Shown here: piece by piece, positions 1 through 37,981 of the stretch
Layout: every line of letters starts with the position of its first letter
How positions within the stretch are numbered: the stretch's first letter is position 1
Assembly: GCA_016180085.1 (NCBI GenBank)
Contig: JACPBX010000035.1
Span: 1 to 37,981 of the forward strand
DNA from: Candidatus Woesearchaeota archaeon
GTDB lineage: Archaea; Nanobdellota; Nanobdellia; Woesearchaeales; UBA10216
DNA length: 37,981 bases
Reading direction: 5' to 3'
Translations under genes and position numbers: made by a program
The notes under the pieces: model-generated
Told to the model about the DNA's origin: nothing
The model's input: only the letters and a program-made list of their open reading frames with translations
Databases searched by the model: none

Positions 1-1629
1 CTCGATTTTCCCGATTTTGTCAGAAGCGACCTTGCCCTTGAAGTCTGACAGCAGCTTCTCGGTTGAGTAAACAAGGGAGTCTGCCTGGTTTATTGTTTCA
101 GCTTCTTCCCTTCGCTGCTTGTCCTGCCCGGCAAACTCTTCCGCTTCCTTCCTCATCCTTTCAAGCTCTTTCTCGTCAAGCTTCTGGCTTGCCGTAATCT
201 TAATGCTCTGCTGCTTCCCTGTTCCGAGGTCTTTTGCGGTAACGTGCACTATGCCGTTTGCGTCAATGTCAAATGCGACCTCAATCTGGGGAATGCCTCT
301 TGGCGCAGGCGGTATTCCCACCAGGTCAAAGTTGCCAAGCAGCTTGTTGTCTCCGGCCATTGCCCTTTCTCCCTGGAACACCCTGATTGAAACAGCGGTC
401 TGGCTGTCAGCTGCCGTGCTGAACACCTGGCTCTTCTTTGTCGGGATTGTGGTGTTCCTTTCAATCAGCTTTGTTAATACTCCGCCAAGAGTCTCAATGC
501 CCAAGGACAGAGGGGTTACGTCCAAAAGCAGTATGTCCTTTACCTCGCCGGCAAGGATGCCAGCCTGGACAGCTGCGCCCATGGCAACACACTCCATCGG
601 GTCAATCCCGCGCTCGACCTTCTTGCCCATAAAGCTCTCAACAAATTTTTGCACAATGGGCATCCTGGTCGGGCCGCCAACAAGGATTATCTTGTCAACA
701 CTGTCTTTTGAAAGCTTCGCGTCAGCGATTGCGCGCTCAAGAGGCTGCCTGCAGCGGTCAACTATGGGCTGTATGAGCGACTCCAGTTTGGCCCTGGTAA
801 GCTTGTATGCAAAGTGCTTCGGGCCCTCGTTTGTTGCAGAGAGGAATGGCAGGTTAATCTCGCTGTCCAGCGTCGTTGACAGCTCAATCTTCGCCTTCTC
901 CGCAGCCTCTGACAGCCTTTGCATTGCAACCTTGTCCTTTGAAATGTCTATGCCCTCAAGCTTCCTGAACTCTGCAACGAGAAAATCAACCAGGACCTTG
1001 TCCATGTCTGTTCCGCCAAGCTGGGTGTCACCGGAAGTTGCCTTGACCTCGAACACGCCTTCCTCGCCCATTTCCATTATGGTAACGTCCAGGGTTCCGC
1101 CGCCAAGGTCAAACACCATGATGTTCGCCTTCTTGCCAAGCTTGTCCACGCCGTAAGCGAAAGCCGCGGCCGTGGGCTCATTCACAAGCCTCACTACTTC
1201 CAGGCCGGCAATTGCTCCTGCATCCTTTGTTGCCTGCCTCTGGTTGTCATCAAAGTATGCCGGGACGGTAATGACTGCCTTCTCAACCTTTTCGCCGAGA
1301 AATTCCTCAGCATCCCGCTTGATTTTCTGAAGTATGAATGCAGATATTTGCTGGGGAGTGTAGTCTTTGCCGCGGACTTTGAACTTGAAAGACGTTCCCA
1401 TCTTCCTCTTGGCAGCAAAAACCGTTCCTTCAGGGTTGCTGACGGCCTGCCTCTTTGCAGGCTCTCCCACGAGCATCTGGTCATCCTTTGCAAACGCAAC
1501 CACGCTTGGAAATGCCTTGCCGTAAAGCGAAGCGCCCTCGGCGCTTGGAATAATCTTCGGCTTGCCAGCTTCCATGTATGCGGCGGCAGAATTACTGGTG
1601 CCGAGGTCCACTCCAATCGTCTTTCCCAT
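1..1629 (-). CDS. dnaK: Hsp70 chaperone DnaK; runs off the left edge
   Basis: Hand translation: [14 protein letters not shown]...[20 protein letters not shown]...[11 protein letters not shown]...LVGGPTRMP...[23 protein letters not shown] upstream. An alternative ATG at 1635 overlaps the grpE stop. Missing from the ORF track because there is no stop in the window. Confidence 0.98.
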
Positions 1630-1631
1630 TT

Positions 1632-2240
1632 TCATTTACCTCCACTCACATTATTTTTATCATTTTTATCAGTATTTTTGTCAGCGCTGGCTTTCGCAAA
1701 CTTCAAAACCTTGACCTTGCTGTAGCGCAAAATCACATCGTTCAGCGCGTAGCCTTTCTGGAACTCCTCAACCACAACGCCGTCTCTTTTCTCGTCTGCA
1801 GTCTCTTCCTGCATCAAAACTTCATGCTTGTAAGGGTCAAATTTTTCACCGACTGCTTTTATCGGCCTGAGCCCCTGGGCCTCAAGGGCAGAGTAAAACT
1901 GGCCATAAATTAATTCAAGGCCCCTGGCAATTTTGTCATCCGCAGCTGCGGTTATGATTTTCCCGCTGTTGCTGCCGTTAGCAATTGACTTTAGTGCAAG
2001 CTCAAAGCTGTCGAGCACAGGCAGGAAGTTTTTCACAACCTCAGCAGCGGCGAATTGCCGGAACTGAACTTTTTCCTTATCAACGCGCTTCTTGTAATTC
2101 TCGAATTCTGCCTGGAGGCGCTGCAAAGAGTCCTTGTAATCATTCAGCTGCTTCGCCATGCTGTCTTCTGGCTCCTTTTGTTCAGCCGCTGCAGCAACGC
2201 CCTTGTTTTCCTTGCTTTTGTCCATTTTGGTTAAAGACAT
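1632..2240 (-). CDS. grpE: Nucleotide exchange factor GrpE
   Basis: [56 protein letters not shown]; directly upstream of dnaK. Confidence 0.96.
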
Positions 2241-2276
2241 TTTCGTTGATTTTAGGTCAACAGAAGATTGAGCTTA

Positions 2277-2346
2277 TATTTAAAGATTTCGGTAGTGGAG
2301 AAGCTAAACTGCCACCGGTGTCGTTGTAACCGGAAAGGTTTAAATA
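2277..2346. promoter_or_regulatory. Divergent TATA boxes for grpE-dnaK (minus, 2277-2284) and the HTH gene (plus, 2339-2346)
   Basis: TTTAAATA on each strand with A-rich BRE-like flanks, about 25-40 nt before the respective start codons. Confidence 0.6.
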
Positions 2347-2372
2347 GGGCAACAGACGGATATGCAATTGCC

Positions 2373-2617
2373 ATGATAATCAGGGAACAGCGCATAACCA
2401 TAATAAGGGTGTCAAGGCCAAGGCAGCACAACGTCAATGACGAGCTCAAGTGGCTTGGCCATTCGCTGGGCCTGTTCAGCGAAAGGGACAAGGACAGCTC
2501 CCTTTACAGGCTTTTCGTCGAGCTTATCAAGAGCACCAGGGGCAACAGGCCCATTACCAGTGATGAGCTTGCGTCAAGGAGATTGCAAGGCAGATTGATG
2601 AGGAGCTTGAGCTTTGA
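2373..2617 (+). pseudogene. Winged-HTH transcriptional regulator with an internal deletion
   Basis: MIIREQRITIIRVSRP...LFVELIKS...SDELASR switches at about 2575 into another frame reading KEIARQIDEELEL*, a plausible native C-terminus. The recognition helix and wing appear to be missing. Family assignment is from recalled similarity. Confidence 0.6.
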
Positions 2618-2650
2618 GTTCTGCATTTAACTTTAACTAACGCAAAAATT

Positions 2651-3061
2651 TTAGAAAGTCTCTTCCTGGGGACCGGCAGCCTGCGGCTCTTCGGTCTGGA
2701 CGCTTGTGGCGCCAATCTTTGCCCTGTAAATCTGCGCAAATGAAGGCGTTGCTATAATGTAGTCATCGCCAAAGCCGGCAAGGTCGCCTGACACTGCATC
2801 TGCTGTTTTCTTAAGCTTGCTTATTGCCCTCTTCAGCTCTATGATGTCCTTGTCCTTCAGGGGCCTGATGTTGACAATGGCTATAGTGTTCCCATCGCGC
2901 AGAGCATCAACAACATTCTTGATGTCCTGGAAGTTTTCCATAACAAAAGGCCTTACAACAACCTTGCCCCTTGCCTCGGCTGCGGTTGTGTCGAGCTCAA
3001 CATACTCCTTTTCCCCGCCTTCGCTGATGGCTTCGGGCTCCCTGCCGCCCATCATGTTCAC
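2651..3061 (-). CDS. sepF: Cell division protein SepF (archaeal type)
   Basis: EYVELD...VVVRPFVMENFQDIKNVVDALRDGNTIAIVNIRPLKDKDIIELKRAISKLK...GDLAGFGDDYIIATPS. Start codon uncertain. Confidence 0.85.
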   Translation of the reverse strand: MNMMGGREPEAISEGGEKEYVELDTTAAEARGKVVVRPFVMENFQDIKNVVDALRDGNTIAIVNIRPLKDKDIIELKRAISKLKKTADAVSGDLAGFGDDYIIATPSFAQIYRAKIGATSVQTEEPQAAGPQEETF

Positions 3062-3241
3062 GATTTTTGCCTTAACATTTCGATGATTTGTTTTTCAGAC
3101 AGTTTTACCTGATATAGCGCATATTTAAAGTTTGTGTTTTAATTCCGGCAATTGTTATCCGTCGCAGTGGTGACTGGCAAAAAAAGAAGCGACGACAGAT
3201 AAATTTTAATAGTTGTTGCCGAATTTGCCCATTGAGTAAAA

Positions 3242-3934
3242 ATGGTGCCCTTTATTGTTGTGAATTTCAAAACTTACAAGGAAGGCACGGGCGGGAATGC
3301 AGTAAAGCTGGCGAAAATGTGCGAAGCAGCGGCTTTGAAAGCGAAAAACAAGGTAAAAGTGGCTGTTGCTGTCCAGGCCACTGACATATTCAGGGTTGCG
3401 GCAGCGGTTGACACGGCAGTGGTTGAAGTCTTTGCACAGCACATTGACGCAAACGGCCAGGGAAAATCAACGGGGTTTGTCATTGCAGAAGCCGTTAAGG
3501 AGGCAGGGGCTTCCGGAACGCTGCTGAACCATGCCGAGCACAAGATTACAGACATCGCAAAGCGCATTGCAACGGCAAAAGCTGCAAAGCTGGCAACTGT
3601 CGTGTGCGCGGCTGATGTTGCAGAAGCAAAAACGATAGCATCACTCACGCCATCGCCTGATTACATAGCAATTGAGCTTCCTGAACTGATAGGAACGCTG
3701 GTTTCTGTATCAAAGGCGAATCCTGAGGTCATCACATCTTCAATTGCTGAAGTCAGAAAGATAAAAAACATCCCTGTGCTGTGCGGAGCCGGGATAGCTA
3801 ATGGGGAAGATGTTCGAAAAGCTGTTGAGCTAGGAACAGTTGGCATACTCGTTGCAACTGCGGTCGTGCTGGCAAAGAACCCGGAAAAGGCGCTGGCGGA
3901 ACTAATAAAAGGAATCGGTGAAGATGGAAAGTGA
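3242..3934 (+). CDS. tpiA: Triosephosphate isomerase, archaeal type
   Basis: VVNFKTY, AQHID, LLNHAEH, AIELPELIG, VLCGAGI, GILVATAVV. Confidence 0.95.
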   Translation: MVPFIVVNFKTYKEGTGGNAVKLAKMCEAAALKAKNKVKVAVAVQATDIFRVAAAVDTAVVEVFAQHIDANGQGKSTGFVIAEAVKEAGASGTLLNHAEHKITDIAKRIATAKAAKLATVVCAADVAEAKTIASLTPSPDYIAIELPELIGTLVSVSKANPEVITSSIAEVRKIKNIPVLCGAGIANGEDVRKAVELGTVGILVATAVVLAKNPEKALAELIKGIGEDGK

Positions 3935-4109
3935 AGTAAAGATTAGGTTAAGCATACCCCGAAAGATGCACGACCAGATGAAGCAGCATCCGGAGATTGA
4001 CTGGAATGAGGCGGCAGTCAGAGAAATAAGCAAGCAGTTTGCTGCAGCCGGCATAAGAGTAGAGGAAAAGGGGCACCAAAACCCGAAATCGAACCACCAC
4101 AAACTTTAA
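3924..4109 (+). CDS. Small ribbon-helix-helix (CopG-like) protein
   Basis: [30 protein letters not shown] pattern; start overlaps the tpiA stop. Confidence 0.55.
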
Positions 4110-4144
4110 ATAGGACTGGAAAATCCTCGCTTCTGCGATTTTAC

Positions 4145-5425
4145 GTAGACCACGGCAAGTCAACCACAGTAGGCAGGCTGCTGTATGACACCGGCAACAT
4201 AGACGAGCAGAGCATGAGGAAGCTCCAGGACAGGGCCAAGGAAGTCGGGAAGCCCGGATTCGAGTTCGCATTCGCGATGGACACACTTGAAGAAGAGCAG
4301 AAGAGGGGCGTAACCATTGACCTCAGCCACAGGAAGTTTGAGACTGACAAGTACTACTTCACAATCATAGATGCACCTGGCCACAGGGACTTCATAAAGA
4401 ACATGATAACAGGCACAAGCCAGGCAGACGCTGCTGTGCTGGTAATATCTGCAAACAAGGGCGAAGCTGAAGGTGGCATGAAGAGGCCTGACGATTCAGG
4501 CCCAGGCGGGCAGACTTATGAGCACATATTCCTCTCCAGGACGCTGGGCGTTGCCCAGATGGTAGTAGCCATTAACAAGATGGACATGGCAAACTACGAC
4601 CAGAAGCGGTTTGAGGAAGTCAAGAACAGCGCTTCGCAGATTCTCAAAGGGGTTGGCTATGACGTTACAAAGCTGCAGTTCGTGCCAACAGCATCCTACC
4701 TTGGCGACAACCTCACCAAGAAGTCAGACAAGATGCCCTGGTACACGGGCCCTTCGCTTCTTGAGGCAATGAACAGCTTAAAGGCTCCTGAAAAGCCGAC
4801 GCAGCTCCCGCTCAGGCTGCCAATACAGGACGTTTATGAGATCAAAGGCATAGGCGCAGTGCCAGTAGGAAGGGTGGAAACCGGCATAATGAAGGTCAAC
4901 GACAAGATCATCGCTGTGCCGGCAAGGGAAGGAAAGGGCGTAACAGGTGAGGTCAAGAGCATAGAGATGCACCACGAGGCAATGCAGCAGGCTGAGCCTG
5001 GAGACAACGTGGGCTTCTCGGTAAGGGGCATGAACAAGCAGGACATAGCAAGAGGAGATGTCATTGGCCATGCCTCAAACCCGCCAACAGTCGCAAAGGA
5101 GTTCACAGCGCGCATAGTCGTGCTGAACCACCCGAACGTTCTCACAGTTGGCTACACTCCGGTGTTCCACATACACACGGCGCAGATTGCATGCAAGATA
5201 ACCGAGCTTGTCAAGCAGATTAACCCGGCTACGGGCGAAACGCTGAAGGAGAAACCCGACTTCCTGAAGAACGGCGAGGTTGCCATAGTCAAGGTCCAGC
5301 CAACAGGCGGACAGGGACTTGTCATCGAAAAGCAGCAGGATATACCGCAGCTGGCAAGGTTCGCAGTCAGGGACTCAGGCAGCACAGTGGCAGCGGGACA
5401 GTGCATTGACGTTGTGAAGAAGTAG
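4145..5425 (+). CDS. tuf: Elongation factor EF-1alpha; 5' end (about 14 codons) missing in this sequence
   Basis: In-frame [17 protein letters not shown] from 4145, then [39 protein letters not shown]. No start codon upstream in frame. TATA box TTTAAATA at 4105-4112. Confidence 0.97.
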
Positions 5426-5504
5426 AAATTGCTTTCTTCCGCTTCTTTTTTCTTTTCTTATATGTGCAGAATAATTATAAATGCCTTTGGCCTGAAACAC
5501 CAAT

Positions 5505-6110
5505 ATGGACCAAGCGGAATACGCAAAAGAATACGATGAACTCGTGGTGAAGATTCACAGATTGTACGAGAGCATGTTCAGCGTGAACGAGTGGACTTCC
5601 CACAACATGGGAAGGTCCTGGGAGATTAAAGTCACGTATGGCGGCGTTCTCACGCATTCCTGGCACCGCACGGCAATATTGGAGTCTATTCTGGCCGCGT
5701 CGGGGTTCGTACGCATACTGAGACACTATTCTCCGGTCTTTTCAAGGCTGCAAGCGGTTTGGCCGATGCACTGCCTCGTGAATCTTTACGTCGCGAATCG
5801 GTTTTTCCACGGAAACGTTGGCGAGCTGGCAAAGACTGCGGAGGAATTCCGGAAGGAGTATCATGTGGTTGCCGCGAGGATACAAGATATGATAAATGCG
5901 TCCATTCAGGGCAGAAGGTTGCCCATAAAAGCGCTCATGATGTACTATGTTGTCCTGATGAAAATCCGGTCCAGCCGGGCTTTTGCGCCGTTTTTCACCC
6001 ACCCAACCTACAGGGGTTATCTGGAAGATGCTGTTAAGTCGCTAGGGAACCAGCTGAATGGTGATTTCTTTCAACGCCTGCGCATGAGGGACGACTTATA
6101 CAACGTCTAA
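5505..6110 (+). CDS. Hypothetical protein, 201 aa
   Basis: Long ORF filling the tuf-rpsJ gap; no recognisable motif. Confidence 0.65.
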   Translation: MDQAEYAKEYDELVVKIHRLYESMFSVNEWTSHNMGRSWEIKVTYGGVLTHSWHRTAILESILAASGFVRILRHYSPVFSRLQAVWPMHCLVNLYVANRFFHGNVGELAKTAEEFRKEYHVVAARIQDMINASIQGRRLPIKALMMYYVVLMKIRSSRAFAPFFTHPTYRGYLEDAVKSLGNQLNGDFFQRLRMRDDLYNV

Positions 6111-6281
6111 CGGCTGCCCCCATACGAGATTTTTTTGAAGAGTTTCTAAACACGATAAATGCGCCAGGCCGAAACAATTAGCTTTATAAACTCCCTCCGA
6201 ATTCTGCACATGTCAGGCAGCGGTAATAATTGCTGTGATTGCTGTTAAAGCAGCGAAAGGGCATTACTGTTGCATACAAAC

Positions 6282-6593
6282 ATGCAAAAGGCCAGAATAA
6301 AGCTCGCAAGCACGGACATTGAAAAGATAAACTCTGTATGCACGTCCATAAAGGACATAGTTGAAAGAACAGGCGTTGACATGCACGGGCCCATCCCGCT
6401 TCCCACAAGAAAGCTAAAAGTCACAACAAGAAAATGCCCCTGTGGTGACGGAAAGGCAACATGGGACAGGTTCGAGATGCGCATCCATAAAAGGCTGATT
6501 GACCTCGGCGTTGACGAGCGCGCGTTAAGGCTTGTGATGAGAGTGCCAATTCCTGAAGGTCTCAATATAGAGATTGAGATGCTTGAGAAGTAA
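6282..6593 (+). CDS. rpsJ: 30S ribosomal protein S10 (uS10)
   Basis: [10 protein letters not shown]...[17 protein letters not shown]...[15 protein letters not shown]. Confidence 0.97.
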
Positions 6594-6614
6594 GTTTGGT
6601 ATGGTTCTGGATAA

Positions 6615-6820
6615 TAAAAAAGAAAAAGCGTAATCGGTATGCGCTTAGATCGTGCCCAACGATCATGCGGATTCAAACAGCCCTTTTTGCTGCGGCAAAA
6701 CCCAAATCGTGCATAGCACGATTGGGCCCAGTCGTCTTTCAGACGACTTGGGAGCGCTGGCGGAAAACGTCAGTTTTGGATTGACCCTTTTTCCTAAAAG
6801 GGTCACGCTCCCGGCGCATC
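6615..6820 (-). ncRNA. Long tRNA-Ser-derived structured element (family A); candidate antisense RNA, strand inferred
   Basis: 6648-6678 and 6806-6821 match the V-arm/T-arm and the 3' end of the tRNA at 14180. 128-nt multi-hairpin insert at the T-loop. No 5' acceptor strand and no anticodon arm. Minus-strand TATA at 6845-6852 and T-tract at 6612-6626. Confidence 0.6.
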
Positions 6821-6832
6821 AATTCTTCAGCA

Positions 6833-7873
6833 ATGAAACAATCAAATTTAAATACTACTGCGGATTCGATTTCTACAGGGGTTGGCAAAATCGCAAAAGA
6901 AGACGGCAGCTACGTGAAGTTGGTTGCTGGCACCGCTGTGCCTGAACTGGCAAAAGAGATTTCTAGGAACGTTGGCATCCCGCTTGTCAAGGCAGACATA
7001 GGGAGGTTCACGAATGGCGAGAGCAGAGTTGAGATTCTCGAGTCAGTAAGAGGAGCTGATGTTTTTCTGATACAGTCAACGTGCCCTCCGGTGAACGACA
7101 ATGTCGTGGAGCTTCTGCTCATAATGGACGCGCTCAGGAGGGCGTCTGCCAACTCAATCAACCTGATGGTGCCTTACTTCGGCTATGCCAAGCAGGACAA
7201 GAAGAAAACAGGCAGGGAGCCTATCTCAGCTAAGGTCATGGCAGACCTGATGGAAAATGCCGGGGCTGCGAGGCTGGTTACGATAGACCTACACGCGCAG
7301 CAGATTGAGGGCTTCTTCGACATACCGGTAGATAATCTTTCGGCAATATATCTTTTTGCCGAATATTTCAGGAGCAAGGGGATAAAGGATACGGTTGTTG
7401 TAACTCCTGACGCGGGCGGCACCAAGAGGGCGAGGGACCTTGCCAATGCCATGCAGGCAGAAAGGATTGCCATAATTGACAAGTACAGGCCGGACTGGAG
7501 AAAGGCAGATGCCATGAATGTAATAGGGAAGGTTGAGGGCATGAATGCCATAATCGTTGACGACTTCATAGACACAGGAGGCAGCATGGTTGAGGCAGTA
7601 AAGGCTGTCAGGAACCACAAGGCGGAAAAGATATGGGTAGCGTGCACACACCCTCTTCTGACTGACCCGGCTACAGAAAGGCTGAAAGCCCTGAACGACT
7701 CTGGCGAAGTGGAAGGATTTGTTTTCACCGACACCATCCCAATACCGAAGCAGAAAATGCTGAAGAACTATGAGGTAATATCCACAGCACCGATGCTTGC
7801 AGACACCATAGAAAGGATTGCCAGGGGATTCTCGCTCCACCCTTACAGGTCAAACTCAGACAAAAAGGCATAA
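6833..7873 (+). CDS. prs: Ribose-phosphate pyrophosphokinase; true start may be downstream, e.g. GTG 6914
   Basis: FTNGESRV, PYFGYAKQDKK, TIDLHAQQIEGFFDIP, TPDAGGTKRA, IVDDFIDTGGS, ACTH. Confidence 0.96.
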   Translation: MKQSNLNTTADSISTGVGKIAKEDGSYVKLVAGTAVPELAKEISRNVGIPLVKADIGRFTNGESRVEILESVRGADVFLIQSTCPPVNDNVVELLLIMDALRRASANSINLMVPYFGYAKQDKKKTGREPISAKVMADLMENAGAARLVTIDLHAQQIEGFFDIPVDNLSAIYLFAEYFRSKGIKDTVVVTPDAGGTKRARDLANAMQAERIAIIDKYRPDWRKADAMNVIGKVEGMNAIIVDDFIDTGGSMVEAVKAVRNHKAEKIWVACTHPLLTDPATERLKALNDSGEVEGFVFTDTIPIPKQKMLKNYEVISTAPMLADTIERIARGFSLHPYRSNSDKKA

Positions 7874-7951
7874 GACATTCTAACTTTTCAATCTTCTTGC
7901 CGAAGTGAAAGTGGCAAACCTTTAAAAACACCCCAGCGTTTTCCCGGTGCC

Positions 7952-8458
7952 ATGACAAATGCAAAAAACAGTGCTGAAAAAGACAACGCGGCTGCTGCCG
8001 CTGCCCAAAAAGCGAATGAGAAAGGCAGGGAAGCCAGCGCGGAAGATGTTCAAGAGGCCCTGAAGGAGAAGTATGCCGAGTTCAGGCTTGCCGCTGCCCA
8101 GATAAAGGGGTTGCAGGAGCAGCTTCAGTCAGTTGACGAGAAGAGGCAGGAACTGGAAGAGGCTGCCGAGAGCATAAGCAAGCTGAAGGAAGCCCAGAAA
8201 GGGACAAAAATACTTGTGCCCGTAACAAGCGGAATATTTGCAAGGGCAACCCTTGACAAAAGCGATGAGATGCTGGTAAACGTCGGGAGCAACGTGTGCG
8301 TAAGTAAGACAGCGGAACAAGCAGGAGACATACTGAAGGCAAAACTGCTGGAGCTGACAGGCTACCAGGAAAGCATGCTGGAGGAGCTTAACAGGCTGAC
8401 CGACCAGGCAAACAAGCTGGAAAAGGAGCTTGGCCAGATGCTGCAGAACGGGGAGTAG
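7952..8458 (+). CDS. pfdA: Prefoldin alpha subunit
   Basis: Coiled coils flanking ILVPVTSGIF...LVNVGSNVCV; upstream of ftsY as in the conserved archaeal cluster. Confidence 0.9.
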   Translation: MTNAKNSAEKDNAAAAAAQKANEKGREASAEDVQEALKEKYAEFRLAAAQIKGLQEQLQSVDEKRQELEEAAESISKLKEAQKGTKILVPVTSGIFARATLDKSDEMLVNVGSNVCVSKTAEQAGDILKAKLLELTGYQESMLEELNRLTDQANKLEKELGQMLQNGE

Positions 8459-8466
8459 CCGGGGGA

Positions 8467-9603
8467 GTGGCTGCGATGTTTGGCGAGGTAATAAGCAAGT
8501 TCTCGGAGAAGGCTAGGGAACAGCCTGAGGAAGAGGCTAAAAAAGAACAGATAGCAGAGAAAAAAGCAGAAGAGAAAAAGGCAGAGGAGAAGCCGCTGCC
8601 AAAGCTGGAACCGAAAAAGGCAGAGCCAAAGAGAGAAGCTGAAGAAGTTATCAAAGAAGCACCTATTGAAGCAACAGAAGGGGCTGAAGAAAAGCCCAAG
8701 AAGAAAGGATTGTTTGAAAGGATAACTGGCGCCGTCACAGAAGCCGTAACCACGACAAAGATTTCCGGGGCAAGGTTTGAGGAATTATTCCAGGATCTGG
8801 AAATCACGCTGCTTGAGAATAACGTTGCAGTCGAGGCGATAGACAAGATAAAGGCGGATTTGAAAGAAAACCTTGTTGAAAAGCCGCTGCAACGGGGAAA
8901 AGTTGAGGATGCAATAAGAAAAACGCTCCGAAGCAGCATTGAGGAATTATTCGCTCAGGGCTACGACATGAAAGAAAAGGTAAAAGAAATTGCTGCAGGG
9001 AAAAAAACCGCAAAGATAATGTTTGTGGGCATAAACGGCTCAGGCAAGACAACAACAATAGCAAAAATCGCGAAGCTGCTTCAGGAAAACCGGCTGAAAG
9101 TGGTTATTGCAGCTTCTGACACGTTCAGGGCAGCAGCCATACACCAGTTGCAGGAACACGCTGACAAACTGGGTGTTAAGCTGATAAAGCACGACTACGG
9201 GGCAGACCCGGCTGCTGTGGCTTTTGACGCGATAAAATACGCTGAGGCGCATGGCATTGACGCTGTTTTGATTGACACGGCAGGAAGGCTGCATAGCAAC
9301 GTTAACCTCGTTGACGAGATGAAGAAAATTGCAAGGGTTGCCAAGCCTGACCTGAAAATATTTGTTGGCGAGGCAATAACGGGCAATGACTGCGTGGAGC
9401 AGGCAAGAAAATTCAACGAGGCGATAGGCATTGACGGCATAATCCTTGCAAAGGCTGACGTTGATGAGAAAGGCGGGGCAGCAATCTCCGTCAGCTACGT
9501 AACGCACAAGCCAATACTGTTCCTTGGCACAGGGCAGGGCTACAGCGACCTGACGCCGTTCAGCGCAGATACGGTGGTCAAAAGCCTAGGGCTTGCTGGA
9601 TAG
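8467..9603 (+). CDS. ftsY: SRP receptor FtsY
   Basis: GINGSGKTTTIAK, DTFRAAA, DTAGRLH, AKADVDEKGG, GTGQGYSDL; acidic N-terminus. Confidence 0.97.
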   Translation: MAAMFGEVISKFSEKAREQPEEEAKKEQIAEKKAEEKKAEEKPLPKLEPKKAEPKREAEEVIKEAPIEATEGAEEKPKKKGLFERITGAVTEAVTTTKISGARFEELFQDLEITLLENNVAVEAIDKIKADLKENLVEKPLQRGKVEDAIRKTLRSSIEELFAQGYDMKEKVKEIAAGKKTAKIMFVGINGSGKTTTIAKIAKLLQENRLKVVIAASDTFRAAAIHQLQEHADKLGVKLIKHDYGADPAAVAFDAIKYAEAHGIDAVLIDTAGRLHSNVNLVDEMKKIARVAKPDLKIFVGEAITGNDCVEQARKFNEAIGIDGIILAKADVDEKGGAAISVSYVTHKPILFLGTGQGYSDLTPFSADTVVKSLGLAG

Positions 9604-17651: not shown

Positions 17652-19007
17652 TTACATAACACCGTACGAATGCTTTTTCCCTGCTGCTGCCAATTCTTCT
17701 TCAATCCTGATAAGGCGGTTGTACTTGGCAGTTCTCTCAGTCCGTGCAGGCGCTCCAGACTTTATCTGGCCGCACCCCAAGGCAACCGCAAGGTCGGATA
17801 TAAATGTATCCTCTGTCTCACCAGACCTGTGGCTGACCATGACATTCCACCTCTCACCAGTTGCCAGTGTTGCGGCAGCCACCGCTTCTGTAAGCGTGCC
17901 AATCTGGTTCACCTTGAGAAGAAGGCAGTTGCACGAGTTGCGCCTGACTGCTTCCCTTATCCTGTGAATATTGGTAACAAGCAGGTCATCGCCAACCGTC
18001 TGTACATTCATCATCGCAAGCTTTTTTGTCAGCTCGGCAAACGCCGAAAAGGATTCCTGCTCGAAAGGGTCCTCAACCGATACAATAGGAAAATCTTTTG
18101 CGATTTTAACGTAATAATCTATCATCTCAGCAGCTGTTAAAAAGCGGCCGGCTTCAGCCTCGTACATCCTCTCCCTGCTGTTGTAAAACTCCGATGCTGC
18201 GGCATCAATTGCAAACCTTATTTTCCCGGAGTAGCCTGTTGTTGCGACCGCGGACTCAAGCAGGCTCAGGGCTGCTTCTGCAGACGAAAGCTGCGGCGCA
18301 AAGCCGCCTTCATCACCCACATTGACCGAGGGCTTTCCAAACTTTCTCTGCAGCAATGATTTAAGCCCGTGGTAAACCTCGGAAACTGCCGTTATGGCTT
18401 CCTTGAATGAATCAAATCCTGCAGGCACGACCATGAACTCCTGGATTTTCAGGCTGCTGCCGGCGTGCTTCCCGCCGTTTATTACGTTGCAGAATGGTAT
18501 TGGCAAAATAAAGCCATTATTTTTGCTGCCGCGATTGCTGCTGCCATTGCTGTTTCTGTGCCTTTTATCTGCTGAAGTTGCAACTGCAGCAATTGCCGAA
18601 TTTGCCAAATACCTGTAAAGCGGCTGCCTTGAAGCCATTGCCGCTGCCCTTGCCGCAGCAAGGCTCACGGCCAGTATCGCGTTTGCGCCCAGGAGTGACT
18701 TGTTTTCAGAGCCGTCAAGCTTAACCAGGAAGCCATCTAACTGCTGCTGTTTCCTGCAGTCAAGGCCGGCAATTTTCTTGGCTATTACCTCGTTGATGTT
18801 TCTGACCGCTGTCAAGACGCCAAGGCCGTGAAACCTCCTGCCGCCATCCCGAAGCTCGTGAGCCTCGTGCTTGCCTGTTGAAGCGCCGGAAGGAACGGCA
18901 GCCCTGCCCATCACACTGCCCTGCAGAAAAACATCGCACTCAACAGTCGGGTTGCCTCGGCTGTCAAGGATTTCCCGGGCAAGCACCTTTTTTATCCTGA
19001 AGGACAT
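17652..19007 (-). CDS. eno: Enolase
   Basis: REILDSRGNPTVE, PSGASTG, NVINGGKHA, GDEGGFAP, LLKVNQIGT, SHRSGETED, RTAKYNRL. Confidence 0.98.
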   Translation of the reverse strand: MSFRIKKVLAREILDSRGNPTVECDVFLQGSVMGRAAVPSGASTGKHEAHELRDGGRRFHGLGVLTAVRNINEVIAKKIAGLDCRKQQQLDGFLVKLDGSENKSLLGANAILAVSLAAARAAAMASRQPLYRYLANSAIAAVATSADKRHRNSNGSSNRGSKNNGFILPIPFCNVINGGKHAGSSLKIQEFMVVPAGFDSFKEAITAVSEVYHGLKSLLQRKFGKPSVNVGDEGGFAPQLSSAEAALSLLESAVATTGYSGKIRFAIDAAASEFYNSRERMYEAEAGRFLTAAEMIDYYVKIAKDFPIVSVEDPFEQESFSAFAELTKKLAMMNVQTVGDDLLVTNIHRIREAVRRNSCNCLLLKVNQIGTLTEAVAAATLATGERWNVMVSHRSGETEDTFISDLAVALGCGQIKSGAPARTERTAKYNRLIRIEEELAAAGKKHSYGVM

Positions 19008-19078
19008 AAAAAAGCCAGAGGCAGCGGTGTTTATAAGTTTTTTTATACAAGCTTAGAAGATGCGCTTAGACGATGCAC

Positions 19079-19897
19079 CTAACCAATATAGCTGACATCT
19101 TCTCCAGACCGGGCCTTGCCGATGCCGCGAAGGGCTTTTGGCAGCTCGCTCAGCTTTGCCCTTCCCTCTGCTTCAGCTTCCATTTCCCTTATTTCTGCAT
19201 CAAGCTCCTTGATGTTAATGCCCAGAGCGAGCTTGTCGTTAAGAACTGAGACCACTTCCCTTGCGCCCTTGATGCCAAGGTACATGGGATGGGAGAATGT
19301 TTCTGCCAGGAGGGAAACAGCAGGGATTCCCCTGCGCTTGGAGAGCCCAAGAAGCACGCCGGTAACTCCTATTATCGGACCAACAACGCCGTAAAGCTTA
19401 GGCTCAATGCTAATAGACTTGTAGCTTTCAACAACTGCCTTCGTGGTGCCGGTACAGTAAACCTTTGGCTTCTTTGGCACAGCCGGCAGCCCTATGCCGC
19501 CAATAGTGATTACCATGCTGCCGCTCAGCTTCGTAAAGTGATCAAGCACAGCCTCGGAAAAGGAGTAGCAGGACTGCTCGTTGATTGGCTGAACGTCGCC
19601 TGCAACGAATACGATGTCAGGCCTCTTGCCTGAACCTTTCTTAAAATAAAGCTTAATCGAAGGAAGCTCAATCAGGTTTTCCTCTGTAACGAAAACAGAA
19701 TGAGGAAGGTTGAACGAGAAGAACTCGTAAAGCTTTTCAGCCCCAAGCTCCTCAATCATGAAGTCAACAGCTACCTTGCCCACATTCCCGATGCCCGGGA
19801 GCCCTGCGATAAGCATGGGCTTGCTAAGCTTCGGGACGCTCTTTGCCAGCAGCTTTACCGCCCATTCTGCCATTTTTACCGTCATTTTTACAGCCAC
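19079..19897 (-). CDS. PAC2-family proteasome assembly chaperone
   Basis: IAGLPGIGNVGKVAVDF, GDVQP, ITIGG, GPIIGVTGVLLG; canonical position after nop10. Confidence 0.9.
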   Translation of the reverse strand: MAVKMTVKMAEWAVKLLAKSVPKLSKPMLIAGLPGIGNVGKVAVDFMIEELGAEKLYEFFSFNLPHSVFVTEENLIELPSIKLYFKKGSGKRPDIVFVAGDVQPINEQSCYSFSEAVLDHFTKLSGSMVITIGGIGLPAVPKKPKVYCTGTTKAVVESYKSISIEPKLYGVVGPIIGVTGVLLGLSKRRGIPAVSLLAETFSHPMYLGIKGAREVVSVLNDKLALGINIKELDAEIREMEAEAEGRAKLSELPKALRGIGKARSGEDVSYIG

Positions 19898-20079
19898 CCC
19901 TTGGCCTTCAGCTGCCCTTCCTTCGCCTTTCTCCTGTAAGCTGCGTAATTGTCCTCAGGGCTGTACCTTGCGGGCTTTGGAATAACTGTTTTTGATAAAC
20001 CTTTTTCGCAAAAAGGTTTGCTGCAAATTTCCTTAAGCGTATAAACGCTGCAGCCTTGACAACGCATTATGTGCCTCAT
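19888..20079 (-). CDS. nop10: H/ACA RNP protein Nop10
   Basis: RCQGCSVYTLKEIC...PARYSPEDNYAAYRR. Confidence 0.92.
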   Translation of the reverse strand: MRHIMRCQGCSVYTLKEICSKPFCEKGLSKTVIPKPARYSPEDNYAAYRRKAKEGQLKAKGWL

Positions 20080-20090
20080 AAGATTACACC

Positions 20091-20763
20091 CTACACCTTA
20101 ACAAACTTTCCTTCCCCGCCTTTGCCCTCAATAAAGCTTATGGCAGCCGAGGAAGCCTTCGCCATGACCTGCTCGCCAGACTTGTAATTTTCAGCCACGA
20201 CCTTGAACAGGTAAGCGCCTGACCCGAGATAGGAAACGCTCGCCCCTTCCTGAACAGCAAGTTTCAGCGCCTCTTTAACGATTGAAACACCATCAGGATC
20301 ATAGCTTGCCAACGCCAGCCTGCCCTTAAGCTCAACCACAGGCGGCTTGATTCTCTGCATTACTGCCTCGTTAATGCCGTCCGAAACCTCCTTCGGAAGC
20401 TTCAGGTCAGCTACCAAAACATCCCCTTTCGCTATGGCTATGAACGCCTCAAACAGCGAATGAAACCTCTCAGAAATCTTCTCGGATAGCTGGGAATAAA
20501 TCTGCGGGGGCTGCATGCTGAGCTGCTTTGCAACCAGCTCGACAATCTTTTCAGCCTTCTGCTCCTGCTTTACTTCGTTTAGCTTTGCCCGGCGCTGGCT
20601 CTCCGTGACCCTCCTGAGGGAGAGGTCAACGTGGCCCCGTTCCTTGTTAACGCCAATGACCTTGCAGACAACAGGCTTGTTCTCGACAACGTAATCGCGG
20701 ATGTTCCTTATCCTGCCGGGAGCAACCTCTGATATGTGAATCATGCCGCCTCTTCAGCATCAT
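20091..20763 (-). CDS. eif2a: Translation initiation factor eIF2 alpha; S1-domain N-terminus disrupted by a deletion and frameshift at about 20747
   Basis: GMIHISEVAPGRIRNIRDYV...VDLSLRRV...YLGSGAY. The upstream MMLKR start (ATG 20763/20760, with RBS) is out of frame. Confidence 0.92.
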
Positions 20764-20878
20764 ATTCTTGTTTTCACCAGTAAAGTTTTAAGTTTTGCCA
20801 AAGCTATCAGCTGAAGCGTTTTATCAGTTTTCATCACAGCAGCTGTTGCAAATGCCCTGTCATGGCCAAAAAATAAGG

Positions 20879-21064
20879 TTACTCAAGCACTTCCAAAACC
20901 CTTGCCTTGAGCCTTGATTTTCCCCCTGTTGACTCTGCAAGCGGCTTGCCGCAGACAAGGCACGTTACAGCTGTCGAAATCTTGCCGAATATTATCTGCT
21001 CATTCTTGCACTTCGGGCAGCGGACTTTCACGAACTTTGAACTTGGCTCCTTGATTTTTACCAT
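20879..21064 (-). CDS. rps27e: 30S ribosomal protein S27e
   Basis: SKFVKVRCPKCKNEQIIFG...CLVCG...TGGKS; AGGTGA RBS. Confidence 0.96.
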   Translation of the reverse strand: MVKIKEPSSKFVKVRCPKCKNEQIIFGKISTAVTCLVCGKPLAESTGGKSRLKARVLEVLE

Positions 21065-21130
21065 GCATATCACCTGAAGAAGCGAAAAACAGCAGCCGTT
21101 TAAAAAGGTATCGCAGCATCCGCACAGCAG

Positions 21131-21300
21131 GATTATGCGCCGGAGCCGGGATCCCACGTCGCTTTGGGCGACGGGGCACAGTCGTGCAATGCATGACTTG
21201 TGTGTCACCCTTTCCATTGCAATGAAAAGGGCTTTGAACCCGGATGGCTGTGGAGTAACCCCGGGTTCGTCTGACCAGTTTCGTAACCCGGCTTTCTTTA
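21131..21300 (+). ncRNA. Long tRNA-Ser-like element (family B); candidate antisense RNA, strand inferred
   Basis: The minus strand folds as acceptor GCCGGGT/CTCCGGC+G73, a D-like arm, no anticodon arm, a V-like arm, and T-arm CCGGG-TTCAAA-[81 nt]-T-CCCGG. Plus strand has a TATA at 21099-21106 and a T-rich end at 21293-21304. Confidence 0.6.
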
Positions 21301-21447
21301 TTCTAAAGAACCACCAGTCATAGACTGGTGGGATTACAGAACTGGTGGTTCTTAGTGCTCAGAATTTTCCTACCTTATGAAATCAGCAGCAATCAAAGCT
21401 TGCCATCAGTCACAGACTGATGGAAAATTCTGACATTTTATTTAGAA
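21301..21447. repeat. Nested palindromic element
   Basis: CCACCAGTCATAGACTGGTGG (21311-21331) and CCATCAGTCACAGACTGATGG (21403-21423); 13-bp inverted repeat 21307-21319/21340-21352; 12-bp inverted repeat 21359-21370/21422-21433; terminal TTCTAAA/TTTAGAA. Confidence 0.7.
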
Positions 21448-21448
21448 C

Positions 21449-21757
21449 TTACTCAAACTCCACTTTCTTGAGCCTTATGCCTTTATTTTGCGTGTGGGTC
21501 TTGCTGCAGACAGAGCACTGATACCTGATGTCGGTCTTCTTTGTCTGCTTCTTGCCGGTCATCTTCCACTGCGTAACCGGAGGCTTGGAATACCTTCCAA
21601 GGTTGCCCGCCCCCCTGGCACGGCCTCTCCTTCTTGCCCTGATTTTTGAGCCATATTTGAGAGGGCTCGGAGCCTTCTTCTTGGCAGTAAAGACCTTGTG
21701 CTCGGTGTGCTTCCTGCAAAAAGGGCAGAAGCGCTTCACGGTTTTCGGGAATTTCAT
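21449..21757 (-). CDS. rpl44e: 50S ribosomal protein L44e
   Basis: MKFPKTVKRFCPFCRKHTEH...KKQTKKTDIRYQCSVC. Confidence 0.96.
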   Translation of the reverse strand: MKFPKTVKRFCPFCRKHTEHKVFTAKKKAPSPLKYGSKIRARRRGRARGAGNLGRYSKPPVTQWKMTGKKQTKKTDIRYQCSVCSKTHTQNKGIRLKKVEFE

Positions 21758-21905
21758 CTTGAGGAGAGAGAACCAGGAGGGTGTTTAAAAAGGTTGCGCC
21801 TATGTGAGCCGCAAGTTTAGCGACATCTGTGAATAACCTTTATATATTCTGGTTAGCAGCTAACTAATGTTGGATTTTTAATTAAGGGAAGCGTCGGGGG
21901 ATAGC

Positions 21906-22718
21906 ATGGAAGCGCAGCACGGACAGCAGCAGGACCAGTCGAACCAGCCCGGCAGGATAACAGTGACTTATGAAGCGCTGTTTGACATGGTCGTGAGGGA
22001 AAAAGGAAGGGACGAGCTGCAGGCCCTGAATGAAAACTTCTTCTCCGAGCTTGTGAGCTATCTCATCGAAAAGAAATCAATGCTTGCCGTCCTCGGCCCT
22101 GAGGAGAAGGAAAAGACAGCCAGGCAACTGCAGAACATAAACCGCCTGGTAAAGGAGCTGTACGAGAGAAGGGAGAAAAAGATAATCAGCCTGGCGCTTG
22201 CAAGGTCCCGTGCCGGGGTTGACATAATAGACACCTCGGCGCTTCTTGCGGATGAAAAGGCCCTGTTTGATGGGCTTGTAAGCCAGCTTGACGCCTTCAG
22301 GGACGGCGTGCTTAACAGCCTCCTTGTTGCAAAATTGCCAACACCGCAGAAACAACACCAGCAGACGCAGCAAACACAAACAGGCGCTGAAACTCTGGCG
22401 GCTGCGTCAAGGGTAATCACCTCTGCCTCATTAAGCGCAATAAGCGGCACGAACATCACTGACAAAGGCAGGGCAGGAACAGCTGAAGAGCACAATCAAA
22501 TAGCTGCTGCAACCGGGGAAAACGAGTCTTCTGACTCTGCCACCGCTGCCACCGGCGCAACAAAGCTTGTCAGGTTCCTGCATCCCGTGCCAAGGTTTGT
22601 CGGCAGCGAACTGGAGGTATACGGCCCATTTGACCAAGAAGACATGGCCAACCTCCCAAGGGAAATAGCTGAAGTTCTCATAGCCAGAGGCCGTGCCGAG
22701 GAAGTAGCGCAGGCGTAA
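21906..22718 (+). CDS. DNA replication factor GINS (Gins51-like), with a long low-complexity linker
   Basis: Helical A domain (LYERREKKIISLA) and C-terminal B domain (VRFLHPVPRFVGSELEVYGPF...ANLPREIAEVLIARGRAEEV). Confidence 0.85.
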   Translation: MEAQHGQQQDQSNQPGRITVTYEALFDMVVREKGRDELQALNENFFSELVSYLIEKKSMLAVLGPEEKEKTARQLQNINRLVKELYERREKKIISLALARSRAGVDIIDTSALLADEKALFDGLVSQLDAFRDGVLNSLLVAKLPTPQKQHQQTQQTQTGAETLAAASRVITSASLSAISGTNITDKGRAGTAEEHNQIAAATGENESSDSATAATGATKLVRFLHPVPRFVGSELEVYGPFDQEDMANLPREIAEVLIARGRAEEVAQA

Positions 22719-22762
22719 GAAGCACAAAAACCTTAATAACCGCAGTCGCAGACCTCTCTCAC

Positions 22763-23989
22763 GTGGCAACACTGACTTTTCAGGACCTGGACTTCATGCA
22801 GGCAGGGAATGGTAAGGTAATTGCAAGGTTCCTGCACAACTACCAGTTTGAGATAGAGCCAGAAACGCTTAGGGGCATAGGCGACTACAGGGCAGAAGGC
22901 AACAGCATCGAATTCAAAGATGTCGATGAAGATGCTGCTAAGAGAAGGTTCAATGCCGTGCTTGACTTAGGCCTGTCGAACCTGACAAACGCTGTGACAA
23001 AGAAGAAAACGCTTTACATTCACCGCTACTCAGGAATACCGCTCATTGGAACGACAAGCTTCGGCATTATCGACAGGAACACGAACATGATAGAGGTCAG
23101 GCCTCTGACCGGCTGCAACATGAACTGCATATTCTGCTCGGTAGACGAGGGGCTTGCTTCAAGGAAGACATCGGAAGTGGTAATTGAAGAGGAATACCTC
23201 GCCGCTGAAGCCAAGAAACTGGCAGAGTTCAAAGGCTGCGAGTGCCATGTCATAATCAATTCGCAGGGCGAGCCGACGCTCTACAAGCCGATGCCGAAGC
23301 TCATAAGCGACTTGAAAGCAATTCCGGCTGTGAAGACGATTACGCTGATAACAAACGGAACGCTTCTTACGGAAAGGTTTATTGACGAGCTGGCGGCTGC
23401 CGGGTTGACCATGCTCAACATATCGCTGAATGCCATAGACCCGAAAATAGCCAAAATAATGGAAGGCCACGGCTCCTACGATGTTGAAAAAGTCAAAAAA
23501 ATGGCAGCCTACGCCGCTGCCAGGACAGCGATTAAAGTTACATTAGCACCGGTAGTTGTTGGCAGCTACAACGATTCAGAAATGGAGAAAATAGTGAGGT
23601 TTGCAAAGGAGATAGGGGCAGCAACAGCAATGCAGAATTACCTTTTTTACAGGAAGGGAAGGAATCCAAGGAATGCACAGCAGATGCCGTGGCCGAAGTT
23701 TTACTCTGAGCTGGAAAGCCTGGAGAAGAAATACGGGTCCAAGCTTGTCTTTTCAGCAGCAGACTACAAGATAATAAAAACAAGGCCGCTGCCAAAGCCG
23801 TTCAGGAAAGGGCAAACGGTAAAGGCACAGGTTGTAGCCGAGGGAAGGTATCCGCGGGAGTACATTGCGGCCGCAGAAGGGAGGATTATAACTTTGCCGG
23901 ACTGTGAACGCAGATTGGCGGCTGCCGAAAAAGTAAAAATAAAAATCGTGAGCGACAAGCACAACATATTTTACGGTAAAGTGACCTGA
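22763..23989 (+). CDS. Radical SAM protein with C-terminal TRAM domain
   Basis: GCNMNCIFCSVDEG (CxxxCxxC), QGEPTLY, TNGTLL; C-terminal PKPFRKGQTVKAQVVAEGR. Confidence 0.9.
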   Translation: MATLTFQDLDFMQAGNGKVIARFLHNYQFEIEPETLRGIGDYRAEGNSIEFKDVDEDAAKRRFNAVLDLGLSNLTNAVTKKKTLYIHRYSGIPLIGTTSFGIIDRNTNMIEVRPLTGCNMNCIFCSVDEGLASRKTSEVVIEEEYLAAEAKKLAEFKGCECHVIINSQGEPTLYKPMPKLISDLKAIPAVKTITLITNGTLLTERFIDELAAAGLTMLNISLNAIDPKIAKIMEGHGSYDVEKVKKMAAYAAARTAIKVTLAPVVVGSYNDSEMEKIVRFAKEIGAATAMQNYLFYRKGRNPRNAQQMPWPKFYSELESLEKKYGSKLVFSAADYKIIKTRPLPKPFRKGQTVKAQVVAEGRYPREYIAAAEGRIITLPDCERRLAAAEKVKIKIVSDKHNIFYGKVT

Positions 23990-24207
23990 AATCGCCAAAT
24001 TTTGAAATTTGGAATCGTAGTTTCTGTTGTTTTCTATTGAAGGGCAGAGGGTTTAGTGAGCAGAATAAGGCATACGTTCATTTTATTGAATATTAATCGG
24101 TTTTCTTTATAAATAAAAAGGTAAAATTCACTTTATTGAATATAGAAAGATTTATATATATGCTATATTCATTGATATTCATAATATTGAATTATGTGGT
24201 GGTTTTG

Positions 24208-24852
24208 GTGTTTATTGAAAGCCTATTGGGAGCAACGTCAAGGGTCAAGATACTCAGGACACTGACCGAAGTTACAATCGGCTTTACGTTGAGCGAACTT
24301 GAAAAGGAAACAGGACTGAGCAGAGGCATTGTTCACAAGGAGATCAAGAGGTTAGTAAAAGAAGGGGTTGTTATTGAGGTAGCGTCAGAAGGAAAATTAA
24401 AGTCCTACAGGATAAACGTAAATCACCCGCATCACAACCAGATAGTCAGCCTATTTGGAAAAGAAAAGTTGGTTGACAGAAGGAGTGTGGTTATGTTGGC
24501 CGTATGGAATGTGCTGGAATCGCTAGTGTCTGCGATTGTTGACAAAAAGAAGGTTGAGAAGGGCGGAAACATACAAGCTGTAAAACTATTTGGAAGCCAC
24601 TCTCGTGGGACAGCAGCCCTGACCAGTGATATCGACCTGCTAGTCATTCTGTGGGAAAAAAATCCGGAAGATGAAGCCAGCATTTTAGCCGCATGTGAGA
24701 AGTATGGTAAGAAACTAAAAACAAAAATCAATCCGGTATTCATGACAGCCGAACGATATACCCAAGAACTTGCCACGAAAACAGCGTTTATCGACCAGGT
24801 GAACCGCAGCAGCATCGACCTTTATTTCAACGGAGAACAGCACTATGGATGA
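24208..24852 (+). CDS. HTH plus minimal nucleotidyltransferase (MNT) antitoxin
   Basis: N-terminal wHTH (LSELEKETGLSRGIVHKEIKRL) and LFGSHSRG...SDIDLLVI. Start chosen at GTG 24208 after GGTGG. Confidence 0.85.
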   Translation: MFIESLLGATSRVKILRTLTEVTIGFTLSELEKETGLSRGIVHKEIKRLVKEGVVIEVASEGKLKSYRINVNHPHHNQIVSLFGKEKLVDRRSVVMLAVWNVLESLVSAIVDKKKVEKGGNIQAVKLFGSHSRGTAALTSDIDLLVILWEKNPEDEASILAACEKYGKKLKTKINPVFMTAERYTQELATKTAFIDQVNRSSIDLYFNGEQHYG

Positions 24853-25309
24853 AACAAAATTCACCGAGGAATGCTCAAAGGAGCGGGAAGTTACACAGAA
24901 GCCAGGAGCCACTCCGATACAGACGCAGCTTGAGCGAGAAAACAAAAGCAAAAATTCATGGTCTAATTCGCGCTATTTTTTGGAAGGAGCCAAACAGATT
25001 ATGAACGGAAACACACCGTACCTTGTTTTTACCCTTGGCTTTTTCGCAATGGAACACGCGGCAACTGCGCTTATTGCACAAAATGGATATTCAATAACGG
25101 ACCACAAGTGCGCCCAGATTTTCTTCTCAAAAATGCTCAACAGGGAAGACTTGGCAAAAGCCCTGTCGCGAGCATACAACGCGAGGATAGCATTTAACTA
25201 CAGGAACAACTTGAGTGACTACACAGATAAAGTGGAAGCTGAAGAGTTTCTGCAAAAAGAAGTTGTGCCTTTTATAGAAGAGATAGAGAAACTGCTAAAG
25301 GAGGAGTAA
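24845..25309 (+). CDS. HEPN-domain protein, putative toxin
   Basis: FFAMEHAATALI...DH...RIAFNY (Rx4Y); overlaps the MNT stop. Confidence 0.8.
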   Translation: MDETKFTEECSKEREVTQKPGATPIQTQLERENKSKNSWSNSRYFLEGAKQIMNGNTPYLVFTLGFFAMEHAATALIAQNGYSITDHKCAQIFFSKMLNREDLAKALSRAYNARIAFNYRNNLSDYTDKVEAEEFLQKEVVPFIEEIEKLLKEE

Positions 25310-26761
25310 ATGGAAAAAATCAAGTTTGACAAGAGCTGGCTTTTGTTTCTGGCAGCTGCAGCTGTTTTTCTCGCAATAAAATTATCAGCCGCGGATTATG
25401 CTGTCAGCGACGAGAATACATACTACAAGATGGGGCAGCTTGTTGGTGAAGGGCGGCTGCCATACAGGGACTTCTTTTTTGCGCATCCGCCATTGCAGGT
25501 TTACCTGTATGCTGCTGTGTTCAGGCTGTTTGGGTTCAGTTTTCTGCTGCTGAAGATGATTTCGGCAGCTGCTGTCGTTGCGGCTGCGGCTTTTATTTTT
25601 GCAGCGGTGAAGGACAGATTGAATGCGAAGATAGCGGCTGCCGCTACGGTGCTGTTCCTTTTCTCGTATGGCACGTTGCTGTTCTCAAACTTCCCGACAG
25701 GCACTGAAATCGCAACTGCGTTTTCTGTTGCAGGGTTTTATTTTTTCATGAGAAAGAAGTTCGCCACAAGCGGCATCCTGCTGGGTTTTGCAGCTGTGAC
25801 TGCGCTGCTCAGCGCGATTATACTGCCGCTGCTCCTTTTCTTTGCCGCATTCATTCTGAGGGACAAGAAATCCGCAGCCAGGCTTTTGATCGGCTTCTCT
25901 GCCGTTTTTGTTGCTATTACTGGCTTGTTTCTCCTGATTGCCAAGGGCGAGTACCTGAAGCAGGTGCTGATTTACCACCTGAATAAGCCTGCTGCCAGCA
26001 CTGACAAGGCAGCGGTGTTTTTCAGGATTTTGAAAACGAACGCCCTATTATTCATAGCAGCAGCTGCAGCCTTTGCTTCAAAAAACAAAGCAAAGGCGCT
26101 TGTAGTCCTGTCTGCTGCTGTGGCTGCTGCCTACATCGCAGCGTTTCCCCTGCTGAAAACAGCGTTCAATTACTACCTCCTGTACGCTTTTCCCTTTCTG
26201 GCCGTTGTTGCCGGCTATGGAATTTTGCAGCTGTGGGAGTTCCTCACTGAAAAAGCAAAGCTAAGAGGGGAAGCTGCGTTTATCGCTGTTGCCCTGCTGA
26301 TACTGCTTGGCAGCTTTGCTACGGTGAGGGGCTTTGCAAGCTATGACTCTCAGGATTTCCCTCAGGCAGAAGAGGTTGCGGCGTATGTCAGGGAGAACAG
26401 CCTTTCGCAGCAAACCATATTTGGCGATGACTCTACAGTGCCATTGCTGTCGCTGCTGTCCGGGAGGGAGATTGCGCTGAATTACGTAGACAATAACGCA
26501 CTGAGATATAGCTCAGGCATAACTGACTTAGGGCAGACGCTTCAGCTCCTGCAAGGCGGGATTAACAAAGGCGAAGTGAAGTTTATCATTCTAAGGAGGA
26601 TTAAGGCGGCCAAAGGCGCATTTGACTTCGGAATAGCAACCCAGCAGCAGTTCACGGGCTTTGTCAATGAAAGCTGCAGGCTGGCGAAGGAGTTCCCGCT
26701 GGAGTGGCGCGGCCTTATCAAGACTTATGAGGTTTATGACTGCCTGAAAACCAGGGACTGA
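25310..26761 (+). CDS. Polytopic membrane glycosyltransferase, GT-C fold (ArnT/PMT-like)
   Basis: SDENTYY, LPYRDFFFAHPPL, many transmembrane helices, C-terminal soluble domain. Confidence 0.8.
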   Translation: MEKIKFDKSWLLFLAAAAVFLAIKLSAADYAVSDENTYYKMGQLVGEGRLPYRDFFFAHPPLQVYLYAAVFRLFGFSFLLLKMISAAAVVAAAAFIFAAVKDRLNAKIAAAATVLFLFSYGTLLFSNFPTGTEIATAFSVAGFYFFMRKKFATSGILLGFAAVTALLSAIILPLLLFFAAFILRDKKSAARLLIGFSAVFVAITGLFLLIAKGEYLKQVLIYHLNKPAASTDKAAVFFRILKTNALLFIAAAAAFASKNKAKALVVLSAAVAAAYIAAFPLLKTAFNYYLLYAFPFLAVVAGYGILQLWEFLTEKAKLRGEAAFIAVALLILLGSFATVRGFASYDSQDFPQAEEVAAYVRENSLSQQTIFGDDSTVPLLSLLSGREIALNYVDNNALRYSSGITDLGQTLQLLQGGINKGEVKFIILRRIKAAKGAFDFGIATQQQFTGFVNESCRLAKEFPLEWRGLIKTYEVYDCLKTRD

Positions 26762-28611
26762 GCTTTCCTGACAACTGCCTCTGCCTTGTTTGGCCTCCAA
26801 AAAGCGGCTATCGCTGCAATTGCCGTGAACAACGAAATTATGGTGCCGAAGGCAAAGGGCCGCGAGGCGTATGAGAAAGCCACGGTTTTCCCCAAGTCAC
26901 CCTTGCGAATCAAGGCTGCAAGCATGCCGCGATGGGAGCCTGCTTCTCCTGATAAGCCGTTAAAGCTCCAGCCCTTGTAGTAGTTTTGGTTTATGACAAG
27001 GGTAAGCTCAGAAACATTACCAGCTGTCAGCGCCTCCTCAGCCTTTGGGATGCCTGAGAGGCGCAGCAGAATCCTCTGCGGCGTGAACTCGCTGAAGTTC
27101 AGCGATTCATTTGTCTCGAAGATATATGCGTTGCCAACAAAGCCAGGGTAAGGCTCTCCGTCGACAAACTGGGGCATGGCCCTAATCCTGAGGTGAAGGC
27201 GCTCATAGCAGTTCAGTGTTCCTATTCCCTGCAGCAGGTTGGGATACTGCGCAAGCTCCGGCACTGACGAGAGCATCTGGATGAACTCCGGGCTGCCCAG
27301 GTTCGTTGACTTGGTCTCAAGCGGCTGCAGCGGGAAGGCTGTGGAAAGGAGCGGCCTTGAAACAAGCAGGAGGTCGGCAGCCACAATGATGCACAACGCA
27401 GCAGCAACAGCCGCTTGGACTTTTCTGTTGCCGGGAATTTTAAGCGAGGAAAGCGCTTTCGCAGCCAGCAGGGCAACGAAAAACACAAAAACAATAACGA
27501 ACCTTGACGGGCCGTGCAGTGAGCTGAAGAACGGAAGCTCCCTCAGGAGCTGCCAGGGGGCAAAGGGCAGGTAAGTCCCAAGGGCAAGCAGCAGGAAAAA
27601 CGCTGCCGACAGAATGAGCTTCCAGTTCTTTCTGTAATTGACAATTGCAACTGCTGCCAGAAGAAGCGGAATAATGCCGAGGTATGCAGAGTATTCATGC
27701 CAGCCCCACGGGATCTTTCCAGCGAGCGTATCAAGGTATTTTTGCCTGCCCTCAGGGACAAGGTCACGGCCTGTATTGAGGTCATTCTGGGGAATTGCCT
27801 GGTCCCTTGACAGGAAGGAATTGAAAACAATCCCTGCGGATATAAGCTGGGTGTCTTTTTCTGCTGCCACGCCTGAAGTGAAGTCGATAACAGGCAGCAC
27901 CTTTATAGACGACAAAAGCAGGGCAAGCGCGAGAATTGCCGCAACGGCAGCTACGGGGAATATTTTTTTCATGGCTGCAGAGTCAAGCAGGGAATACAAA
28001 GCCAGCAGGGTAACTGCCGCATAAAACGGGTAAATCCCACCGGAAAGGAACGCAAGTGCCAGAACAACGGCAGAAGCAATAATCCAGCGTATCCTATGCT
28101 GAACCGTTGCCTGGGCGGAAACCGAGTTAAGGTAGAAAAGGAAAACAAGCGGCAGAAGCGCAAACGGGAAGAATGTGGTGTGACCAATAACCACCCTTAC
28201 GGCAAACCAGCTGCTGAACATGAAAACAACGGCTGCAAATGCCGAAGCAAGGCTGCTGCAGCCAAGTTTTCTTGCAACAAGGAAGGTTCCGCTGAGTCCT
28301 ATCGCGAGGTAAATGAACGCCTCAAGCTTCAGCCCTGAGACTGCCCCGAACAGCAGCACGAATACGAAAAACGGCGACAAAAAGGGGGACTGGGGATTGG
28401 CGAGGAGGACATTCCCGCCGCAATAGTAAGGCGTCCACAACGGGAACTGGTTAAAGGTAAGAAGCGAAACCCTTGCCGATTCGTGGTAAAATGAGTGCTG
28501 GTCCCAGTCGTAAAGCCCCCAGTTGCCCATGTTTGACAGGACTGGCTGGAGGAAGAGGAAGGCAGCCGCTAACGAAACGGCAACAGCAATAAATATGCCA
28601 GGCAGCCTCAT
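26734..28611 (-). CDS. Polytopic membrane protein, YfhO/GT-C-like
   Basis: YDWDQH, FPLWTPYYCGGNVLLANPQS, EYSAYLG, LHGPSRF, INQNYYKGW. Confidence 0.75.
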   Translation of the reverse strand: MRLPGIFIAVAVSLAAAFLFLQPVLSNMGNWGLYDWDQHSFYHESARVSLLTFNQFPLWTPYYCGGNVLLANPQSPFLSPFFVFVLLFGAVSGLKLEAFIYLAIGLSGTFLVARKLGCSSLASAFAAVVFMFSSWFAVRVVIGHTTFFPFALLPLVFLFYLNSVSAQATVQHRIRWIIASAVVLALAFLSGGIYPFYAAVTLLALYSLLDSAAMKKIFPVAAVAAILALALLLSSIKVLPVIDFTSGVAAEKDTQLISAGIVFNSFLSRDQAIPQNDLNTGRDLVPEGRQKYLDTLAGKIPWGWHEYSAYLGIIPLLLAAVAIVNYRKNWKLILSAAFFLLLALGTYLPFAPWQLLRELPFFSSLHGPSRFVIVFVFFVALLAAKALSSLKIPGNRKVQAAVAAALCIIVAADLLLVSRPLLSTAFPLQPLETKSTNLGSPEFIQMLSSVPELAQYPNLLQGIGTLNCYERLHLRIRAMPQFVDGEPYPGFVGNAYIFETNESLNFSEFTPQRILLRLSGIPKAEEALTAGNVSELTLVINQNYYKGWSFNGLSGEAGSHRGMLAALIRKGDLGKTVAFSYASRPFAFGTIISLFTAIAAIAAFWRPNKAEAVVRKAQSLVFRQS

Positions 28612-28673
28612 GCCTTAATGTTCTGCCTGGCCGTATAAAAAGTTTACCACAGGGTTCACAAGATTCGCTTTGT

Positions 28674-30158
28674 TCACCGACGAGACAGAAGGAAAGCGCA
28701 GTGGCTGCCACTGCAAAACTCCTTAACAACGGCATAAAGACGCAACTCTTCCCTGTTGCCATCGAAAACTACTGTGCTGCTGTGATTTGCAGCTTCCAAA
28801 TCCGCAACAGAGTAATATGCGCTCATCTTTTTCCCGGAGTAGTAAGCGACAGGAGGGCAGTTGCCCATACAGCCAAATTCGGCAACTTCGCTGCTTCTAA
28901 GGGATAATCCCGTGTCTTTTGCTGCAAACCGCAGGCCGTCTTCGAACATGACTGAAGGAGTGTATGCCCTGGGCAGCTGCGGGTAAAGCTGGAAGTGGAT
29001 TGAAAGGATAACTGCAACAGCCAGGATTATTGCGATGGGCAGCCTTTGCCGGAAAAGCTCCGGAAGCCGCACAATGCCATGGCCAATAAACGGCATTGCA
29101 AAGAGCAGGAACAAAAGCATGAACCGCTCAGCCTCCCACTCCATGCCAAATGGCTTTGCGACTCCCCTGCCAATTATGAAAAAGGAGTAGGCCATGGTTA
29201 CAGAGAGGCAGTATAACGTGTAAAGCTTGTAGGGCTGATAACTCCAATCAGTCCACTTATGTTTCCGCAGTTTCCAGTGCGATTGCGATAGCAGCTTTGC
29301 CAGTGAAAAAATGCTGAATGCCGCGCCCAAGGCGAGAAAAGCCAGGAGAATGGCGCCAAGGGCGTCTTTCAGCAGGTAAAGGAAAAAGCCAAAGCCCGCA
29401 GCTTCCTGCTCAGCAACGACGTGAAAAGCCCTGCCGAAGGTGTAGAAAGGGCTTCCGAAGCTTAGCGCGCTGTAAATGAGGTAAGGAGCCACAACTGCTG
29501 CGGCTGCAGCAATGCTCACTGCAATTTCCGGAAGCCTTTTCCTCAAGTTAGCAAGGAAGAGCGGCAGCAGCAGGACAAGAAGCAGCAGGTTGGTGAACTT
29601 CATCAGAACAGCCAACCCTGTTAATACGCCGCCAACGTAGATCAGTGATTTCTTCTGCTGTTGCAGCCCCATAGCATATGCCGTAACAGCTGAAAAGGCC
29701 AGCAGAGCGCCCAGAGCGTCAGTCATCACCCAGCGGCTGTTGAGGATGTGCACAGGAAGGACAGCAGCTACTACGGCTGCGACTACGGCTGAACGCTGGT
29801 TAAAAATGGCTTTAGTGATATGATAAACCGGGAAAACAACGAGAGAATTCAGCAAAGCAAGGAAAAGCCTTGAAGCAAGCTCATAGGATTCCAGCCTCGC
29901 GAAGGGGGAAAGCAGCAACGGCAGCAGCGGAGGCCTGAGAAAGGTTTCAGAATACCCTGCGCCCTGGCCTGCGATGAGCTTGCCGTGGAGCAGGTAAACA
30001 GACTCGTCCCAGAAGAAGTATGAAGTATCTGGAAAAATGGCTCTTAGAGCAAAAGCCAGCAGAAACAAGGCAAATAGCACTAGCAGCGGCCGTGACTTGA
30101 CTATTGTAACTACTGATTTTATCGCTGCTGGAACAATCGTTGTATGGCTCTGCCTCAT
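28674..30158 (-). CDS. Polytopic membrane glycosyltransferase, GT39/ArnT-like
   Basis: FFWDESVYLLHG, LRPPLLP, SRWVMTDALG, LAVLMKFT, ERFML. Confidence 0.8.
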   Translation of the reverse strand: MRQSHTTIVPAAIKSVVTIVKSRPLLVLFALFLLAFALRAIFPDTSYFFWDESVYLLHGKLIAGQGAGYSETFLRPPLLPLLLSPFARLESYELASRLFLALLNSLVVFPVYHITKAIFNQRSAVVAAVVAAVLPVHILNSRWVMTDALGALLAFSAVTAYAMGLQQQKKSLIYVGGVLTGLAVLMKFTNLLLLVLLLPLFLANLRKRLPEIAVSIAAAAAVVAPYLIYSALSFGSPFYTFGRAFHVVAEQEAAGFGFFLYLLKDALGAILLAFLALGAAFSIFSLAKLLSQSHWKLRKHKWTDWSYQPYKLYTLYCLSVTMAYSFFIIGRGVAKPFGMEWEAERFMLLFLLFAMPFIGHGIVRLPELFRQRLPIAIILAVAVILSIHFQLYPQLPRAYTPSVMFEDGLRFAAKDTGLSLRSSEVAEFGCMGNCPPVAYYSGKKMSAYYSVADLEAANHSSTVVFDGNREELRLYAVVKEFCSGSHCAFLLSRR

Positions 30159-30211
30159 CAGGAATAAGAAATGAAAATAAGAAAAAGAAAAAAGGGCTTA
30201 AGCTTTTTTGC

Positions 30212-32935
30212 TTAAGCTGTTGTTACGTTTGCTGCAGGTGCCGCTTCAACTACCGGAGCAACTACCTTCGGTGCTGGCGCACTCACTGTTATGTCAGTGA
30301 AGCTTGTTCCTGCAACCTCAACCTCCATGCCCTTCAGGACGCCCTTCTCCTGCCACTTTGCGTAGTCAGCAAGCACTCTGGCTGCCCTTCTGGTGTCCAT
30401 GGCGGATGCGCCTGCTACAAGCAGCGCGACCTTGCCACTGGCCTGCTCAACGAGCTTAACCATTGCCTTGCCTTCGCTAAAGCCTTCTGCACAGTTTGCA
30501 GGGTTGCCCATCAAAGTGGCAGCTGCTGCGTTGGCACATGGACCGCCAACAACGATGGCGTTCTGCGCTGTTACGTCAGCAACCTCTGAAGCAAGCTTGG
30601 CAGAGCCAACCTCGATTGGGTTTGTCTCGTAGTAGACAATCTGGCCTGCCTCTGTGGCAGCGGTTGTTGTTACCTCAGCCCCAGGTGCCGTAACCACAAC
30701 GATTGGCAGCCTCTGTGCATTGCTCGGGTAGTCAATCACCAGAGAGTCTGGGTCGTTGCTGACTGTCTTCCAGTCGATAAACGCGCCCAGGCTTGTGTAG
30801 GCCTGCCTCAGGTTGGTATCAACACTTGGCGTCACATATTTTATGTTGGACGTTGCTGTCTGCTCAGCTATGTCAACCTTTGTGCTTGCCACTGAGACGT
30901 TGAACTCAATGTTCGAAGGCACAATGTTGTCATAGTCGTCAGCGTCCAAGGTCTGCACTGAAAAGATGATGCTACCCGCATTGACTCCGCTGTCAACAGT
31001 GTTGGTGAGTGACGCATTAGCTGTGTAGTTCAGCGGATGGAACGCCAGTGAAATCTGGGCACCGCCCTTAGTCGTTACGTTTATGATGTTGCGGTTGTCA
31101 CCAGTGAGCACGTTATCTCCTGTACCTACGGATTCGAGAGTAGCGTCGCCATCAAGGTCCATCCGGAAGTTGAAGTTGCTGCTGGCGTCTCCAGAGCTGT
31201 TCCATAGCTTGAACGTTCCTCCGCCGAGCTTCAGCGTTGCGTCTTCTGTGCCAACACCAGGCTCACCGGTTTGGGCCTTGTAGTCAACCTCTACCTTGCC
31301 GCCTGAACCCAAGTCCTGGAACTCTATCTTCGGGCTTGTCTCAGATGAGGCAAGGGCGCTGATGTATCTAAGGCCGAAAGTCCTGCGCTCGCCCTGCTTC
31401 TGCGTGCTGTCAGTTATGACGAAGTAGTCGTTCTTCGTTACGCTTTGGTTCTCTATGAGAACAGTGTCGTCGTCGCTGTCACCCAGCTTCAGCCCTGTGC
31501 TTGCTGAGGCATAAGCTACAGGCAACCTGACGTTGTTGCCTGCACCGTCAGCGAACTCCAGATAGTACTGTGTAGAGCCTGACGGGGATAGCTTAATCTT
31601 TTCAGATGCCACAGGCTCCAACCCGGAGTATTCGATGTCCCAGCTGTTGAGCAATGCCTGAGGCCTCCTCAACTGCTTGCTGAGCTTTCCGCCTGCTGGT
31701 ATGTACTCGTCCTCATTGGCTGTTACGTTGACATTCAACGATGTCCACGTGTACGAGTTGCTGGTGTTTGTACCGGAAATTGATATCTTGGTGCCGGTTA
31801 TTGTTTCTGTCCCGACTTCAAGCGTTTGCTCACCGCCTGCGCCTGACTGGACACTGTTGGTGTCTCTTGCCCTGACCTTGTCAGCGCCCAGATAGAACTC
31901 TGTCTTCCTGACACCGCCGGCGAATTCCTGGGAAATTATGTCCCTTACGCCAACCTGCGTGCCGTCCTTGAGAGTCTGGGTGTTGCCTTCCTGCAAGGAG
32001 TCAGTTACCTCGCCGTTGACAGTGAACTTCGTGGTTGTTGAGCCAACGAAATCCAGAGTGACCTCATAGTCCTTCCCGCCAACAGTGTAGGTCTTTGTGT
32101 CGCCCTCACTGAGAACGTCCTTTACAGCGCCTCCCATCAGGGTAAGGTCAACCTCAAAATGGTTGGTGCTGTCTGTCCTTGCCTTAACGATGGACCAGTC
32201 CTTCCCGAGCAGGTTTATGCTCTTGCCCTCGAAGTTCCACAGGTATGTTCCTGTTGTGGAGATTGAGCCTGAGCTGTCAGTAATATCTGACTTGGCAGAC
32301 TCTGTAAACTCAAGCGCATACCTTGCAATAACGTTGCTAGATGCACCGTCTATAAACAGGAAATCTCCTGCCTTGCTGGTGTCAGGGTCTTCTGCATACA
32401 CCACAGACAGCATTATGCCCGGGTTTGTCTTTGCCGGGTTTGAGTCAAAGTATATGTACTGCCTGTAGTCGTAGTCGCCCTGCGTGTTTGAGAATGTGCC
32501 GTCCTTCAAAAGGGTTGGCAGCTCATCGTCGCTGATAAAGGTTGTTATGTTCCTGATGTTTTCCTGCCTGGTGCTTGCTGTGCCGGCATCCAGAGTTTCG
32601 GAAAGCTCAAGCTTCTTTGCACCGAGCTGGACCCTCCAAGCGTCAGCGCCTCCAATGCTTACCTGGCCGCCGCCTGCCGACTGGGTAGTCTTCTTTACCC
32701 TTGAGGCGAACTGCAGGCTTGTTGCGACGTCAACAGAGCCGATAACGTCTGAAGAAGCTGCGCTGTCACCAACTACGAGAACAGCGTTAAACTTCCCATC
32801 CTTTACAAAAGGGTCAGGGTAGTTCTTAAGGTCAGCAGCTGCTGAGGCGCTCAAAATCGTGGCACCCACCATGACTGCACCTGTGCCTAAAGCTAACATC
32901 TTACTTATTGTCTTGCGCAACTTCACTCTCAACAC
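30212..32935 (-). CDS. S-layer protein; likely start GTG 32926
   Basis: Signal peptide, then ADLKNYPDPFVKDG...VLVVGDSAASSDVIGSVDVA and C-terminal NAIVVGGPCANAAA...LLVAGASAMDTRRAA. Many NxS/T sequons. Strong TATA at 33034-33041. Confidence 0.9.
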   Translation of the reverse strand: MLRVKLRKTISKMLALGTGAVMVGATILSASAAADLKNYPDPFVKDGKFNAVLVVGDSAASSDVIGSVDVATSLQFASRVKKTTQSAGGGQVSIGGADAWRVQLGAKKLELSETLDAGTASTRQENIRNITTFISDDELPTLLKDGTFSNTQGDYDYRQYIYFDSNPAKTNPGIMLSVVYAEDPDTSKAGDFLFIDGASSNVIARYALEFTESAKSDITDSSGSISTTGTYLWNFEGKSINLLGKDWSIVKARTDSTNHFEVDLTLMGGAVKDVLSEGDTKTYTVGGKDYEVTLDFVGSTTTKFTVNGEVTDSLQEGNTQTLKDGTQVGVRDIISQEFAGGVRKTEFYLGADKVRARDTNSVQSGAGGEQTLEVGTETITGTKISISGTNTSNSYTWTSLNVNVTANEDEYIPAGGKLSKQLRRPQALLNSWDIEYSGLEPVASEKIKLSPSGSTQYYLEFADGAGNNVRLPVAYASASTGLKLGDSDDDTVLIENQSVTKNDYFVITDSTQKQGERRTFGLRYISALASSETSPKIEFQDLGSGGKVEVDYKAQTGEPGVGTEDATLKLGGGTFKLWNSSGDASSNFNFRMDLDGDATLESVGTGDNVLTGDNRNIINVTTKGGAQISLAFHPLNYTANASLTNTVDSGVNAGSIIFSVQTLDADDYDNIVPSNIEFNVSVASTKVDIAEQTATSNIKYVTPSVDTNLRQAYTSLGAFIDWKTVSNDPDSLVIDYPSNAQRLPIVVVTAPGAEVTTTAATEAGQIVYYETNPIEVGSAKLASEVADVTAQNAIVVGGPCANAAAATLMGNPANCAEGFSEGKAMVKLVEQASGKVALLVAGASAMDTRRAARVLADYAKWQEKGVLKGMEVEVAGTSFTDITVSAPAPKVVAPVVEAAPAANVTTA

Positions 32936-33528
32936 CTCCGTGTTAAATCCTTTTTATCTATCATGATTTACGAGCAGCTTTTTGCTTTTCACAGCCCTTT
33001 TACTGCGTCGTACAAGCCAAAAATTACAGGGTATATATAAAGCTTTTGATTGGCGTCGTTAAAGCGTTTTTAGCTTCTGATTGCCTCACATAAGCAACGC
33101 ACATATAATATTGTTATCGCCCACCTGTCTTTTTGGACTTGCTTGCTTCTTTCTGCTTATTAATAGTTGCAGACCAGCCAGATAACCTGAGAGACAGCAC
33201 TGCATACCTCGCAATACTGCTACGCTGGCAAGCCAGCTACTAAGCAGCTATAGGGACACAGCTACTTTATAAAGTTTTCGGAACTACAGGATATATTTGC
33301 GTCGAAAAATAGCCAAAAACGTATATAGGAGTAGGTATTTGTAAAGGTTGGCAAACTCCTAGTAGATTCTGCTGATAGCATAAGCTGAGGCAAAAAGCCC
33401 GGCAATGACAACTTTTTTATAATAGGATAAGCCAACACTGGCAGGAGCAACTGCTGAAAAGCTTAAGGCAGAAGCTACCGCAAGACTATGGCACGGAAAC
33501 CGTGATAAGATTTATCGACGGAAAAATC

Positions 33529-33630
33529 GCGGGGATGCCGCAGCGGCCAACCGGGGCAGGCTTAGGACCTGCTGGCTTAGTGCCTTCGGCGGTTCGAATC
33601 CGTTCGGCGGTTCGAATCCGCCTCCCCGCA
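33529..33630 (+). tRNA. tRNA-Leu(TAG) with an 18-nt tandem duplication in the T-arm
   Basis: GCGGGGA/TCCCCGC+A; GCAGG-CTTAGGA-CCTGC; V-arm; TTCGGCGGTTCGAATCCG occurs twice (33585-33602 and 33603-33620). Confidence 0.92.
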
Positions 33631-33696
33631 CTCAACCTTTTTGCGAAAAAGGTTGATCAAAAAACGACTGTAACGGAAGGCAGGAGCGAAAAGAAT

Positions 33697-33737
33697 TTAT
33701 AGTAGTAATTACTAATAATTCCTAGTAAGATTAGGAA
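33697..33737 (+). promoter_or_regulatory. TATA and palindromic operators of the second AbrB/VapC operon
   Basis: TAGTAATTACTA palindrome at 33703-33714; TTCCTA/TAGGAA inverted repeat at 33719-33737. Confidence 0.5.
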
Positions 33738-33796
33738 ATTGTTCATTAACTCAAGTTTGGCTTGAGCTTAGATTGGGTAAAGGAGAGGCAGGAGGA

Positions 33797-34051
33797 ATGG
33801 CTGTTTCAAGGGTGACAAGGAACTATCAGGTTACGGTGCCAAGGGAGATAAGGGAGCTCACTGGCGTCAAAGTGGGCGATATGCTGCTTTTTGCCAGGGA
33901 AGGCGAGGACGTTGTGCTCAGGAAAATAGACAAGGACCTGCTGGCAAGCGGCTTCGGGCTCTGGAAGAAAGCGAAAGAGAAAACACCCTGGCTGGTTACA
34001 AAGCTCCTAAGAGGCGAGGCGGAAAAGCGGCTAAACAGGCTTAAGGCATAA
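33797..34051 (+). CDS. AbrB/MazE/SpoVT-family antitoxin
   Basis: SRVTRNYQVTVPREIRELTGVKVGDML; GGAGG RBS. Confidence 0.9.
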   Translation: MAVSRVTRNYQVTVPREIRELTGVKVGDMLLFAREGEDVVLRKIDKDLLASGFGLWKKAKEKTPWLVTKLLRGEAEKRLNRLKA

Positions 34052-34106
34052 GTGGCATGGGTGGGTAAATAAGGCAAGGTAATGCACAAAGCAGGGCAGA
34101 CTTAAC

Positions 34107-34487
34107 ATGACAAAAAAGCTCCTTATCGATACTGACGTGTTTGTTGACTACCTCATGGGAGAGCCCAAGGCGAAGGAGTTTTTTGAGCAGCTGCCGGAAG
34201 GCACCTTCCACTATTCCGCACTGGCCAAGCTTGAGCTTTTATCATCGAAGGCGTGCGATGAGCCATCAATAAGGAACTCAACATCCGCCATGCTTTCGCT
34301 TGGGAAAAGGATTGAGATTGATGACACCATAGTCAATCTCGCTGCCGAGACGAAAAGGCAGCACGGCCTTTCCGTGTCTGACTCGATAATGGCCGCAACA
34401 GCGCTGCACCTTAAGGCGGAGCTTGTCACGAGGAATATTGGCGAGTTCAAGAAAATCAAGGAACTGCTTCTGATGAAGCCGTATTAA
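34107..34487 (+). CDS. vapC: PIN-domain VapC toxin
   Basis: LLIDTDVFVDYL, ELLS, DSIMAATA, LVTRNIGEF. Confidence 0.9.
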   Translation: MTKKLLIDTDVFVDYLMGEPKAKEFFEQLPEGTFHYSALAKLELLSSKACDEPSIRNSTSAMLSLGKRIEIDDTIVNLAAETKRQHGLSVSDSIMAATALHLKAELVTRNIGEFKKIKELLLMKPY

Positions 34488-34706
34488 AAGCCTAAAAGCC
34501 GCATTAAATAAGACTGCATGCGTTGCACTACCATCTTCCTGAACTCGCGGGGTGGAAGATTTCTAGCCTGAGCTTCCTGATTAACCTGGTAAAGCCAATC
34601 AGATTATAAGGAGGAAAAGTTGAAAAAAAGCTGCAACATCGCCAAAGGCAGTCACACTTCTGGCAACACAATCTTTTTAAATGGGCATCTTTTCCGAACT
34701 TTGAAC

Positions 34707-35207
34707 ATGGCAGACGCAAAGCTCGAGGAGACAAAGCCGGTTGAGGCGGAAAAAAAGGATAGCAAGCAGGCTATGGTTACAGCACTTTCGGTTGACGCCA
34801 ACCAGTTTATAGAGGAGCTTGCCAGGGAGCTGCAAAAAGTCAGGGATGTGAAGCCGCCAGCCTGGGCAGACTTTGTAAAGACAGGAACCTACAAGGAAAG
34901 GCCTCCCCACAGAAAGGACTGGTGGCACGTCAGGACAGCAGCAGTCTTAAGGACAGTAGCCAGGCTTGGGCCCATTGGCACTGCAAAGCTGAGAACAAGG
35001 TTTGGCGGAAAGCACAGCCGCGGCTACAAGTCAGAAAGGTTCGCAAAAGGCTCAGGAAGCATACTGAGGAAGGCCCTGCAGCAGCTTGAGAAGGCAGGCC
35101 TGATAAAGCAGGCAGTCAAGGGCGTCCATAAGGGCAGGGTAATCACGCAAAAGGCAGCATCAATGATGGACGTGATAGCGCTCAAAGTCAACAAGCTTCA
35201 AAAATAA
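34707..35207 (+). CDS. rps19e: 30S ribosomal protein S19e
   Basis: PPAWADFVKTG...ERPP...WWHVRTAAVLR...GSGSILRKALQQLEKAGL. Confidence 0.96.
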   Translation: MADAKLEETKPVEAEKKDSKQAMVTALSVDANQFIEELARELQKVRDVKPPAWADFVKTGTYKERPPHRKDWWHVRTAAVLRTVARLGPIGTAKLRTRFGGKHSRGYKSERFAKGSGSILRKALQQLEKAGLIKQAVKGVHKGRVITQKAASMMDVIALKVNKLQK

Positions 35208-35235
35208 GTATCAAGAGCAAGTATCGGGAATCAAA

Positions 35236-35598
35236 ATGGACAGCGAGCTTGAAGAGCTTAAGAAGAGGAAGCTTGACCAGCTCAGGCAAACCTACTCCGA
35301 ACAGGCGCAGAGGCAGGCGCTTGAGCAGCAGCAGGCCGAGGCAGAAGCTGCCCGGCAGCTGGAAGCTCTTGAAGATGCTGTGAAAGCCCACCTGACGAAG
35401 GAAGCGCTGCAAAGGTATGGCACATTAAAGCTTGCCCATCCCGAGACCGCAACACGGCTGCTTATCGCGATTGCCCAGGCACTGGAAACAGGAAGGCTAA
35501 AAGGAATGCTCAGCGAGGAGCAGCTTGTAAACGCGCTTCAGCGGCTGTCGCAATTATCGCAAAAAGGCAAAAAGGAAATCAGGATAATAAGGAAATAA
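35236..35598 (+). CDS. PDCD5-like DNA-binding protein
   Basis: ELEELKKRKLDQL...LTKEALQRYGTLKLAHPE...EIRIIRK; canonical position after S19e. Confidence 0.88.
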   Translation: MDSELEELKKRKLDQLRQTYSEQAQRQALEQQQAEAEAARQLEALEDAVKAHLTKEALQRYGTLKLAHPETATRLLIAIAQALETGRLKGMLSEEQLVNALQRLSQLSQKGKKEIRIIRK

Positions 35599-35600
35599 AC

Positions 35601-35774
35601 ATGGCACGTTACAAACATCCAAGCAGGAAACAAAGGCTCGCAAAGAAGGGCGACCAGACAAAGTGGGCTCCTTTCTGGACAGTGCCAAAGATATACGGCA
35701 AAGGCCGGAGAATCCACCCAGGCAGGCACACTACAGTAAAGAGGCACTGGAGAAGAAACAAGCTGAAGGCTTAA
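35601..35774 (+). CDS. rpl39e: 50S ribosomal protein L39e
   Basis: Hand translation MARYKHPSRKQRLAKK...WAPFW...IHP...KRHWRRNKLKA*; below the ORF-track cutoff. Confidence 0.9.
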   Translation: MARYKHPSRKQRLAKKGDQTKWAPFWTVPKIYGKGRRIHPGRHTTVKRHWRRNKLKA

Positions 35775-35797
35775 AACCGGATTTAACGTGAACAAAA

Positions 35798-36122
35798 ATG
35801 GCAACTGTTGAAAGAACACTCACGATAAACGTCAGGCATGCCGTGATAAAAGTTCCGGCGTACAGGCGGGCCAAGAAGGCAGTCACTGCAGTGAGGGAGT
35901 TCCTACAGCAGCACATGAAATCAGACAACATCAAGATTGGGAAATACCTCAACCTGAAGCTTTGGGAGCACGGCATAAAGAACCCTGCCATGAGGGTAGC
36001 AAAAGAAAGCTGCTGCCAAAAAAGAAGAGAAAGGCACAAAACCCGCAGCAACCGAAACTGCCCCTGCATCAGCGGCATCAGATACTGCAGCAATCAGCGC
36101 AGCGAAAACACCTGAAAAATAA
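35798..36122 (+). CDS. rpl31e: 50S ribosomal protein L31e; frame disruption near 36000
   Basis: ERTLTINVR...YRRAKKAV...LNLKLWEHGIKNP. After AMRV the natural-looking tail QKKAAAKKEEKG...TPEK* lies in another frame (36000-36122). Confidence 0.85.
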
Positions 36123-36207
36123 TTTCTGAATAACTAGATTTCTTAGAAACCTTTTTATTTCTAATTAATGAGCCTTGTGAGGTTAAAAAGAGAAAAAGGA
36201 GGTAAAG

Positions 36208-37981: not shown

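Follow-up and report, generated by a model that had tools for sequence, protein, structure and literature searches.

We identified a small double hairpin (DH) that is dispersed through the genome of a Candidatus Woesearchaeota archaeon, and we give a probability of roughly 0.75 to the explanation, taken as a whole, that it is a small non-autonomous mobile DNA element and not an intron cassette specific to tRNA genes. DH is the part shared by two tRNA-like elements, e1 (6628-6818, plus strand) and e2 (21292-21136, minus strand), in the window, the stretch of 37,981 nucleotides analyzed here, which is contig C23 of a host genome of ~1.0 Mb that is 83% complete and assembled in 45 contigs. Each element is an older X-type BHB intron of the T loop (position 59/60) that later received a DH copy, and e1 has received a Y-type hairpin as well (Table 1). 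A literature search found no published description of a DH-type repeat in DPANN archaea. In what follows, G000 is the host genome, with contigs labeled C1, C2 and so on, and G001 to G009 are the nine other genomes of the genus.

The first-pass annotation had proposed that the T-loop inserts of the two elements are homologous multi-hairpin modules set in different tRNA bodies. The inserts at 6678-6805 (plus strand) and 21153-21232 (minus strand) are indeed related: their local alignment scored 36, compared with 14.5 +/- 2.4 for 2000 dinucleotide shuffles, none of which reached 36, so that the similarity is significant against shuffled controls (z 8.9), and the best stretch in random windows scored 25. 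The short strings quoted in that annotation were all found where it had placed them, and the tRNA parts around the two inserts do differ. A chance likeness of two hairpin-rich, GC-rich stretches, for which nothing speaks beyond the shortness of the shared pieces, is refuted by the z of 8.9, by the 67-75 bits of both copies, and by a model that finds hundreds of copies in relatives; we regard it as vanishingly improbable. The significant similarity is confined to DH, 6701-6752 aligning with 21202-21153. The GCCCTTTT at the 5' end of both inserts is too short to be significant alone, and is the usual start of a T-loop intron type that recurs in this genome. Relative to e1, the hairpins of e2 carry compensatory changes, one pair going from C-G to A-U and another from A-U to C-G, and its hairpin 1 has one A.C mismatch.

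DH measures 50-52 nt (~51) and consists of two adjoining imperfect palindromes, CCCAAATCG..CGATTGGG followed directly by CCCAGTCG..CGACTTGGG, in which the named sequences are the conserved feet and the tips between them are variable and self-complementary. Twelve aligned copies had a mean column identity of 79% and folded as two adjacent hairpins. Subfamilies with CCCAA.., CACAA.. and TGCAA.. are present, and units are at times nested within one another or stand three or four in a row.

DH is dispersed, and its dispersal is limited to this lineage. The further occurrences of the module that were looked for proved numerous: BLAST and a pattern search placed the unit on many contigs of the host genome, and a covariance model built from DH located it at ~30 distinct places in ~1 Mb, with more in relatives. 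Matches to this model were present in 17 of 40 genomes, comprising the host, every other genome of the genus (nine, with 15-124 strand-matches apiece), 6 of 14 others in the family and 1 of 16 from other families of the order, the last a borderline match at E about 0.01. An exact 16-mer scan of all species genomes returned mostly single chance matches in bacteria, and true copies in Woesearchaeota MAG contigs. The copies lie in tRNA introns, including anticodon-loop introns, in intergenic DNA, in frame in protein genes and in a D loop. The earlier suggestion that the shared module is mobile is therefore borne out, but its description as an intron or homing cassette bound to tRNA position 59/60 is not, given the intergenic, in-frame protein, anticodon-loop intron and D-loop sites. 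Two short contigs (L033, L089) of a MAG labeled Methanosarcinales (CAZBFZ01) also bear DH copies, of 60-63 bits; these contigs are probably mis-binned Woesearchaeota rather than a case of transfer.

Comparison of filled with empty sites showed that DH inserts as a precise DNA unit of ~51 nt, with no target duplication and mostly directly 3' of an A-run. A glycosyltransferase gene (C22:137612-138829) has a 17-aa in-frame insert that is absent in eight orthologues; the DNA site reads CAGAA, 51 nt, AAATTAT, and removal of the insert restores the Q-K-N-Y of the orthologues. A thioredoxin reductase carries an 87-nt (+29 aa) in-frame composite with a subfamily-C double hairpin that five orthologues are without, and the ORF of an intein-containing secretion-type ATPase (C29:42027-43958) is open through a DH copy inside the intein region. 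DH-containing insertions thus add 17-29 residues to enzymes. An intergenic copy at C20:48881 is common to the host and G005, its closest relative, and is absent from G001, G004, G006 and G007. Paralogous empty and filled sites could also be paired within the genome (C36 with e1, C41 with C7, C32 with C11); the DH of e1, for example, follows GGCAAAA, and in the T-loop intron of C36, where the site is empty, GGCAAAA runs directly into GCGCTGGCGG. No target-site duplication was seen in at least five filled/empty comparisons. The flanks equaled the empty site exactly for the glycosyltransferase, for tRNA-Gly of G005 against G008 and for e1 against C36, and to within one A of the A-run for tRNA-Gly of G000 against G001 and for C7 against C41. 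The bases preceding DH were AA in 36 of 63 copies (57%, against a background of 8.5%; the three flanking A columns of the model bias this count somewhat) and AG, mostly within AAAG, in 13 of the 63. DH is tolerated where it is harmless, namely among hairpin repeats between genes, within proteins when the frame is kept, and inside tRNA introns that would be spliced out.

The tRNA-Gly(GCC) genes of eight genomes of the genus (L190-L197) present the same gene at several stages: two are intron-free, three, including that of the host, have one intron and three have two, the introns being built from hairpin repeats. The gene is uninterrupted in G003 and G004; G001 and G009 have an X-type anticodon-loop intron of 46-48 nt; and G007 and G008 have a T-loop intron in addition. 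In the host, the X intron contains DH after CGGAA. In G005, DH lies in another A-run of the same intron, where its flanks, GCGAAA and AAAGCG, together equal the empty GCGAAAAAAGCG of G008, and this gene also has an X+DH intron in its T loop. The anticodon-loop intron has therefore received two independent DH insertions, at different places in two species.

Table 1. Coordinates and composition of the features of e1 and e2 and of the reference T-loop intron
Feature	Position	Strand	Composition
e1 5' part	6628-6664	+	Hairpin GCGTAATCGGTATGCGC and copy of a long variable arm (GATCGTGCCCAACGATC)
e1 T-stem 5' strand and T-loop nucleotides 54-59	6667-6677	+	GCGGA (6667-6671); TTCAAA (6672-6677)
X-type T-loop intron of e1, 5' part	6678-6700	+	CAGCCCTTTTT, GC hairpin, AAAA
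DH copy in e1	6701-6752	+	Hairpin 1, 6701-6726; hairpin 2, 6727-6752; 75.1 bits
X-type intron tail in e1	6753-6773	+	AGCGCTGGCGGAAAACG..
Y-type hairpin repeat with A-rich tail, reverse orientation	6774-6805	+	TTTTGGATT-GACCC..GGGTC-A
e1 3' end	6806-6818	+	T-stem 3' strand reduced to CGC (3/5 pairs), acceptor TCCCGGC, G73, CA
Reference T-loop intron, 23 nt	14255-14277	+	In serine-type tRNA(GAA) 14180-14291; perfect hBHBh', central helix 4/4, T stem 5/5
e2 3' end	21136-21152	-	AT, T-stem 3' strand CCCGG, acceptor 3' strand CTCCGGC, G73, CA
DH copy in e2	21153-21202	-	67.3 bits
e2 X-like short intron	21203-21232	-	GCCCTTTTCATTG/CAATGGAAAGGG hairpin, then TGACA
e2 T-stem 5' strand and T-loop nucleotides 54-59	21233-21243	-	CCGGG (21243-21239); TTCAAA (21238-21233)

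The position that the two inserts share follows from the introns that house them. The 23-nt intron of the 14.2-kb tRNA, a plus-strand gene with a serine-type body, long variable arm, G73 and anticodon GAA, supplied the BHB register, and we scored the strict motif. In this register, T-loop nucleotides 54-57 (TTCA or TTCG) pair with intron positions -6 to -3 (TGAG, TGAA or CGAA) as a 4-bp central helix, the junctions lie in two 3-nt bulges, and the T stem is the outer helix. Because nucleotides 54-57 serve as the central helix, T-loop BHB introns of this lineage are fixed at 59/60, and the inserts share that position because their host intron type is fixed there and DH lands in the A-runs inside it. 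A 4/4 central helix and an intact T stem were found in seven T-loop introns of working tRNAs: that of the 14.2-kb tRNA (e3), those on C11, C36 and C14, and those of tRNA-Gly in G005, G007 and G008. The C11 tRNA and the tRNA-Gly of G005 contain X with a nested DH, yet their BHB is perfect. Neither e1 nor e2 has a strict BHB, as had been noted from the sequence: each scores 2/4 central pairs, e1 having a T stem of 3/5 besides. The C30 element, in which DH alone occupies an otherwise normal, intron-free 7-nt T loop, scores 1/4 and has no BHB. We rejected the possibility that DH supplies a BHB of its own, since in a hand analysis each hairpin had only a 1-nt bulge and the geometry of 3-nt bulge, 4 bp and 3-nt bulge appeared at neither the D-loop nor the T-loop junctions.

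X-type introns start with (C)AGCCCTTTT and end with ..GGAAAACGGCT, the central strand and two further nucleotides. They occur at 59/60 in at least seven T loops of tRNA or tRNA-like genes of the genome, C6, C11, C29:51600, C32 and C36 among them, and at 37/38 in two anticodon loops (C36 and C29:50575). Like transposed introns, they are near-identical in sequence, occupy different tRNA genes and positions, and have a BHB at their junctions; DH itself does not show these features. One tRNA gene, C36:50190-50000 (minus strand; L010/L017), has X-type introns in both its anticodon loop and its T loop, each beginning CAGCCCTTTT, and a DH copy within a Y hairpin just 3' of the gene end.

These introns are the chief reason to consider a T-loop-specific mobile intron cassette, in which X and DH would move as one unit between tRNA genes and home to 59/60. 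The recurrence of X introns at that position speaks for it, as does the location of DH at the same relative place of X in e1, C11 and the G001:C28 gene, and similar intron families of Thermoproteales have been interpreted as intron transposition (PMC4090602). Most DH sites, however, are without X, and X is without DH in C6, C29:51600, C32 and C36. The tRNA-Gly(GCC) intron has DH placed differently in two species, the C30 T loop has DH and nothing else, and the significant similarity of e1 and e2 stops at the limits of DH. A cassette of this kind is thus unlikely as the general explanation, and we favor a mobile DH that enters introns already present, although copying as a unit may explain the trio of e1, C11 and G001:C28.

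The 128-nt insert of e1 is followed by CGC-TCCCGGC-G-CA. Its variable arm is identical to the long variable arm of the serine-type tRNA(GAA) at 14180-14291, and its 5' part is homologous to small RNA genes at 13727-13770 and 13935-13980, upstream of that tRNA; the acceptor 5' strand, D arm and anticodon arm are all absent. A phage-type att duplication, considered for the repeats common to e1 and the 14.2-kb tRNA, was rejected, as the intact gene has the partial copy on its upstream side and it is small RNA genes that the 5' part of e1 matches. The X 5' part found in e1 is also present in tRNAs on C6, C11, C29, C32 and C36. The BHB 3' half that e1 is without (GGCT, TGAA or CGAA, and 2 nt) is present in C11, C36 and C32, and the Y-type hairpin is likewise dispersed, on C18, C3, C1, C41 and others. 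The e1 composite of X, DH and Y, with GGGTCA joined to CGCTCCCGGCG, has a counterpart on G001:C28, in a full-length serine-type tRNA(CAG) gene that has a DH copy in its D loop as well, and the Y junction by itself is found again in other genes of G001, G007 and G009. Since this arrangement and junction recur in relatives, the 3' structure of e1 is inherited, or propagated with gene cassettes, rather than the product of random decay alone. Six serine-type tRNA-like genes, spread over four species and in several cases full-length, have a reversed Y-type hairpin that directly abuts CGC-TCCCGGCG, with 3 nt of T-stem 3' strand; these loci include window positions 6798-6816, L219 (G007:C19), L221 (G009:C45), and L222 and L223 (G001). 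No canonical BHB was found in these six genes, and those on G001:C90 and G001:C114 have no TTCAAA T loop at all.

Element e2 consists of an acceptor-like 5' strand, CCGGG-TTCAAA, an insert of ~80-81 nt and T-CCCGG-CTCCGGC-G-CA, with no anticodon arm. Removing DH in silico leaves a near-canonical BHB intron of 31 nt, with a 3/4 central helix (TTCA/TGAC) and a long inner helix by hand analysis; DH sits directly before the former 3' splice site, where it keeps the central-helix strand and the T stem apart. On C14, a small gene that precedes an intact serine-type tRNA(CAG) by ~300 bp shares 98% identity with the 5' part of e2, and a 13-nt repeat marks the junction. ARAGORN detected neither e1 nor e2, returning from the window a single mis-drawn tRNA at 14.2 kb, and Rfam models gave no match on either element at gathering thresholds or at E<=1. 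Both are without the complete cloverleaf of archaeal tRNA genes with BHB introns. Relatives have neither e1 nor e2 in the orthologous spacers, downstream of S10 and between L44e and S27e, which hold an intact tRNA or only scraps instead. With 5' parts that match small genes, both elements look like fusions that omit the tRNA 5' half. We infer that neither e1 nor e2 is a working tRNA gene and that in each a small-RNA gene became joined to the 3' part of a serine-type tRNA gene, the splice motif now being broken; they may collect insertions because they are probably under little selection. At the level of the whole genome, the Rfam tRNA model reached only 15 tRNA genes, many of them very long, and repeat-filled tRNA genes account for so few being visible to the standard model.

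The hairpins of DH are conserved as pairs rather than as sequence, and this bears on the first-pass alternative of a conserved protein-binding scaffold and, more broadly, on that of a structured RNA which would have a function and be kept in tRNA-derived transcripts. The 12-copy alignment showed double compensatory changes at 9 of 19 pairs and one-sided changes at none, a strong covariation in both hairpins that a scaffold would explain. About 19 of 20 main-subfamily copies, including all those associated with tRNA, are co-oriented with local transcription (a hand count with crude gene calls), and the e1-type composite is conserved in the G001 gene. However, of the 805 pair cells in 44 DH copies from relatives, 792 (98.4%) were Watson-Crick, five (0.6%) were G.T and one was A.C. 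So low a rate of G.T is unusual for an RNA family with such covariation, and for this reason we favor hairpins that act as DNA. The scaffold also fits poorly with DH in frame in the glycosyltransferase and in the ATPase intein region, with the related subfamily-C unit in the thioredoxin reductase, with DH sites that are polymorphic between species, and with the lack of conservation of e1 and e2 at their own loci; no Rfam family matched at up to E 1. The orientation bias could arise in another way, if A-runs are commoner on the sense strand and reversed copies form a hairpin/oligo-T terminator, and DH orientation showed no pattern against local GC skew. A scaffold is therefore not needed and, with pairing almost exclusively Watson-Crick and both elements missing at orthologous loci, seems improbable; given the orientation bias, a role at the RNA level retains a small probability. 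The tips are perfectly paired in nearly every copy but differ from copy to copy, which plain copying of one master does not predict; arm-to-arm correction, or else selection for the hairpins to form, is required.

In the IS200/IS605 and REP systems, hairpins work as single-stranded DNA, and insertion takes place without duplication, beside a short specific sequence and in one orientation. DH would fit a similar single-strand 'peel and paste' mobilization of the HUH/Y1 type (IS200/IS605, REP/RAYT), given its two similar hairpins, its oriented insertion by a short target and the lack of duplication. Searches with Y1_Tnp (PF01797) gave no match in the host genome or in seven of the nine other genomes of the genus, including G008 and G007, the latter 92% complete and with 124 DH strand-matches. 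Presence of Y1 in the other two was uncorrelated with DH, and six Y1 genes had no DH copy closer than about 3 kb. The MAGs of the genus are 67-92% complete, so the absence of Y1 or TnpB is not proven. TnpB (PF07282) was found only in G001 and G007 among genomes of the genus; we rejected it as the mobilizer of DH, as the ends of its element, defined by three copies, are unlike DH, and the two DH copies near the tnpB of G001:C28 belong to the adjoining tRNA gene. Tyrosine integrase (PF00589) is present as one conserved copy per genome, with none in G008. A search of the host genome for single hairpins flanking a gene, as in an autonomous parent, returned only noise and parts of known copies.

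Among known systems, the REP classes are short palindromic repeats (PMC3733652). DH resembles REP/REPIN-RAYT elements and miniatures of IS200/IS605 in being a short imperfect palindrome, often paired, that inserts in one orientation beside a short target with no target duplication. Hairpin ends, absence of duplication and oriented insertion were all observed, whereas a Y1 or RAYT gene was not found in the host or in most DH-rich relatives. The target of DH is a plain A-run, and unlike REPs, which are extragenic, DH is frequent within genes and introns. Rickettsia palindromic elements (Ogata et al. 2000, 2002; summarized in PMC10969869) are bacterial elements of about 100-150 bp that lie in frame in unrelated protein genes. 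DH is like them in being small and palindromic, in occupying a reduced genome, both in frame in proteins and in non-coding DNA, in having no transposase of its own and in being lineage-restricted, and it too has inserted in frame into conserved genes that stay open. It differs from them in its length of 51 nt, its archaeal host, its pair of hairpins, its unrelated sequence and its strong tie to tRNA introns and other hairpin repeats. With classical MITEs (PMC10969869), DH shares the properties of being non-autonomous, multicopy and short, with inverted-repeat ends, and of being able to fuse in frame with genes; unlike MITEs, it has no target-site duplication and, among the elements compared, no parent insertion sequence with matching ends.

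Transposed BHB introns of Thermoproteales (Fujishima et al. 2010; summarized in PMC4090602) offer a parallel for X rather than for DH. Closely similar introns are reported there in different tRNA genes, at 37/38 and 59/60, with a BHB needed at the junctions, and intron gain is considered a DNA-level event whose mechanism is given as unknown. The X-type introns here fit this pattern. DH differs from such introns in not being an intron itself and in lacking a BHB; it is carried inside introns as a passenger and is equally common outside tRNA genes.

For the arrival of tRNA introns in Asgard archaea, a preprint found no general route (10.64898/2026.10.13.758758), and a 2026 Asgard study still describes intron gain as an open step. 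This genus offers the same tRNA gene intron-free, with a repeat-built intron and with a nested mobile hairpin. What the present case adds is the exact junctions together with the tRNA-Gly(GCC) series within one genus, and by means of these, intron growth and turnover can be traced stepwise. It is possible, though doubtful, that the DH, X and Y repeats are spread by an unrecognized enzyme or process, most carrier genomes having no transposase of a known family, and are the raw material for new BHB tRNA introns, with splicing as a safe harbor; in that case the tRNA-Gly(GCC) series would document intron gain as it happens. Splicing would shelter selfish DNA, in that DH is harmless within a BHB intron, yet it also sits in the T loops of seemingly dead tRNA-like genes.

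Other tRNA genes of the genus carry related structures. Two serine-type tRNA(CAG) genes of G001 (L210:650-930 on G001:C28, and L223 on G001:C114) have DH inserted at matching D-loop positions, after ..GAA or ..TAA, with no BHB there; either these are repeatedly duplicated pseudogene copies or the D loop is a hot target. On C41 (25740-25900; L162), tRNA-His is followed by a stretch of ~100 nt that contains DH, and then by a second copy of the last 14 tRNA bases (CCCCGCGGCGGCCC/CCCCGCGACGGCCC). This second copy is preceded by TGAG-GT, which resembles a former BHB 3' half, and either copy could close the acceptor stem. Within the window, tRNA-Leu(TAG) at 33529-33630 (plus strand) has an 18-nt tandem duplication of the 5' part of its T arm (TCGGCGGTTCGAATCCG twice), and a Y-type hairpin with an A-rich tail (CTCAACCTTTTTGCGAAAAAGGTTGATCAAAAAACG) follows directly at 33631-33670. 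Y-type hairpins, as seen there and at C29:50500-50540, tend to take mirror orientations right at the ends of tRNA genes, running tail to hairpin on the 5' side and hairpin to tail on the 3' side, and by base pairing such mirrored copies could form a processing stem that encloses the tRNA.

Follow-up and report, generated by a model that had tools for sequence, protein, structure and literature searches.

The element in the rpl44e–rps27e spacer

The window (the whole stretch of DNA that was analysed, 37,981 nt) is contig C23 of a Woesearchaeota assembly of 1.0 Mb, with a completeness of about 83%. The H+-pyrophosphatase encoded there shares up to 91% identity with proteins assigned to Candidatus Woesearchaeota. 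On its minus strand lie the ribosomal protein genes rpl44e (21449–21757) and rps27e (ATG at 21064), whose order is conserved and which are separated here by a spacer of 387 nt containing a tRNA-like element, a 147-nt palindromic repeat and nothing else. A DNA search of 40 relatives revealed the spacer to be a mosaic of repeated modules. Its length varies widely: it measures 58–61 nt, with no element, in G001 and G003 of the same genus and 12–65 nt in several other genera, and it holds unrelated inserts of 140–1110 nt in G005, G006, G007, G008, G014 and G015, three of which (G007, G014 and G015) have foreign ORFs inside it. The spacer of G005 is occupied by another tRNA cassette, and that of G006 has, beside the rps27e promoter, the remains of a Ser-type tRNA, namely its 3′ end with the trailer (CTCTGGCGCATAACCCTGC), as in the window. 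Across these genomes the spacer is a hot spot for insertion and rearrangement. In the tRNA census of the source assembly only 15 genes score above the Rfam threshold, and 23 are listed by ARAGORN; many have long or oddly placed, non-canonical introns, consistent with what is known of DPANN genomes, in which disrupted tRNA genes are numerous and the predicted sets of tRNAs incomplete (PMC5829648).

Read on the minus strand, the element (21292–21138) presents in order an acceptor strand, a D-like hairpin, no anticodon arm, a T arm with an insert and the discriminator base G73 (21138). An earlier note on this DNA had described a 6/7-paired acceptor, G73, a D-like segment and a perfect T arm with an 81-nt insert but no anticodon arm, and all of this can be read directly from the sequence. 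The strands GCCGGGT (21292–21286) and CTCCGGC (21145–21139) form five Watson–Crick pairs and one G·U pair, with one T·C mismatch. The dinucleotide TA leads from the first of these to the D-like segment, CG-AAACTGGTCAGA-CG (21283–21268), the stem of which is only 2 bp long. Between this and the V segment there is AACCCGGGGTTA alone, the 17-nt anticodon arm being absent, and the segment CTCCACAGCCAT then runs from AACCCGGGGTTA to the T stem, in which CCGGG (21243–21239) pairs perfectly with CCCGG (21150–21146). The T loop, TTCAAA...T, is interrupted by the insert (21232–21152). The V-like arm of the earlier note stands only in part: its loop and 3′ strand are present, with GGTTA replacing TGG-CT..., but the 5′ strand of the variable arm is missing, so that no V-arm helix is possible.

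The putative acceptor 5′ strand also serves as the base of a local hairpin, since CCGGGTT (21291–21285) is perfectly complementary to AACCCGG (21267–21261), 20 nt downstream; this is the closed hairpin of the module described below. The minus strand folds better than shuffled sequences (z = −4.7), and in the minimum free energy structure the 5′ strand pairs with the 3′ strand of the T stem, not with the acceptor strand. Neither the tRNA covariance model (Rfam RF00005) nor ARAGORN recognises the element, and no tRNA or other RNA family was found there at the Rfam gathering score or, over 20800–21800, at E ≤ 10. A search for an anticodon arm hidden in the insert gave none, as 0 of its 3 hairpins have the required stem of 5 bp closed by a loop of 7 nt that contains U33; the double-hairpin core of the insert also occurs free and in other tRNAs. 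The ends of the whole cassette-like sequence are discrete, from AATAAAGAAA to CCTGC (Table 1).

Table 1. Features of the tRNA-like element and of the adjoining rps27e promoter (window coordinates)
Feature	Position	Strand	Remarks
A-rich tract AATAAAGAAA (T-rich end, putative archaeal terminator on plus)	21293–21302	−	Precedes every family member; identical in C14:10542–10551
Module hairpin, from tRNA positions 1–31	21261–21292	−	57/61 to C14:10542–10602 (alignment of 21302–21243); R1 84.8 bits
Module hairpin, detail	Stem 21291–21285/21267–21261	−	Bulged A21284, inner CG/CG pairs; weak stem covariation
12-nt loop AAACTGGTCAGA	21281–21270	−	Copies tRNA(CAG) D loop
Linker GGTTA, in place of anticodon arm and V-stem 5′ strand	21256–21260	−	(A/G)GTT(A/G) in family alignment
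13-nt CTCCACAGCCATC, inferred deletion junction	21243–21255	−	Covered by alignments to C14:10590–10602 and C14:10903–10915
5′ strand of parent tRNA T stem (CCGGG), with T loop (TTCAAA)	21233–21243	−	V segment to T loop 23/23 against C14 tRNA(CAG)
81-nt three-hairpin insert at T-loop position 59/60	21152–21232	−	78–95% to T-loop insert of intact tRNA(CAA), G007:C10 (L052)
T60, CCCGG, CTCCGGC, G73	21138–21151	−	Within 25/26 match to C14:10953–10978
3′ trailer CATAATCCTGC, right end of cassette	21127–21137	−	After C14 tRNA; G002, G003, G007:C10; beside G006 rps27e promoter
TATA box TTTTTAAA of rps27e (TTTAAAAA on plus)	21099–21106	−	Outside element; 34 nt before ATG at 21064

On the plus strand, the earlier note had pointed to a TATA box upstream of the element and a T-rich end. 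The latter is there (CTTTCTTTATTCT, 21292–21304). The former is also present, TTTAAAAA lying 29 nt before TGCGCC, but it is the conserved promoter of rps27e, which has its Shine–Dalgarno sequence, GGTGAT, at 21074–21069. Of the 16 family spacers extracted, 15 have the sequence AAC(C/T)TTTTTAAAC ahead of rps27e, the exception being the 12-nt spacer of G010, and it is found equally in relatives with a 58–61-nt spacer and no element; this constancy of position identifies the box as the rps27e promoter. Of the outcome that the earlier note took as counting against its reading, a TATA serving rps27e alone and no discrete RNA from either strand, the first half is thus borne out: the box belongs to that gene. 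On its plus-strand side the box is preceded by CAGCCG and lacks the purine-rich element of the true sRNA promoters. The spacing between box and element weighs little, since an intact tRNA on contig C14 likewise has the TATA of the next gene about 30 nt past its 3′ end, as might be expected in a compact genome.

A chimera of a tRNA and its upstream module

The earlier note had predicted a cognate tRNA-Ser elsewhere in the genome with the acceptor GCCGGAG and the T stem CCGGG. An intact class-II tRNA with both of these does exist, at C14:10855–10967, and its body is Ser-like, with G73 and a long V arm; its anticodon, however, is CAG, for a leucine codon, and it is not a normal tRNA-Ser. It comprises an acceptor stem GCCGGAG/CTCCGGC, a D arm GCG-AAATTGGTTAGA-CGC, an anticodon loop CTCAGAA, a variable arm TGGCTCCACAGCCAT, a T stem CCGGG/CCCGG with a 28-nt intron in the T loop, and the trailer CATAAACCTGC. 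The order on C14 is a module (10542–10602), a TATA box, about 250 nt and then the tRNA.

Three stretches of the element align with this locus. Positions 21302–21243 correspond to the C14 module (57/61, 93% identity in pairwise alignment), and 21255–21227 (C14:10903–10931, 27/29) together with 21152–21127 (C14:10953–10978, 25/26) correspond to the 3′ side of the tRNA variable arm, the T arm, the acceptor 3′ strand and the trailer. The module match and the tRNA match overlap by the 13 nt of CTCCACAGCCATC (21255–21243), and the element is thus a module fused to the 3′ third of a tRNA. Its resemblance to the C14 pieces (93–96% identity) is far beyond chance. The 81-nt insert in its T loop differs from the 28-nt intron of the C14 tRNA, implying that the parent was a paralogue or an older version and not the C14 cassette of today; the G007:C10 tRNA(CAA), which has an insert homologous to that of the element, is syntenic with C14. 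The near-identity to C14 (23/23 and 25/26) fits a recent event or gene conversion, although the same would be expected under selection for complementarity.

The module belongs to a family. A covariance model, R1, built from eight module copies, detects it in 11 of 25 genomes of the taxonomic family; among the other genomes of the genus, 7 of 9 have it. With 84.8 bits the element ranks second among the 20 module-family members, and a stand-alone unit in the window, B1 (13800–13880), scores 64.7 bits. That both are matched by one model upholds the claim of homology between B1 and the 3′ half of the element's plus strand. At about a dozen loci the module has a common order: an A-rich tract, a hairpin, an (A/G)GTT(A/G) linker and a V segment of 10–13 nt that is identical to part of the variable arm of the neighbouring tRNA. 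Beyond the V segment come a spacer of 19–25 nt and a TATA box (TTATATTTAAAC) that faces the module, followed by a leader of ∼210 nt with a second TATA and then by a class-II tRNA with G73 and the anticodon CAG, CAA, AAG or GAA. Each of the seven class-II G73 tRNAs found in the source genome is preceded by such a module; four of them have the anticodon CAG, and the others GAA, CCT and, in a truncated tRNA, AAG. Intact cassettes are present at C14:10542–10967, on C35, C22 and C41, and at 13715–14291 of the window.

Each module resembles its own tRNA. The longest near-exact match of the V segment is 11.3 nt to cognate and 6.4 nt to non-cognate tRNAs, and the corresponding values for the D part (longest match) are 10.8 and 6.7 nt. 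On these comparisons the modules are tRNA-specific partners that track the D and V arms of the cognate tRNA. They could not themselves mimic a V arm, since they carry only one of its strands and the loop. Read in antisense, by contrast, they are contiguous complements of the tRNA that start about 23 nt after a TATA box and finish in a T-rich end, and in the stand-alone units the TATA boxes are preceded by a purine-rich AAAGG or GAAAAG. It is this combination of features that leads us to read the modules as anti-tRNA genes, and they probably encode antisense RNAs of ∼55 nt directed against the D arm and V arm of the partner tRNA. Covariation in the predicted hairpin is weak over the 20 copies: 63.8% of cells are paired, a slide by one column does equally well, and the change of CCG/CGG to AAT/ATT in G002 is a single case.

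The element has the A/U tract, the hairpin derived from a D arm and the linker of this family. Its V segment agrees with the C14 tRNA(CAG) at 13 of 13 positions, and its D-arm part over 16 nt with two G·U pairs; the predicted duplex between its module part and that tRNA has an energy of −69.8 kcal/mol, against −49.2 kcal/mol or weaker for the other five class-II tRNAs. A BRE/TATA of its own is absent, however, with no TTATATTTAAAC box at 19–25 nt beyond the V segment, which instead continues directly into the tRNA T arm.

Probable collapse of a cassette and competing explanations

Similar fusions occur at other loci, two of which are informative because relatives retain the intact form. The first adjoins a divergent gene, with the TATA TTTTATAAAGTTAATGG. 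Cassettes at this locus are intact in G000:C35, G001:C117, G004:C59 and G040:C51, and in G005:C74 an identical module is fused through the V arm to a T arm, acceptor 3′ strand and trailer. At the second, where both flanks are collinear and syntenic, the cassette is intact in G008:C4 and G001:C116 and fused in G000:C30 and G007:C15. At both loci the polarity is from intact to collapsed, and the presence of intact cassettes in relatives implies that the long elements are deletion products. The first long element of the window (6612–6854) has the same build relative to the tRNA(GAA) at 14180 and its modules, with its junction in GTGCCCAAC, and further long copies of the same type as the element at 21292–21138 are present in G002:C95 and G003:C46. 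In all, three anticodon-less cloverleaves are found in the source genome and at least four in relatives. An assembly artefact is unlikely, the shared repeat being only 13 nt and the same type of junction recurring in five other assemblies.

Decay is visible in several of these copies. The G002 long copy has a broken T stem, the T stem of the 6612–6854 element lacks part of its 3′ strand, and in G007:C15 the hairpin is truncated and the A-tract has been displaced by an inserted hairpin element. The acceptor 3′ strands of the long copies read (C/T)TCCGGC or TCCCGGC, and the position of the 5′ strand is taken by AATGGGT in G002, by AACGGGT in G003 and by an A-tract in 6612–6854.

These comparisons suggest, with a probability that we put at about 70%, that the element is a collapsed and dead remnant, descended from a cassette of two genes, an arrangement common in this lineage of Woesearchaeota (DPANN). 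The intact cassette would have consisted of an antisense-type module with its facing TATA, a leader with a second TATA, and a class-II G73 tRNA with a non-serine anticodon, CAG in the present case. In an intact cassette the V segment of the module and the V arm of the tRNA are direct repeats, with about 300 bp between one and the other. Deletion from repeat to repeat would take out the leader, the two promoters and the tRNA as far as about position 45, and would join the module to what remains of the tRNA (T arm, acceptor 3′ strand and trailer), giving exactly the layout seen at 21302–21127. Deletion between repeats is the simplest mechanism for the long forms. No intact Leu-type cassette is present in the rpl44e–rps27e spacer of any of the relatives examined, so that we infer, rather than observe, a collapse in situ: a cassette formerly stood in this spacer, and its remnant now has neither a promoter of its own nor a function.

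The module part is intact, its predicted duplex with the C14 tRNA is the best in the genome and a TATA box lies 29 nt upstream on the plus strand, all of which makes residual antisense expression possible. The long element might then be a working gene for an antisense RNA of ∼170 nt, transcribed from the reverse side of the rps27e TATA to the T-rich tract at 21293–21304, which would pair with the trailer, acceptor 3′ strand, T and V arms and D arm of the (pre-)tRNA(CAG) and so act as a second, trans-encoded controller of the C14 tRNA. Its complementarity to that tRNA (25/26, 23/23 and the 16-nt D-arm stretch with two G·U pairs) is matched by a predicted duplex energy of −91.2 kcal/mol, compared with −68.8 kcal/mol or weaker for the other class-II tRNAs; the module and T-rich end are intact; and in the first long element, too, a TATA lies at about 27 nt from the tRNA 3′ end. 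We nevertheless regard such a gene as unlikely. The box is the conserved rps27e promoter and is present without the element too, it is preceded by CAGCCG and not by AAAGG or GAAAAG, and its spacing is also that of the C14 tRNA in a compact genome; the T tract is weak (TTTCTTTATT, with no run of five T), and the other long copies are decaying. It is likewise doubtful that the rps27e TATA fires both ways and that an RNA of ∼170 nt, adding about 50 nt of complementarity to the anti-D/anti-V module, serves as an orphan ‘antidote’ in trans. If it did, the antidote would silence a Ser-bodied tRNA(CAG) with the potential for mistranslation and would be coupled to transcription of a ribosomal protein gene; an expressed fusion would thus be an orphan regulator of an unusual tRNA.

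According to the earlier note the element could be an anticodon-less mimic capable of aminoacylation. On such a reading, minus-strand RNA read through from rpl44e would be processed by RNase P and tRNase Z, acquire CCA and become charged, or might instead act as a signal for mRNA processing. Recognition by SerRS does not generally involve the anticodon, and the copy at 21292–21138 has its 6/7 acceptor, its G73, a perfect T stem and a better fold than shuffled sequences. The main identity element for SerRS, however, is the long variable-arm helix, and this is what the element lacks, having no 5′ strand for its V arm. In addition, the D stem has only 2 bp, the 81-nt insert would have to be spliced out although no clear bulge-helix-bulge is apparent by eye, and the minus strand has no promoter. 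The acceptor 5′ strand, which pairs at least as well within the module hairpin and avoids the acceptor strand in the minimum free energy fold, is unconserved in the other long copies (G002, G003 and 6612–6854), of which that in G002 also has a broken T stem. The proposal of a chargeable mimic is not supported by this pattern and we consider it highly improbable. Another idea is that the anticodon arm is supplied by another piece, as in split or tri-split tRNAs, or is concealed in the insert. Disrupted genes and incomplete tRNA sets are known from DPANN genomes (PMC5829648), and tRNAs of the source genome have long, non-canonical introns, but C14 carries an undamaged gene that agrees in acceptor, T stem and V arm, none of the insert hairpins could serve, the linker of about 12 nt is too short for two splice junctions, and long forms derive from intact cassettes by deletion. 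A functional disrupted tRNA gene at this site is scarcely credible.

The element copies only part of a tRNA, breaks off sharply inside it, has discrete outer ends and lies in a hot spot that carries foreign ORFs in three relatives; it might on these grounds recall an attL- or attR-type scar, left by an integrating plasmid or virus that targeted the tRNA gene. The 387-nt spacer contains no integrase or element DNA, however, and the non-tRNA side of the junction is the tRNA-specific module, whose normal place is 300 bp ahead of that very tRNA. An internal deletion is enough to explain the structure without any integrase, and junctions of this type recur at orthologous loci in genomes that are otherwise collinear. 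An attachment-site origin thus seems very unlikely.

Relation to known systems and significance

The remnant itself is a variant of a familiar phenomenon, the repeat-mediated deletion of tRNA genes. Pseudo-tRNAs that arise by deletion between short direct repeats, through slipped misalignment or illegitimate recombination, similarly retain part of a tRNA, and the junction here falls in a 13-nt repeat; the promoter and anticodon arm have been lost, and comparable products recur and decay in relatives. What distinguishes the element is that its upstream repeat is not random sequence but part of a dedicated, tRNA-specific module. One deletion thereby removes both partners and leaves an ‘anticodon-less cloverleaf’. 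An acceptor-like helix and T arm with no anticodon arm are also found in the tRNA-like domain of tmRNA and of the tRNA-like structures at viral 3′ ends. In contrast to these mimics, the acceptor helix of the element is not conserved among its homologues and there is no V-arm identity helix; to our knowledge Archaea lack tmRNA, and ARAGORN detected none.

The modules recall cis- or divergently encoded antisense sRNAs, such as those of type I toxin–antitoxin systems (IstR-1/tisB), in that they look like small RNAs with promoters of their own that are complementary to the product of a neighbouring gene and co-vary specifically with their target. The target in the present case differs in being the D and V arms of a tRNA, with the anticodon arm skipped, and the element differs further in that the unit's own promoter is missing. 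Antisense RNAs to tRNA genes have reportedly been seen in Sulfolobus. The split tRNAs of Nanoarchaeum, the tri-split tRNAs of Caldivirga and introns at T-loop position 59/60 exemplify the disrupted tRNA genes of DPANN and Thermoproteales. The tRNA genes of the present lineage are likewise heavily disrupted, and the 81-nt insert occupies position 59/60, where intact tRNAs of relatives have homologous inserts; unlike a split tRNA, however, the element has no complementary leader or trailer and no apparent second piece, its cognate gene is intact, and what it lacks was probably removed by a deletion. Literature searches yielded no account of cassettes or remnants of this kind, and the cassette system, in which every class-II G73 tRNA with an anticodon for Leu, Phe or Arg is paired with a tRNA-specific, antisense-type module, is apparently undescribed.

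Do tRNAs with a serine-type body and the anticodons CAG, CAA, AAG or GAA signal a reassignment of codons? For the one gene tested, that of an H+-pyrophosphatase, this was rejected. When compared with homologues of 62–69% identity, CTG (20 codons), TTG and CTT fall at conserved Leu columns and TTC and TTT at Phe columns, and all five are read by the standard code in this gene; AGG, the codon of the CCT tRNA, lies outside the comparison.

For annotators, these findings are a warning that anticodon-less cloverleaf shapes need not represent new classes of RNA. The remnant is of use as a record of cassette loss and should not be taken for a novel type of RNA that can be charged. Each module owes its specificity to a short repeat, and the same repeat makes the cassette self-deleting, so that the tRNA and its partner go together, and this explains why anticodon-less cloverleaves recur.

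Class-II G73 tRNAs and codon meaning

In the source genome, seven class-II tRNAs combine G73 with a Ser-like acceptor. They include the one in the window (see table), and each of the seven is preceded by a cognate module, the small tRNA-specific unit that is a putative anti-tRNA sRNA gene. Their acceptors read GCCGGGA, GCCGGAG or GCCGCGG, with GCCGGGC in the C13 copy, and their anticodons are CAG (four copies), GAA, CCT and AAG. The discriminator of the canonical tRNA-Leu(GAG), encoded on C18, is A73. In an alignment of a single gene, that for the H+-PPase, CTG, TTG and CTT stand opposite Leu and TTY opposite Phe, so this gene is read without codon reassignment.

The anticodons of orthologous cassette tRNAs vary from species to species at two loci. 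At the C14 locus the source genome has CAG, compared with CAA in G007 (C10, L052); at the C30 locus, where G008 (C4, L066) is compared with G001 (C116, L073), one tRNA has AAG and the other GAA. An AAG anticodon, with A34, is unusual for archaea.

A further tRNA in the window scores 46 bits with Rfam and carries an insert of about 31 nt in its variable region. This insert is an intron at a non-canonical position, misplaced by ARAGORN.

Coordinates of tRNAs and associated elements (C, contig of the source genome; L, extracted locus)
Feature	Sequence	Position	Strand
Class-II G73 tRNA	window	14180-14291	
Class-II G73 tRNA	C14	10855	
Class-II G73 tRNA	C14	62616	-
Class-II G73 tRNA	C22	56668	
Class-II G73 tRNA	C35	1364	-
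Class-II G73 tRNA	C41	16297	-
Class-II G73 tRNA	C13	contig end	
tRNA with variable-region insert	window	33529-33630	
Leader region of the Leu-type cassette (L057)	C14	10603-10852	
Double-hairpin element	window	21152-21203	
Double-hairpin element	C35	20076-20123	
Double-hairpin element	C29	42603-42637	
Double-hairpin element	L051, L053-L056, L076		
Palindromic repeat	window	21301-21447	
Palindromic repeat, second copy	C22	39378-39558	

Leaders and hairpin elements

The leaders between module and tRNA are ~210 nt long and A/T-rich, with a second TATA (GGCATATTAA). That of the C14 Leu-type cassette is homologous to those of the tRNA(CAC) cassettes in the G005 and G006 spacers (L022, L023), sharing AAGCCTTCTT(C/T)TG(C/T)TGAAA(A/G)(C/T)TTTGCGG.

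The double-hairpin element (CACAAGTC..GACTGTG followed by C(C/A)C(C/A)GTCGC..GCGAC(G/T)TG(G/T)G) occurs free and as T-loop 59/60 inserts, both in live tRNAs and in dead remnants, the collapsed cassettes. Related hairpins are inserted 3' of GCGCA in tRNA trailers (G005:C74, G007:C15).

Between the rpl44e stop codon and the anticodon-less tRNA-like element lies a 147-nt nested palindrome with TTCTAAA/TTTAGAA ends. It is a multi-copy repeat: G021 has about 20 matches and G007 has 13, and the second source-genome copy differs by compensatory changes in both hairpins. The repeat looks MITE-like.

The rpl44e-rps27e spacer in relatives

This spacer is an insertion hot spot (L022 in G005, L023 in G006, L024 in G007, L033 in G014, L042 in G015), and the 0.8-1.1 kb inserts of G007 and G014 contain antisense ORFs. 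In G005, the spacer holds a tRNA(CAC)-like gene of class I that has an insert in its T loop. Behind this gene come an A-tract and a hairpin, then a duplicate of this tRNA's anticodon arm, with a TATA beyond. The unit that follows the gene looks like an antisense unit directed at an anticodon arm.
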